Source of the DNA: Haliotis cracherodii | Taxonomy: Eukaryota | Reading direction: 5' to 3' | DNA: 64,000 bases | Assembly: GCF_022045235.1 (NCBI RefSeq) | Contig: NW_027266286.1 | Span: 29,512,001-29,576,000, forward strand | Part shown: positions 1 to 64,000 of the stretch, piece by piece | Numbering within the stretch: position 1 is the stretch's first letter | Layout of the letters: every line of letters starts with the position of its first letter | Made by a program: the position numbers and the translations under genes | Notes under the pieces: model-generated | The model's database searches: none | Seen by the model: the letters and a program-made list of their open reading frames with translations, nothing else | Told to the model about the DNA's origin: nothing

Positions 1-2503
1 AGAAGCATACCAACGACAGCATTCTGAACAGAAGGGAGAGACAGGAGGAAGTAGAGACGTCTCTGGTAGGGACCAAAGTCGCCAACTGTCACCAGCAACT
101 CGTCAAAATGCATCTATAACTATAGGAACAACATCACATATGGTGTTACTGTGAAGGCAAAGTAACCAGCTGCCTGGTTCTGTGCTTGTAATTAAAAATT
201 CCTAACCGCGCCCAATATTACAACGTGAATAAAATGCACGAATAGCAGGACGTCATGTGTATGGCTGTCTCGTCGTTATTGTTGATGCATGTACACCACG
301 AGATTGTATTGCGATCTCTCATTGGGTTGCCTACAACTGTGTTAAAAATGTAAATGATAATTGGCTTTGCACATTGTACCAGTTTAGGGAATTCAGAACA
401 TGGTCAAGCTTTGTGACTTGGCTGGCTGCTTACAATCGTTTCAATACACGTAAATCGCTGATCTGATGTGCTTGCTCCACACTTCCGCTCGATTCCTTAC
501 AAGCTGCCGTGATGCAATGATGCAATGATAACAAGAGCGTTGAAACATTATTTACTCTGAAGCTTTTGCAGGATGAGCAAATGTTAAGCTGGTGTAAATA
601 ATGTATGAAGGAAGTGTGTTGAGGCATCCACAACTTCCAGCATGTCCGTGTTCTGTTTCTTTTGTGCTGCTATACCTTGCATTACATATCATGAGAAGAT
701 TCAGACGGATACTTTCTGTAATGCATTGTATGAGGATATTATCATCAACGTATTCATTTAAATATTAGAGTGGTCTAAGAGTTGTGCCTTTTAGAACTGA
801 CAGGATCCGCTGACTGTTGGTTTGAATTAGCCACGGTTGTGGCCTTTGGTCCCGTCAGCACATTGTGTGACACCTATTGCTACAGTTCAATATCGTCATA
901 ATTCTTAAAGGGAAAATATACAGTTTCCACTCGACCGATTGTTATCCTTACACAAGCGTTTTTTTATTATTATGTTACGTAACACATGCCTGCATTAATC
1001 ATCTTATAATATGGAATTGCCTCCTTCCTGCGATGAAGTGGCACAAGCATACTGTGGAAAATAATACAGGCTCGTGATATGTGTAAGTAATTTTAGTGGC
1101 GTCAGAAACTGTTGGAAATACATTTGTAGTGAAGATCTTCAGCAACCTATAAGAAGAGGTAGCGGGATCGGGTGGTCAGGCTCGCTTACTTGGTAGATGC
1201 ATGTCATCGATCTCAAACGAGGCTAGGGCGAATCCCTTGTGGTAACTAATCATGGGAAATCTTCAACTACAAGCTCGACTTTTTATGGCGTATTATTATG
1301 TGAGAAAAGGGATTAACCACTGTGTTCGGTTGTTACCGAAAAACCTACACACGAGTGATTAATCTTCCACGATCAGAACGAGGCTTTGCCGTTAACAGCC
1401 GAACACAGTGGTTAATCCTCTATGTATACATCCTGTATTCTAACTTGTTCTTCAATTCAAGTGTTAACATCCAGTATTGTTCCTCGTTCTTGACTTCGCG
1501 CATTTACGTCCGGTAATGCTACTTGTTGATGACTAGGTGTGTTTACATCGTTACCTTGCTTCCGCGTTGCGAGAAAATCAGATTTAATACAATCATGTAG
1601 CTTTCTTACTGTGTATTCTTGTAATTACTGGTAACACAGTTCCTGAGTTGTCACTGGTAATTATCTCCTTTTGCAAAAAAGTGTTGCTTTACATTTGCTA
1701 TACATTCATTTGTTTCAACGGACGTTTGGTTTACACTGTATCCTTAGTGGATAGGGCGACATGGGTTTGCTTTTTTCATCCGTGGTTTGTGTTGATTTGT
1801 TTACTCTTCATTACTTGGAAGTAGGTCACATGTTTACACAAGTTCGGTGTTTTGGTTTTCCACTTCATGTATTTGCTTCAGTTCTCGGAGATAATAAGTG
1901 CTTTTTTCCGTTATTCCTTATTTACCACTAAGGCTAAACGGAAGTGTTCAAGACAAGGGAGGCCAGCCATTCATCGTGCAAAGTAACCCTGTCCGTATTC
2001 TTGTTATCACCGTCACAAATCTCTTTCCTCAAAACTAACACTGCCATGTGCATGTAGCATATATTCAGGAATTACAGCACATCACAGTACGTTAAAGGGT
2101 CACGACTGCAGAACAAGCATTGCATTTCGAAGAATAAACAATTTGTACGCATAATAAAGCAAAGCAACATTAGTTTTATATCCACATGAAAACATGATAG
2201 TGTCAAAAATATGTGTGTTGTATACTGATCTGCGTTAAAGTCGCTGCAGCAAAGCCTGAGGTGAATATTTTTTACATAACCTGATTAAAAAATTTAAATA
2301 CTTAACTATATTCCATCATCCAACCCTAATTAGGTTTTTAGTTTTGGTAAGGGTCTCTGCCTCATTAGGTTTTCTGGTAGCATAGTCCTGAATATGTGAC
2401 TAAATCTAATTTTCACACATTTGTGAATGACAAGAAACAATGTATATTTGATAAGCACAATACTTTATTGTGTGTGAAACATAAACGCATAGGATATATG
2501 TAA

Positions 2504-4016
2504 ACACGCGAAGTAAAGAAAGAGTTACAATACCAGAATACCGGATGTATACATGCGAAGTAGAGAAGAAGTTACAATATCGGATTATACTTGCGAAGTA
2601 AAGAACAGGTTAGAATACCGGATGTATACATGCAAAGTAAAGAACAGGTTAGAATACCGGATTATACATGCAGAGTAAAGAACAGGTTAGAATACCGGAT
2701 GTATACATGCGAAGTAAAGAACAGGTTAGAATACCGGATGTATACATGCGAAGTAAAGAACAGGTTAGAATACCGGATGTATACATGCGAAGTAAAGAAC
2801 AGGTTAGAATACCGGATTATACATGCAAAGTAAAGAACAGGTTAGAATACCGGATTATACATGCAAAGTAAAGAACAGGTTAGAATGCCGGATAATACAT
2901 GTGAAGTAAAGAACAGGTTAGAATACCGGATGTATACATGCGAAGTAAAGAACAGGTTAGAATACCGGATTATACATGCGAAGTAAAGAACAGGTTAGAA
3001 TACCAGATGTATACATGCGAAGTAAAGAACAGGTTAGAATACCAGATGTATACATGCGAAGTAAAGAACAGGTTAGAATACCGGATTATACATGCAAAGT
3101 AAAGAACAGGTTAGAATACCGGATTATACATGCAAAGTAAAGAACAGGTTAGAATACCGGATAATACATGCAAAGTAAAGAACAGGTTAGAATACCGGAT
3201 TATACATGCAAAGTAAAGAACAGGTTAGAATACCGGATGTATACATGCGAAGTAAAGAACAGGTTAGAATACCGGATGTATACATGCGAAGTAAAGAACA
3301 GGTTAGAATACCGGATTATACATGCAAAGTAAAGAACAGGTTAGAATACCAGATGTATACATGCGAAGTAAAGAACAGGTTAGAATACCGGATGTATACA
3401 TGCGAAGTAAAGAACAGGTTAGAATACCGGATTATACATGCAAAGTAAAGAACAGGTTAGAATACCGGATTATACATGCAAAGTAAAGAACAGGTTAGAA
3501 TGCCGGATAATACATGTGAAGTAAAGAACAGGTTAGAATACCAGATGTATACATGCGAAGTAAAGAACAGGTTAGAATACCGGATGTATACATGCGAAGT
3601 AAAGAACAGGTTAGAATACCGGATTATACATGCAAAGTAAAGAACAGGTTAGAATACCGGATTATACATGCAAAGTAAAGAACAGGTTAGAATGCCGGAT
3701 AATACATGTGAAGTAAAGAACAGGTTAGAATACCAGATGTATACATGCGAAGTAAAGAACAGGTTAGAATACCGGATTATACATGCGAAGTAAAGAACAA
3801 GTTAGAATACCGGATGTATACATGCGAAGTAAAGAACAAGTTAGGATAACGGATTATACATGCGAAGTAAAGAACAAGTTAGGATACCGGATGTATACAT
3901 GCAAAGTAAAGAACAAGTTAGGATACCGGATGCATACATGCGAAGTAAAGAATAAGTTAGGATAACGGATGCATACATTCGAAATGAAAAACAAGTAAGA
4001 ATACCGGATTATACAT
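2504..4016. repeat. Minisatellite, 38/39-bp unit ATACATGCGAAGTAAAGAACAGGTTAGAATACCGGAT(G)T, ~39 copies
   Basis: Direct tandem periodicity. Confidence 0.97.
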
Positions 4017-4724
4017 AGACCTTGTACTCAATAGATAATGATATAATGTGTCAAAAAGGTTGATTTGGTAGCTTTTTATGATGCGTTTTTCTAATATTTG
4101 AATTTCAGAGATGTACATGGTAAATAATCTGCCTTTTCCACTTTTATTTAGCCACATTTGACAATGTCAAAACTCCAAAACTGGATGGTATAGGAAAGTA
4201 AAAAGTAAGTTGTCAGCCATTTGAACATGTTGGATAATATAAATACCAATATTTCAAACTTCCAATTCAGTTTCGCGATTTTAAATCTACAGGTACCAAA
4301 GCTCTAAATTGAAAACACCTAATCTATCTCCTATTTAATTGTTGAGTACTTATTGTATACAGTGTGTGTTGAGTGTAAGTTGAAGCCCGTTGCAAAAAAA
4401 AGTAGTTTAACACATTAATATGAAAGCGTGAAAAGTGGCTACGTTATGTAAACATTGATTGATTTACAGCATTCCAAGTCATTATGATTTTAACATCATC
4501 GTAAAAATGTTCGGAATATAGTCTCTTGAATCGATGAATTTATGTCCAGTTATTGCCTTCCCAAATATACATTACATGTATGTTATCTATTATTGTAACA
4601 GGTAGTAGTATCGCCACATATGCACATAAATTATGACTGCTTCCTTGAAATATGCATAAGTACTGTTTACATATTTCACAAATAACATTACAGTTGTATT
4701 GGGCAACTAGATGTTTATGACCTC

Positions 4725-4740
4725 TGTGTGTGTGTGTGGG

Positions 4741-4776
<36 letters not shown>

Positions 4777-4779
4777 TGT
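4725..4779. repeat. (TG)n-(CGTG)n microsatellite
   Basis: Direct reading. Confidence 0.95.
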
Positions 4780-5129
4780 CCATATAGATATTCTTTTAAT
4801 TCCGGGGAAGGAAAGAAAATATATGAATCAGTTGATGAACCTTGTGTACTATTTAATAAGTGTGGACTTATGGATATATTCCCGAATACTCAGCAACTTG
4901 GATCTGCATGTTTGAGCACATGTATTTATAACACAATAAAAACTCCCTGATTATTTTGCATAGGTGAACAAGGTGTGATAAAGAGAGATATTTACTTGTA
5001 TAACAACAGCATAACAACGGCAGCATTCTGGGTAGTATTGTGGAGTAACCATCTGCCTTGTGCTGTGCTTCCAATTCACAATTTCTCTACCACAGCTAAA
5101 TATTACATTTTGAATAAAAGCAGCAGGAA

Positions 5130-6480
5130 GTCATATACTATGCGGCACTCGTGAAGAGCAACCTCCCCTTGGTGAGTGCTGGGTAACGCTAATAGCTCTT
5201 CCCCCATGTGGAACGGGGGAAGAATGTTTCCACAGCACCCCATTGCTGGTCGTAAAAGGCGACCGAATTGGGCAACCTGTTTGCCGTGGGTTGCGCCCCT
5301 GTGTCGGCGGAGGACGGGAGTCTGGTGGTTGAGGGCACTTTGCCCAATACACCACTTTGACCCTTACTTGGCCTAGACGGGTGGTAGAATGGGCCCGGTT
5401 CTATCAATCGGCTGGCCACGTCAAGCCCTGAGCACATATTGTGTTTCAACTGATTTGACTTTTGATTTAACTTTCCGACTTGGCCAAATTATATATGTAT
5501 CAAATCTTGAATTTTGATTGTTAATTGTTTCAATTGCCTAGAGTCGTATGCCCAGAAGGCGGTGGCTCATGGGCCAATCTGGTGGACTACATTAAGTTTT
5601 ACTTAATTTGTCTGCTTGAGTATACCATTCCAGTATCCTTGGTGCTGCCAGTTGGAGATCCACTGGCGTATAGCATTGTCCCTGTGATACTCCATGGTGG
5701 GTGGGGATCTGGGATGGTGAACCTTTTACAAATTCAAAATGGCACACCCAAAAAAACCAAACGTTCTTTGGAAGATTCCTCGGATGAGGAGACCACCATC
5801 CTAAAGTGTTCTTCTGGTAGTTGGGCTAGATTTTTAGTGGTTTCCGCCACTGATGGTACACCTTTGAAATTGAATCCTTTTGCAATTTCTAAGGCACTCT
5901 ATGGCATTGCTGGAGATGTCCAGGATGTCAAAAAAATCGATTGGGATTGCTGTTAGTTGAATGTAAGACTGAAAACAATCAACCACCTTACTAGCTGCCA
6001 AGCAATTAGTTGCCACTCCAGTTTTGATTTCACCACACAAAACTCTAAATTCCAGCAAAGGAATCATCAGAGATAGGAAACGTTGTCTCTCTGATATGTC
6101 AGAAATTGAAATAACTGATGAGCTTAAAGATCAAGGAGTTACTCACGTCAAACGCTTCACGTACAAGCGAGATGATAAAACCTTCAACTCCAATACTTAC
6201 CTGACGACATTTTCCAAGCCAACACGTCCAAAAAATATCAAAGCAGGATATTTTGACATCGAAGTGGATCAATATATTCCAAACCCACTTCGGTGTTACA
6301 AATGCCAGCAGTTCGGGCACGGTGCCCAATCTTGCAACCATCGCAAGATCTGTCATCAGTGTGGTGAAGATGACCACAATATGGAAACTAGGTGTACGAA
6401 AAACCCTCATTGTGCTAACTGCTCTGGTGATCATGTGGCATCCTCGAAATCCTGTCCTCAATTTAAAATTTCCGATATGA
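5130..6480 (+). mobile_element. 5' part of an I/Nimb-like non-LTR retrotransposon: 5'UTR plus frameshifted ORF1 (gag-like, CCHC zinc knuckles); ORF2 absent
   Basis: Segments W.RFLVV...LNPFAISKAL.GIAG, PHKTLNSSKGII, YIPNPLRCYKCQQFGH, C..CG...H and CANCSGDH.ASS..CP, spread over frameshifts near 5745 and 5940-5980. Confidence 0.85.
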
Positions 6481-6743
6481 ATGCTTTAATAAGTCTGGAT
6501 CAAGCAAGAGTCCACAAAATGGCCGCTGTATGAATTGCATTGAATATCATTGGCTGAACAAACATATATTACAGGAACACGAGTGCAGCCTAACTACCGA
6601 AATTTCGGTCTTTTGTAATGCAACCATTAGCCAAAAGTACATGATTCATTTTCTTTGGCTGACTGGCGTATAGTGAGTTCATGTACTCTTGAGTGAGTAA
6701 AGTCCACATGTCCAGTTTTTTCCACACATTTTTCTACGATGTT

Positions 6744-8160
6744 TGTGTTGAAGCTGTGGTGATCATTTCACTGCAGTGTTGAAGCTGTGGTAGTCATTTC
6801 ACTACAGTGTTGAAGCTGTGGTAGTCATTTCACTGCAGTGTTGAAGCTGTTATAGTCATTTCACTGCAGTGTTGAAGCTGTTGGAGTCATTTCACTGCAG
6901 TGTTGAAGCTGTGGTGATCATTTCACTGCAGTGTTGAAGCTGTGGTGATCATTTCACTGCAGTGTTGAAGCTGTGGTAGTCATTTCACTGCAGTGTTGAA
7001 GCTGTTATAGTCATTTCACTGCAGTGTTGAAGCTGTTGTAGTCATTTCACTGCAGTGTTGAAGCTGTGGTGATCATTTCACTGCAGTGTTGAAGCTGTGG
7101 TGATCATTTCACTGCAGTGTTGAAGCTGTGGTGATCATTTCACTGCAGTGTTGAAGCTGTGGTAGTCATTTCACTGCAGTGTTGAAGCTGTTATAGTCAT
7201 TTCACTGCAGTGTTGAAGCTGTTGTAGTCATTTCACTGCAGTGTTGAAGCTGTTGTAGCCATTTCACTGCAGTGTTGAAGCTGTGGTGATCATTTCACTG
7301 CAGTGTTGAAGCTGTTATAGTCATTTCACTGCAGTGTTGAAGCTGTGGTGATCATTTCACTGCGGTGTTGAAGCTGTGGTGATCATTTCACTGCAGTGTT
7401 GAAGCTGTGGTAGTCATTTCACTGCAGTGTTGAAGCTGTGGTAGTCATTTCACTGCAGTGTTGAAGCTGTTATAATCATTTCACTGCAGTGTTGAAACTG
7501 TGGTAGTCATTTCACTGCAGTGTTGAAGCTGTGGTGATCATTTCACTGCAGTGTTGAAGCTATTGTCGTCATTTCACTGCAGTGTTGAAACTGTGGTAGT
7601 CATTTCAAAGCAGTGTTGAAGCTGTGGTAGTTATTTCACTGCAGTGTTGAAGCTGTTGTAGTAATTCCACTGCAGTGTTGAAGCTATTGTCGTCATTTCC
7701 CTGCAGTGTTGAAACTGTGGTAGTCATTTCAAAGCAGTGTTGAAACTGTGGTAGTCATTTCACTGCAGTGTTGAAGCTGTGGTGATCATTTCACTGCAGT
7801 GTTGAAGCTGTGGTGATCATTTCACTGCAGTGTTGAAGCTGTGGTGATCATTTCACTGCAGTGTTGAAGCTGTGGTGATCATTTCACTGCAGTGTTGAAG
7901 CTGTGGTAGTCATTTCACTGCAGTGTTGAAGCTGTGGTGATCATTTCACTGCAGTGTTGAAACTGTGGTGATCATTTCACTGCAATGTTGAAGCTGTGGT
8001 GATCATTTCACTGCAGTGTTGAAGCTGTTATAGTCCTTTCACTGCAGTGTTGAACCTGTTGTAGTCCGTTCACTGCAGTGTTAGCGCTGTTGTAGTCATT
8101 TCACTGCAGAGTTGAAGCTGTGGTGATCATTTCACTGCAGTGTTGAAGCTGTGGTAGTCC
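6744..8160. repeat. Minisatellite, 31-bp unit GTGTTGAAGCTGTGGTAGTCATTTCACTGCA, ~45 copies
   Basis: Direct tandem periodicity; each junction contains the palindrome CACTGCAGTG. Confidence 0.97.
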
Positions 8161-10395
8161 GTTCGTTGTCTGAGTGTCATTTTTATGTTTCCACAAGTTC
8201 GTCTGTCTTCATACGTGTAATGATTAAATTTTCCTTGTGTTCATTGAAATTCCTGCATTCTGATTAGCTGAATTGGTCACGTGTTATTGCATTCATTTCC
8301 CAATGAATGTAAAAAAAGTAAGCCACGCCCACCGAAGCGGACAACTTGTATTACTACGGAATGTCGGGGAATCCTAATATTACATGCGAGGGAATTCCCT
8401 TTCTGCTCACGTGTATCGGCATGCACTGGGCATTTAGCGAAATTCATGCATATTCCTTGTCCATACAACCCTTAAGACCGAAGGCCGAGAAGAAATGAAA
8501 CAGCAAATGTGCAGACTCGCTCGCCTGTTTTTGTCCCGCTCGCCTCGATGCCACAACTTTCATTTCTTCAGGTTTCATTTCTAACTAGCATTTTTCCAAC
8601 TGGGTCTTCCCGTTCACCGGGAACTAATGTTCGAATCTGGCGGTAACTGACTATATCATTTGAAACAGCCGCCTTCTCCCGGTCCTTTGAACTTTGTTAT
8701 AATCCTACTCTCCGTTGATTGGCTACTGACTGTGTGGGCGTGTCAAGCTATGTGCTTAAATTAAACAATCACCGGATTCATGTCACGCCACAGTATGTAT
8801 TCCTACACCGTGTTTTTGTCTACTTTTATATAAACAACTGTTTTTGGCTAAACTATTATATGTTTTCGTTACCGAAAAAAATACACAGTCAATCCTTAAT
8901 TGGAAAAGATAGCCACAACATGTTTATCTTTGTACATTCCAAGACATTGAGGCTTCCACCTTTCTACATCCGTTCTCCAAACATAAACGTTCTGATCTTT
9001 ATCTTCCACTACCTGAGTTTCATCTGAAAATATAACTTAAGACCCGTTTTTCACAAGTTTCTGAAATGTTAGTCCAGTCAAGATGTGAAATACCCAAACG
9101 AAATTGGTACAGAAATTAGCTGTTTGATTTTAGATTGTCTATAGGAGATGACATGTCCGCCGATCTGGTGCAATTCGAACTTTTGTTTGGTTCGTTGCCA
9201 TTAGATACCTGCAGTTAAGTGAGGAAAAGAATAATGCTGTTCAGAATTTGTCATGACTTAAATGGGAGACTTTTCCAGAATGTCATGGAAAAGTATACGT
9301 GTGTGACACACAATGGAGCAGGTGTTGTAGATTATATGTTTGCAAGCTCTTAATAATTTCCTTATTTTAGTGATTTCGGTAATCATTATAAAGAATAATC
9401 AATACATGTTCCACTGTTTTGCCCCATGAACATACAGTTAGATGTTGAAACTTTCATGACCAACGACTCCGAGAATACTCTGAAGCTCCCATAAAATATT
9501 ATGATTATTTCTGAGATAGATCACAGGCTAGCACATTTCGGATAAACGTCCTGGATGTATTTTTAAGAAAGTATGAAGACCTGGTCGAAACTGCATATGG
9601 CAACATACAATAGTCTTTGGAATTGTTTATGTATATATATTATAATGCTGCTAAATTTGCTAAAACAAGTTCTAAAGCAACAAAACAAAATACAAATCCC
9701 AGGTGGAATCAAGAGCTTGAGGACATTAAATATAAAAAAATGTAGCTCACTTCGATCACGTGGAGACTTTGGGATTGATATCAACATAAACTGAAGGCCA
9801 AAAGTAATTATTGCCATTTTAAAAATGAAATTGCAAAGATTTACAAGCACAAGTTCAAAAATAAATCAATACAAAACACATCGTGCAAACACATCAATGC
9901 ACTACGCAGATATACGTTCACTGCATGTTTTTGTTTGCCTGTTGTTGTTTTTTGTTTCTTTTGTAGAATATGCGAAAAAGTGAAAAACACATGCGGCATG
10001 GGCAGCCGAAACTACACGGATGTATAAATGATACGGACGGCATGCCAGACACTCACATTCATAAACATGTCGACGTCGCGGGTTCTGCCAACGATGTAAT
10101 TGAGGGAACTGAGGCGGTGCGGATGAGGTATAAAAGGATTTATTACCTGTAAAAATATATAAATCACATCAACATGAAATGATGAGTCGAGGAAGAAAGA
10201 ATGTCTTCCCTCGACAATGGCCTGACATAAAGTGGCATTTGAAAGTGTCCACGTCACACCCCAGGTATCAGCACGAGATACTGCTGGTAAGAAAACCAGG
10301 AGTAAGATTGAGAGATGAAGCGTCCGTAAAATGAAACAGATAACTCTTGGCAACTTACCCTAAATAAATCCGGCGACAAACAAAACACCACAAAA

Positions 10396-10990
10396 ATGCC
10401 ATGACTGACACCAGAACAACGCGAGCGGCCCTGGGCATGATACCGATCGGAGCCATCCATGCCCACATTGCTAGAACTTTGGGTTGATCACATGTTGTTG
10501 TAGCTAACTTCATGTAACGTTACAGATAGACCGGAGAACCGGACAGTTATTGACATCGACGTCGGAGATTGTGATGACCCCGGACTGTACGTCGTTGGCA
10601 GCGACGTGACTGGCCCCGGGCCGTCTTCACTGATTAAAGCCGGTTCTGTCTGTTAAGAGCTGAAGGAAGACTTAGTGTTTATAGCTAAAGGGGAGAGCGA
10701 ACGGTGGCATTTGACGTTCAGGAGGCCGCCGTATGGAGGGGGTGAAATGGTATGGGGAGAAATTTCAGCATGACAACCCAAATCTTACAGAACTTCATTG
10801 TGTTGCCGTGGCCTGGACGCTCCCAAGACATGTCCCCCATAGAACCCCTTTGTCATGGATCGTCGTGTCTGACAGCGACCACATCCTTCAGCCAGTCGAA
10901 AAGAACTGATCCAGGCCCTCTAAGAAGAATGGCGACGTATCCACTTCACTTCATGAGACAACTGACTTTTTATGTGCGCCTGAGAGTTAT
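10396..10990 (+). mobile_element. Decayed Tc1-like transposase remnant
   Basis: MP*LTPEQRER..LGM start, FTD*SRFCL (FSDESRF) and VLPWPGRSQDMSPIE (WP..SPDL.PIE); many stops and indels. Confidence 0.8.
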
Positions 10991-10996
10991 TCCGAG

Positions 10997-11133
10997 NNNN
11001 NNNNNNNNNNNNNNNNNNNNNNNNNNNNNNNNNNNNNNNNNNNNNNNNNNNNNNNNNNNNNNNNNNNNNNNNNNNNNNNNNNNNNNNNNNNNNNNNNNNN
11101 NNNNNNNNNNNNNNNNNNNNNNNNNNNNNNNNN
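10997..11133. other. Assembly gap (N run)
   Basis: 137 N. Confidence 0.99.
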
Positions 11134-11272
11134 GCCCTTTTCAGCAATATTCCAGCAATATCACGGCGGGGGATACCAGAAATGGGCTTCACATATTGTA
11201 CCCATGTGGGGAATCGAACCTGGGTCTTCGGCGTGACGAGCGAACGCTTTCACCACAAGGCTAACCGACCGC
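11134..11272 (-). mobile_element. tRNA-derived SINE family A copy (tail cut by the gap)
   Basis: Reverse complement of the 47212-47385 copy. Confidence 0.9.
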
Positions 11273-11399
11273 AATCTGTATGCAAAAACATGAAGGAGAG
11301 AAACTATCCCATGGTTTGAAATTGATGACGATATGTAATTCCACAATTTCCATCGAGTCTAAAACCATCTAAATATTTGTTTGTTTCCACCTTACCGAG

Positions 11400-11846
11400 A
11401 AACAAATGTCTGTTTTGAGGCCCTGACTGAATATCTCTCAGGCTTAAAGATAAATCCCGACCTAACGAGAATATGAGTTGGCTGGTCCTTTAGTGCACTC
11501 GCGGGTAGATATGATTTAATTAGAATTTGTTGAATCCATCTGGATTTACCTGTTGATTCGTTTGTTACTGTGAGAAAACAAGCGTTGCAAAGTGCAAAGT
11601 ATCCCTTTATTCTTATTATTTACCGTCACAAATCCCCTTCCTCACCTTTAACATTGTCATGTAAGTAAGTCAGTTGAAAGGAAATAGGTTAAAATCAATC
11701 TTTTGGTCAATTCCCTTGTTTTTATTTTACCAATCTGAGAAGAAATTGCGATTAATATGCATAAAGAAACAACGCGGAGGGGAGCACAATTAGTGCCAAT
11801 GGGAATGCCTGCTTCTTTCCAAAACGTCTTATCACCAAATTTCACA
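11400..11846 (-). mobile_element. Penelope-like reverse transcriptase fragment
   Basis: KFGDKTF....GIPIGTNCAP matches the GIPMGTNCAP RT motif; degenerate. Confidence 0.6.
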
Positions 11847-11848
11847 TA

Positions 11849-12006
11849 CAGTAAACTACGGTTTTAACGAACTCAAAAGGACCACTAAATTTGGTTCGTA
11901 ATAACTGTAGTTCATTATAAACATATATACAGCATACATACAACAAATGAACGTTACTAAATAATTAGTTCGTTATAAGCATGTTCGTTATAAACGTAGT
12001 TTACGG
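11849..12006. mobile_element. Tc1/pogo-type MITE
   Basis: TIRs CAGTAAACTACGGTTTTAACGAAC / GTTCGTTATAAACGTAGTTTACGG, flanked by TA on both sides. Confidence 0.8.
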
Positions 12007-12071
12007 TATTTTTTCAGATTATATTGGCTTTCATATTTGACAAATTTCACGAGCTTTTGAAGATAGAGATG

Positions 12072-12905
12072 CAACTGGTTGACTGATAAGTTCTGAGCCT
12101 CACATAGAAGGATTTGCTTAATAGTGACATCTTTTGTTCTCAACATTACACGATGCCATGAATATCCATGAATACTACTTTTGTAGACATTTCCCAGGAG
12201 TGAGTACGTGGCCTCTTCTCTTTTCTCCCATAGTGTCTGGCCTTTTGTAAGTCCTCGTCATCCCGGAACACGATGAATTCGCATTATGATACACTCTTGA
12301 GGCAATTACAGCATGAAATTGTTACTAAGAGACATTTGAAGCTGAGAAATGGTATGCTCAGCTCTTTCTCCCTTATATTTCCTTTTTTACAAACAATTGT
12401 AAGACTTATCGAGGTCATCTTTTTCTGACACATGAAACAAAAGGAAGAAAACTTCGCAGTAACTTTTACTTCAGATCAAAAAAGATATCTTCTTGGAAAA
12501 AATAGCAACAACAACAGAACAATCAAAACTGGAAGCCTTTGACATCATCACCAAAGAGTGAGTGAGTGAGTGAGTGTAACGCCGCTATCAACAGTATTCC
12601 AGTTATATCACGACATGTGAGCCTAATGTGGGAGGAAAGCCCGAAGTACTGCCCGTCTCGGACGTTTACCTCTTCGATGGAACCCACGAGCACGGGTATG
12701 CTGCTGACAAACCTAGAGACATAATCGGGGCGAACCATGATTCGAACCGCGGCGCCTTAGAAGGCTGGGCCATGCGTGCCCCCTCATCAGCAAAGAAGGC
12801 GAAGACTGTCCCATCAGCTGGAAAGTCCGTGTCCTGGGATGACGAGCAGTTTCCGCAACAGTAACAAAGCGATCTTGAAGATGCTGTCGCACAATCTGAC
12901 GATCC
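12072..12905 (+). mobile_element. Scattered mariner-like transposon remnants, interrupted by a SINE
   Basis: TIR-like GACTGATAAGTTCTGAGCCT; LRQLQHEIVTKR..KLRNGML near 12297; PSSAKKAKTVPSAGK...WD near 12780. Confidence 0.6.
12556..12750 (-). mobile_element. SINE family C copy
   Basis: Reverse complement of 35639-35873, with the (ACTC)n tail. Confidence 0.8.
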
Positions 12906-13068
12906 CGTCTTCCACTACGTGATCGGTCACTAGTAGTGTTGGTGGTCTGGTACCGTTGCTGGAGCCTGTATGGACTTGAAATGAATTGGCTACTTGCCGG
13001 GCGGGTGGTCCATCTTGCAATCGTCTAGGGGCTTGGGGTCGCTGATTTTGTTTGTCAGTCTTGGCATG
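12905..13068 (-). mobile_element. Tc1-like transposase N-terminal (HTH) remnant
   Basis: MPRLT..QR.QA..RLQDG..ARQVANSFQVH and RLQQRYQTTNTTSDRSRSGR across frameshifts. Confidence 0.7.
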
Positions 13069-13864
13069 TGGTAGCAATTCAATAACGAATGAATATTATC
13101 CGATCTGGGTGGATTTTTATAGGGCGAGAAATGGGGGAACGCATGTGCATTTCATTTTGCACGGAACTCATGTGCATCGGGTTACCATGGCCGTTGCCGT
13201 GATGTGTTTGGGCGATCGGTTTTATTGTCATCTGCTTTGTTTTTTACCATTAAGTTTCATTTTTTCCGGACAAGGTAATGTTAAATTTTAGAAACTTTGA
13301 CAAAAATTACCCAGCTATTTAAATGACAACTTTTCACGCAATGTTACTTGGGATGATGTGTCTTTTGCGGTTCAGTAAAGATGAAGCTGAGTTTCAAAAA
13401 GCGAACTCTGGTGACAAATCGTATTCAACTAAGAATCGTATTCAAACGCTAAGAATGTATTTTTGGGTCCCAGTCTACTGGAACCTTTTTCATTTGATTC
13501 AGCTGATTTTTGTGTGCGACAACGCAATCCTGGCGAAACATTCTAAGATGATCTTCATGGGAGGATGCTTCGTGGGAGCATTTGCTGCTTGAGCCCTGGG
13601 TGACAAGTAAGTGGTGACAATATGAGTACAAAACTGAAAAAAACGTCATCCTTGATCATCCAGCGTCTTTAATCCCCATTCTGTTGTGACAAATACCCTC
13701 ACCCATGCGCCACATTAGCTTCGTTATTAGTCGATTTGACTTGACGCTACGATCAGCCGTCCAACTCCGATGTCTTGAGAAACTTTGTGCTGACAGGTAC
13801 TGACAGGAGAAATGGAGATTATAGTGGGGAAGTATTATTTGTCAATCTCATTAAAATCGGACCT

Positions 13865-14293
13865 TAGTTCTCGCTACCGCTAAACAAAGATCTGAGGACA
13901 TCCCATTAGGGGTCACGTCAGAACGACCTTTCATCCGACCAATCAGAGCGTCGCTTACCAGATTATGAAAGTGACAGTCGGAATGTGATTTCTAATCATG
14001 TAACCTCGAAAACTTTAACGATAGTTACGAGTTGAACGATTGAATCCATACGATCTAGACCATCTATTAGCCATTCCAGAATGTTCTTTTGTTCAGGTTT
14101 CAAATTTGTAATCGAGAATTTGTCAAAATATGTTTCGAAGCGTAGTCGCCAATTTGAAATTAGTGAAATTAAGCACAAGAATGCTGCCTTCTGATTGGCC
14201 ATATCATTGGTCGGTCAAAGTTCGCACAAGGTCGGTCTGACGTGACCCGTAATGGGATGTCCTCAAATCTTTGTTTAGCCGTAGCGAGAACTA
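13865..14293. mobile_element. Non-autonomous DNA transposon with ~65-bp TIRs starting TAG (Academ-like)
   Basis: TAGTTCTCGCTACCGCTAAACAAAGAT... / ...ATCTTTGTTTAGCCGTAGCGAGAACTA; internal RecQ-like peptide on the - strand. Confidence 0.75.
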
Positions 14294-14414
14294 AGATCTG
14301 ATTTTAATCTATTTGTAGTCAGATCGTGGAATATGACCGTGTAAAACTCGTGGAACTCTAATGCGTCCTACTCCGTGCAGAAACCATGGAAGCAATATGA
14401 GGAAGGAACATACA

Positions 14415-14582
14415 GTTGCACCCCCTATTATGTTTCTGGTAGTCAGCACCATGATGTGGGTTTCACCGAAGTGGTAAACATCTGAGACCTGTATCACTTC
14501 GGGCTTTCCTCCCACATTAGGCCTACACACCGTGATATACTGGAATATTATTAAAAGCGGCGTTAAATACATCTCACTCACA
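14415..14582 (+). mobile_element. SINE family C partial copy
   Basis: Matches the body and tail of 35700-35850. Confidence 0.75.
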
Positions 14583-15901
14583 CGTTGCACAATGTCAAAC
14601 AAGAAACACTGCTGTTTGTGTGATGTAAACTGGTCGCTCATTTGTCTGAAGTGTAACCAGGCCGTCGCTGGGTGTGTTGGTTAGACATAGCGCTACATAC
14701 CAATAAAAACCGTATGAAACCGGTTGATGGTGGAACGCCATGTATACATACCTGTAAAATATTGGCTATGGTATTTCATGCCTGGAAAAGTTTTAATGAA
14801 TGTTTTTTTTTTTAAAGTTATAACATGCGTTGGTAATAGGGTAACAATGACACAATGTCAGTCAGGCGACGTTCGCTGACTTGGTTGAGTGCATGGTATC
14901 GTGTATGCCAATCACTAGATAGTCTGGTCCATACGTGATTATTTACCAACCTCCGTCATATAGCCGGCATATTGCTGTAAGCAACCGCCGTATCATTTAA
15001 CAGTTCTTATTTCCATACGAGACAAGTGGGTGAGCTACCAAGCGGTAAACGTCTGAGACACGATTTTCATCCAGCTAAAGAATGCACGCCTTATTATAAC
15101 TGACCTCCTCCTCATTCGTACTGTACATTTGGCTTTATCCAATTATGTGCTTGTTATCTACTACCGTTGTCGTCTGTGTTAACCTACTGCTTATCACAAC
15201 ATATCATGCATACATACCTCTCGTGACTTGGTTGGCGTCACTCCAGCTTGATAAGCTTGATAACGGTGTAAGAATATACATCGAAACAATATGCAGTAAA
15301 CCAGATGTTATGAACACACAATGCCTCTTAGAAAGTGGTCAAATGTAGCCAATGTTATATTTGGGATAACGCTTTGTGAGTGAAGTACAGATTCTCGTAC
15401 TTTTTTTGGGTTGAGTCCCGTTCAGCATTCGAACCAACACTGCCAAGTTGAGGCACCTAACCGCCAGCACACAAAATCAGCGATCTAACCCACTCAGCCA
15501 CCGAATCTTCCATAAAAATGAAAGTCCGACAACTGGCAGTGTAGATCTCGTACGTTGTGTACCCCTCTGTCATGTGTAAATTGGAAGCCTCGGTGGCTGA
15601 GTGGGTTAGATCGCTGACAACCTGTTTGAGGAACACGCGCATGAGATTGGAAAACACGATGACGACAAACCCAAGGACAGCTTCACCACTCCAGTCGTGT
15701 GCACACGAACTCTTATCATATTTTTAACTGGTAAGGTGGAAACGATTTGTCATAAAAGGCATCACTGAAACATTACCTAAAGTTAAAAGGGCTTAAATAG
15801 CTTCTTGGAAGATCCAGAAATACTAAAGTTGTAGATTGTTTTAGTCATTATTAATGGGTATACGATAGATATCTCTCTGTGCGAACACCTCCATGGGAGG
15901 T

Positions 15902-15982
15902 TGCAGTCTGACCGTCCTGGCGGGTCTATTGGCTCTACACCTGCCGGAGACCATCGAGAACGGGATCAAATTCGGAAGTTAA
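15902..15982 (+). pseudogene. Orphan fragment resembling the last TM and LPET motif of SLC22-type organic cation transporters
   Basis: Translates SLTVLAGLLALHLPETIENGIKFGS*; no other exons recognised. Confidence 0.5.
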
Positions 15983-16629
15983 CATAAGTCATTCGACCTG
16001 TCTTAGACATTACAAAAGATCTCTAATGTTCAGTGCTATTCACCAACACATGGAAACACCCAGTAAATGTTGTGGACATTTTTTATTCAGGTATCGTTAA
16101 TGTGTACAGTCGCATGGTCCTCGCAGCAACGATACCGTCTGTTGAGAAGCCTACAATGTCGTCAGTGTTTGAGAATATGGTAAGCCATCAATAAAGGCGT
16201 TCTTGATTTTAACAAGGAATAAAAGAAACAAGTGATTTCTGTGAGATCACAAGAACAATTGACTTCAGAACAATACCAAGGTTCCTTAATATCATTTGGT
16301 AAATTGTCAACGCTAGTTTCGGACGTGATTTATGATTGCAACGGCTGCCACGCTATCGCAATACACCAGTCAATCACTTTCTCATTCTGTTATTAACTTT
16401 AATGGAAACCATTCACCACGGATTCTAAAACACACGATCATTACGCATGATAGTGGCTAATTATAATATGTTTATAATGATATTCTACACGTTTGACTGT
16501 CGTGGTATTGAGTACATCCTGGTTATGCTCTGTCCTTGACGATAATATGGATATAATTTTAAGTTTAAAAGAAATACGGCTTTTCAATGGGACGAGAAGT
16601 TGGTCACATGACCGCGAATTTGACGTTCA

Positions 16630-16850
16630 TAAGTTTGTTTGCTTGTTGTTTAACGCAGCACTCAGCAATATGCCAGCTATATGACGGCGGTCTGTAAATA
16701 ATCGAGTCTGGTCCAGACAATCCAGTGTTTGACAACATGGACATGGATCCACGCAATCCGCATCGATGACACGAATCAAGTCAGCGAGCCTGACCACCCG
16801 ATCCCGTTAGCCGCCTCTAACGCCAAGCGCAGTCGCCTTTTACGGCAAGC
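16630..16850 (-). mobile_element. Interspersed repeat family B (SINE-like) copy
   Basis: Reverse complement of 36640-36918. Confidence 0.85.
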
Positions 16851-17322
16851 ATGGGTACGTTCATACGTGTATGAAAGTCGTTCATACGTTTTTTACGAGA
16901 CCGTGAAGTATCACTATGGCCACGAATATCGAATTCAATCCAATTAACAGCGTATCCTTGCTCGGCAAAGGGACGCAACTCATAACTTACATGTATCTTC
17001 AAACAAGTGGGCCTCCATGTAAAAGCTTTTAAGGCAAGTAATCATACCATTTGTAGTAATTCCATATACGACTAATCAGCACAAAGCGTTGATCCATGCA
17101 TTCACTGAGGCAATTATATTAATCTCGCTTTTTATTGTCAATAAATATCCATTTAATTAGCAATCTAATTACACAGCGAATGGAAGAAGATATATGAACT
17201 ATTGTCTTTCTGAACCCCTTTAAGGGATTGAAAAAAGGAAAGTATTCCTTGTCGAAATATCTTCATGCAAACTATGGTTTGACTAATTCTAAGGACAAAC
17301 CCACTGATTCCACTGTATATCG

Positions 17323-17474
17323 CATAGGCGGACCCACCCACCCCCACCCCTCACACACACCCTTTTTATTTCGAAAAAAATCTTTATTTCTGTATAAATT
17401 ACCACCAAAGACAATAAATAGATCTTAATTGTGCACCCACCCACCCCTTTTCAAAAAAGCTGTATCCGCCCATG
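17323..17474. mobile_element. MITE with CAT(G/A)GGCGGA TIRs and 5-bp TSD TATCG
   Basis: TATCG|CATAGGCGGA...TCCGCCCATG|TATCG; same family as 20385-20531. Confidence 0.8.
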
Positions 17475-18522
17475 TATCGTATCATAATGATATGTTATTA
17501 CTACATTTATCTGAAAATATATAATAGATATTTCACTCCTTTGAAATAACATGACACTATGTGTTTTTATACTGTGATTTGTTATTGTCTAAATAACATG
17601 TTTATCACATTTCGTGACTTGTCACTCTTGAAAATAACAAATTTGTCAGGTCAGTTTCCCTATCATACATTTAAACATATATAAAAAAATCAACTTAAGC
17701 AAAAAATACAATTGAAAACTAGTAGAACCGCTGTTGGAATCGAAAGAATACACGCTGGTCAAGTTACAAAAAATGGCGCTTTGCGGAACGAACAGTCTCG
17801 ATCGGGTAACTCTTATATAAATAGTTCCGTCAAAGTGTTGTGTGCACTCATAGCAAATATCAATCAAGCTTGGAAATGAATTGGGCGTTTGTTAATTGTA
17901 TGGAGCCATCGAATCGAGATGACCACTGCCTTGAATTAATAATGGTAAAGTGTGTGTTGTATGTTTCATGTTGCGATGTTGTGTTAGAGTGTTCAGGACA
18001 GAATTAATTATTAAGTCTATGTCTCATCATTGTGTTAGTGTGGCCCACGTGGAACAGCTGCATTTAATGCGCTTGTGACTGTAGTCTACATCTGCCTGTC
18101 GACACACACACAATCGCCTCAATATGTGAAACATTGAGACAAGAAACATTAGTTTTACGCAAATAATGCTGCATTTTTCCGTTGTAAGATGAGTTACTTA
18201 TCAATGTGGTGAAATGCATTATGTGTGTCGCGGTAGGTTGTACGTTACAGCAGGGATATCTGTGTAGACCTATCCGGCAAGGCAACAGAATGGAAAACAT
18301 CACTATAACTGACAAGCTACTTATGATATACTGCAAATAAAAGTAGTAGGATAATAATTCTAAAGATGAGGAGGATTCGGGTGATTGAGAGACTGCTGAA
18401 ATAGTGCCTCCTCACTTGGTCACACAAGGGTGTATACTTTCTTTTGCCCGGCAGTTTATGAGCATGTTGGTTGGTTTGGTTTGTTGTTAAACGCCACACT
18501 CAGCAATATTCCAGCTATATGA

Positions 18523-21040
18523 TGCCCCGGTCACACATTCACGGATCGTCTTGTCGGATCCACTACGGATGGAAACTCACGGATGACCCCGGAAAAGACT
18601 ATATCCGTGGTCCGCTACGGATGCACCACGGATTCAGTAGGGTATTTTACGGATCAACCAAGGATAATGCAGAAAATGAGCTACTTGACAACGGGGAGTG
18701 ATAGGGATTGATACGGTTCGGTACGGTTTGGTACGGTTTAGTACGGAATAACCGTGTCACGGCGTATGCACTGCGGATTAACAACGGTTCGCTACGATTG
18801 TAGTACGGGTTAGCACGAATTAGAACGGTCTGGCACGGATAAGTACGGACTCTAACGGAGCGCCACGGACCAGCCACGATAAGCAATCCGTATACATGAA
18901 TTCCCGCGCTCGCGTGTTCATTCCACAACTTCAAAATGCCACCACGAAAGAGAGGAGCAATGGTTTTTTTTCAATTTTTATTGTTCAAGAATATATTATG
19001 TTTCAATTTCACAAAGTTTAGAAATGAAGACAGAAATAAAAGGTTGATATTAACATTTGTAAATGATGTTAGTGTATGGTTTTTTTTACGTAAGTACAAA
19101 TAAAAACATATTCCAAAGTCCAATATTTTTAATAAAACATTATCTGTAAATATCCAACACAATTCGACCGTTCTGAAGGATGATCTTTTATACCATCCTG
19201 TTCTGGCACCGCCCCGACAGGTGAATTGACGTAGTGTTTAAGGTACAGCCTCTGCTGCATCGCTTTCAAGGTGTCTAAGTTGCCAGCCCTGGTGTTCTGC
19301 ACATCGTCCATGTTAACACCCTCTCTCCAGGCACCAGGGATGACGTTGTGGTTAACATCCTCTTGATCAGTGAGAGGGTTCTGTTCACCAGGATATCTGA
19401 CCCTCATGATGTTGTGAAGGCACACACAGGCGAGGACTGGGGGAGAGTAAACACCGGAATCTGTTTGCAAGGATACCAAATGCATTTACCACAACTCGTC
19501 TGACCCTCGAGAGGCGGTAGTTGAAGATCCTCTCGTCATTGGCAAGACCCCGTCTGGAGAAGGGCTTCGTGAGCCAGGTATTCATGCCAAATGCATTGTC
19601 TGCAATGATATAGTAAGACATCGGTCTGTCATCACCGGGAATGGGGGGCTGCTGCTGGGATGCCGATTACACCCCTTTCAATGGCGTTTTTCAGCTCACA
19701 CTGGTTCCAAATCTGAGCGTCGGAGCAACCACCTTGTGCACCAATATTCACCCACCGGAACTTGTAACCGGCGTCGACTAGGGCCATCAGAACTTTTGAG
19801 TGATATCCTTTATGTTGCAATTATAGTCTCGCATACGTCCCGAACAATACCAGAGATGGTATTGTGCGCCACCCTGAAGCCATACATCAAGGTCCGGTAG
19901 CTGTCCCCCGTAGCAAGGTAACGCTGTGTGACTGCTAGCCTCACTCCAGGTTCGATGGACTGTCTGTACCAGGTAATTTTCTTCATAATCATGCGACCCA
20001 CTACTTGTAACAGTTCTTGGAACATCTGTAGGTCTATTCTCACAAAGTTCTTGAAAGCAGCTGGATTTTCCACACTCAGTTCAGCCATGATAGCTTCATA
20101 CTGGCCGTGGATGGGTCGTGGGAGGAGCCAGTCCCTGGTCCACCATGTCTTCTGCCTCCGGTCACCTCTCAGTCTGCCCTCAAGCAGCTCCACCATGGCC
20201 CTGGCTTTTTGTGGCATATCAATGTCCTGGTCCAGCCAGTTCAGTGCCAGCCTCAGTTGTTGGTTGTTCATGTTGGTTGTTGTTAGATGTAGACTTCTTG
20301 GATGAAACAGATATGAAGTAGGGCCCTATAAACTGGAAGCCTGGTGACAGAACGGGGGTGACACCTAGATGACATAATCCGTAACATGGGCGGATAAAGA
20401 GGGGGCTGCGGGGGTGCGCACCCCCCTTTTTATTCCGAAATAAATCATTATTTCTGTATTAATTACCACCAAGACAATAAATAGATTTTAATTGTGCACC
20501 ACCCTTTTCCAAAAAGCTGTATCCGCCCATGCGTAATAAACTGTAGTGGACCGTAGTAAGCTGTATTATGCCGTACTGTCGCGTAGTAACCCGTAGGAAT
20601 CCTTGAGAAACCTTGGTAATCCCTACCTATCCCTAATAGAACGTAGTGCCATCGTGCTGGTCCGTGACAAATCCGTTACAAACCGTATTGTATCCTTGGC
20701 TAATCCGTGGGGTAACCGTACAAGTACGTAGTTCACCGTAACTAACCTTACCGATCCTTGGCGGCTTGAGTCCGGGGATGTACTACGAATTAGTACGGTT
20801 TATTACGGACTAAGACGGATAAGTACGTTCTAAAACGGATCAGTAAGGATGTACTACGGTTGTCTGATCCGTGGGGAATTTTGGAACATGCTCAAAAATT
20901 GTCACGGATATACAAGTACTACTACGATTGACCCAGGATACAATACGGACAGCTACGGACCACTACAGATTGCCACGAATGATGCCGGGTCGTATCCGTG
21001 GCTAATCCGGCGTCCGGTCCGTGAATGTGTGACCGGGGCA
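18523..21040 (-). mobile_element. PIF/Harbinger DNA transposon with decayed, internally deleted DDE transposase (~19130-20271, -)
   Basis: Perfect 23-bp TIR TGCCCCGGTCACACATTCACGGA and TSD TGA. Motifs RYLATGDSY, LMALVDA.YKF..V.IGA.G..SDA, IIADNAF and FNYRLSR.RRVV.NAFGILANRF lie in four broken ORFs. Confidence 0.93.
20385..20531. mobile_element. MITE nested in the Harbinger element, 5-bp TSD CGTAA
   Basis: CGTAA|CATGGGCGGATA...TATCCGCCCATG|CGTAA. Confidence 0.85.
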
Positions 21041-21085
21041 TGACACCGGTCTGTAAATGATCGAGTGTGGACCAGACAACCAGAT

Positions 21086-21310
21086 TTGCACCCCTTGGGC
21101 ACGCCAGAAACCTATGATTGTGGGTTGGAATCCCAGTTCGCCCCGATTATGTTTCTAGGTTTGTCAGCACCAAACCCGTGCTCGTGGGTTTCACCGAAGT
21201 GGTAAACGTCTGAAGCCAGCATCACTACGGGCATTCCTACCAACCACATTAAGCTGACACGCCGTGATATAACTGTAATACTGTTAACTCACTCACTCAC
21301 TCTCACTCAA
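21086..21310 (+). mobile_element. SINE family C copy
   Basis: Close match to 35639-35873. Confidence 0.85.
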
Positions 21311-21832
21311 AGGGTCAACATTGGGACAGATTGAGAATTTTCACGAGAACTAAAACTACAAAGCTTATTATTTAATCTAAGCAGCCGTATATAAAATAAT
21401 ATTGATACTAAATTCATTTTTCCAGAAAATACTGATCAGTACTCTGTATGTACACTGATGGAAATGAATAAGCGAACACTAAGTTTCAGAGACAATAAAA
21501 TGTATCGACTTAGACAATTGAACATTTCAACTCATCGCAGGGATGGTTTATTACTTTCATATATGACTGATACGTTTTCACGAGAACGATCAGCATCTAA
21601 GCCGTATATATATCCCAATTACGTTGTTTGCTTTTATCTATATATTTTTTCTACCTCAACAGCTTTAGATACAATCATTTCTAACAGGCTGCACAATTCC
21701 ACGAACTCCCGCATATGAAAATAGGTCTACATATAAAACAGCATTATCAATCACAGGCACTATCATTTTTAAATAAAAGGTCTGCTATTATAAGTCTGCT
21801 TAACACTGATAATCATTTATAGAGGTTAACGA

Positions 21833-21877
21833 ATGATAATTCAGCGGATGGCTATAGTCATTCGCGCAAGGATCTGA
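21833..21877 (+). promoter_or_regulatory. Candidate short uORF MIIQRMAIVIRARI* (second ATG at 21848)
   Basis: In-frame ATGs at 21833 and 21848, TGA at 21875-21877; transcription start unknown. Confidence 0.25.
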
Positions 21878-21921
21878 CAAGCTCGGGACTACTTTGACCC
21901 AGTTTCGGCACTTTCCGGCAC

Positions 21922-22035
21922 ATGCTACGGAAAATTACGAGCCGGTCAGTCAATATAGTCGTGCTACATCATCACGCAGAGTGGCCATGGCGGGTGCCGG
22001 TGACCAATTCTTCGAAGGAACAGAGAAACTGTTAG
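21922..22035 (+). promoter_or_regulatory. Candidate overlapping uORF (37 aa), out of frame with AMD1
   Basis: ATG at 21922 and TAG at 22033-22035, spanning the main ATG. Relevant only if transcription starts upstream of 21922. Confidence 0.35.
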
Positions 22036-22090
22036 AGGTGTGGTTTGCATCTTCCTGTGATGAAGAGTGCGATCTACGGACAGTTGCAAG
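21987..22090 (+). CDS. AMD1: AMD1 exon 1: MAGAGDQFFEGTEKLLEVWFASSCDEECDLRTVA(R)
   Basis: Strong Kozak GCCATGG, FEGxEKxLE motif, donor AG|GTGAAA, phase 2. Confidence 0.95.
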
Positions 22091-23552
22091 GTGAAACTAT
22101 GTTTTTATTCCCATGCCACATTGATCACGTGTATTAGCAGGTTGTCGAACACCGGCACAAAAGGTGGAGTGACAGCAGGTGATTTGGTCCAGTGCTCAGT
22201 CAACGGCGGCTTCTCCGATAAAACTTAAAAGTCAATGTGGAAATTCTGATTAGCGTCTAAAAACAAGGTCCCGGGAAATAGACAAGTAGCTTATTTTGTC
22301 GATGCAAACCTATACTTTTGTTGTCAGTCTGCCAATTTCTCTAAATAACCCAGTTCCATTTGCGCCGTGATGAGGTGTTGTCATGACAACACTGATGTTG
22401 TAGCCTACACGCATCTCCTTAATCTCTTGAGAAAATGAAAATGTTCTTGTTTTAGTGCATATAGTGCAGGTGTGAATGACGCTACAGTGCCGGGCTATCT
22501 AGTTGAATTTTGAGTTTTCATCTTGCTTTGCATTCATTATCTTTATTGGGCCTAACCAACATTTATTTGTTTTTGTTGTGGAGTAATGACAGAACAGCAC
22601 TCTAGGAGGGGCCTGATTGGGTATACTGTTTAGCGTAAAACAACTAGAAAACACTATCGTAAACGTAGGATAGTCAAATTTTTATTGTGTAAGATTAATG
22701 TAAAATGTCCATAAAAATGCTTAACATTAATTAGATCTACAATTATATTGTTCATCATAATCATGATTAATCATTTCATAAAAGTTGTCTATACCCTTGT
22801 GTTATGGGTTTTCAAGCCCCTTTGAAGTATTTCTCATTATGTGTCTGATAACAATCCCATTACACTAAAATTAAGTCTTACCTTTGAGAACAATTATATC
22901 TGTAAGCGAGACAAGTCGATCAGGCACCTCTTGTTATCGTCACATGATTTCGAGGCCCCTCCATCAAGTTAAAAACAGGTACACAACATAGTCACTTGGC
23001 ATTACACACAGGATGATTATTAACATCAGCTGATACGTAACCACAATTGTCATCAGATCAAGTTTGATTAAAATGTGCATTAGTCAAAATGTAAGTTTTG
23101 AGGTATGTTTTCATTACTTATTGAATATCCTTCCTTGTGTAGCTTAATTCGAATTTGGAACATAACTTCAGTTGCAACCAACGAACACTTTGATGTCTTT
23201 AGTGGACTTTGAAGCGTCTACCTTGATTACGATGTTATGTGCATGGTCACATGTTAAGGAGCTTGAAAAAAGGTGTAGCTCGAAATGTCACACCAAATGA
23301 GTAGTGAAAAGGTAAATATTTTCATCCATTGCGCCATACTTGACACTGCCAACTGTATATCGTTAGGATGCCCAAATACCTGGCACACTGTCTATGAAAA
23401 AGATGGCTAAAACAGCTAACAGAAACTGATAGGAGCACATGCAAGTATCGAGGTACGTGTTGGATTGTGAGCATGGTATCATGATATGTATCGGATCTCA
23501 CAGTTGTGACAAGTAGTCTCCCTACTAGCAACATTTGTGTATGACGTCTACT

Positions 23553-24180
23553 CAATCAATCTTTATTTCGTACTCAAAAGGCCACTGGCCTTAAGTACAA
23601 AATACAATTCAGCATAATTAATCATTACAATAGAACATCAAATTGAAATAAATGATCTCCCACATATATACATCATGACAACCATAAATATGCTCATTTT
23701 ATTCTGGCATAGATAGTATTTAATTAACAGTTAACAATTTCATTTCTATGGGCAAAAGCATGGTAAATAAACATTGATAAATTCTTTACAACCTCTTTTA
23801 TCTCACATTTTAATAAACTTATAATTTTACATATGTTTGGTTAACTGTAATAGTATTTTGGTAAGTATTTTATTCTTAGTTCTAAATATAATGGACATCT
23901 GATAAGGAAGTGTTACTCGTCTTCTATTTCATATAAGTTACACGTTACATTTTCTTTGTTCTCGTGGGGTAATTATATATCTGCCTGTTTCAATATGTAG
24001 ATCATGCGACATGCAACAAAACCGTGCCAATGCTTTTTTATATTCTGGTATGGTAATATCAACGAGATAGCATTCTCTATAAATGTAAGATTTAAAAAGT
24101 TGATAATAAAAGTGTTTATTTGATAATGCTAATGAAACATTCAATGATTGTAAATAAATATCTTTGGTATTTCCACTGTC
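23553..24180 (-). mobile_element. 3' end of a non-LTR retrotransposon (RTE-X/L2-like C-terminus) in AMD1 intron 1
   Basis: ALARF...SHDLHIETGRY...PREQRKC..C...IEDE.HFL..CP.Y.ELR pattern; ends in AATAAA plus a (TTGA)n-like tail. Confidence 0.75.
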
Positions 24181-25405
24181 CAAAGTGTGCAGTGAGGCCA
24201 TCTTATTGTTGATAGTCATTTTGGACTATCAAAGAGACGTGTACCTGGGTCATGACCAGATGTTTCTAGAAATGAAGTTATGGAATATGTAACAATGGGG
24301 TGAAGTGAAGAATGCAGGGCTTGGAGTTCCTTATATTACAGTTGCAATGGCACAGTTAGGTCATAAATACATGGTTAAAATATGTTCCCAGTGCCTGTAA
24401 GGCGCTCATCGAAATCATATTTTCGGTTTATCTTAAGGGTAAAAAGAATAATAGTCTTGGTTCTCAGGTAATACCCGCATTATCATAAAGACTGCAGCAT
24501 GTTTTGTTTTTATCACCATTTTCAAAAAAATATAAAAATCCTAATACTTAAACACAATGCTAAAAAAGAATTTAAAATGGAAACAAAAACGAAACGTGCA
24601 GTGAACGTCATGATGATGTGGGCAGTGCCTGGAACCAAGACTATTATTTTTTTTAGCCTAAACAAGCCACTGATAATTTACTTTCACACAAGTAAAGTTG
24701 CCGAAGGATGATAAGTCGATTGGCTCTGTAGAGAACCACACCCCAGTGACTTTTGATATCAAAATATACCAACACAAAACTTTTAACCTCTAGGGCTTGC
24801 TGAGGCATCTGTAACGTGTTTCAACGGGTGTTGATGAATCAGCTGATGTCAAAACAAACAAGGGTGCGGTACCATTTATCATCCAAAATCATTCCTCCAA
24901 CTGTTTCAGTTTGTAAATCATAATAAGCAACATCTTGAGTGTAAAAGTACGAAAACCAGCATCAGTGGCAGAGAGATTTGGGATTCCAGTTGATGAACAG
25001 TTTCAAAAGCATTGAATTGCAGAGATATCTCCGCTGGATCTCACCCATTGTAGTCTCCTGCAGAAGCCAGTTATAGATGATAAATGAACATAGGTGACAT
25101 GCTTAATGAACCTATTTCTATTTCTTTTAATGCAATCCTCGTGATTGCACACCTAACAAAGGAAACACCCATCCTCTGTATGAATACCCTGTGACCCACT
25201 TGAATGAAATCTGAGTGTGTTTCTATCCCTTGAATGGCAACATATGTTCAATGATCCTGCTACCTACTAGTGGAATTCAATTTTCATGTTTATAATATCA
25301 TACTTGAATAACTTGATGATTCATATTTTAATAACATTGATAATGTTTTGGCCAATTGTGAATAACAATAGAAAAGTGTGTTGTGAGCACTTCCAGACTT
25401 GATTA

Positions 25406-25924
25406 CAGTAAAACATGGATATAACGAACCACAAGGGACCGGAGAAATCAGTTCGTTATATCCGTTCTTCGTTATATATACGTTTTCACTTGGAAACGTC
25501 CACCATCTTGGATAAAACAATACATGTAAATGCAGCATTGACTTGCATTAGCAGTGATCACTTCATAGCATTCAGCTGATAACATTTCATAACATTCATT
25601 TAAGTATAACAAGGTTGATCCGTCACCGCTGTTTGTGTTGATTCGCTGCGAATGTGTTGATTCATCGCTGATTGCGTACAGCCAGTTGTCGGACACTTGA
25701 CACTGAGTGAGATTTCTCAGTTTGCTATACACGTTACTAATTAGTGATAGATGGGTTTGTCGGTGATAAGATATCAGTTCGCTGTATCCGTTAGTTCGCT
25801 GTAGAGTTTGTTATGTACGTAAATTTTATATGATATCATGTAAGAGATAAATCGGGGATTTTTTAAAAGTTCGTTGTATCCGTTTGTTCGCTCTATCCGT
25901 GTTCGTTATATCCATGTTCTGCTG
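25406..25924. mobile_element. pogo/Tigger-type MITE
   Basis: TA|CAGTAAAACATGGATATAACGAAC...GTTCGTTATATCCATGTTCTGCTG|TA. Confidence 0.85.
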
Positions 25925-26392
25925 TATGTAATAAGTGACTGCCATCATTTTGCTGGAATATTGTCAAGTATGGCATTAAACAAGACACAAAAACAAAAAC
26001 AAAACATGCACAAAAAAATCGATCAGTCAAAACGATTTGATTGATAATCAAGATCTATATTGTAAAACAGGTCTTACCCCGCGAAGTACATCACATCACT
26101 TGAGCACCTTGATTAAAAATGTGAAAAGATTTGCAACATATCTGTCAACGCCAAGTTGACAGTACTCGTGCTTTGCAAATCCTGCAGTCAGCCAAAATCG
26201 GCATGCTGAAATCCATGTTGTTTGCAAACCGGATGTCTAGTTCATTACACGATTTTGATTGGACTTTGCATAGACTCATTTGTCCTGCCAAAAACTCCGG
26301 AAGCCCAGCCTTGTTCAGCAGTGGTGGAAACTGGACTTTTATAGTCAGGTAACGCATTTGCCTCTGGGTGATGAGTGTAGTGTAAGTCCTTG

Positions 26393-27615
26393 ACCTGGGT
26401 TGAATACTTCTAGGTCCCTGGTACTCAATGCCTGCTGCCAGGGTTGAATACTTCTAGGTCCCTGGTACTCAATGCCTGCTGCCAGGGTTGAATACTTCTA
26501 GGTCCCTGGTACTCAATGCCTGCTGCCATGGTTGAATAATTCTAGGTCCCTGGTACTCAATGCCTGCTTCCAGGGTTGAATACTTCTAGGTCCTTGGTAC
26601 TCAATGCCTGCTTCCAGGGTTGAATACTTCTAGGTCCCTGGTACTCAATGCCTGCTTCCAGGGTTGAATACTTCCAGGTCCCTGGTACTCAATGCCTGCT
26701 GCCAGGGTTGAATACTTCTAGGTCCCTGGTACTCAATGCCTGCTTCCAGGGTTGAATACTGCCAGGTCCCTGGTACTCGATGCCTGCTGCCAGGGTTGAA
26801 TACTTCTAGGTCCCTTGTACTCAATGCCTGCTACCAGGGTTGAATACTTCCAGGTCCCTGGTACTCAATGCCTGCTGCCAGGGTTGAATACTTCTAGGTC
26901 CCTGGTACTCAATGCCTGCTGCCAGGGTTGAATACTTCTAGGTCCCTGGTACTCAATGCCTGCTGCCAGGGTTGAATACTTCTAGGTCCCTGGTACTCAA
27001 TGCCTGCTGCCAGGGTTGAATACTTCTAGGTCCCTGGTACTCAATGCCTGCTGCCAGGGTTGAATACTTCTAGGTCCCTTGTACTCAATGCCTGCTGCCA
27101 GGGTTGAATACTTCTAGGTCCCTGGTACTCAATGCCTGCTGCCAGGGTTGAATACTTCTAGGTCCCTTGTACTCAATGCCTGCTGCCAGGGTTGAATACT
27201 TCTAGGTCCCTTGTACTCAATGCCTGCTGCCAGGGTTGAATACTTCTAGGTCCCTTGTACTCAATGCCTGCTTCCAGGGTTGAATACTTCCAGGTCTCTG
27301 GTACTCGATGCCTGCTGCCAGGGTTGAATACTTCCAGGTCCCTGGTACTCGATGCCTGCTGCCAGGGTTGAATACTTCTAGGTCCCTGGTACTCAATGCC
27401 TGCTGCCAGGGTTGAATACTTCCAGGTCCCTGGTACTCGATGCCTGCTGCCAGGGTTGAATACTTCCAGGTCCCTGGTACTCGATGCCTGCTGCCAGGGT
27501 TGAATACTTCTAGGTCCCTGGTACTCGATGCCTGCTGCCAGGGTTGAATACTTCTAGGTCCCTGGTACTCAATGCCTGCCACCAGGGTTGAATGCTTCTA
27601 GGTCCCTTGTACTCA
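26393..27615. repeat. Minisatellite, 44-bp unit CCAGGGTTGAATACTTCTAGGTCCCTGGTACTCAATGCCTGCTG, ~28 copies
   Basis: Direct tandem periodicity. Confidence 0.97.
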
Positions 27616-28304
27616 GTATATTTTGGCTCCTTATCCAGCTTATTAGGGTTTTATTTAGCATTGAAGGAACGTTTTTGAACATAATTGTGCTTTAAGCACT
27701 TTTTCATGTGAATTCATCTGGTTATGTGATGCCCCAATTCACATATCATATAACCTTACTACATGTTTTATGTATGTTATCAGTAAATAATGCACTGTAA
27801 AGACATAAAGGTACGCAAGCTGAAATGCACCAATTATTATGTATATTGTCGTCAAACTATTGTTTCGGGTTTTTGTTCATCCATATTAACACGCTTTCAT
27901 TCAGAACCAACTGGAATAAATTATGGTGATTATCATGTCTACTATGCATTTTAATCCGGAGCTCTGACACAGATAAACATAAGCATGATAAGGTAATAGA
28001 GATGTCACAGCATGTTTCAAATCTCCCATGACAGTAATAAAAAAAATGGAACAAGTACGATTTCTGTTTGCATCCTAAAAAATATAAGGTCACACAAAAG
28101 TTAAGTGTGTTTCCTGTTTCAGCCATCTATTACTATAGCCCGTTTGCTGCAATATCGTACCAAAGAAATGCAAAAGAGATAGAAATCAACAACCAACAAT
28201 AGCCTTAATGACATGAAAGTTGTTTGTTTGTCCATGCAAGCTCATCACAATAATTTCATATGTAGTCATGAAGTAGAGAAAAAGTACTTGTTGGTGTATT
28301 ATAT

Positions 28305-28725
28305 GGAGAATCTCACCCTCGTGTCTTTTGATATCAAATATATGAACACAAGTTGATAAAAGTGGAAAAACTCACTTGCCGAGGAGTTTTCCCACTTTTA
28401 TCAACAAGTGTTGATCATGTTGATATATTTTATATCAAAAGACAGGAGGGTGAGATTTTATTTATCATCCAAAATCATTCTTCCAACTTTTTCAGTTTGT
28501 AGACAGTAATAAGTAGTGTCTCAAGTGTAAAAAGTACTGCTAACAGCTTCAGTAGCAGAGCCATTAGTGATGTCATTTGATTGTGACGTCATGGTAGCCA
28601 ATGACTCCGCAATGGTCTGAAAAGCATTGTGATGCAATTTCATTGCAGCGATATCTACAGTGTAGATATCGCTTGATCTCACCCAAGTGATATCTCCTGT
28701 GAGGGCCAGTTTTGGATGATAAATA
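28305..28725. mobile_element. Interspersed element with a ~150-bp palindrome (possibly Crypton-like); relatives at ~24720-25050 and ~62235-62815 (opposite orientation)
   Basis: Inverted arms at 28309-28457; shared TTTATCATCCAAAATCATTC...TTTCAGTTTGT segment. Confidence 0.6.
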
Positions 28726-29488
28726 GTGCTCAACACACAAGCACAATATGTTTACTCCTTTGGTATATAAAATGGACAATAACGTGCTGGTGATGTACAT
28801 CAGGGGGCAACTCAAGGGACAAAAACAAATGGGTGTCGGGCTAACAAGGGGCACTAGATTGGGAAATCTGGAAACAGGTTTTTTGTGCCTAATGTAATAA
28901 TGAGCAGGTTATTTTAGCTGAAACAGTCCTATGTATTTCAAACCAATAGTACACAAGTTCATGGCAGCCAGTGTTCCTACTTTTTGACTTGTTTACCTAC
29001 TACAACAAAGATACCTTTACACAGATCTGTTGAATAGCCAGGTATACGCCTGGATGCTCATGACTTGACACAGCCCACTGTTTATGGTGGTGGTATTCTA
29101 AAGGTTGGTCTGTTTATAGTCCGACATTGTATGACCTTGGCATACAGCCTTAGAAATTGTTGTGACTCCTCCAAAAGTAGGGTAAAACTGTAATCATTGA
29201 CAATGTGTGAATTCCAATGAAAACCAGTGACCTTGGACATGCAACAAAGTACACACACTCTCAAACAATACACACATTTTTCACAAGTAGAACCATCAAA
29301 ATATGTGTATCGTTCAAACATGTTTTTGTCATATTATACGTATAATCTTCCTTGAAACTGTTATTGGAAATTCAATTTTTCCAAACAATTTAAACAAAGT
29401 GGCCAAATGATTTTTGTGTGTACAGGTAACTGGATGTCGAGTTTCACTGGATGCAACACATTGTGTCCTATATACTTAACATTAAGAA

Positions 29489-29652
29489 GGGGGTCGGGTA
29501 GCCTGGTGGTTAAAGCGTTCGCTCGTCACGCGGAAGACCTGGGTTCGATTCCCGACATGGGTACAATGTGTGAGGCCCATTTCTGGTGTCCCCCTGCTGT
29601 GATATTGCTGGAATATTGCTAAAAGCGGCATAAAATCAAACTCACTCACTCA
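29489..29652 (+). mobile_element. SINE family A copy
   Basis: A and B boxes, (ACTC)n tail, TSD TTAACATT(A/G)AGAA. Confidence 0.9.
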
Positions 29653-29827
29653 TTAACATTGAGAATGGTCAAACTGATTCAATGAAGTGTGTGAAAAGTC
29701 TTGCTGTTCAGTCTTTGTCACTATTGTACTACAGCTATGCATATTACATATATATAACATGACTGATGTTGAGTGTAAGAAGTACACTCAGAGTATCAGG
29801 GGTGGATTTCTGTATATAACCGATATA

Positions 29828-30090
29828 ACCGTGAAGATCCAGGTTAGAATTGGTCTTCAGCAGCCCATGCTTGCAGTAAAAGGCAACTATGTTTGTCATA
29901 AGAGGCGACTAACAGGATCGGGTGGTCAGGCTCACTGACTTGGTTTGATGCATGTCGACGTATCCCAATCGCATGGATCGATGCTCATGATGTCAATCAC
30001 TAGATTGTCTAGTCCAGATGTGATCTTTTACAGGCCATCTTTCATATAACTGGAATATTGCTGAGTGCAACATTTAATCAACAAACAAAC
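29828..30090 (+). mobile_element. Family B repeat copy
   Basis: Matches 36640-36918. Confidence 0.85.
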
Positions 30091-30359
30091 TTATGAGCTT
30101 AAAACTTCTGAGCATGTGCCGTGATATGACATCAGTAACATGCCTTGAAATCAGTTAAAGTGAGGGAATGCCAAGTACATGCCTTGACTCCAAGAATTAT
30201 TACAGAGAGTCCTTGGACTCAAAAATAGCTAGAAGCAAGTAAATCACCGTGATGTGTAATTCTTGTAATGACATAGACACAAGAAATTGGTCATTTTGAA
30301 CTCGACCTTGTGTAGCTTTTAGACATAATCTACTCATGTTATTGGACATTGTCTACTCA

Positions 30360-30622
30360 ACCCGTAAAGATCCGGATTAGAATAGGTCTTCAGCAACCCA
30401 TGCTGGCCATTAAACGTGACTATGCGTGTCCTAAGAGGCCACTAACGGGATCGGGTGGTCAGGCTCATTAACTTGGTTAATGCATGCCATGGTATCCCAA
30501 AGGGGTGGTTTGATGATCATGATGTCAATCACTGGATTGTCTAGTTCCAACTTGATTATTTACAGACCACCGTTATGTTGCTGGCATATTTCTGAGTGTG
30601 GTGTTAAACAACAAAAACACAA
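30360..30622 (+). mobile_element. Family B repeat copy inserted near the start of the 23-bp array
   Basis: Matches 36640-36918; array units lie on both sides. Confidence 0.85.
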
Positions 30623-31753
30623 CATAGTCTACTTGTGCTGTGGGACATCATCTACTCATGTTATAGGACATATTCTACTCATGCTATAGGACATCATCTA
30701 CTCATGCTACAGGACACAGTCTAATCATGCTATTGGACAAAGTATACTCGTGCTATTGGACATAGTCTACTCGTGCTATAGGACAAATCTACTCATGCTA
30801 TAGGACATAGTCTACTCATGCTATAGGACATAGTCTACTGACGCTATAGGACATAGTCTACACATGCTTTTGGATAATATCTACTCATGCTATAGGACAC
30901 AGTCTACTCGTGCTATAGGACAAAGTCTACTCATGCTATTGGATATAATGTACTCATGCATAGTCTACTCATGCTATAGGACATAGTCTACTCGTGCTAT
31001 TGGACATAGTCTAATCGTGCTATTGGACATAGTCTAATCGTGCTATTGGACATAGTCTACTCGTGCTATAGGACATAGTCTACTCGTGCTATAGGACATA
31101 GTCTACTCCCGCTATTGGACATAGTCTACTCCCGCTATTGGATATAGTCTACTCATGCTATAGGACATAGTCTAATCGTGCTATTGGACATAGCATACTC
31201 GTGCTATTGGACATAGTCTAATCGTGCTATAGGACAAAGTCTACTCATGCTATAGGACACAGTCTACTCATGCTATAGGACATAGTCTACTCATGCTATT
31301 GGACATAGTCTAATCGTGCTATAGGACAAAGTCTACTCATGCTATAGGACACAGTCTACTCATGCTATAGGACATAGTCTAATCATGCTATAGGACATAG
31401 TCTACTCATGCTATAGGACATAGTCTACCCATGCTACAGGACATAGTCTAATCGTGCTATTGGACATAGTCTACTCGTGCTATAGGACATAGTCTACTCA
31501 TGCTATAGGACATAGTCTACTCCCGCTATTGGATATAGTCTACTCATGCTATTGGACATAGTCTACTCGTGCTATAGGACATAGTCTACTCATTCTATAG
31601 GATATAGTCTACTCATGCTATAGGACATAGTCTACCCATGCTACAGGACATAGTCTACTCATGCTATAGGACATAGTCTACTCATGCTATAGGACATAGT
31701 TTACTCGTGCTATCGGATATAGTCTACTCATGCTATTATACATAGTCTACTCA
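30623..31753. repeat. Minisatellite, 23-bp unit CTACTCATGCTATAGGACATAGT, ~49 copies, ending ~30 nt before exon 2
   Basis: Direct tandem periodicity. Confidence 0.97.
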
Positions 31754-31782
31754 GGCTCAATGTGTTTCATTCTGTTTGTCAG

Positions 31783-31869
31783 GAAAGAATGGGAAGGCCT
31801 TCTCAAGCTCGTCCGATGTGAGATTATCAGCTGCATCTCGGATGAAGACATGGATGCGTATGTACTCAG
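31783..31869 (+). CDS. AMD1: AMD1 exon 2: (R)KEWEGLLKLVRCEIISCISDEDMDAYVL(S)
   Basis: Acceptor ttgtcag, donor AG|GTGAGA, 87 nt; matches the W..LL....C.IIS......AYVLS pattern. Confidence 0.95.
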
Positions 31870-32770
31870 GTGAGAATGATTCCTGCTACCATGACAGCAG
31901 CCCCAGCACCCCATGCGTGCTCCACTGTTGACATCAGTAGAAACTAAGATCACCAGGCTGCTATTGTGTCAGGCGACATGGTCAACCAGTCTTAATTTGG
32001 ATCATGTTAATACATTTACGCTGTTTGTTTTCCAATGATAACATATTTTTTTAATCATTATTTCTATATGTAAATTTTTGCTCTCTGTTTTTTTTAACGA
32101 TATTGAAATGACAAAGCTGTGACGTGTTGCAACAGCTTGAGGATATCAGCTGTAATGTTTTTGTGTTCACTGTGCGACACTAACCATGATAACTGTCGTG
32201 TGTCGGGAGTCCTTCAACATTATAGAAATCTGAAAATATACCATCACCAATGTTAAGCTATGCAGATGACTGACTGATAATTAAAGATACACAGCATTAT
32301 CCTCACGACCATGATGTTCCAAACAGATTAGGCTGATATTATCATAGTTCATATCAAAGGTGACTGGTTATAGCATCATCATGATATATGGGAAGTGTGA
32401 CATCACTGCATTGCTCCACACATCAGTGCACCGTATCAATGGAATGGTGCTGCATGCTAGGAATTGAGAAAAATTATAAATGTGCATGTTTTGATCCTTT
32501 TTGCTGAAAGATAATACCCCACCATGATGACATTTGTCTGTGATATTTATAGATAAGCATATCCCAATGTGGTTGAAATCTCTATAAAACAGTAAATACT
32601 GTCAGTTGTACTGGTACAAAAACTGTTATTATGTTGTGCGTGTTGAGTGATTTATCTCTATGCCTCTGTAGCAAAGTGTTAGTTTGACACTATTGTTAAA
32701 AAGAGCACCTAGTGCATTTGAATACAGACCATCCCCTTTCCATTTTTTTTTTTGGGGGGGGGGAGTTGGG

Positions 32771-33262
32771 TACTGTAAACAGCTTTATTTCTGCGCCGTT
32801 AAAATATTGCGAATACCACGCCAAAGACAATACTGCGACGAGATATTTTTGCGAGTTGCCGTGTTGAGATGACCCCTCGCGTACCAAACAATAGACAGCT
32901 TCTCTCCGAAGCTAGTTTTTCTGAGTTGGCCGGAAAGTTGACCGGAAGAGATTGCAACCAATTATCAAATACCATAATTGACTCAACTCAGTGTCATGTC
33001 TTGTGTGGACAAAATTTCAAAGGACACTGACACAATCAAGCGAGGTTGGAAGAAGGCAGGATTCTGCATTCATTTGTGTTTTAAACTTATTGAGTAACTT
33101 GTAGTTCTGGTTGATGATTTCAACATTTGATGAGGTGTTGCAATGAATAAAGTATGTATGTATTATTTATACTTATTTTTGCGTTTTTAATTTTTGCGAT
33201 TGAGTCTCGTTCGCAAAACTCGCAATAATAAAACGGTCGCAAAAAATTCCCTGTTTACAGTA
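32771..33262. mobile_element. MITE with TACTGTAAACAG / CTGTTTACAGTA termini
   Basis: Terminal inverted repeats that extend imperfectly for ~40 bp. Confidence 0.75.
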
Positions 33263-34067
33263 TTTTTCATTTCAAAATTATTTAATCTGTCTCCAGAAAT
33301 TGTAGCTTCCACCTCTATAAGCCATGTTGATACGACTGTAATTGTGGTGTTTTCCTTGTACTGTTCAACAGTGATGGAAACTAACATTTTCAGTCCACTA
33401 GTCCTTATAATGATAACATTTAGCAAAACCCTTAAAAATAGCAAATTTCTACTAGTCCTTTGATACCTTAACAATTGGACAGTTTGGCAAGGACTACAGG
33501 ACTAGTGGCAGTTTCTAATATTGTTCAATGTGTTCAGAGGTGGATGCAGGGTTATGAAATACAGTTCACATTGTCACAGGCAAGTACACTGTTGCCATCT
33601 ACTTGTCCGCAGTACAGGGCTTCTGGACAAAATATTTTGTGACTTGCATTTTGTGTCACCCCCTGTTAAGACTTGGTTTGGAGTGGAGGGACTTGTAGCT
33701 TTTCCTATCACAGGCTACGAACAAATGAAGTGTGATGGTGATTTATTAGTATAACAGTGCATCTCATGTCTGAAAATGTTTAACAAATGGGTCAGGTGGG
33801 TATTATTAAACCAATGCATTAGGCCAAGGATAGAAACTAGCCCTAACTATCCTGAGCCAGTTTCCCTAATGTTAAAGGTATCCTAAGGGCTGTAGAATTT
33901 CTAGCCTTTAGTGGATGTTCTTACATAATATCACCAGTCATCAAATGTTTGTTAAATTCTATCCTTGTATTAGGCCCTTGATTTGAAAATGAAATGTTGT
34001 ACACTTAAAGTGTTACAGGGTTAAGATATATATCTTTATGTGGCTATATATTTCTTCCTGCACACAG

Positions 34068-34194
34068 CGAGAGCAGCATGTTTGTGACCAGAGACAGATT
34101 TATTCTGAAAACCTGTGGACGCACCACTCTACTGTTGGCCGTGAACCCACTCATCAAGATAGTGAAGGATAACTGTGGATTTGACAAAGTCATG
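34068..34194 (+). CDS. AMD1: AMD1 exon 3: (S)[42 protein letters not shown]; contains the E65/S66 autocleavage (pyruvoyl) site and the catalytic Cys of KTCG
   Basis: Acceptor cacacag, donor ATG|GTAAGT, 127 nt; ESS and ILKTCG motifs. Confidence 0.97.
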
Positions 34195-35214
34195 GTAAGT
34201 TCCGAGCTACAGCTGACATATTGTATCACCAGGTTCCCATGTTTGTTGCGTGATGTGACCGGAGTTCCAGAATACCATGTTTTGGTATTTATAGGCACAG
34301 AAATAGAGAGGTGGTGGGTGTGATATTTGTTTTTGCACATCTGAAAGTGGTTAAGAAATATTTTACCAGATACTTGCAACACTTTTTAGCTTTTGTGGGT
34401 AGTGTTCTGTTAACATTGTAAGCATTGAGAAGAAGGTAGCTCAGCACATTAACTGCGAGAGATTACATGAGAAAGTTGACCTTCACTCAAACTGAGTCAC
34501 AGTGTGGAGAGAGCTTGATCCTCGCTGATGCAGTGTGACATGCAGTCCTGCATACTGTCGGGGGGGGGGGGGGGGGAGATACTTGCTTTTCGCCAAATTG
34601 GTAAACTTGATAGAACAGTGTGACTTTTGACAACTTTCTAAAACTCGCTTGTTTGTCAGCACCTCATTCGTCTTATATCTTTGTGTGACTTCGGATTTCT
34701 CTTCCTCGAACTGATCCCTGTTAAATTGATGCAGTTGCTCATTTCTTATTGAAGTTACCAGTATAATGTGTATGGTAAGTAGGTCAATTCACAACTGGAT
34801 GACATTTGTTCTCAACGACTCGAGCGAATCTCTGATATGGATGACATGATATAGCATTGCTGTGTGCGGTGTTAAACAACAAACTAACAAACAAATTTGT
34901 TACGTAAATATTCCCCATTTGCTTGTTTTCCCAAAAGTGGTTTAAAGTCTGAGGGACAGAATGTGTGCTTTGGCTTGTAACTATTCATATTGGGAATTCA
35001 ATCTCATTTAATCTCAGCTTCATATCAGAGTTGAAGATCTGATCTTAATTAGGAAGAGTGTGCAGGATTTGAAATATAGAGGCGTGAATGATACAACAGG
35101 ATAATTAAACATGAACTGTTCACACTCTTCAAGAAGCACAATGTTCATCACTGTTATTAACTCTATCTGTGGTTTACTGTTATCTGTGAATACATTTGGT
35201 TTATTTTCTTGCAG

Positions 35215-35289
35215 GATATCTTCTATTCTCGAAAGAATTTCTCTCGTCCAGAACTTCAACATGGAATTCATCGAAGTTTTGAAGATGAG
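35215..35289 (+). CDS. AMD1: AMD1 exon 4: DIFYSRKNFSRPELQHGIHRSFEDE
   Basis: Acceptor ttcttgcag, donor GAG|GTAACT; FYSRKNF..P..Q...HR.F..E motif. Confidence 0.95.
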
Positions 35290-35638
35290 GTAACTCTAGT
35301 ATTATTTGAAAACAGCCTTAAATGCCATAAATATGATTCCAATACTGACTATTAATTGCAGTTTTCACAGAATTTTGTTTCAAATCCCAAAAAGTGACAT
35401 TAAGAACTCACCATTATGCAAAAGTGCAATCCAAACACTGCTTTGGTGTATGAAAAATGGATTCCAAAAAGGAATCTGCATTTACCAAACTTAAAGGTTT
35501 TCCAGCTCAAATAGTGCTACTTGCCGTGCCTGACACATATAACACTCCAGATGGGGTCAGTTTGCTGAAAGTGCAGGAATGTTTTTGATGCAGACCACAT
35601 TAGTATCATCACCTGAAACATGCCTGTGATAAAGTTTA

Positions 35639-36148
35639 GTTGCGTCCCTTGGGCACGCCAGAAACCTATGATTGTGGGTTCGAATCCTGGTTCGACCCGA
35701 TTATGTTTCTAGGTTTGTCAGCACCATACCCGTGCTCGTGGGTTTCACCTGTGAGACCTGCATCACTTCGGGCTTTCCTCCCACATTAAGCTGACACGCC
35801 GCGATATAACTGAAATACTGTTAAAAGCGGCGTTAAACCCAACTCACTCACTCATTCACTCACTCACTCACTCAAGTTAAGTTGGAACAGTGCCCCAGTG
35901 GTCTAAGACACTGCAGTTCACTATGCAGAGTTGCCTCCCTTAGGTGTGAAAGCTATGATCAAGGGTTTGAATCTCGGTTCAATCAGATAACATTCAAAGT
36001 TTGTCAGCCCATGACAAGCTCGTCGGTTTCATCAAAGTGGTAACTGTCTGCGACCTGCATCACTTCAGACTGTCCACCAACACCAAGTTGACACGCCAGT
36101 ATTTCAATGAAATACTGTTCAATATGACAGTGAACCAAACTCACTCAA
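35639..36148 (+). mobile_element. Two tandem SINE family C copies (35639-35873 and ~35890-36148)
   Basis: B-box-like GGTTCGAATCC, shared body, AAAAGCGGCGTTAAAC-(ACTC)n tail. Confidence 0.85.
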
Positions 36149-36211
36149 ATTTAGAATACTAAATAGTTATTTACCTTCACATGGTTTTATGGACATGTGT
36201 TTGTCTTTCAG

Positions 36212-36239
36212 GTGACACATCTGGATAAGCTGTTTCCAA
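36212..36239 (+). CDS. AMD1: AMD1 exon 5 (28-nt microexon): VTHLDKLFP(N)
   Basis: Acceptor tctttcag, donor A|GTAAGT; supplies the V..L...FP segment and the phase needed to join exon 6. Confidence 0.88.
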
Positions 36240-36639
36240 GTAAGTATTCACGGGAAGACACTGTGGGGAGGCCACCGGTATCCAATGCTAGGCTGACTAG
36301 ATTTGGGATTGGGTGGTCGATTGTGAATTCGGACTGATTGTGTGTCATTGTCAACATGGCAGTGTCTGCTACGATCTGTTTGGTTGAAACACATTAAGTG
36401 GGATTGGATCCCAGAAAATTGTCTAATTTCACCGTGGATGAATACTTTGTCTTCTTAAGTATCTCTTTGTTTTTTCTCCTGAAATTTGAAAACAAATGAG
36501 CCATTCTGCTTGGCAAAATGGATGCCACATTGATTATATTTTAAGTTTGTACATGTATACATTTTGTCAGGGACTTTCAGAACAACTTTGATATAGTTGC
36601 TGGTAACTAAGAGGGCTCAGTTGTCACCAAAGCACATGA

Positions 36640-36918
36640 CCCAAGAAGATTCCGGGGTAGAATAGGTCTTCAGCAACCCATGCTTGCCGTAAAAGGTGAC
36701 TATGCTTGTCGTAAAAAGCGACTAACGGGATCGGGTGGTCAGGCTTGCTGACTTGGTTGATGCATGTCATCGATCCCAATTGCGTGGATCAATTCTCATG
36801 ATATATATCACTGGACTGTCTGGTCCAGACTCAATTATTTACAGACCGCAGTCATATAGCTGGAATATTGCTGAGTGCGGCGTAAAACATCAAACCAACC
36901 AACCAACCAACCAACCAA
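36640..36918 (+). mobile_element. Family B repeat reference copy; other partial copies near 1131, 14862, 18470/21044, 34790, 38440, 41835, 41990 and 49444
   Basis: CAGCAACCCATGCTTG.CGTAAAAGG core, GGATCGGGTGGTCAGGCT, GGAATATTGCTGAGTGCGGCGTAAAAC, (AACC/AAAC)n tail. Confidence 0.88.
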
Positions 36919-37152
36919 AGCACATATCATCCATTGTGAATTTCAGTCTCACAAAAAAGTTCAGGTACAGAGAGAAAGCTAGGGAAATGGCACAAGCATT
37001 GAATATTCATTAACACCGGTAAATTAAAAAAAACATACAGCTCAACTCCTATTTATCCCCAAAATGGATGGATTGGAGCTCACCTCGTCAAACCACGCTT
37101 TTCTTGTCCATACTTGATTATTTGCAGGTGAATGTGATATGTCTGGATTCAG

Positions 37153-37315
37153 AGAGTGAGCGAGTATGGTTTTAAGCTGCTTTTAGCAATATTCCAGCAA
37201 TGTCATGGCGGGGGACACCAGAAATGAGGTTCTTACATTGTGCCCAGGTGGAAATCGAACCCGGGTCTTCGGCGTGACAAGCAAACACTTTAACCATTAA
37301 GCTACCCCACCGCCC
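37153..37315 (-). mobile_element. SINE family A copy
   Basis: Reverse complement of 47212-47385. Confidence 0.88.
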
Positions 37316-39224
37316 TTGATATGTCTGGAAATACTTCTGGCTGACCCGCAATACCTGAGTGCCTTGAGTCCTAGTGCAGTGGAGTTCCTGCTCGTGGGCC
37401 ATCTGTTGTAACATGCAGGATAACACGAACCTGTTACTCTATAAAAATTTGATATTCATATTGTCATTATGGGCAGCATCTAGTAAAGCCTATTTCTCTC
37501 ACCTGTGCCGTTTTGGTAACCACACAGCTTGTATATTAGATATCAGTTGAAAACATTTCCCAGTAATCAGTTGGTGAAATAATTTGAGATGTTTAATGTA
37601 TCAACACCAAGCCAGCTGCTTCAAATTGGATATGGCATTTCTCCAGGATTGTCTAGTGAGCAGGCACACTTGTGAAACCTTGTTTCCTTTTTCATATTGT
37701 GACCCTTCTATTCTGATGTGAACTGTTAGCTTTGAGTAGATTTTTTGAAGATTATTGTTTCCTTTTTCTTATCCATTAACTTTAGAGCAAACAGGCAAAT
37801 TTATGAAAATCTTACTTTGTTTTGATTGGTCAGTTGATACTTCATTAAGAAATATAACGTGTGACCTAACTTTCAAGTCTGTTAAATCTTGAACGAACTT
37901 TCATTGATCTGAAATTTATCACAAGCGGCTGTTGTGTAAAGTATTCATAGTGATATAGTGGTATCTTGAAACTTGTCCAGCCTCAATTCTGATCCAAAGA
38001 AACCTGTTTTGTAATCTGAGTCTGTTGTGCAGACATTCATTCCTTGCGTGAAACTAGGCTGGCGCAGACATGCAACCTTAACCTAGATGTCTAGCTGAAG
38101 CTTATCAGGGATGTATCCCAATCCAGGCCATCAGAAGTAATTAGGCATGTCGATCAGATAGCTTCTTGTATTGGAGCATGTAGCTTGCTCTCGGGGTGTT
38201 GGGTAGCCTAGTGGTTGAGGTGTTAGCTTGTTACACAAGGCCGGGGTTCAATTTTCCAGATGGGTACAAAAAGTAGTGTAATAACCCAGCTCACTCACTG
38301 TTCCTCTCAGACTTTTCTTTATCTTTTACCTTCACACATTTGGTGTGCAGGGGTTAGGGCTAGGACGAATCAAAATTTACTACCAGGGGACCCAACCCCC
38401 TATTACCCTACCTTACCCAACCCGGGTACCAACTGATGAATTGATGCTCATGATGTCAATCACTGGATTGTCTGGTCCCGACTCGATTACTTACAGACCG
38501 CCGTCATATAACTGTATATTGCTGAGTGCGGCATAAAACAACAAACAAACAAACTGATGGGCACGAAATGTCCAATTGAGAATAGTTTGAATGTAGCCCT
38601 GGCAAAATGTATTTAGACACACAATTAAAACAACAGGTCAAGCATACACTGAAGTTTGCTGAAGCTTTATCTTTACTCAAAGTATCACAAGGAGTGCATT
38701 GATAGTCAGAAAGTAATACAAACATTACTGACAGAAACCAAAAAGTGTTTCATCAATCTCAATGCAAGTGAAAAGGTTGAGCTTTAATTTTTGTAATCTA
38801 GCTCTTGGTGAAATGACTGGGGTCAAAGATGGATCACAAGTATTGTTCTTGCTGGCACACTTAAATTGCATAAGGCACATGTGACCGCTTGTGAATGCCC
38901 TATGGCACACTTGATAGAGATAGATATCTTCCTGAGGCATGTTTCATGAACATACTGAGGGAGAGTTTGGTGTTTGAACCATAGATAAAAAAAACTGGAG
39001 CATTTAGGAGTTGATTTGAGAACAGAATGGACCTGGTGCATGAATCAGAAGGCAACTTTTAAATAACAGATTTTTGCATGCAGCAAGTCCATGTATCTCA
39101 TAGTTTCTATGTGAAGTTAAATTCCATTGGAAAGAAGTGTCATATAAAGATTTTGTCAGTGGATGTATTTAGATGGGTTTCATTTAGATATGCATTTACA
39201 TTAAGCCTACCTTTGTATTTCCTT

Positions 39225-39436
39225 GGGGCAGTGGGGTAGCCTAGTGGTTAAAGCATTCGCTTGTCATGCAGAATACCTGGGTTCGTTTACCAGCATGGGT
39301 ACCATGTGTGAAGCCTATTTCTGGTGTCCCTAGCCGTGATATTGCTGGAATATTGCTAAAAGCGGCGTCAAACCATTCTCTCTCTCGCTCGCTCTCTCTC
39401 ACTCACTCACTCACTCACTCACTCACTCACTCACTC
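39225..39436 (+). mobile_element. SINE family A copy with expanded (CT)n/(ACTC)n tail
   Basis: TAGCCTAGTGG A box plus matching body and tail. Confidence 0.88.
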
Positions 39437-42353
39437 ATCAAGATGATTCAGCACTAGACTTAAGAGTCTCATCCTCCAAGTGTTGGGAGTCACTGACTGC
39501 AACAGTCTGTAGAGTGAGTGTTTCACACTGCAAGAGGCAATAGGGATGAAACGATACACCAAGTTCCCGATATGTGTCAGGATACATATCTAATGTCTAT
39601 CTACGGATCAGAAGGCAAGGTTGTTTCACTGCTGCCCTGCCCTGGAAACCCCTAAGGGTTACAGTATAGTTAGGTTGCTGGTATTACACGGCACTGAGCA
39701 GTATTCCAGCTTATATCAACTAAATGACAGCAGCCTGTAAAAAATCACCAGCCAGTATGTTAATTTTTATGACGAAATAAACAGAAGGAGATTTTTTTAA
39801 GTTGTGCTCCCTTTATACCATTTGCATGACTACTCCTCTTCCCTGCAACCACTGGACTATAATTCTTGAGATTAATGAGATCCATATTTACTTGGACATC
39901 ATGTTTTCATTTTGAAAGCTATGCCAGCACTATAAGGAATGTTAAGTCAGCTGAATATGAAATGAAACACATGGAAATGTATCATTTTAATCAAGTGAAC
40001 AGCTTGATATTCATTTATGTAAAATTCATTTTTTCTTACAATCCTGTGGATAAGAAACCCATTAAGATAATGGTATCAACCTGTGTGAGATCAAATTCCA
40101 GGTCTGTGATTGGCTACTCCATGGTGATGACCTAAGGTTAAATTATGAGGGACTACTTTCCTGATCATAATTCATTGATAAGTTACTGGGGCTTTGGTCA
40201 ATGTTCATGTCTGTGTTGAAACTTTTCAGTTTTAGAGTGTTGATCAATGTTCTTTGGTCTCCTCTACTTTGCATTATCGCCTTGATAATCCACAGATATG
40301 CCGGAGACTATTTTTGTTGTGGGTCACGCAAGGTATTGGTAGTAAGCAGGTTAGATGACGACACAAATAAACATTGTGTTATGTATTAATGCACCACAGG
40401 GTTCATGAGAATAGACAAAATATGCCTCGATTTGATGCTAAAATGGCGTGATTTTAGGGTGTGTAAGGGATAGATTACTGCATACTGTCAGATACCATTT
40501 GGCTTGTTAAATACCTTTTGAAATCACTCGTACGATAAGATGTATCTTGACAGACACTCATGTAGTAATCTCAGTTTCATTATTTATTTTTAAATGACAG
40601 AATGTGTTTTGAGTTTTTATGCATCGTGGTATGAGACAAACATATTGAGGATGTTGTCTCAGCAATAAATCATGCAACTGAGGGGAGCTTCCATGTACCA
40701 GTGTTGAGTCCAGTTCTCATGATTTTCAGTGAGCTGTGACAAGGTCTGTTAACATGGTGACACGGGTTGACCTTGCACTCATCTAGTTGTAGTGGATACG
40801 CTGTCATATTCACCAGGGAAATATCTCTCATTGGTTTACCCCACCATTGCCATATTCTGCATAACCATCTACAGATGAAATGTTGCAGCCACTGCGTGCA
40901 AGTTTTTACACAAGGCAGAAATGTTTGTCCAGTACGCACAAATGTACAGAATGGGTGCAGAACAAATATAGTGCATCCCTCGGGATGAGCAGTAATGTTC
41001 ATTGTATCACATTCTTGACAAGAAATTTATAGGCCCTGTAATTAAGGAAATTATCAACAGTCCTGTACACTACATCATTTAATTACTTTACAGGACCCTT
41101 GAAATTAATTATGGACCCTAGTTTTGTAGGTCAAGATAAAACTGTGCCTGTATCTGCATCACTAGCTGAAGTGATGCTTCTGCTGTCTGTTGGTTTACAT
41201 AGCGTTTTGAGGTGGTAATTTAAACAAATATTATGGAGTTTTTGCAAAACTTTGTTTATTGGCATTCCTGGTTAGGCCATGAGGCCTTATTTGTTGGATC
41301 AGAGACATTGTTGTTGTCAAAGTCTTAAGTCGGAGGAGGAATAAAAACATAATTTGAAAAAAGCTGGCATCAGCGGATTTTTTTAAAACTGGATCAAGGA
41401 TTGTTTTCACAAATATTACCTGAAGGAGGGAGAAAAAAATATAAAAAATATTAATATATTTGCCATCTTGAGTAATCCCAAAGTAATTTTGCGTGTATGA
41501 CTGAAAAGAAATAAGTGTAAACTTGTATTAATATTGTTACCAATTGTAAAGAAAATAGGGTTGGACGATCTATTATCCAACAACAAATAGATAATGGCCT
41601 TAAGTTCAATAGCCAGAACACAGAATGTCTAAAACTGTCCTTGAATCGTTGTCTCGACAGTAACTTTAACAATTGGTCATAGATTTGGATGTGTTTGTTC
41701 TTTTGTTATTTAGCACAGCTCTATTCCAGCTAAACAATGGAGGTGTGTAAATCAGTGATTGGTATTACAAACAACTTCCTACACTGTCAGATATCAATGC
41801 CACACATTCTATCATGTCATAGAGATGGACCATTTGAAGCATTGAGTGGCCTATACGACAAGCATAGCCTACTGGGGATCCTAACCCGGGATATACACAG
41901 GGGTATTAAAGTATTAGAGTACAATGGCTTTCTGGTCTATGATAATACATGTAGTTGATTCTGAGAACGTGGAGATAAATGTTCCTCTACAGGATTCCAG
42001 GACAGAGATCCCAAGTAACCCATGCTTCTCATAAAAGCCTTCTAATGAGAATCGGATGGTTACAGTGTCCTTACTGATTATGCCCTGACCAAGTGAACCA
42101 TAGCTCATGCTGTCAGTGACTGGTTTCCTGGCCTAGAAAGAGTGCTATGATACATCAGGCATATCACTGACTGTGGTGTGAACGACATTCACAGACTCAA
42201 AATATTCAATGGGTGGCTCCTAGCAAAACTAACCACAGAAGAAATTTTGCTTCTGTGAAGCTTTCAGTTTCAAAGTGGATGCATTGCCGAATGTAATATG
42301 AGTAGTAATCATACTTGTTCAAGACTTAAATATGACATTATCTCCTGTTGTAG

Positions 42354-42396
42354 ATGGAGCCGCCTACAGCTTGGGGAGAATCAATCGTGACTGTTG
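42354..42396 (+). CDS. AMD1: AMD1 exon 6: (N)GAAYSLGRINRDC(W)
   Basis: Acceptor tgttgtag, donor TG|GTATGT, 43 nt; NGAAY..GR.N.DCW motif. Confidence 0.93.
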
Positions 42397-42493
42397 GTAT
42401 GTATGTTTCTGTAATCATTTATTTAGAATATTGTTTGTCCTTGTTTTATCAGTTACATCCCTGTTTTGGGGTGGTTGGCTTTGACTTATGTCT

Positions 42494-45400
42494 GGGGAAC
42501 TGGTTGGGGAGAAGAACAAGCTGGTTGGGAGAGAGGAGCAAGCTGGTGGGGGAGGCGAACAAGCTGGTTGGGGGAAGGGGAACAAGCTGGGTGGGGGGAA
42601 GGGGAACAAGCTGGTTGGGGGAAGGGGAACAAGCTGGTGGGGGGAAGGGGAACAAGCTGGTGGGGGGAAGGGGAACAGGCTGGTTGGGGGAAGGGGAACA
42701 AGCTGGTTGGGGGAGAGGAACAAGCTGGTTGGGGGAGAGGAACAAGCTGGTTGGGGGAAGGGGAACAAGCTGGTTGGGGGAAGGGGAACAAGCTGGTGGG
42801 GGTAAGGGGAACAAGCTGGTTGGGGGAGAGGAACAAGCTGGTTGGGGGAGGCGAACAAGCTGGTTGGGGGAGAGGAACAAGCTGGTTGGGGAGAAGAACA
42901 AGCTGGTTGGGGGAAGGGGAACAAGCTGGTTGGGGGAAGGGGAACAAGCTGGTTGGGGGAAGGGGAACAGGCTGGTTGGGGGAGAGGAACAAGCTGGTGG
43001 GGGGAAGGGGAACAAGCTGGTGGGGGGAAGGGGAACAAGCTGGTTGGGGGAAGGGGAACAAGCTGGTTGGGGGAGAGGAACAAGCTGGTTGGGGGAGAGG
43101 AACAAGCTGGTTGGGGGAAGGGGAACAAGCTGGTTGGGGGAAGGGGAACAAGCTGGTGGGGGTAAGGGGAACAAGCTGGTTGGGGGAGAGGAACAAGCTG
43201 GTTGGGGGAGGCGAACAAGCTGGTTGGGGGAGAGGAACAAGCTGGTTGGGGAGAAGAACAAGCTGGTTGGGGGAAGGGGAACAAGCTGGTTGGGGGAAGG
43301 GGAACAAGCTGGTTGGGGGAAGGGGAACAAGCTGGTTGGGGGAAGGGGAACAAGCTGGTGGGGGTAAGGGGAACAAGCTGGTTGGGGGAGAGGAACAAGC
43401 TGGCGGGGGGAAGGGGAACAAGCTGGTTGGGGGAGAGGAACAAGCTGGTTGGGGAAGGGGAACAAGCTGGTTGGGGAAGGGGAACAAGCTGGTGGGGGGA
43501 GAGGAACAAGCTGTTTGGGGAGAAGAACAAGCTGGTGGGGGGAAGGGGAACAAGCTGGGTGGGGAGAGAGGAGCAAGCTGGTGGGGGGAGGCGAACAAGC
43601 TGGTTGGGCGAGAGGAACAAGCTGGTTGGGGGAGGCGAACAAACTGGTTGGGGGAGAGGAATAAGCTGGTGGGGGGAAGGGGAACAAGCTGGTTGGGGGA
43701 AGGGGAACAAGCTGGTTGGGGGAGAGGAACAAGCTGGTTGGGGGAGAGGAACAAGCTGGTGGGGGGAGAGGAACAAGCTGGTTGGGGGAGAGGAACAAGC
43801 TGGTTGGGGGAGAGGAACAAGCTGGTTGGGGGAGAAGAGCAAGCTGGTTGGGGGAAGGGGAACAAGCTGGTTGGGGGAAGGGGAACAGGCTGGTTGGGGG
43901 GAAGGGGAACAAGCTGGATGGGGGGAGAGGAACAAGCTGGTTGGGGGAGTGGAACAAGCTGGTTGGGGGAGAGGAACAAGCTGGTTGGGGGAGAAGAGCA
44001 AGCTGGTGGGGGGAAGGGGAACAAGCTGGTTGGGGGAAGGGGAACAAGCTGGTTGGGGGGAAGGGGAACAAGCTGGTTGGGGGGAAGGGGAACAAGCTGG
44101 TTGGGGGAAGGGGAACAAGCTGGTTGGGGGAAGGGGAACAAGCTGGTTGGGGGAAGGGGAACAAGCTGGTTGGGGGGAAGGGGAACAAGCTGGTTGGGGG
44201 AAGGGGAACAAGCTGGTTGGGGGAAGGGGAACAAGCTGGTTGGGGGGAAGGGGAACAAGCTGGTTGGGGGGAAGGGGAACAAGCTGGTTGGGGGGAAGGG
44301 GAACAAGCTGGTTGGGGGAAGGGGAACAAGCTGGTTGGGGGAAGGGGAACAAGCTGGTTGGGGGGAAGGGGAACAAGCTGGTTGGGGGAAGGGGAACAGG
44401 CTGGGTGGGGGGAAGGGGAACAAGCTGGTTGGGGGAAGGGGAACAAGCTGGGTGGGGGGAAGGGGAACAAGCTGGTTGGGGGAAGGGGAACAAGCTGGTT
44501 GGGGGAGAAGAGCAAGCTGGTTGGGGGAAGGGGAACAAGCTGGTTGGGGGAAGGGGAACAGGCTGGGTGGGGGGAAGGGGAACAAGCTGGTTGGGGGAGA
44601 AGAGCAAGCTGGTTGGGGGAAGGGGAACAAGCTGGTTGGGGGAAGGGGAACAGGCTGGGTGGGGGGAAGGGGAACAGGCTGGTTGGGGGGAAGGGGAACA
44701 GGCTGGTTGGGGGAAGGGGAACAAGCTGGTTGGGGGGAAGGGGAACAAGCTGGTTGGGGGAAGGGGAATGAGCTGGTTGGGGGGAAGGGGAACAAGCTGG
44801 GTGGGGGAAGGGGAACAAGCTGGTGGGGGAAAGGGAACAAGCTGGTTGGGGGGAAGGGGAACAGGCTGGTTGGGGGGAAGGGGAACAGGCTGGTTGGGGG
44901 GAAGGGGAACAGGCTGGTTGGGGGAAGGGGAACAAGCTGGTTGGGGGGAAGGGGAACAGGCTGGTTGGGGGAAGGGGAATGAGCTGGTTGGGGGGAAGGG
45001 GAACAAGCTGGGTGGGGGAAGGGGAACAAGCTGGTGGGGGAAGGGGAACAGGCTGGGTGGGGGGAAGGGGAACAAGCTGGTTGGGGGAAGGGGAACAAGC
45101 TGGTTGGGGGGAAGGGGAACAGGCTGGTTGGGGGGAAGGGGAACAGGCTGGTTGGGGGGAAGGGGAACAGGCTGGTTGGGGGAAGGGGAACAAGCTGGTT
45201 GGGGGAAGGGGAACAGGCTGGTTGGGGGAAGGGGAACAAGCTGGGTGGGGGAAGGGGAACAAGCTGGTGGGGGAAGGGGAACAGGCTGGTTGGGGGGAAG
45301 GGGAATGAGCTGGTTGGGGGAAGGGGAACAAGCTGGTTGGGGGAAGGGGAACAAGCTGGGTGGGGGAAGGGGAACAAGCTGGTGGGGGAAGGGGAACAAG

Positions 45401-46470
45401 CTGGTTGGGGGGAAGGGGAACAGGCTGGTTGGGGGGAAGGGGAACAGGCTGGTTGGGGGGAAGGGGAATGAGCTGGTTGGGGGAAGGGGAACAAGCTGGT
45501 TGGGGGGAAGGGGAACAAGCTGGTTGGGGGAAGGGGAACAGGCTGGGTGGGGGGAAGGGGAACAAGCTGGTTGGGGGAAGGGGAACAAGCTGGGTGGGGG
45601 GAAGGGGAACAAGCTGGTTGGGGGAAGGGGAACAAGCTGGTTGGGGGAGAAGAGCAAGCTGGTTGGGGGAAGGGGAACAAGCTGGTTGGGGGAAGGGGAA
45701 CAGGCTGGGTGGGGGGAAGGGGAACAAGCTGGTTGGGGGAGAAGAGCAAGCTGGTTGGGGGAAGGGGAACAAGCTGGTTGGGGAAGGGGAACAAGCTGGT
45801 TGGGGGAGAAGAGCAAGCTGGTTGGGGGGAAGGGGAACAAGCTGGTTGGGGGAAGGGGAACAGGCTGGGTGGGGGGAAGGGGAACAAGCTGGTTGGGGGA
45901 AGGGGAACAAGCTGGTTGGGGGGAAGGGGAACAAGCTGGTTGGGGGAAGGGGAACAGGCTGGTTGGGGGGAAGGGGAACAGGCTGGTTGGGGGGAAGGGG
46001 AACAGGCTGGTTGGGGGAAGGGGAACAAGCTGGTTGGGGGGAAGGGGAACAAGCTGGTTGGGGGAAGGGGAATGAGCTGGTTGGGGGGAAGGGGAACAAG
46101 CTGGGTGGGGGAAGGGGAACAAGCTGGTGGGGGAAAGGGAACAAGCTGGTTGGGGGGAAGGGGAACAGGCTGGTTGGGGGGAAGGGGAACAGGCTGGTTG
46201 GGGGGAAGGGGAACAGGCTGGTTGGGGGAAGGGGAATGAGCTGGTTGGGGGGAAGGGGAACAAGCTGGGTGGGGGAAGGGGAACAAGCTGGTGGGGGAAA
46301 GGGAACAAGCTGGTTGGGGGGAAGGGGAACAGGCTGGTTGGGGGGAAGGGGAACAGGCTGGTTGGGGGAAGGGGAATGAGCTGGTTGGGGGAAGGGGAAC
46401 AAGCTGGTTGGGGGGAAGGGGAACAAGCTGGTTGGGGGAAGGGGAACAAGTTGGTTGGGGGAAGAAGCTT
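42494..46470 (+). repeat. G-rich minisatellite, ~22-24-bp unit GGGGAACAAGCTGGTTGGGGGAA, ~4 kb, in AMD1 intron 6
   Basis: Direct periodicity; it explains all the long overlapping ORFs here. Confidence 0.97.
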
Positions 46471-47211
46471 GGCGTGAGGTAGAATCTGGGCTGGGTAAGA
46501 AGAATCAAAATAACACACCTGGTTTATCAGGGAGAGGCTTGTCAAAGACATACAGAATAAGTGGGAACAGAAAAAGTGAGAAAAGCAATTTTCGAATTCT
46601 CTGTTTATCTGAAACTGTTTTGTGAAATGTGGCAGGATTTTTAACAATGTTATAGTGATTTCACGGGGATAAGGCCATTGTTCAGAGAACTGCTGAAGCT
46701 ATGAATGGTATTTGAGGCAGGGAAACTATTTCTGACTATATGTTCGCAAGCGTGATTACCAGACTTGTGATCTGGATTTCTAAATCTTTTCCACATTCCT
46801 GATTTGTTAGTCAGTGGATCCGTGTCCCAAATGAAAAAAGTTGATGCCTATTAATCCTTTAAGTTTTGTAAAATGAACTCTATGGTGTTATTGGGAGGGT
46901 CCATGAAATAAATACATTAACACTTGACATGAGAAAAACAAACTATGAGGAGTTACTGATTATCTGCCCCAGTGAATGAATGGTGTAAGCCCATGCCTAT
47001 GGCCTACATTAGTTTTCGAGTAGGTTATTCTGTGTATTTCTCTGTCCTTATACCAGTCTTCAAAATTATGCTGAAAATAATGGGGACCTTGTCATAATCC
47101 TAATGTTAAATATCCCTGTGTTACAGGTTTTCAGGCACTTAAGAAACATTTGTAGTTTCTCTCTCATCACATGAACAGCTGTAAAACATCTCACTCACTT
47201 ATTATAGAAAA

Positions 47212-47385
47212 GGGCGGTCGGGTAGCCTAGTGGTTAAAGCGTTCGCTCGTCACTCCGAAGACCCGGGTTCGATTCCCGACATGGGTACAATGTGTGAAGC
47301 CCATTTCTGGTGTCCCCCGCCGTGATATTGCTGGAATATTGCTAAAAGCGGCGTAAAACCAAACTCACTCACTCACTCACTCACT
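47212..47385 (+). mobile_element. tRNA-derived SINE family A, intact reference copy
   Basis: A box TAGCCTAGTGG, B box GGTTCGATTCC, (ACTC)n tail, 12-bp TSD TATTATAGAAAA. Confidence 0.93.
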
Positions 47386-48057
47386 ATTATAGAAAACTTT
47401 CTCATTAAAATAAGCCATCATCTGAGTATTTGCATTGTTTGTGTGATACTTTACCCCTCGTTATAGCACGAGGACTGGCGATATGATGTCTAAAAACCTA
47501 TGATCCAACGATATTAAGGTTGAGGGGGGTCCCTAGATTAAGTATTACAGCAGCAAGTTTCAGTGAAACCCATTCATTTCGAACACTGTCAACCCTATCT
47601 AGAAACTTCACTGAAGCTTCAGATGAAGATATGTCATTGATTTGTGATGTCACAAACATAGGATGACATGATATTGTCAAAAATTCTCAACAGTGAAGTA
47701 GTGATATGTCCTTCAACTGACCAATCAGAATTGAGAATCACATATATTAGCAACTTTTAAAGCTGATTGGTGAGTTGAAACAATATAACATCATTGCTGA
47801 TGGAAATGTGTCATCCAACTTTCTATGAAGAATTGACTTATCATACATCTTCAGGGGTAGAAAGATTTAGTATTTTAACTTTCTGATACTTGCACATATG
47901 TAAATGCACATGTGCAGAATTGGAAATTTATTACAAATATATACAAAAGATATGCACTCATGATGAAAACATCTTTGTCTGCTTGTGGTGTAATGTGACT
48001 TTTGTCTGAGCCCTACATATTGTGTGAAGTTCAGGGATGTATTTTGTATACTTGCAG

Positions 48058-48112
48058 GTACCTATACACACTGGATGAGGAAGGTGTTACTCGACCAGAT
48101 CAGACTTTTGAA
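48058..48112 (+). CDS. AMD1: AMD1 exon 7: (W)YLYTLDEEGVTRPDQTFE; ends at a U12 AT donor
   Basis: Acceptor cttgcag; WYLYTLD...PDQTFE; followed directly by ATATCCTTT. Confidence 0.92.
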
Positions 48113-49018
48113 ATATCCTTTAAGCCATAACTTCACAAGCAGGGAATATTGAAAAGAAGGGATGGTATTATAATATTGATGAGCACTTTACCAAGGCTGT
48201 AATTTGCCTGACATAAATAGGAAACCTTTGGGATCTTGTCTCCATCCAAATAGCCATTACGGCCTTGTTTACATCGAAATGGCCATTAGGACCTTGTTTA
48301 CATCGAAATAGCCATTAGGACCTTGTTTACATCGAAATAGCCATTAGGACCTTGTTTACATCGAAATAGCCATTGGGACCTTGTTTACATCGAAATAGCC
48401 ATTGGGACCTTGTTTACATCGAATTAGCCATTGGGGCCTTGTTTACATCGAAATAGTCATTGGGACCTTGTTTACATCGAAATAGCCATTCGGACCTTGT
48501 TTACATCGAAATAGCCATTGAGACCTTGTTTACATCGAAATAGCCATTGAGACCTTGTTTACATCGAAATAGCCATTGGGATCTTGTTTACATCGAAATA
48601 GCCATTGGGACCTTGTTTACATCGAATTAGCCATTGGGGCCTTGTTTACATCGAAATGGCCAATTGGGACCTTGTTTACAACGAATTAACCATTGGGGCC
48701 TTGTTTACATCGAAATGGCCATTGGGACCTTGTTTACATCAAAATAGCCATTGGGACCTTGTTTACATCGAAATAGCCATTGTGATATTGTTTATATCAA
48801 AATAGCCATTGGGATCTTGTTTACATCAAAATAGCCATTGGGATCTTGTTTTCATCCAGAAAGCTGTTAGGGCCTTTTTTCTGTCAAAATATCAACTGGG
48901 ACCTTGTGTTCATCTTAATAGCTGGAAGACCCTGATTAAGACAACAGTTCCAATATTCCCCTGAATAGTCCTTAGGTCCTGTATATCCCACCAATGTTTG
49001 TACCTTAACCACATCCAC
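48113..49018 (+). other. U12-type (minor spliceosome) AT-AC intron, AMD1 intron 7
   Basis: 5' ATATCCTTT at 48113, branch site TACCTTAAC at 49001-49009, 3' CCAC ending 49018. Splicing gives DQTFE|LLM, colinear with the family motif DQTLEILM. Confidence 0.92.
48228..48920. repeat. Minisatellite, 29-bp unit GCCATTGGGACCTTGTTTACATCGAAATA, ~23 copies, inside the U12 intron
   Basis: Direct tandem periodicity. Confidence 0.96.
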
Positions 49019-49099
49019 CTGCTCATGTGGGACATGTGCCCAGAGAAGATGAAGATATTTACAAAGGAGGTGTGCGTAGACGGACCCGAGGCTACAAAG
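49019..49099 (+). CDS. AMD1: AMD1 exon 8: LLMWDMCPEKMKIFTKEVCVDGPEATK
   Basis: AC acceptor, donor AAG|GTAGGT, 81 nt, phase 0-0. Confidence 0.9.
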
Positions 49100-50159
49100 G
49101 TAGGTCTGATCTTCTTCAGTCATACTAACCGAAGTGTCTACATCAGCAGTCCCAGTGCCTATCAAAGATCCGAACATCAGCAGCCTGCTGGGTAGTTCAG
49201 TGGTCTTAAAGTGCTGCAGTTAGCCATGCAGAGTTGCATCTCTTTGGATGTGCCGGGATCCTTGATTTTAGTTTGAACATAGAATTTAGCCAGATTGTGA
49301 TCTTTGGTTAGTTAGCACCATATCCCTGTTCATATGTTCGCCTTGGTGACAAACATCACAGTAAGTTGACATGCTGTGATCCAACAAATATGAATTGTGG
49401 ATACTGTACACTTGGCCAACATATTCAGATAACAATTTCATAGACCCCTGAAGATCCAGGCGAGAATAGGTCTTCAGCAACCCATGTTTGTCGTAGGAGG
49501 CTTGCTGACTTGGTTGATATATGTCATCATATCTCAATTGCATGGATCAATGCTCATGATATCAATCCATGGATTTTCTAGTCCAGCCCGGATTATCTAC
49601 AGACCGCTGGAATATTGCTGAGTGCAATGTTAAACAAGAAACAAACAATTTGATAACATGGTGTGTGTTTTTTTTATCGTATTATATTTCCCCCAAGGTA
49701 CCTACAAAATCCTTAATACCTGTAATATAATAGACTAGCTTATTCAGTCATGTTGGAGATTACACTATGAGATATATATGATGTTGTAGACACACATGCC
49801 CTTTACAGATATGCCATTATGGTGAACATGATGTGTGCATCTAAGCATGGCATGAATTGTTGGTTGACTTCCTCCAGAAAGAGCTTCCATACAGACTGTA
49901 ATTGCTTTTGCTTGTGTGGTAATCCCATGGCGGCCTGCCACAAGTGGACAGTGTATGAACCACTCAACGTTAACTCTAACAGGGACGCCGACATATTTCA
50001 CACTATTTACAAGGGTAGTTGGAGGCATCCATTGTCATCCTGCGAAGTCCATCTATGTGTTACTGAACTGATATTGCTGGAATACTGCTCTCAAAGGACA
50101 TAAAAGCACAATTCTCTTATACACTTATACAGTATTTAATTATATTTTTATTTAGATAA

Positions 50160-50700
50160 GTATAGGGTTTGGGCTAAAACCCAAGAGTTGTCTCAAGGAG
50201 AGGATACCCTAACAACAAAAACAGATACCCTCAAAAGACACTAAACCAGTGATCTTCATCACAGAATACAACCCCACTGCTCTCAAGGTCAGCTCCGTGA
50301 TCAAAAAGTCCTGGCACCTACTCAAAGGGCCAGATACCTGCAAAGACACGTTCTGAGTCCCACACATCACGGCATATAGAAAGAACCGCACACATAAGAC
50401 ATTCTCATGAAAGCGGCAATCGCATATCCACCATGCAAACCACAAATCAGTGGCCACACTGACCAACCTGGATGACAAATGTCACAAACAATTATGTTAA
50501 ATCTGCGTGACTATAAAGTTAGTCAACCCTTCAGTAGCCACACAACAGAAACCAGAGACCTACCCTATCAAATCATACAACAGCTTAAAACCGACCCTGA
50601 GTCAGACCAGAGCACGGCTAGACACCAATCCATCAAACGTAAATGGATTTTTTATCTGAAAACTATCCACCTGCAATACATGAACAATAAGATCTAATGT
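50160..50700 (+). mobile_element. Penelope-like element remnant (linker and GIY-YIG C-terminus)
   Basis: PVIFITEYNP....SSVIKKSWHLL...AYRK and KWIFYLKTIH...MN patterns; degenerate. Confidence 0.55.
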
Positions 50701-50865
50701 TAATAAATAATGGTGATTGTCGGTCACACGTAACAGATGTTGTGGACAATACATACAAATAATGTACCACCATTTCCATATATGATGATAAGATTTATTA
50801 TTTGTCATATTTGCCACTGTCAGGGTTGTAGAAAATAGCAACCATGTATACATGTAGGTACTAAG

Positions 50866-52528
50866 GCCATGCCTGTTTCTGCCCCTTCTGTGTCAAATAG
50901 GGAGGTACCATGTCTGTCTCAGTCCCCCTCTGTGTCAAATAGGGAGGTACCGTGTGTGTTTCAGCCCCCTCTGTGTCAAATAGGGAGGTATGATGTGTTT
51001 CAGTCCCCCTTTGTCAAATAGGGAGGTACCATGTGTGTTTCAGCCCCCTCTGTGTCAAATAGGGAGGTACCATGTTTGTTTCAGTCCCCCTTTGTCAAAT
51101 AGGGAGGTACCATGTGTGTTTCAGCCCTCCTGTGTCAAATAGGGAGGTACCATGTGTGTTTCAGTCCCCCTCTATGTCAAATAGGGAGGTCACATGTGTG
51201 TTTCAGCCCCCTCTGTGTCAAATAGGGAGGTACCATGTGTGTTTCAGACCCCCTTTGTCAAATAGGGAGGTACCGTGTGTGTTTCAGCCCCCTCTGTGTC
51301 AAATAGGGAGGTACCCTGTGTGTTTCAGTCCCCCTTTGTCAAATAGGGAGGTACCATGTGTGTTTCAGCCCTCCTGTGTCAAATAGGGAGGTACCATGTG
51401 TGTTTCAGTCCCCCTCTATGTCAAATAGGGAGGTCACATGTGTGTTTCAGCCCCCCTCTTTGTCAAATAGGGAGGTATGATGTGTTTCAGTCCCCCTTTG
51501 TCAAATAGGGAGGTACCATGTGTGTTTCAGCCCCCTCTGTGTCAAATAGGGAGGTACCATGTTTGTTTCAGTCCCCCTTTGTCAAATAGGGAGGTACCAT
51601 GTGTGTTTCAGCCCTCCTGTGTCAAATAGGGAGGTACCATGTGTGTTTCAGTCCCCCTCTATGTCAAATAGGGAGGTCACATGTGTGTTTCAGCCCCCTC
51701 TGTGTCAAATAGGGAGGTACCATGTGTGTTTCAGACCCCCTTTGTCAAATAGGGAGGTACCGTGTGTGTTTCAGCCCCCTCTGTGTCAAATAGGGAGGTA
51801 CCCTGTGTGTTTCAGTCCCCCTTTGTCAAATAGGGAGGTACCATGTGTGTTTCAGCCCCCTCTGTGTCAAATAGGGAGGTACCATGTGTGTTTCAGCCCC
51901 CTCTGTGTCAAATAGGGAGATACCATGTGTGTTTCAGTCCCCATTTGTCAAATAGGCAGGTACCATGTGTGTTTCAGCCCCCTCTGTGTCAAATAGGTAG
52001 GTACCATGTGTGTTTCAGACCCCCTTTGTCAAATAGGCAGGTACCATGTGTGTTTCAGCCCCCTTTGTGTCAAATAGGCAGGTACCATGTGTGTTTCAGC
52101 CCCCTTTGTGTCAAATAGGGAGGTACCATGTCTGTCTCAGTCCCCCTCTTTGTCAAATAGGGAGGTATGATGTGTTTCAGTCCCTCTTTGTCAAATAGGT
52201 AGGTACCATGTGTGTTTCAGCCCCTCTGTGTCAAATAGGGAGGTACCATGTGTGTTTCAGACCCCCTTTGTCAAATAGGGAGGTGCCATGCCTGTTTCAG
52301 TCCCCCTCTGTCAAATAGGGAGGTACCCTGTGTGTTTCAGTCCCCCTTTGTCAAATAGGGAGGTGCCATGCCTGTTTCAGTCCCCCTTTGTCAAATAGGG
52401 AGGTACCCTGTGTGTTTCAGTCCCCCTTTGTGTCAAATAGGCAGGTACCATGTCTGTCTCAGTCCCCCTCTGTGTCAAATAGGCAGGTACCATGTGTGTT
52501 TCAGTCCCCCTGTGTCAAATAGGAAGGT
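50866..52528. repeat. Minisatellite, ~40-42-bp unit GTCAAATAGGGAGGTACCATGTGTGTTTCAGCCCCCTCTGT, ~41 copies
   Basis: Direct periodicity; 487-bp higher-order duplication (51072 vs 51559). Confidence 0.96.
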
Positions 52529-52645
52529 GCTTGATCAAGACACAATGAATCACATTCCCCACCACCCCCTTTAAAGAAGCTGTCTCCGCACTTCACATGG
52601 AATGTGACGACAATATCAATATCTATGTAATAAACGCTATAAATA

Positions 52646-53206
52646 CTCACTGCCAAAACAAACGTGAATACCATACATGTTGGTTAATATATGAAGATTT
52701 ACTCATATTCAAGAGATATTAGATTGGTTCAATGCACAAATGAACTTATTGGTATGTGTGTGAACTGATGCTCATGAACGCATCACATGTGACGTCATAG
52801 ATCCATGACTGCAGATGCACCATTTGTCTCATGCAGGATAAGCATGTAATGTTTGGAAATCACATGCATGATATCGTGATAAGAATTAAGTCACTCCATC
52901 ATAACATTTGGCTGATTGTTAGTCTGGTCATCAATTGGGACACAGGGTGGTCGGGTAGCCAAGTGGGTAAAGCGTTCGCTCATCATGCTGAAAACCAAGG
53001 TTTGATTCCCAACATGGGTACAATGTGCGAAGCCCATGTCTGGTGTCCCCCACTGTGATATTGCTAGAATATTGCTAAAAGTGGGGTAAAACCACACTCA
53101 CTCACTCACTCACTAATTGGTACACATTGGCAACCTCCCTTCTTAACGTACATACTTCTCCATATGTTTCTGTGGTATGTGTAGTTAGGTTTCTTTTGGC
53201 AGTGAG
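52646..53206. mobile_element. Tc1-type MITE containing a SINE family A insertion (52945-53114)
   Basis: TA|CTCACTGCCAAAA...TTTTGGCAGTGAG|TA; SINE TSD AATTGG(G/T)ACACA. Confidence 0.8.
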
Positions 53207-53277
53207 TATAGTATAATTTTTCATAAATTTACAACATTCACTGCAGCCCTATGCAATTATATATTTCTTTTTTTCAG

Positions 53278-53370
53278 AAATCTGGAATCTGTGATATAAT
53301 ACCAGGTGCCAAGATGGATGACTTCCTGTTTGACCCGTGTGGCTACTCAATGAATGGTCTTCTGGAAGGT
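53278..53370 (+). CDS. AMD1: AMD1 exon 9: [31 protein letters not shown]
   Basis: Acceptor tttttttcag, donor GGT|GTAAGT, 93 nt; [15 protein letters not shown] motif. Confidence 0.96.
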
Positions 53371-56300
53371 GTAAGTACTACCGACTTGACCTGATCTTAT
53401 AGAGGCTACACTGCCCTTGTGTAAGTACTACTGACTTGACCTGATGTTATAGAGGCTACACTGCCCTTGTGTAAGTACTACTGACTTGACCTGATCTTAT
53501 AGAGGCTACACTGGTCTTGTGTAAGTACTACCGACTTGACCTGATCTTATAGAGGCTACACTGCCCTTGTGTAAGTACTACTGACTTGACCTGATCTTAT
53601 AGAGGCTACACTGGGCTTGTGTAAGTACTACTGACTCTACCTGATCTTATAGAGGCTACACTGCCCTTGTGTAAGTACTACTGACTTGACCTGATCTTAT
53701 AGAGGCTACACTGCCCTTGTGTAAGTACTACCGACTTGACCTGATCTTATAGAGGCTACACTGGTCTTGTGTAAGTACTACTGACTTGACCTGATCTTAT
53801 AGAGGCTACACTGGTCTTGTGTAAGTACTACTGACTTGACCTGATGGTATAGAGGCTACACTGGGCTTGTGTAAGTACTACCGACTTGACCTGATCTTAT
53901 AAGGGCTACACTGGTCTTGTGTAAGTAATACTGACTTGACCTGATCTTATAGAGGCTACACTGGTCTTGTGTAAGTACTACTGACTTGACCTGATGGTAT
54001 AGAGGCTACACTGCCCTTGTGTAAGTACTACCGACTTGACCTGATCTTATAGAGGCTACACTGGTCTTGTGTAAGTACTACTGACTTGACCTGATCTTAT
54101 AGAGGCTACACTGGTCTTGTGTAAGTACTACCGACTTGACCTGATCTTATAGAGGCTACACTGGTCTTGTGTAAGTACTACCGACTTGACCTGATCTTAT
54201 AGAGGCTACACTGGTCTTGTGTATGTACTACCGACTTGACCTGATCTTATAGAGGCTACACTGGGCTTGTGTAAGTACTACCGACTTGACCTGATCTTAT
54301 AGAGGCTACACTGGTCTTGTGTATGTACTACCGACTTGACCTGATCTTATAGAGGCTACACTGCCCTTGTGTAAGTACTACCGACTTGACCTGATCTTAT
54401 AGAGGCTACACTGGGCTTGTGTAAGTACTACCGACTTGACCTGATCTTATAGAGGCTACACTGGGCTTGTGTAAGTACTACCGACTTGACCTGATCTTAT
54501 AAAGGCTACACTGGGCTTGTGTAAGTACTACTGACTTGACCTGATCTTATAGAGGCTACACTGCCCTTGTGTAAGTACTACCGACTTGACCTGATCTTAT
54601 AGAGGCTACACTGCCCTTGTGTAAGTACTACCGACTTGACCTGATCTTATAGAGGCTACACTGCCCTTGTGTAAGTACTACCGACTTGACCTGATCTTAT
54701 AGAGGCTACACTGGGCTTGTGTAAGTACTACCGACTTGACCTGATCTTATAGAGGCTACACTGCCCTTGTGTAAGTACTACTGACTTGACCTGATCTTAT
54801 AGAGGCTACACTGGGCTTGTGTAAGTACTACCGATTTGACCTGATCTTATAAAGGCTACACTGGGCTTGTGTAAGTACTACTGACTTGACCTGATCTTAT
54901 AGAGGCTACACTGCCCTTGTGTAAGTACTACCGACTTGACCTGATCTTATAGAGGCTACACTGGGCTTGTGTAAGTACTACCGACTTGACCTGATGGTAT
55001 AGAGGCTACACTGCCCTTGTGTAAGTACTACCGACTTGACCTGATCTTATAGAGGCTACACTGGTCTTGTGTAAGTACTACCGACTTGACCTGATGGTAT
55101 AGAGGCTACACTGCCCTTGTGTAAGTACTACCGACTTGACCTGATGGTATAGAGGCTACACTGCCCTTGTGTAAGTACTACCGACTTGACCTGATCTTAT
55201 AGAGGCTAAACTGGGCTTGTGTAAGTACTACTGACTTGACCTGATCTTATAGAGGCTACACTGCCCTTGTGTAAGTACTACCGACTTGACCTGATCTTAT
55301 AGAGGCTACACTGGGCTTGTGTAAGTACTACCGACTTGACCTGATCTTATAGAGGCTACACTGGGCTTGTGTAAGTACTACCGACTTGACCTGATCTTAT
55401 AAAGGCTACACTGGGCTTGTGTAAGTACTACTGACTTGACCTGATCTTATAGAGGCTACACTGCCCTTGTGTAAGTACTACCGACTTGACCTGATCTTAT
55501 AGAGGCTACACTGCCCTTGTGTAAGTACTACCGACTTGACCTGATCTTATAGAGGCTACACTGGGCTTGTGTAAGTACTACCGACTTGACCTGATCTTAT
55601 AGAGGCTACACTGCCCTTGTGTAAGTACTACCGACTTGACCTGATCTTATAGAGGCTACACTGGGCTTGTGTAAGTACTACCGACTTGACCTGATCTTAT
55701 AGAGGCTACACTGGGCTAGTGTAAGTACTACCGATTTGACCTGATCTTATAGAGGCTACACTGGGCTTGTGTAAGTACTACTGACTTGACCTGATCTTAT
55801 AGAGGCTACACTGCCCTTGTGTAAGTACTACCGACTTGACCTGATCTTATAGAGGCTACACTGGGCTTGTGTAAGTACTACCGACTTGACCTGATGGTAT
55901 AGAGGCTACACTGCCCTTGTGTAAGTACTACCGACTTGACCTGATCTTATAGAGGCTACACTGGTCTTGTGTAAGTACTACCGACTTGACCTGATGGTAT
56001 AGAGGCTACACTGCCCTTGTGTAAGTACTACCGACTTGACCTGATCTTATAGAGGCTAAACTGGGCTTGTGTAAGTACTACTGACTTGACCTGATCTTAT
56101 AGAGGCTACACTGCCCTTGTGTAAGTACTACCGACTTGACCTGATCTTATAGAGGCTACACTGGGCTTGTGTAAGTACTACTGACTTGACCTGATCTTAT
56201 AGAGGCTACACTGGGCTTGTGTAAGTACTACCGACTTAACCTGATCTTATAGAGGCTACACTGGCCTTGTGTAAGTACTACTGACTCTACCTGATCTTAT

Positions 56301-57695
56301 AGAGGCTACACTGCCCTTGTGTAAGTACTACCGACTTGACCTGATCTTATAGAGGCTACACTGGGCTTGTGTAAGTACTACCGACTTGACCTGATGGTAT
56401 AGAGGCTACACTGCCCTTGTGTAAGTACTACCGACTTGACCTGATGGTATAGAGGCTACACTGCCCTTGTGTAAGTACTACCGACTTGACCTGATGGTAT
56501 AGAGGCTACACTGCCCTTGTGTAAGTACTACCGACTTGACCTGATGGTATAGAGGCTACACTGGGCTTGTGCTAGTACAATTGACTTGACCTGATCTTAT
56601 AGAGGCTACACTGGTCTTGTGTAAGTACTACTGACTTGACCTGATGGTATAGAGGCTACACTGGTCTTGTGTAAGTACTACTGACTTGACCTGATGGTAT
56701 AGAGGCTACACTGGTCTTGTGTAAGTACTACTAACTTGACCTGAAGTTATTGAGGCTACACTGCCCTTGTGTAAGTACAACTGACTTGACCTGAAGTTAT
56801 TGAGGCTACACTGGTCTTGTGTAAGTACTACTGACTTGACCTGATGGTATAGAGGCTACACTGCCCTTGTGTAAGTACTACTGACTTGACCTGAAGTTAT
56901 TGAGGCTACACTGGGCTTGTGTAAGTACTACTGACTTGACCTGAAGTTATTGAGGCTACACTGGTCTTGTGTAAGTACTACTGACTTGACCTGATGGTAT
57001 AGAGGCTACACTGCCCTTGTGTAAGTACTACCGACTTGACCTGATGGTATAGAGGCTACACTGGTCTTGTGTAAGTACTACTGACTTGACCTGATCTTAT
57101 AGAGGCTACACTGCCCTTGTGTAAGTACTACCGACTTGACCTGATGGTATAGAGGCTACACTGGTCTTGTGTAAATACTACTGACTTGACCTGATCTTAT
57201 TGAGGCTACACTGGTCTTGTGTAAGTACTACTGACTTGACCTGATGGTGTAGAGGCTACACTGGTCTTGTGTAAATACTACTGACTTGACCTGATCTTAT
57301 TGAGGCTACACTGGTCTTGTGTAAGTACTACTGACTTGACCTGATCTTATAGAGGCTACGCTGGGCTTGTGTAAGTACTACCGACTTGACCTGATCTTAT
57401 AGAGGCTACACTGGGCTTGTGTAAGTACTACCGACTTGACCTGATCTTATAGAGGCTACACTGGGCTTGTGTAAGTACTACCGACTTGACCTGATCTTAT
57501 AGAGGCTACACTGGGCTTGTGTAAGTACTACTGACTTGACCTGATCTTATAGAGGCTACACTGCCCTTGTGTAAGTACTACCGACTTGACCTGATGGTAT
57601 AGAGGCTACACTGGGCTTGTGTAAGTACTACTGACTTGACCTGATCTTATAGAGGCTACACTTGGCTTGTGTAAATACTACTGACTTGACCTAAT
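53369..57695 (+). repeat. Minisatellite, exact 50-bp unit, ~86 copies, starting at the exon 9 splice donor
   Basis: Unit GTAAGTACTA(C/T)CGACTTGACCTGATCTTATAGAGGCTACACTG(CC/GT/GG)CTTGT, with CCGAC/CTGAC variants; no indels seen. Confidence 0.98.
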
Positions 57696-58574
57696 CTGAA
57701 TATTTTTTGTTGAAACTTGCTATACAGATCAGTTTCAATGTTTTGCATATAATATTTGCCTTAACGATGTTATGATCTTTCCAATTCCTCGACGTTGTAT
57801 ACACCCATGAGACTTGCACTTTAAGGTTTTAGTTATGAAACAAGTTGATATTCTATACATCATCTTAGTCGGACATTGAAGCAACAGCCACAGAATGTCC
57901 TCGGTGTGTTTTCAACAGACATTTGCAGCCAATCACTATCCAATAATATAAGATAGCTATGCTATAAATCGCAAAGAACAATGAAGAATGAAGCATAGTT
58001 TATTACACAATAAAACATTGTTCTATCATTTCTGGAGATTCGAACATGCGTTTGCAACTTGAAGACATCGTATGTTTGACAACGTTATTTTTGAAAGAGG
58101 AGTAGAGAGTTGTTCCCCATAGATGTAGCAGGGCACCAAAGATAAACGCGATGGCCAAACAATTGTATCCAAAACCAGTAGAGATACGCTTGTAGGATAA
58201 TTGGTATTGGGAGAAAAGGTACAGGTGATCAACTTGAGGATTGTGAGAAATTGAGGGAAATACCCACCTGTTGATAAAATGGGCTTGTCCGATGTCACTG
58301 AGGTCGGATTCTATTGAGGGACTCATCATTATTTAAATAGGGGTTAATATTTTTAAAGCTTGTGGATTTGATCAAAATCCTTAAAAAGGCTGCAAATAAT
58401 GCTGATATTTCATATAAGAAATAAACACTGCAGGGAGAATAAACCACTTGGGGCTGCACCCCTCATCGTTTAGTCTCCCTGCAGTGTTTTATTGTACTAT
58501 AAACACCTCCAACTTGTCATCATTTCTTAATTAAAATGTCCTCACCAACAATGTTTGACCTTTGCTCCCTACAG

Positions 58575-58649
58575 GGTTATTACATCACCATTCACGTGAC
58601 CCCTGAGCCTCACTGCAGCTATGTCAGCTTCGAGAGTAATGTGCCACAG
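58575..58649 (+). CDS. AMD1: AMD1 exon 10: GYYITIHVTPEPHCSYVSFESNVPQ
   Basis: Acceptor ccctacag, donor CAG|GTAGGA; TIHVTPE...SYVSFE motif. Confidence 0.97.
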
Positions 58650-59245
58650 GTAGGACATTCAGGAAGTACTCCGTGCAGTAACCATGGAAACTGGCACTGT
58701 GAAACTTTTTGTGAATGTGTTCTTTTCTTTCCATAATCACCAATACCCTGTACTGCATCTACAGAACACTGCTCTGCCGAACAGATTTTTTGTGAAAAGT
58801 GTCTTGAATTGCTGATATATTCTTTGTTTTATTTGCAAGGTGAAAAAATTTTCATACCAATTGGTGGAAAAATGTTACCAATTTTAACTGTTAAAGAACC
58901 AGGGTGTCATGATATCAGTTTATGTTGTATTATAAAGCTCTCGTGCAGATGTTTTCATGATGCCAAGGTCTGTTTTCAGATTAGTATAATTTGGGTAATT
59001 AGATATTAGATATTGATGATAATTTGTCTAGAAATGTTCATACATGCAGTAATGGAAGAAATTAATTCAACATCATCAGTCATTGTGTGGAAAACATTAC
59101 GCTCATAATATTTCCGGAAATATGACATTTCGTGTTTTGGAAGTATACAGATTACAATACATGTATATATATATATAGATATAGTTTTTGACGGTTGGTT
59201 AATTGTGTAGGGTTTCTGAGAAATATTGCATGGATGTATTTGCAG

Positions 59246-59326
59246 GAGACTTACCAGGACATGATCGAGAAGGTTCTCAGTGTCTTCAACCCTGGCAAGT
59301 TTCTTATGACCATATTCGCCAATAAG
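59246..59326 (+). CDS. AMD1: AMD1 exon 11: ETYQDMIEKVLSVFNPGKFLMTIFANK
   Basis: Acceptor tttgcag, donor AAG|GTAAGT; KV..VF.PGKF motif. Confidence 0.95.
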
Positions 59327-59340
59327 GTAAGTTATTGGAC

Positions 59341-59432
59341 ATCCTCCTCCTCCTCCTACTCCTCCTCCTCATCACCACCTTCATCATCACCATAATCATC
59401 ATCATAATCATCATCACAATCATCATCACATC
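59341..59432. repeat. (TCC)n-(TCA)n microsatellite in intron 11
   Basis: Direct reading. Confidence 0.9.
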
Positions 59433-59752
59433 AGACTCAATATAATAATAAGTAATGGGCTTATTGTGAATAAAATATTATAATGTCTCTCTTGAGATAC
59501 TCATTTTCAAAATGACCCAAGTCATCATTGTCTTTGCTCTGTGTGTGGAAACATCATTAGCAAGGTCATAGGTTAGGCTAGGATAAATAACTCAAATCTA
59601 TAAAGTTGGAAAATGTTAAAATTCATAGAATTAAAGGTTTTTTTACAACACAAAACCTTTAACGGATGTTGACAAATATAAACTGTTTGTTTTGATGCGC
59701 CACACAATGATGAGGAAGCCTGTGTAACTTGCTGTGCTGTGTTGTGTTGCAG

Positions 59753-59890
59753 GCCTCCCTTGCCCGGAACTCCCACCGAGACCTGGAGAAGAAGGAGCAG
59801 ATGAAGGGCTACTTAGTCCAGGACCATCAGTACTGCCGCTTCAAGAACTACAATCTCACCTACTCCTTCTTCTCCCGCCCTGTCATTTAG
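59753..59890 (+). CDS. AMD1: AMD1 exon 12 coding part: ASLARNSHRDLEKKEQMKGYLVQDHQYCRFKNYNLTYSFFSRPVI*
   Basis: Acceptor tgttgcag; the G.....Q...F..YN.....F pattern of the AdoMetDC C-terminus; TAG at 59888-59890. Confidence 0.92.
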   Translation, partial: ASLARNSHRDLEKKEQMKGYLVQDHQYCRFKNYNLTYSFFSRPVI

Positions 59891-60139
59891 GAGAGAACGT
59901 GCAGGGGTCCCACCAGGCGCAGCGTTGTTGCTGATGCTGCACCTGGAACCTTGGTTTGTGTCTGCAAACCCACGGGACCTGACTGCACACGTCGTAGTTT
60001 CCTTCCCTTCATAGACTTTTGCCTCTCTATTGCTTTTGTACATATTGTGTTCGTTGTGCGTGTGTTTGTATGGAACTCTCGAAAGAACAGAAAGAAGCAC
60101 AAGATTTTGTGCGGGTACATCACCCGTACACCCAGATAA
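59891..60139 (+). other. 82-codon in-frame open tail after the AMD1 stop (candidate readthrough extension)
   Basis: No in-frame stop until TAA at 60137-60139. The ORF-track entry 59951..60139 is in the AMD1 frame. Translation is not demonstrated. Confidence 0.5.
59899..59988 (+). promoter_or_regulatory. Predicted three-way-junction RNA structure 8 nt after the stop codon
   Basis: Hand pairing: GTGCAG/CTGCAC, GGGTCCC/GGGACCT, CCAGGCGCAGCGTT/GATGCTGCACCTGG and GGTTTG/CAAACC. Confidence 0.6.
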
Positions 60140-60353
60140 AGTTTGCATGCGGATTCTGACTGAGCTAATCCAGGTCACCGCGTGATCATGCATGCATGCA
60201 TGCGCTAATCGTTCTCCGGGACGATGCAAGGCAGTCAGCAGTGTTTGTACCTGCCTCATGCCCCAACACATACGTGTAGACTCTCACAGCACTTACTCAG
60301 GAGACCTGGTCAGAGGTGGCATTGGAGAGGGGTTTTTTTTATTAAAAAGTGCA

Positions 60354-60359
60354 AATAAA
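60354..60359 (+). promoter_or_regulatory. Candidate AMD1 polyadenylation signal AATAAA
   Basis: First AATAAA I found after the stop and tail (ATTAAA also at 60341); usage unknown. Confidence 0.3.
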
Positions 60360-60829
60360 TGGAGGTTCATCCCCAAACTGCATAGATTTCCGTTATGGTT
60401 ACAGTAGATTACATAGCATGATACAAAAATCATGAAACATGATTCAATATATATATTCTTCAAAATTTTGTTAATCCAACAATTTATCAATTCTGAATTT
60501 TATAAAAGTTACTGTAAGTAGCAAAATTTTACATGCAATTCTGAATTCTGTTTTCTTATATTTAACTACTAAGTAAAGTAGTTTTTGGAAAAACTTGTTT
60601 CCACAGGCGTAGTGATTGCATGGCACACATCAGTGATAAAACTGTTCCTAATACACAACATTATTCCTCCTGTCCAGGTCTCCCAAGAGTACAAGCGCTC
60701 TCTGTTCTTCCGAGGGTGTCATCTCACCTCTGTGTGCTTGGTGTAGGGTTGTATTGAAAACTTGGAATGTTGCTTCTGTGATGGAATACAGTGAGACCCT
60801 GCTAATTCGGAAACCGTGCCTTTTCCACA

Positions 60830-61145
60830 CGACAGAAAAAATGTGTTGCCATTTTGATTGACTAGTTAATGATCAATTGATCTGGATCGAGAAGTCTTGC
60901 CTTTTCTCCAATAATTAACAGAAGAAATATTTCGCTATTTTGATTGACTCTTTAATGGTTAAATCCGAATCTGGAAGTCTTGCCTTTTGTGCAAAAATGA
61001 ACAGGAAAAATATGTTGCTATTTATATTGATTCATTCACGATGAAATCCATTTCTGGAAATCTTGACTTTCACGCACGTTTGAACAAGAAAAATATGTTG
61101 CTATTTTGATTGACTCATAAATGATGAAATCTGGATCGGGGTCTT
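60830..61145. repeat. Degenerate ~85-bp tandem repeat, 4 copies
   Basis: Recurring AAAAATATGTTGCTATTTTGATTGACT...GAAGTCTTGCCTTTT. Confidence 0.7.
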
Positions 61146-64000
61146 GAAATTGATACGAGAAAGTGTCGTAACTCCGACAGATACGTCAGTCAGTCAAGAG
61201 AAGCGGCAACATGAACAGCTATGATCACCTTTGTTTCTCAGGAAGTCAGTGTTCTCGGACCAACTAATCTTTATTCTGGACAATAAACTTAAAAACACTG
61301 TCCATATTAACAGGGTTCCACTGTACAGATTTCCCTCTGTAACATTCTCAACAAGGGAGACAACTGGTGGTTATCAGTCCCAGCTGGAACTAAAGTCAGT
61401 TCAACATACATCAAAGTCAGGGAATGTCAAGTAAAATGTTCTGATTTTATTCTTCTCTTGAGTAATAACGCTCAACCTACCAGAGAGTTAAGTTAAACTG
61501 TCAGCATGACCAATGTTTTGCTTTGTTGGACTTTGTTACAAAGGGCATTACAAATAATTCCATAAAAACAGCCTGTCTGCCAAATTCTTAAAAGCAGGCC
61601 TAGATGACACTGAGTTGTTAACTCTATGCTGGTCTGATTAACTCCCTGAGTTGAAGCTGCTAAAACAATTCAGTTTGTTTGTTTCTTTCAGCTTAATTGG
61701 TTTACCACAGTTTCTGCTCTGTAGCAAACAAATATTGATTGCTTCTGTATTTAGCCAAAACGGTTTGCTATGTAGGTTTGCTAAGTTGAAACAGACAGGA
61801 TTAGCAGCAGCAAGCTTAGACAATGAAATGACAACATCATGTTTGGCCATAAATGGAAAGTCTTCATCATTTGTAGTATTTTTTCACAGAAAGCAATGGA
61901 ATGTATACTGCTCAACTTTTGCCAAGAACCACACCTTTGACAAAAAATTACCATTTTGGCCTTTAGGAAATGTTGAGTGGTATACAAGCCTTGTTCTGTT
62001 CCAGCTTGCTCATGTCTGACTTACATCTTGTATGGTTCATTCCAAAATCTGTTTTCATCTTTTGGGGTATTTTTGATAACTAAGCAATTTTTTGCAATAT
62101 GATAAAATGATGAAGAATGGATTGAGTGATGTCATATCACCAATCACCACATGATGGTAAGGTGACATGAGACTGCAGAATGATGCAGATGCTCTAGATA
62201 GTTGGGACAACAATCATTAATGATGGAGTGTGATTTATCATCCAAAACTGACTCCCTCGGGAGATATCATTTGGGTGAGATGAAGTGATAGCTCCTAGGA
62301 GATATTGGTACAACGAAATTGCATCACAATTTCTTGCAGACTATTTTGACATGAAAACCAAAAGTCATCACTAATCTGTCTGTCACTGAAGCTGGTCAGC
62401 TGTACTTTTCACACTCAAGACACGACTGTACTTATTACTGTTTACAAACTAAAAAAGATTGAGGAATGATATTGGATGATGAATAGCATCTCATCCTCGT
62501 CACTTTTGACATAGAAAATGTCAACACTCTTTGATAAAAGGAAGTTAACTTATGGGTGTCAACGTCTTTATAATGAGGACCACAGGAGTATATGCTTCCC
62601 CCTTCATCAGGTGGACTCCGAAACGTTGTTCCTCATTATAAAGCAGTTGACTTACATAAATTATCTACCTTTTGTGTATCACTTCTAAATGCCTTTCAAA
62701 GATTTGACTCTTTGAAAAAGCTTTTAAACCCCTCGGCAAGCCTCGCAGTCTTTAACTTTGATTGACTTGTGTTGACATATTGGATATCATAAGACCCTCC
62801 AGTGAGATCCTTTATAAGCCAGGTACAGTCACTGTAGGGAGGATGTAAATGAAATATATCCAGTCAGTGTGTAGCTCTGGTTGATAGCATGAAGTAGAGG
62901 TAGTCTCTCACAGATAATATTTCAGATTTTAATCCCAATCTCATGAATAGGTGTCTGTTTTCAGTTTATGTCTAGACATTGTAATTAGAGACTACTGTCA
63001 AATTTCAGTTTGTAGTCTGAAGTAGTTTGAAATGTGTTAGGACTGCCAATTGGTTAGACCCTAGCACCCTGTTATGCTTTTGGAATTCTAAAATTTCCTA
63101 GCATGGAATTCATTAATGCAAAGATCTGATCTAGTTTTTGAATTGCCTTTAGAATTGATACTCATAAGAGAGAAATAAAGGATGTCAACTTCTTTATTAC
63201 GTGGAAAACAACATTTTGGAGTAATTCTCCTCCATTGGGTGAAAGATTGCTAGGGAGCAGAGAGAATATATGTACTGGTGCATGTAAAAACAATGAAAGG
63301 AGTATGATAAGGTGGAAACTAACACGGGAAGTCAGCAGTTAATTAGCGGCTATTGGTGATTAGCAATAAACAAATAAATGGAACCCAGGGGTGCTAAGTT
63401 TCCACTTTTATTGTTGGCATCCATAAATTCTCTCACTTAAGTCTGATCTACGAAAAAACTTATTAATAGTATCAGACAGAAGCATGGATCCAGGTGGGGT
63501 TACGCAGGTGTACACACCTCTCTTTTTGAAACATACTGTAGATTTGGAAATCGTGGAGGTGATATGTGTATCAGGGTGTAACAATTCTATGACAAACTCA
63601 TTTTGGGATATACTTGCAAAAAAGTAAATGACAAACAAATGGAAATTGCTTCATCAGGTTATTTGCTTTCATCTAACACTTGTACATGCTAAATGCATCC
63701 CTCCATTTCCAAGTGTGTGTCCATGCTTGGACATACATCATGGCAGGAAAGGGGTGGACCAGTTAGACTACATGTGTGAAAAGGTAACGGTCTACAGAAT
63801 TCGCATGATGACCTTTTTTTGGTCATCTGCTCACAGTATATGTTAACCAATCAGAAGCAAGAATACAGAGCAAAAGACTTCAGATCACTTGAAAGATCTT
63901 CTGATTAGCCATGACCAAACACAGGTGGCAGATTCTTCTATTAAATTATCGGTATTGGTTGGTTATCACGATGGCCACTGTTTGTCTCTGAATCTTTCAC

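Follow-up and report, generated by a model that had tools for sequence, protein, structure and literature searches.

U12-type AT-AC introns of animals are characterized by an extended 5' splice site and a U12 branch site near the 3' end, are devoid of a polypyrimidine tract and can occur as lone minor introns among major ones at positions conserved across phyla (as outlined in parts of PMC3584512). A survey of more than 3000 genomes with intronIC reported a relative enrichment of minor introns in molluscs, arachnids and Acropora (Larue and Roy, 2023; PMC10639083, in the sections considered here). Within the polyamine pathway, spermine synthase (SMS), which catalyses the step next to that of AMD1, has minor introns in human and mouse (PMC6717393), and the described controls of mammalian AMD1, the MAGDIS upstream open reading frame and ribosome stalling at a C-tail reached by read-through, are translational and experimentally shown (PMC13025110, in part).

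Intron 7 of AMD1 in the abalone Haliotis cracherodii, analysed here in a window of 64,000 nucleotides (contig NW_027266286.1, positions 29,512,001 to 29,576,000, the whole stretch of DNA under study), resembles the animal U12-type AT-AC introns in all of these respects, from the splice signals to the lone position among major introns and the conservation of that position across phyla. On the other hand, the intron differs from the usual minor intron by its phase 0, which is one of the rarer phases among minor introns (about 22%; PMC10639083), and by its host gene, as AMD1 does not appear in the human or mouse lists examined. The groups enriched in that survey are those in which the AMD1 intron occurs; its main text holds 0 occurrences of AMD1 or Haliotis, and orthologous introns may be rows in introns.info. 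No paper on a minor intron of AMD1, or of spermine synthase, was found in a literature search that covered few subscription papers. While the class is well known, AMD1 as one of its members was not found described in the literature searched, and the intron is real and very old. As animals commonly carry hundreds of minor introns, no principle is changed by the AMD1 intron as it stands, but the group of ancient animal genes with minor introns that human-centred lists overlook gains a metabolic member. With high confidence, intron 7 can be regarded as an AT-AC intron with full U12 signals that is likely a substrate of the minor spliceosome and likely descends from an ancestor shared by corals and bilaterians.

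The abalone AMD1 gene and its AT-AC intron

A profile search of the abalone genome with SAM_decarbox (Pfam) yielded one locus with four matched exons, all inside the window. The AMD1 coding span (21987-59890, forward strand) comprises 12 exons with an open frame, exons 1-6 at 21987-22090, 31783-31869, 34068-34194, 35215-35289, 36212-36239 and 42354-42396, and exons 7-12 at 48058-48112, 49019-49099, 53278-53370, 58575-58649, 59246-59326 and 59753-59890. The 328-aa product, a SAM decarboxylase (AdoMetDC) proenzyme, matches PF01536, possesses the E-S-S cleavage motif and aligns over its full length to the human enzyme 1msv (E 6e-102). The spliced translation is identical to RefSeq XP_071112984.1 of H. 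cracherodii at 328/328 residues; three other Haliotis RefSeq AMD1 proteins differ at 4, 19 and 20 positions, and the junction DQTFE/LLMW is kept in all of them. Ten of the introns are GT-AG, and intron 7 alone (48113-49018, forward strand, 906 nt, phase 0) is AT-AC.

Exon 7 (48058-48112, 55 nt) encodes a segment ending in PDQTFE, with the nucleotide end ACTTTTGAA, while exon 8 (49019-49099, 81 nt, LLMWDM to EATK) starts with CTGCTCATG. The original prediction held that splicing restores DQTFE/LLM, and the frame joins exactly in this way, as does the RefSeq protein. The final codon of exon 7 is aligned to human Glu178, a putrescine-binding residue; the position of the junction right after this codon is probably incidental.

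The U12-type 5' splice site ATATCCTTT (48113-48121, forward strand) fits the consensus RTATCCTTT, the U12-type branch site TACCTTAAC (49001-49009) ends 9 nt before the last intron base and departs from the consensus TCCTTAAC solely by A for T at the first position, and the terminal AC that forms the 3' splice site occupies 49017-49018. The predicted branch adenosine is 49007 or 49008, that is 11 or 10 nt ahead of the last intron base, which places intron 7 at the short end of the branch-to-3' end optimum of 11-13 nt given for U12-type introns in the relevant part of PMC3584512. A U-rich tract is missing, as the T fraction of the last 20 nt (0.28) is the lowest among the 11 introns of the gene (others 0.39-0.72); the pyrimidine fraction of the same 20 nt, 0.67, is not below that of the other introns. 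Donor, branch site, terminal AC and the missing polypyrimidine tract were thus all found where they had been predicted, and the signals together with the conserved boundaries support the assignment as a U12-type AT-AC intron. Counted over the window, the motifs occur at chance level (RTATCCTTT, 2 observed versus 1.37 expected) or not above it (CCTTRAC-N6-14-AC, 5 observed versus 8.94 expected). They matter nevertheless because donor, branch site and AC all sit on two boundaries fixed by protein homology, a coincidence of about 3e-9 by a post hoc estimate with an independent-base model. Two ACs closer to the branch site, in frame at 49009 and 49012, were rejected as 3' ends, since 1 and 4 nt to the branch adenosine are too short a distance and contig cover begins at 49019. 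About 70% of the intron is taken up by a minisatellite with a 29-nt unit in 21.7 copies (48228-48856).

Contigs of four sequencing runs from four studies were aligned to 48860-49700, three of the runs being probable RNA by predicted status. None of the three probable RNA runs (three studies) shows any depth over 48860-49004 or 49121-49178, and the bins at the two exon edges reach 0.516-0.519 and 0.275-0.276 of the exon 8 depth, which equals 15/29 and 8/29; contig cover therefore spans exactly 49019-49099. At the 3' end of the intron, the probable RNA runs consequently agree with the original prediction, with exon 8 covered end to end from exactly 49019 (3/3 runs). The fourth run, genome-sized and from a related organism, covers the acceptor region continuously, and among the 23 of 29 differences listed for its contig none falls in 48968-49074, where the branch site and the AC are located. 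Across the junction 48112/49019 no bridging read or contig was seen, and the donor-side boundary 48112/48113 is predicted from RefSeq identity and homologues. The 3' part of the stretch 48860-49700 contains a high-copy repeat.

That the real junction is instead a nearby GT-AG, or that exons 7/8 are skipped and the AT-AC ends are coincidental, has next to no probability. On paper, eleven GT/GC-AG pairs keep the frame, and skipping of exon 8 alone is equally in frame. However, all eleven pairs alter the length of the protein, by -33 to +18 residues, and none of them yields the conserved sequence, whereas skipping of exon 7 or of exons 7 and 8 results in a frameshift; moreover, exon 8 is covered by contigs over its whole length, with the cover setting in exactly at 49019. 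Both alternatives, which had been named as possible refutations, hence disagree with the conserved protein and with the contig cover.

The abalone genome encodes three of the corresponding snRNAs, with genes over the Rfam cut-off for U12 (2 matches, best 127 bits), U11 (3 matches, 105) and U6atac (2 matches, 91). By inspection, positions +4 to +9 of the donor are complementary to the 5' end of the genome's own U11 and to the AAAGGA box of its U6atac (six pairs each), and at the branch site CCTTA-C can base-pair with GUAAGG in its own U12 when one A is bulged (six pairs), all in the register expected. The free duplex energy with U6atac is lowest for intron 7 among the 11 introns (-6.4), while the energies with U11 (-5.2, intron 8 lower at -7.4) and with U12 (-5.0, seven other introns lower) do not discriminate. 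U11 and U12 would jointly recognise donor and branch site, U6atac would then replace U11 at the donor, and splicing would proceed, without a polypyrimidine tract, to the first AC that lies far enough from the branch adenosine (10-11 nt). Removal of intron 7 by the minor spliceosome is therefore the likely route as judged from sequence, and AMD1 expression likely needs this machinery because of the inferred recognition of the intron 7 signals by U11, U12 and U6atac. Although AT-AC introns removed by the major (U2) spliceosome exist (PMC1557818), such a route is very improbable for intron 7, since its donor is of the U12 consensus and not U1-type, a U12 branch site is present without a U-rich tract, and U12 donor and branch site are conserved in 28/28 resolvable loci of other animals.

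Occurrence, age and loss of the intron

These loci were retrieved from metagenome contigs with a search pattern that joins the exon-end codons to RTATCCTT; the pattern finds only genes keeping the U12 donor and is for this reason uninformative on the frequency of loss. The scan recovered 40 loci, all AMD1-like upstream, and although G was permitted as first base, 40/40 begin the intron with AT. While 12 loci end before the next exon, the other 28 include it, and in each of these 28 resolvable loci an AC end is accompanied by a YYTTRAY branch site 8-12 nt upstream. The introns are 164-1182 nt long, with 18 distinct by sequence. Stony corals account for eight of the 40 loci, with Orbicella as the best named match, and over 40 residues one of these eight shares 95% identity with Oculina and Orbicella and 90% with Acropora. 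A further locus matches oribatid mites and another bivalves, neither of these two reaching the next exon, and 30 are spiralian-like, without assignment to a named phylum. Coral and worm-like loci share with abalone the codon boundary, the phase, the AT-AC subtype and the 81-nt downstream exon.

Public protein models carry traces of the same intron. Among 148 fetched proteins with DQTxE, four continue with I-S-F or I-S-L, the reading of ATATCCTT, and thus run into the donor, namely those of Pinctada imbricata (pearl oyster), Mytilus edulis (mussel), Nephila pilipes (spider) and Ixodes persulcatus (tick). The I. persulcatus model has 26 inserted residues with the end P-L-T-P-P-L-H, as would result from retention of a complete 78-nt intron that contains CCTTAAC as branch site and terminates in CAC. 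Erroneous public models of AMD1 from at least four species are thereby accounted for, and the expectation that annotators restricted to GT-AG mis-model the gene holds for these four, but not for the abalone models of RefSeq, which are right. In Saccostrea cucullata, isoform X2 (P0042, RefSeq) reads DQ-MCH-LLM for DQ-TVE-LLM, a 9-nt slide at both ends, and the final H of MCH would fit an intron ending in CAC. The bivalve AMD1 products P0004 (oyster-like, Logan), P0056 and P0060 (Mytilus) stop 10-14 residues past the end of exon 6; ending just upstream of the minor-intron exon, they possibly represent an unproductive isoform or an annotation error.

Because stony corals and worm-like loci as well as bivalves and chelicerates have the interruption at the same codon, the intron is ancestral and not lineage-specific, which decides between two options that the original prediction had left side by side. 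As regards the intron-position survey across metazoans that had been proposed along with it, the 40 metagenome loci, from several phyla, share with abalone the codon that precedes the AT donor. Most simply, corals and bilaterians would have received a single AMD1 minor intron from their shared ancestor, which would date it to before the split of these lineages. A gain in the abalone or mollusc lineage would agree with the absence of AMD1 from the human and mouse minor-intron lists, but is very unlikely in view of the same codon, phase, subtype and 81-nt downstream exon in coral and worm-like loci and of the read-through signatures in spider and tick, as it would need parallel gain at one codon in at least three phyla. 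The ancestral minor intron is not alone in its age, as the GT-AG introns 4 (35290-36211) and 10 (58650-59245) recur with unchanged codon positions in coral or worm-like loci and are thus equally old.

In four gene calls a single exon passes through the intron 7 position and the reading runs out at the following intron, which indicates that the intron has been deleted in those lineages. Human and mouse AMD1 are absent from the minor-intron lists in the supplements of PMC6717393, which contain the controls PTEN, E2F1 and SMS, and AMD1 is equally absent from the supplement of PMC11347168, a human minor-intron gene table with Ensembl identifiers. AMD1 was also not found in the supplements of PMC7367187, PMC3291851 and PMC2831892, short files that maybe do not include the full intron lists. 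Absence from the human and mouse lists means that there is no listed minor intron, with which a converted intron would still be compatible. Presumably, human AMD1 has one continuous 145-nt exon at this position, and the alignment to the human structure 1msv implies 64+81=145 nt for the corresponding stretch; judged by human exon sizes, introns 4 and 10 of the abalone gene would be missing in human AMD1 too. Intron 7 has thus probably been lost on the human line. Where it persists, ordinary inheritance would be the most likely cause, and because conversion to the major type needs changes at both ends, an AT-AC intron tends to stay or to be deleted whole.

Intron retention and the polyamine pathway

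Retention of intron 7 had been predicted to read ISFKP followed by TAA, and this premature stop is indeed present in frame at 48128-48130 (forward strand), giving a 178-aa product with four introns downstream. Unspliced AMD1 transcripts would accordingly stop near codon 179 and be degraded, presumably by NMD. On the acceptor side, the three probable RNA runs yielded no contig with intron 7 retained, although rare forms are lost in contigs, which carry no information on levels either.

The abalone spermine synthase gene was identified by its match to human 3c6k, and Spermine_synth (Pfam) is matched in the genome, while SpmSyn_N (Pfam) gave no match there. Two of its introns are U12-like as predicted from sequence. 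The first, of 137 nt (L067:861-997; G000:C16:3124861-3124997), follows TMVE, combines ATATCCTTG with GCCTTGAC and ends in frame with AT (AT-AT), as an AC two bases earlier would shift the frame. The second, of 505 nt (L067:3554-4058; G000:C16:3127554-3128058), is GT-AG and precedes the last exon, and its donor context AAT/GTATCCTT matches that of a listed human SMS minor intron in the same exon context (ATT/GTATCCTTT). The abalone gene consequently resembles human and mouse SMS (PMC6717393) by this GT-AG intron and carries a second one that starts with AT, and the parallel to AMD1 consists in the same pathway at the next step. SMS is, however, a different gene, whose minor introns persist in mammals, while for mammalian AMD1 this intron is not listed. 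In the fetched stretches of two spermidine-synthase-like loci, which these cover partially, no U12 donor was found at exon ends.

A selected regulatory valve, in which slow or condition-dependent minor splicing of intron 7 limits AMD1 mRNA, maybe with feedback from polyamines, appears doubtful, although several observations are consistent with it. The AT-AC state is kept in corals and protostomes, retention would abolish the protein, and, much as human SMS has two listed minor introns, spermine synthase of abalone contains two that are U12-like. Furthermore, polyamines shield SF3A/SF3B subunits from phosphorylation and change splicing in human cells (PMC12999471, in part), and SF3b also works in the minor spliceosome (PMC3584512, in part), but PMC12999471 has 0 mentions of U12, U11 or minor. 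A coral contig (L027) has intron 6 spliced and the AT-AC intron unspliced; as it keeps the following GT-AG intron too, it was rejected as a case of specific U12-intron retention, and it may represent partly spliced RNA or a chimeric assembly. The acceptor side is without an intron contig in 3/3 probable RNA runs, an argument weakened by the dropping out of rare forms. The loss of the intron in several lineages shows it to be dispensable there, the GT-AG introns 4 and 10 of the same gene are equally old, and minor-intron evolution is considered largely neutral, with functional biases explained by gene age (PMC10639083, in the sections considered). The proposal that the minor intron places polyamine synthesis under regulatory control has thus gained no supporting result, as no retained contig was found and the intron is lost elsewhere. 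Together with the SMS introns, the AMD1 intron offers a cheap test of a regulated valve versus neutral relics in one pathway.

In common with the MAGDIS and C-tail controls of mammals, intron 7 would restrict AMD1 output post-transcriptionally, but it would do so at splicing and as a proposal only, while those controls act in translation and are experimentally established. A still more far-reaching scenario, which we consider decidedly improbable, holds that early animals gated polyamine synthesis via the minor spliceosome at AMD1 and spermine synthase, that the intron is a polyamine-sensing valve and that vertebrates lost it after the MAGDIS uORF and C-tail stalling had taken over. As part of this joint scenario, the polyamine level would affect SF3b-dependent branch recognition and thereby AT-AC retention, which would lead to decay of AMD1 mRNA.

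Further features of the AMD1 window

Beyond the AMD1 TAG, 82 stop-free in-frame codons follow (59891-60139) with a hydrophobic stretch and a basic cluster. This frame, spotted post hoc, has a chance of 0.013-0.027 by resampling; it was rejected as a C-tail of vertebrate type, as the K..R..FR spacing ahead of its stop is missing and no fetched protein matches. At the other end of the gene, an upstream ATG opens a 37-codon frame (21922-22035) that overlaps the AMD1 start out of frame, its place in the transcript being putative. Long minisatellites are located in six AMD1 introns (about 26400-27600, 30650-31750, 42500-46464, 48228-48856, 50867-52528 and 53370-57690), of which that of intron 9 starts at the donor and has a donor-like motif GTAAGTA in each repeat unit. 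Outside the gene, broken frames at 5525-6533 and 19129-20325 show by eye a resemblance to a retroelement with a gag-type zinc knuckle and to a Harbinger-type transposase.

Follow-up and report, generated by a model that had tools for sequence, protein, structure and literature searches.

The C-terminal tail of AMD1, the gene of S-adenosylmethionine decarboxylase (AdoMetDC), is the textbook example of a cellular readthrough-then-stall device. It was first reported in 2018, is described as conserved across vertebrates, and its structure is available (PDB 9Q7Q; PMC13025110). Both readthrough and stalling of the AMD1 tail have been experimentally shown in vertebrates. In human, readthrough of the AMD1 stop codon (stop 1) is about 2% and gives access to a tail of 127 residues, in which, in agreement with the preliminary description of the locus reported here, Arg and His occupy the third-last and last positions (Arg125 and His127; PMC13025110). 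Contacts are made by F111, L112, Q113, V114, K117, H120, R121, Q122, F124, R125, and H127, spanning 17 residues before the second stop codon (stop 2) to the last residue (PMC13025110), and the last 21 tail codons are enough for pausing. The queueing and stalling model is disputed in human cells, the alternative being degradation through a hydrophobic degron. C-terminal hydrophobic degrons mitigate readthrough via the BAG6 pathway (bioRxiv 10.1101/2022.07.20.500724; PMC10364623). Other eukaryotic peptides that arrest termination are the AMD1 uORF peptide MAGDIS, hCMV gp48 uORF2, and XBP1u (PMC13025110). The full-text literature that was searched, a body to which the 2018 Nature paper does not belong, contained no account of an AMD1 tail in molluscs or any other invertebrate.

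The window, i.e., the whole 64,000-nt stretch of Haliotis cracherodii DNA that was analyzed, contains the last AMD1 coding exon followed by a tail in the same frame (Table 1). The exon is 100% identical to residues 284 to 328 of the 328-aa S-adenosylmethionine decarboxylase proenzyme-like protein of this species (P0037), and the 3' region of AMD1 is single-copy, a genome search having returned no second copy in its own genome. Translation of 59753 to 60145 reproduced the exact 82-residue peptide that had been read beyond the AMD1 TAG, followed by TAA. Since the Haliotis tail contains no ATG, entry must come from upstream.

Table 1. Features of the AMD1 3' region in the Haliotis window
Feature	Positions	Strand	Description	Basis
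Last AMD1/AdoMetDC coding exon	59753..59887	+	45 codons, C terminus ...FFSRPVI	Translation
Stop 1	59888..59890	+	TAG, then G; annotated AMD1 stop, proposed leaky stop	
In-frame tail ORF	59891..60136	+	82 sense codons, ATG absent	
Spacer	59891..59898	+	8 nt, purine-rich (GAGAGAAC), between stop 1 and helix	
Closing helix, 5' arm	59899..59911	+	GTGCAG + GGTCCC; pairs with 59974-59988	
Variable insert inside helix	59912..59973	+	Two hairpins in Haliotis	
Closing helix, 3' arm	59974..59988	+	GGGACC TGA CTGCAC; its end is 149 nt from stop 2 (upstream) in Haliotis and L002	
Hydrophobic stretch	60002..60058	+	Tail residues 38-56	Kyte-Doolittle mean 2.33 over 19 residues
Conserved C-terminal block	60065..60136	+	Last 24 codons; Haliotis net charge +8	Ungapped alignment A2, 8 species
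Stop 2	60137..60139	+	TAA, AGA codon before; proposed stall site	
Candidate polyadenylation signals	60341..60359	+	ATTAAA (60341), AATAAA (60354); ~200 nt 3' of stop 2	Pattern scan

The first question raised by such a frame is whether it could be a functionless stretch that happens to be open in a structured, GC-richer 3'UTR. Dinucleotide shuffles of 59891 to 60330 gave a probability of 0.033 for at least 82 open codons, and shuffles of the tail itself gave 0.024. Among stop codons of the window that lie outside repeats, 1.0% (plus strand) and 1.7% (minus strand) are followed by at least 82 open codons. The earlier estimate of roughly 2% was therefore fair, the computed values for a single window being 1 to 3%. 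It should be noted that the tail holds only five stop triplets over all frames; if its own off-frame stop density is used, the chance of an open tail is approximately 13%. With such values, the window by itself is not compelling.

Seven further AMD1 loci (L002 to L008) were retrieved with peptide patterns from the last exon alone, so that the tail itself was not selected for. Besides a second vetigastropod-like species, the set includes heterobranch gastropods, heterodont bivalves, and unassigned lophotrochozoans (two of each). A contiguous mRNA contig (L004:3-992) served as the sole full-length AMD1 query; the Haliotis exons and tail were searched separately. One further match from the contig scan (L009) was a spurious AT-rich bacterial sequence, not AMD1, and was discarded. 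The AMD1 stop was followed by an in-frame tail in all seven retrieved loci (87 to 216 codons), and the tail is thus open in 8 of 8 species (82 to 216 codons with Haliotis).

The preliminary description had suggested examining AMD1 3'UTRs of related molluscs for a conserved stop, absence of in-frame stops, frame-preserving indels, and synonymous bias. All four were found. Stop 1 is TAG in 6/8 species, TGA in 2/8 (L006 and L007), and TAA in 0/8, and is directly followed by G in every case (8/8). No stop was present among 1165 in-frame tail codons, compared to 275 of 5825 (4.7%) in the other five frames; chance values calculated per locus from the off-frame density ranged from 1e-5 to 1e-7 for L003, L004, L005, and L008. 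A single indel, of 15 nt, separates the Haliotis tail from that of its nearest relative, L002. The sequence after stop 2 could not be aligned between the two (44% identity). Stop 2 is TAA in 7/8 species, and the last sense codon before it is AGA (6/8) or AAA (2/8). Upstream of the last ~24 residues, the tails cannot be aligned between species, yet they are open.

Conservation starts approximately 24 residues before stop 2. Every tail ends with a block of the motif F-x-W-x-S-x-K-x-R-x-K (8/8; ungapped 35-residue alignment A2), in which, counted from stop 2, F-24, W-22, S-20, K-18, R-16, and K-14 are invariant and positions -4 and -1 are basic. The tryptophan occupies position -22 without exception in the 8/8 species, as it does in a Mytilus-like ORF (P0004), and the alignment establishes that the spacing of the block to stop 2 is fixed. 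Across tails, the net charge of the last 22 residues ranges from +8 to +11, with runs rich in K and R. For the last 25 codons in the AMD1 frame, four independent species pairs yielded a pN/pS of 0.16 (Sd 47.2, Nd 27.8), compared to 1.34 and 2.21 in the shifted frames. Over the last 50 codons, Haliotis and L002 showed a dN/dS of 0.05, with 2, 4, and 20 differences at codon positions 1, 2, and 3, respectively; the same substitution analysis gave 0.31 for the AMD1 last exon. The synonymous bias in the AMD1 frame is strong, and the substitution pattern shows the C-terminal 25 to 50 codons to be under selection at the amino acid level in this frame. A tail that is open in 8/8 species (joint chance ~5e-13, one locus per clade multiplied), with a conserved motif, fixed spacing, and a pN/pS of 0.16, is at odds with a functionless open frame; the comparative data refute that reading, whose remaining probability we regard as negligible.

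Only marginally better are the prospects of a separate gene as the source of the conservation, be it a small gene or ORF of its own within the 3'UTR or a minus-strand gene. In its favor, a 152-aa minus-strand ORF (59813 to 60271) overlaps the tail, and the tail region has a GC content of ~50% within AT-rich surroundings. Against this, the tails of Haliotis and L002 lack an ATG, and the minus-strand frames are interrupted by 1 to 5 stops each in L002 and by 2 to 14 in the other loci. The substitution pattern, with a synonymous bias confined to the AMD1 frame, already contradicts a separate gene. The region is also single-copy, and a Pfam search assigned no family to any of the eight tails. Given that stops close the minus-strand ORF in the other species, we did not accept it as a gene.

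Structure-stimulated readthrough is familiar from viruses. In murine leukemia virus gag-pol, UAG-G is followed by a spacer of ~8 nt and a downstream structure, and in plant tombusvirids readthrough is stimulated by long-range RNA pairings. UAG-G and UGA-G are not known to rank with the leakiest stop contexts, a point against readthrough at the AMD1 stop. The preliminary description had proposed that the AMD1 tail is combined with an RNA structure, and this was borne out by a conserved helix approximately 8 nt past the stop that includes one compensatory change. In Haliotis, whether 116, 120, or 252 nt were folded, the minimum-energy structure included the helix, at pair probabilities of 0.92 to 0.96 and z scores of -4.1 to -4.9. 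It was also present in the minimum-energy folds of the whole tail in seven loci (pair probability of 0.85 to 0.99) and within 1 kcal/mol of the minimum in L002. Because the 3' arm lies 75 to 300 nt away, the pairing is long-range. A structure consisting of a local hairpin only was rejected, since 120-nt folds of L003 to L008 had z scores near 0 and long-range pairing explained them.

Sequence comparison shows conservation of both helix arms. The first 24 nt after stop 1 are identical between Haliotis and L002, although their last exons are only 76% identical, and the first 17 to 24 nt are identical within the pairs Haliotis/L002 and L005/L008, with coding sequences that are 74 to 76% identical. 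The Haliotis arms recur in L002, L003, and L004, where C-G has been replaced by U-A and U-A by U-G. Covariation is thin, as there are few variable pairs: one compensatory C-G to U-A change, which required two nonsynonymous substitutions, and one wobble change. Within the helix, length and sequence of the insert are free between species while the frame is kept open; relative to L002, the insert contains the 15-nt indel and is ~45% identical, and in L003 to L008 it is ~250 to 300 nt long. Six loci have the start of the helix 7 to 10 nt downstream of stop 1; in L006 and L007, the distance is 12 to 22 nt. The arrangement thus resembles the viral signals in its UAG or UGA followed by G, its purine-rich spacer of 6 to 9 nt (6/8 loci), and its stable helix. 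It differs from them in belonging to a cellular gene, in having no demonstrated pseudoknot, and in the helix distance of 12 to 22 nt in L006 and L007. An Rfam search of 59700 to 60450 returned no family; two subthreshold, miRNA-like matches on the minus strand lay inside the coding sequence and were taken as chance.

The same stretch around stop 1 invites a second interpretation. A pyrimidine-rich run ends in TAG followed by G just 5' of 59891 and could be a 3' splice site (59890|59891); joined in frame to an upstream exon, as the phase 0 of the upstream intron would permit, it would yield an AMD1 isoform that lacks the last 45 residues and ends in the tail. TAG-G is found in 6/8 species, but L006 and L007 have TGA-G and nevertheless possess the same contiguous open in-frame tail with the motif. 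The pyrimidine richness itself is accounted for by the codons of the conserved ...F-S/T-R-P-V/I-I/L, and splicing would not explain why the helix is found at the classic distance of 8 nt from the stop. Last exon, stop, and tail are unspliced in the mRNA-derived contigs L003 and L004; the latter runs without interruption from a complete 330-aa AMD1 ORF through TAG and a tail of 175 codons to a poly(A) signal. The tail is present in mature mRNA. Furthermore, the motif occurred in none of 35 named AdoMetDC proteins (mostly from molluscs, with a few other phyla and annotated isoforms included) and in none of the 145 proteins compared, except for the Mytilus-like run-through ORFs P0004 and P0018. 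Taken together, we consider entry by alternative splicing improbable.

If the tail is entered by readthrough, the product could still be a stable, functional AdoMetDC isoform whose basic C terminus acts as a targeting signal and arrests nothing. Such a signal might be nuclear or nucleolar through its K and R residues, or direct the protein to membranes as a tail anchor through the hydrophobic stretch and the charges. The net charge of the last 22 residues and their K/R-rich character suit this explanation, and purifying selection on the peptide fits any peptide function; the basic cluster could equally be a localization signal. In Haliotis, L002, L005, and L008, the block is also preceded by a hydrophobic stretch (Kyte-Doolittle mean above 2 over 19 residues). 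Averaged over the 25 residues before W-22, however, the Kyte-Doolittle score was 2.1, 2.0, 2.2, and 1.5 in these four loci, respectively, compared to 0.45, 0.99, 1.2, and 0.30 in L003, L004, L006, and L007. The hydrophobic stretch is weak or absent in L003, L004, and L007, so that the module does not universally include it, and across the eight loci a segment of transmembrane grade within ~30 to 50 residues of the C terminus, which a tail anchor would show in all members, was not found throughout. The invariant distance of 22 residues between the tryptophan and stop 2, with no indel in gastropods, bivalves, and a third group, would be unnecessary for targeting and fits a peptide whose action depends on its position relative to the active site of the ribosome. 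Conservation of every second residue (F, W, S, K, R, and K), AGA or AAA as the last codon, and TAA as stop 2 point to the termination step, and no Pfam domain matches were obtained. A targeting isoform therefore appears unlikely to us, though it deserves more credit than splicing.

The reading that we favor, with moderate confidence, is that the Haliotis AMD1 mRNA contains a programmed stop-codon readthrough module leading into a C-terminal arrest or regulatory peptide. Under this readthrough model, the UAG at 59888 would terminate most ribosomes, producing the 328-aa AdoMetDC proenzyme. A minority would read through, probably aided by the UAG-G context, the 8-nt purine-rich spacer, and the stable helix formed by 59899 to 59911 and 59974 to 59988, and would translate 82 more codons. 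Only openness and frame would matter in the first part of the extension. The extension ends with the conserved 24-residue peptide, in which F-x-W-x-S-x-K-x-R-x-K is followed by twelve residues and a final basic one before the stop; it is very basic and lies at a fixed distance from stop 2. By analogy with the vertebrate C-tail, the peptide most likely hinders termination at the UAA at 60137 from within the exit tunnel and the peptidyl-transferase center. The Haliotis hydrophobic stretch may additionally mark the product for degradation. By stalling or degradation alike, readthrough would cut further AdoMetDC output per mRNA.

The likeness to the vertebrate AMD1 C-tail extends to several properties. 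Both occur in the same gene, directly after the AMD1 stop, as a long stop-free extension (127 codons in human and 82 to 216 in the mollusc-like set), and in both, amino acid conservation is concentrated in the last 21 to 25 codons by stop 2. The 24-residue scale of the conserved block is similar to that of the human pausing and contact region. Basic residues close to the C terminus are shared, as are, in some species of the mollusc-like set, upstream hydrophobic segments. In contrast, the peptide differs, with no in-register match of the invariants, tail length varies widely, and stop 1 is followed by a long-range RNA helix. The FRK clamp (K117, R121, and F124) and the Arg hook (R125), which correspond to positions -11, -7, -4, and -3, occurred in none of the eight species of alignment A2; Haliotis has I, Y, R, and T at these positions, and the basic residue at -4 (often also at -3) is loosely similar. 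Searches of PDB chains with the tail (phmmer) and with the A2 profile (hmmsearch) gave no match at E values up to 10, in a set of chains of at least 20 residues from which the 9Q7Q nascent chain is perhaps absent. As the vertebrate clamp and hook residues are missing, the proposed arrest function rests on analogy of architecture. For the mollusc-like tails we infer that ribosomes enter by readthrough, that they stall at stop 2, and that AdoMetDC output is regulated in this way, whereas readthrough and stalling were shown in vertebrates.

Like MAGDIS, gp48 uORF2, and XBP1u, the block is a nascent peptide that is short, conserved, and set at a constant distance from the codon at which stalling occurs (proposed in the present case), and no consensus is shared between families. 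At 24 residues it is longer than these peptides; it is also far more basic, and ribosomes would reach it only after readthrough. With BAG6 degrons, the extensions of Haliotis, L002, L005, and L008 have in common a strongly hydrophobic stretch near their end. However, hydrophobicity is not found in all lineages, whereas the basic 24-residue block is, and a generic degron needs neither fixed spacing nor invariant residues.

Judged from these sequences, invertebrates probably also possess the AMD1 readthrough tail that had been known from vertebrates alone, although its peptide is a different one. The preliminary description had called the relation to the vertebrate tail homologous or convergent, and it stands as either. 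A broader hypothesis, to which we give an even chance, holds that the AMD1 tail is not a vertebrate invention: either it is ancestral to bilaterians, its arrest peptide having since been replaced by one that is no longer recognizable as related, or AMD1 acquired such a tail on two occasions. The lophotrochozoan version would then be a new eukaryotic termination-arrest peptide, with its motif 14 to 24 residues from the stop and basic residues at -4 and -1, coupled to a long-range helix that tunes readthrough, and would serve as a counter on AdoMetDC synthesis. If the mollusc tail works in the proposed way, either readthrough has policed polyamine synthesis for upward of half a billion years or this solution was reached twice, and both would be notable. 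The same job would be done by a second, unrelated arrest peptide that could be compared structurally with PDB 9Q7Q, and the locus would offer, in a cellular gene, a leaky stop with a long-range RNA helix beside it. A translated and selected segment would also be missing from annotated mollusc AMD1 genes.

Four ORF fragments (P0004, P0006, P0014, and P0017) extend beyond the AMD1 stop. We suspect that they result from gene calling with alternative codes (TAG as Q, TGA as W), and they were taken as secondary support at the protein level only. P0006, P0014, and P0017 contain a conserved W 8 to 9 residues past the stop position, together with an excess of W. The Mytilus-like P0004 has Q at the position of the AMD1 stop, and the spacing from its W to the end is the same as in the eight-species block.

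The coordinates and peptide of the AMD1 tail in the preliminary description were reproduced when the window was read and translated. Public annotation ends the AMD1 protein at the TAG (stop 1), and residues 284 to 328 of P0037 (Haliotis cracherodii, 328 residues, annotated S-adenosylmethionine decarboxylase proenzyme-like) match the window's last AMD1 exon at 100%. A search of the window's own genome (1.18 Gb) returned one copy of the AMD1 3' region. Among named mollusc AMD1 C-termini, R-P-V/I-I/L immediately precedes the stop in almost all AdoMetDC proteins (window 59876-59887). This motif may be part of the readthrough context, through the last two codons and the P-site tRNA, or a functional protein end.

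End of AMD1 and open tail in the window, and related loci with their affiliation
Feature or locus	Position	Strand	Basis or affiliation
Last AMD1 exon, C-terminus ...FFSRPVI	directly before TAG	+	translation
Stop 1, TAG	59888-59890	+	translation
AMD1-frame tail, 82 sense codons	59891-60136	+	translation
Stop 2, TAA	60137-60139	+	translation
L002			vetigastropod-like; last exon 76% to Haliotis
L003, L004			heterobranch gastropods; ~80% to Aplysia or Plakobranchus
L005, L008			heterodont bivalves; 78-82% to Mya or Ruditapes
L006, L007			lophotrochozoans; AMD1 end ...PPAAPPH, as in the annelid Owenia

Taken alone, the open frame of the window is only mildly unusual. Dinucleotide-preserving shuffles gave P = 0.024-0.033, and stop codons of the window outside repeats have at least 82 open codons behind them in 1.0-1.7% of cases. 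Stop triplets are scarce in the Haliotis tail (5 in 247 positions), GC content is ~50% there versus ~35% around it, and the chance level is ~13% when the tail's own off-frame stop density is used. On the window alone, a chance ORF was judged the likelier reading. An antisense ORF of 152 amino acids (59813-60271, minus strand) lies opposite the AMD1 stop and tail; we rejected it as a gene. It is closed in L002 to L008; its openness in Haliotis is therefore a by-product of how few stop triplets the tail has. Two long tandem-repeat blocks in or upstream of the AMD1 gene region (42427-46622 and 50839-52571) have all three plus-strand frames open for hundreds of codons, the units of one being G/W/E/K-rich and those of the other PLCQIGRYHVCFSP-like. 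Repeats were masked in the empirical stop-codon control because they inflate the window's ORF statistics.

When 1.84 billion representative proteins were searched with HMMER for matches to the last exon (45 residues), short ORF fragments of unannotated contigs came up, and several of them extend beyond the AMD1 C-terminus. The last 42 residues of a Mytilus-like ORF (P0004) align gaplessly, end to end, with the last 42 of the Haliotis tail. ORF calls cross the AMD1 stop in P0004, P0018, P0006, P0014, P0017, and P0019 (mollusc-like Logan/ENA contigs). One group of these run-through fragments has Q at the stop position, and in another one W is conserved and W is over-represented; they look like the output of prokaryotic gene callers applying alternative genetic codes (TAG=Q, TGA=W) to eukaryotic DNA. 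Scanning metagenome contigs with last-exon peptide patterns only, a retrieval independent of all sequence 3' of stop 1, yielded the seven loci L002 to L008, which were affiliated by the named proteins that their last exons matched best. The full-length L004 protein is 82% identical to that of Aplysia. In the genomic contig L008 (820-951 and upstream), the penultimate AMD1 coding exon is fused to the last one, ...TIFANKE running directly into SKAKD...; an intron is present at this site in Haliotis, L002, L005, L006, and L007.

In each of the seven loci AMD1 closes with a stop codon, TGA in L006 and L007 and TAG in the other five, and its frame then stays open for 87, 216, 175, 143, 154, 168, and 140 codons. 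The eight tails, including the window, hold no stop in 1165 in-frame codons, against 275 in 5825 codons (4.7%) of the other five frames of the identical stretches. With the off-frame density of the respective locus as the yardstick, an open frame has a chance of ~1e-5 to 1e-7 in each of L003, L004, L005, and L008, and the product with one locus per clade is ~5e-13. The comparative test proposed in the preliminary description, a conserved stop with no in-frame stops behind it, was borne out in all seven retrieved loci. In all eight, stop 1 is never TAA and the next base is always G; stop 2 is TAA in seven.

Over their last 35 residues, the eight tails can be aligned gaplessly. F, W, S, K, R, and K are invariant and occupy alternate positions, 24, 22, 20, 18, 16, and 14 residues before the stop, and basic residues stand 4 and 1 before stop 2 in every tail. 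The distance from W to stop 2 is exactly 22 residues in 8/8 tails and also in P0004; in P0014 and P0017, W-to-end spacing is likewise 22 residues if the later W is taken as TGA. Net charge over the last 22 residues is +8 to +11. The last sense codon (window 60134-60136 and equivalents) is AGA in six tails and AAA in two, while codon choice for arginine is free in the rest of the block, which suggests that the P-site tRNA or the codon is constrained where stalling is proposed.

Summed over four independent species pairs, the last 25 codons hold 47.2 synonymous and 27.8 non-synonymous differences (Nei-Gojobori; pS 0.74, pN 0.12, pN/pS 0.16), and the identical nucleotides read in the shifted frames give pN/pS values of 1.34 and 2.21. 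Between the window and L002, dN/dS is 0.05 over the last 50 codons and 0.31 in the last AMD1 exon, so the tail end is tighter; differences at codon positions 1, 2, and 3 of these 50 codons number 2, 4, and 20. The two tails are 78% identical with a single 15-nt indel, and the sequence directly 3' of stop 2 is unalignable (44% identity). Synonymous bias and a frame-preserving indel, signs that the preliminary description had proposed to look for, are both seen. In distant pairs, the upstream tail portions are unalignable yet open and the end is conserved; the tail therefore consists of a free but open spacer and, at a set distance from the stop, a terminal peptide under constraint. Translation of the tail end, and selection on it, we regard as nearly certain. 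The eight-fold openness and the frame-specific substitution pattern rule out a pure chance ORF and likewise an independent ORF.

Neither the Haliotis nor the L002 tail has an ATG, and the translation of both must therefore come from upstream. L004, an mRNA-derived contig, carries a complete 330-residue AMD1 ORF, TAG, the 175-codon tail, stop 2, and a poly(A) signal contiguously, and in L003 the last two exons are joined and run on into the tail; the tail therefore belongs to the mature mRNA, behind stop 1. An alternative 3' splice site at TAG|G is a genuine rival way into the tail, though an improbable one: it fails at the TGA loci (L006, L007) and is unsupported by the mRNA contigs (L003, L004) and by annotated isoforms. 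A frame kept open from stop 1 through stop 2 is what readthrough would predict.

The first 24 nt 3' of stop 1 are identical between the window and L002, as are the first 17 nt between L005 and L008, in pairs whose coding exons are ~25% different. A predicted helix starts 7-10 nt after stop 1 in six loci. In the window, GTGCAG and GGTCCC (59899-59911) pair with GGGACC...CTGCAC (59974-59988), closing a three-way junction (z = -4.1 to -4.9 by fold prediction). Both arms recur in L002, L003, and L004 with inserts of ~90 to 300 nt; one C-G to U-A double change arises via two non-synonymous substitutions, and a second change is U-A to U-G. A different arm pair, of 10 and 8 bp, stands at homologous positions in L005 and L008; the helix of L006 is 13 bp long and starts 22 nt after the stop, and L007 has a long-range helix of ~22 bp starting 12 nt after it. 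In whole-tail folds, seven loci have their helix in the minimum-energy structure, at pair probabilities of 0.85-0.99, and that of L002 is within 1 kcal/mol of the minimum. As predicted from these folds, the post-stop structure is a conserved long-range closing helix, beyond the local three-way junction. Known structure-stimulated readthrough signals have G after the stop, then ~8 nt of purine-rich spacer and a stable structure, a layout that stop 1 matches in six of the eight loci. No Rfam family matched the post-stop structure (59700-60450 searched). A mir-577 hit in the AMD1 coding exon (59782-59877, minus strand) scored 30 bits versus a gathering score of 100 and was taken as chance.

We favor, with some reserve, readthrough of mollusc AMD1 combined with a terminal peptide of arrest or regulatory function. 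The readthrough/arrest module of the preliminary description, homologous or convergent, is supported by frame openness, the selected end, and the stop-1 context with its helix; readthrough and stalling themselves we infer from sequence and analogy. A released functional readthrough isoform with a targeting signal appears unlikely. Action at termination is favored by the fixed spacing, by invariant residues at every other position, and by the AGA/AAA-TAA ending that the tails share.

In vertebrates, where the AMD1 tail has been termed universally conserved (2026 structural paper, PMC13025110), its last 21 codons are enough for pausing. The human tail is 127 residues long; for stalling at its second stop, the clamp K117, R121, and F124 and the Arg hook R125 are needed, and further contacts are F111, L112, Q113, V114, H120, Q122, and H127 (PMC13025110). 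The vertebrate tail, like that of molluscs, combines an open unconstrained spacer with a constrained terminal peptide at a fixed stop distance. In contrast, the clamp, hook, and contact positions, counted from the stop, are without counterpart in the aligned mollusc peptide. Neither the Haliotis tail nor the alignment profile matched any solved chain of at least 20 residues. The mollusc tail would thus be like the vertebrate one in architecture; as it fails sequence-defined membership, it may be either homologous or convergent. The full-text literature searched, the original 2018 Nature paper not among it, held no report of an AMD1 tail outside vertebrates.

The hydrophobic stretch pointed out in the preliminary description is confirmed in Haliotis, where 19 residues have a Kyte-Doolittle mean of 2.33, but is weak in L003, L004, and L007; it is thus not universal, which argues against a tail-anchor reading, and a hydrophobic degron aspect would be lineage-specific at best. 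A whole-3'UTR fold also predicts an 8-9 bp hairpin just 5' of stop 2 (window 60108-60130), which may not be conserved, as several L002 synonymous differences fall inside it.

Follow-up and report, generated by a model that had tools for sequence, protein, structure and literature searches.

A stem conserved behind the AMD1 stop codon of Haliotis cracherodii and its probable role in readthrough into an in-frame tail

Introduction

Why does a stable RNA fold begin only a few bases beyond the stop codon of AMD1 in Haliotis cracherodii, and is the sequence behind that stop translated? The trigger and purpose of AMD1 readthrough in vertebrates are still disputed (queueing versus degradation), and to our knowledge few cellular genes have a structure-stimulated UAG. 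An initial annotation of the locus described a three-way-junction fold exactly 8 nt downstream of the AMD1 UAG, and read it as a readthrough stimulator or, more speculatively, as a polyamine- or SAM-responsive 3′-UTR element. Here we report a computational analysis of this fold, of the sequence downstream of it, and of the corresponding region in other animals.

Results

AMD1 gene and transcript

The window, that is, the whole stretch of 64,000 nucleotides that was analyzed, contains a multi-exon AMD1 gene (S-adenosylmethionine decarboxylase) on the + strand, with its ATG at 21987 and its stop codon at 59888-59890. The last exon occurs as a single copy in the H. cracherodii genome. The features around the stop codon are as follows.

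59753..59890, + strand: last coding exon of AMD1, with C-terminal R-P-V-I-stop; 100% match to the C-terminus of the Haliotis AMD1 protein P0001
59888..59890, + strand: first stop codon, UAG with G next, read from the sequence; UAG-G is also present in the gastropod locus L002
59891-59898, + strand: 8-nt spacer GAGAGAAC, read from the sequence; the L002 spacer is also 8 nt, with 5/8 letters identical
59899..59911, + strand: 5′ arm of stem P1, predicted readthrough stimulator, from the fold; 13/13 pairs kept in L002
59913-59926 with 59933-59946, + strand: hairpin P2 inside P1, with a C.A mismatch at 59918/59941; pair probability 0.94-1.0
59953-59958 with 59965-59970, + strand: hairpin P3 inside P1; pair probability 0.92-1.0
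59974..59988, + strand: 3′ arm of P1, from the fold, with a 2-nt GA bulge at 59981-59982; L002 counterpart at locus positions 1277-1291

The splice joint 59326>59753 was found in three of four abalone runs, and we guess the contigs of these three to be RNA; the fourth run was unspliced. Past this joint, the contigs of the three runs extend through the fold over 580 to 950 nt, and the fold therefore belongs to the spliced AMD1 mRNA. The abalone runs were used as contigs, in which rare splice forms, editing and expression level are invisible.

A stable fold 3′ of the UAG

P1 pairs 59899-59911 with 59974-59988, includes one G-U pair and starts at +9 after the stop. The helix coordinates of the initial annotation (spacer, P1, P2 and P3) all agree with the sequence, and its count of about 32 pairs was close: RNAfold gives 33 pairs in 59899-59988, the extra one being a U-G pair in P3. 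The folding z-score that it had suggested computing was -4.44 (-51.3 kcal/mol); 0/200 shuffles folded as well, and the minimum free energy structure was the same as the centroid. All 33 pairs were retained in three longer contexts, with probabilities of 0.74-1.0, and the 105-nt segment at 59901 had the lowest folding energy among 1273 segments tiling the 64 kb. The minus strand of this region also folds well (z -3.92), so the z-score alone cannot choose the strand. An Rfam search of 55000-64000 placed no family on the fold; two sub-threshold miRNA matches were found on the minus strand, outside the fold.

Three variants among the abalone runs fall inside the fold: one in a loop, one at a junction base that is variable in 3/4 runs, and one at 59926, where a P2 U-G pair is turned into C-G in one run. 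All three are compatible with pairing, but with p about 0.16. The fold 3′ of the Haliotis AMD1 stop is real.

P1 is conserved in a heterobranch gastropod

Metagenome contigs were scanned with a 33-protein AMD1 alignment, and the best 80 of 183 relatives were kept. Among these 80, the sole other mollusc DNA is L002, a heterobranch gastropod mRNA that was grouped beside Aplysia among heterobranch gastropods in the AMD1 protein tree. The split between vetigastropods and heterobranchs is several hundred million years old. L002 has a UAG, an 8-nt spacer and a P1 start at +9, all as in Haliotis. It also keeps 13/13 P1 pairs, including one double change (C-G to U-A) and one single change (G-U to A-U), and its P1 has the 2-nt bulge in different letters. 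Pair probability was 0.99-1.0 for 12/13 of these pairs, and the duplex test gave p 0.005. Folding of L002 on a local scale of 100 nt yielded z -0.08; a long-range P1 would escape such folding.

The P1 loop measures 62 nt in Haliotis versus about 260 nt in L002, and no counterpart of P2 or P3 was seen within the L002 loop. Because P1 is kept while the loop differs and lacks P2 and P3, the conserved unit is P1 and not the three-way junction. As judged from the two sequences, selection acts on the closing stem P1 and on how far it lies from the stop; the three-way junction is the form found in abalone. A 33-nt tandem repeat that preserves the tail reading frame lies inside the L002 loop (L002:1130-1260).

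Further mollusc-type tails were available as peptides, and 6/6 of them contained a 3′ arm translation of the form [RG]-[PLS]-x-C-T, at a shuffle rate of 0.6-2.6% each. In one of them, P0140, the arms read C-R-D-L / R-S-V-C-T, compared with C-R-G-L / R-P-I-C-T in L002; we infer that the G>D replacement in the 5′ arm and the P>S replacement in the 3′ arm match the expected outcome of a G-C to A-U swap. Covariation across molluscs, also among the checks suggested for this locus, is thus present for P1 in the form of retained pairs with compensatory changes, but over two DNA sequences plus peptide inference.

An in-frame tail with a conserved end

The UAG opens onto an in-frame tail, with the following features.

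59891..60139, + strand: 82-codon in-frame tail, ending with TAA at 60137-60139; no insertion or deletion in four abalone runs
60002..60058, + strand: hydrophobic part of the tail, with a Kyte-Doolittle mean of 2.33 over 19 residues
60062..60139, + strand: conserved tail end, predicted arrest or targeting peptide, with F-24, W-22, S-20, a basic run, R-4, P-2 and the stop
60140..60339, + strand: substitution-free stretch past the second stop, 200 nt, in four abalone runs

Frames +1 and +2 after the Haliotis stop close at 40 and 13 codons. An open frame of 82 codons has a chance of about 0.02 from composition alone, and the tail therefore needs comparison with relatives. Ungapped alignment of the last 25 tail codons between Haliotis and L002 gave 13/25 identical residues, 8 of them via synonymous codons. 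Differences over the tail end were distributed by codon position as 11/8/16 (permutation p 1e-5), and the stop was swapped between TAA and TAG. At the level of sequence comparison, this demonstrates that the last 25 tail codons have changed in the manner of protein-coding sequence. F, W, S, K, R, K, Y, R and P were invariant in 8 mollusc-type tails, and annelid-like tail ends aligned with the mollusc ones ungapped or with one extra residue.

A tail profile of 38 positions, built from 7 tail ends, was searched against 1.84 billion proteins. It matched 23 proteins, 21 of them at the very C-terminus, and 3 of these 21 were the inputs. Two matches, P0129 and P0133, were repeat proteins and were removed. 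Profile matches and another search brought the further tails with the same end to 20 in total; the motif is present in profile-found tails by construction, whereas its C-terminal placement is not. W-x-S was located 22 or 23 residues before the stop in 27/27 tails of this type, over tail lengths of about 80 to 320. Five of the proteins so found had an AMD1 C-terminus, one W at the stop position and then the tail. The W is most simply a TGA read as Trp by the gene caller, which ties tail and enzyme together in frame.

Within the first 57 tail codons, 5/7 abalone variants alter the residue, so the middle of the Haliotis tail is unconstrained. The region 60060-60339 had zero substitutions in any abalone run, versus 19 in the next 316 nt in run X11; the p value of about 5e-8 for this region applies to borders picked after the fact. 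No stable fold was found in 60140-60340 (z -0.28).

Stems and tails in other animals

From the best 80 of 183 relatives, 54 loci, counting the one in the Haliotis window, had 150 nt or more of sequence beyond the stop. We defined a long tail as one of at least 80 codons, or of at least 50 when the frame was still open where the contig ended, and found such tails in 24/54 of these loci. G followed the stop in 23/24 long-tail loci and UAA was used in 0/24, compared with 9 with G and 11 with UAA among the other 30. Of the three frames beyond the stop, frame 0 stayed open longest in 14/14 non-arthropod loci and in 18/21 among the loci listed. In the protein tree, L003-L008 were placed with annelids and L048-L053 with Daphnia, and L010-L018 and L020/L021/L058 formed two further animal groups without a named neighbor.

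Among the same best 80 of 183, the arm at +8..+25 paired better than shuffles (p <= 0.05) in 16/19 non-arthropod animal loci, compared with 2/8 arthropod loci and 1/26 control loci; related loci amount to about five lineages, and these locus counts are not independent. The duplex test failed for L004, L007 and L056, and most arthropod loci had no stem. Stem sequences differ among the groups, with starts at +8 to +11; the annelid-like loci and the two further animal groups have long tails as well as stems. The hairpin of the annelid-like loci has 11 pairs, which are 98% paired among 5 sequences, with double changes at 2 of them; this covariation was equalled by 34/500 shuffles and is suggestive only. 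Hairpins of L010-L018 were compared through an anchored pair table. In the annelid-like locus L003, the post-stop arm is predicted to pair at about +600 (p 0.05), closing a long variable loop, and in L004, also annelid-like, its predicted partner likewise lies several hundred bases away on the 3′ side, a pairing that was not significant.

Three other conserved AMD1 tail ends were observed: K-P-R with basic residues in L011-L014/L018, K-Y-R in L020-L021, and W-W-R-T-K-I-S in the cladoceran loci L048-L053. All three are preceded by a stem whose start falls at about +8 to +12. Comparison of the final 14 codons of the cladoceran loci gave 80/84 identical residue pairs, 30 of them synonymous.

Residues ahead of the first stop are also conserved. 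Those at 59876-59890 in Haliotis follow the pattern R/P-P-V/I/Y-I/L in 36/37 mollusc proteins; the last four AMD1 residues are K-F-P-S in insects and crustaceans and K-A-P-S in chelicerates, in most arthropods among those listed. Such phylum-fixed residues hint that the nascent peptide may also shape termination at the first stop.

Discussion

Our analysis suggests that the Haliotis cassette is real and conserved, and it is probably functional. On the sequence evidence, programmed readthrough at Haliotis AMD1 is highly probable, and there are good grounds to regard P1 as its stimulator. Likely, too, is the combined reading that P1, placed 8 nt after the AMD1 stop, drives partial UAG readthrough into the conserved in-frame tail. 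For arrest at the tail end, which is argued by analogy, we consider the chances even. The stimulator role proposed by the initial annotation thus survives for P1, whose +9 start and bulge are kept in L002, but not for the three-way junction, which is not conserved; the conserved in-frame tail opened by the UAG, which had escaped that annotation, adds to the readthrough reading.

The proposed mechanism would be as follows. While the ribosome holds the UAG in its A site, a spacer of 8 nt would bring the lower end of P1 to the entrance of the mRNA channel, where the stem would favor a near-cognate tRNA over the release factor. P2 and P3 would be lineage-specific filling of the loop and may add stability. 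Ribosomes that read through would go on along the 82 tail codons. The final 22-25 residues of the tail, at a constant distance from the second stop in tails of about 80 to over 250 codons, would then work inside the exit tunnel to retard termination. Extended AMD1, with its near-terminal hydrophobic stretch, would probably be degraded, and the cassette would thereby lower or time AMD1 output.

Stem-driven readthrough could instead yield a working, membrane-anchored AMD1 isoform, as a hydrophobic stretch followed by a basic run is tail-anchor-like. Most mollusc- and annelid-type tails have hydrophobic Kyte-Doolittle means of 1.5-2.7 immediately ahead of W-x-S and the basic run, as this model would predict. 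However, 19-residue means are 0.5-1.2 in heterobranch-type tails, where the stretch is weak, and -0.4 to 0.6 in the L011-L018 group, where it is absent, and the last 22-25 residues stay constant in length and sequence despite such variable hydrophobicity. The human AMD1 tail is described as a degron, not an anchor (bioRxiv 2022.07.20.500724). A membrane-anchored product is, in our view, unlikely.

The tail might also be reached without readthrough, by alternative splicing from 59326 to 59891, which would be in phase and would remove the last 45 AMD1 residues. The sequence 59860-59891 is acceptor-like (TTTAG|G after a pyrimidine-rich stretch), and P0140 has a run of pyrimidine codons and a Q directly before E-T-V-C-R, resembling an intron end at +1. 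Yet 59326>59753 was the sole joint in three spliced contig sets (contigs drop rare forms), the tail end was present in 0/163 AMD1-like proteins compared, and such a cut would explain neither the in-frame tails of UGA-G groups nor a stem at a fixed distance from the stop. This makes the splicing route quite improbable.

The other function that had been proposed for the fold was that of a 3′-UTR element, its three-way junction binding a ligand (spermidine, SAM or dcSAM) or a protein, with no need for translation of the tail. The high stability of the fold, together with the role of AMD1 in polyamine synthesis, invites this idea, which found no support here: the conserved junction nucleotides and architecture of a riboswitch-like element were not observed, since L002 lacks the junction as well as P2 and P3, the junction base varies in 3/4 abalone runs, and Rfam gave no match. 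The fixed spacer and the coding pattern of the tail end would also be left unexplained, and we judge such an element to be very unlikely.

Least probable of all is loss of the stop through A-to-I editing, in which the adjacent double-stranded RNA would direct the conversion of UAG to UIG, decoded as Trp. The W at the stop position in five database proteins, known as proteins only, could speak for it. However, no A>G was seen at 59889 in four abalone runs, transcript-like loci keep intact stops, and the UAG lies outside the stem. The W cases all belong to UGA-type groups, one on an 8.4-Mb contig, as would be expected if the gene caller took TGA for Trp.

Readthrough stimulated by a stem, the reading that we prefer, has its closest structural parallel in the extended 3′ stems of VEEV, SINV, tobraviruses and Drosophila kelch and headcase. 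According to PMC3159437, a stem 8-12 nt after the stop of VEEV, with a variable loop, stimulates readthrough as shown by mutation, and a similar stem is predicted for kelch, both having 8-9 nt spacers and long variable loops. These stems have 11-14 pairs and a small bulge, start 8-12 nt after the stop and close a long variable loop in which inner hairpins are possible (PMC3159437). Haliotis P1 is alike in these respects, with a start 8-12 nt after the stop, compensated arms around a variable loop, and coding constraint downstream. Unlike them, it belongs to a cellular mollusc gene, it follows UAG-G and not UGA-C, and its stimulation is predicted only. The MuLV UAG, with an 8-nt spacer and a pseudoknot (PMC3159437), has UAG-G and the spacer length in common with Haliotis; the conserved arms of Haliotis are already explained by a nested fold, as given by folding tools that predict no pseudoknots. 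A second resemblance to viral readthrough was observed at L004, L007, L008, L012, L017, L021, L028 and L056, where the first post-stop codons read G-R/G-N and then C/U-U-A. The second post-stop codon of these loci resembles the tobamovirus readthrough motif YYA, unlike that of Haliotis and L002.

With regard to the gene itself, vertebrate AMD1 provides the obvious comparison. Its readthrough is followed by ribosome stalling and its extension is conserved across vertebrates (PMC13025110), the human tail being linked to slowed termination and product degradation (PMC13025110; bioRxiv 2022.07.20.500724). Haliotis is alike in having a long in-frame extension of the same gene, with a conserved end and hydrophobic stretches before it, but, counted back from the second stop, it shares only the Pro at position -2 and the Ser at position -20. 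The vertebrate clamp (F-4, R-7, K-11) and hook (R-3) are replaced in Haliotis by R, Y, I and T, and the 8 mollusc-type tails carry T, K or R at position -3. Mollusc and annelid tails differ further in ending with W-x-S, a basic run and R-x-P. Moreover, no 3′ stem is described for vertebrate AMD1 in the accessible part of PMC13025110, and the fish-like locus L025 had no stable fold after its stop (z -0.5). By its predicted arrest residues, the Haliotis cassette is outside the vertebrate C-tail family. We consider it to be probably the spiralian counterpart of vertebrate AMD1 readthrough, with a tail that probably stalls the ribosome or leads to degradation.

Among other invertebrates, the SamDC orthologue AGAP009619 of Anopheles gambiae is listed as a readthrough candidate of 268 codons in Supplemental Data S1 of PMC5100048. 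Its entry has TGA-G and no RNAz structure, its Drosophila orthologue is listed as non-readthrough, and it is absent from the main text (PMC5100048). It is thus also an invertebrate AMD1 with a long predicted readthrough region and G after the stop; it differs from Haliotis in its TGA, and the arthropod tails compared here end in a different motif. Our literature search, whose coverage left subscription journals largely outside, found no report of AMD1 readthrough in molluscs or annelids or of an AMD1 3′ stem.

AMD1 readthrough would date back toward the bilaterian ancestor, given that tails are conserved in molluscs, annelid-like worms and other invertebrates, and conservation this wide would argue for selection and not noise. 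The defined RNA stem would make readthrough switchable by point mutation with the enzyme untouched, and the mollusc tail end, which differs from that of vertebrates, is a candidate for a new arrest peptide. A larger scheme, possible but doubtful at present, would be an ancestral bilaterian AMD1 readthrough-arrest circuit that serves in spiralians as a polyamine sensor composed of a pre-stop peptide, a rate-setting stem at +9 and an arrest peptide of a new type.

Additional observations were made elsewhere in the gene. No MAGDIS-like ORF begins at any of the 7 ATGs that lie within 500 genomic bases 5′ of the AMD1 start. An out-of-frame upstream ORF of 37 codons (21922-22035) overlaps the AMD1 start codon at 21987. 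In some gastropods, as P0140 suggests, an intron may be located directly 3′ of the stop codon. Finally, an AMD1 intron contains a long tandem repeat array (50839-52574) that yields repetitive open frames.
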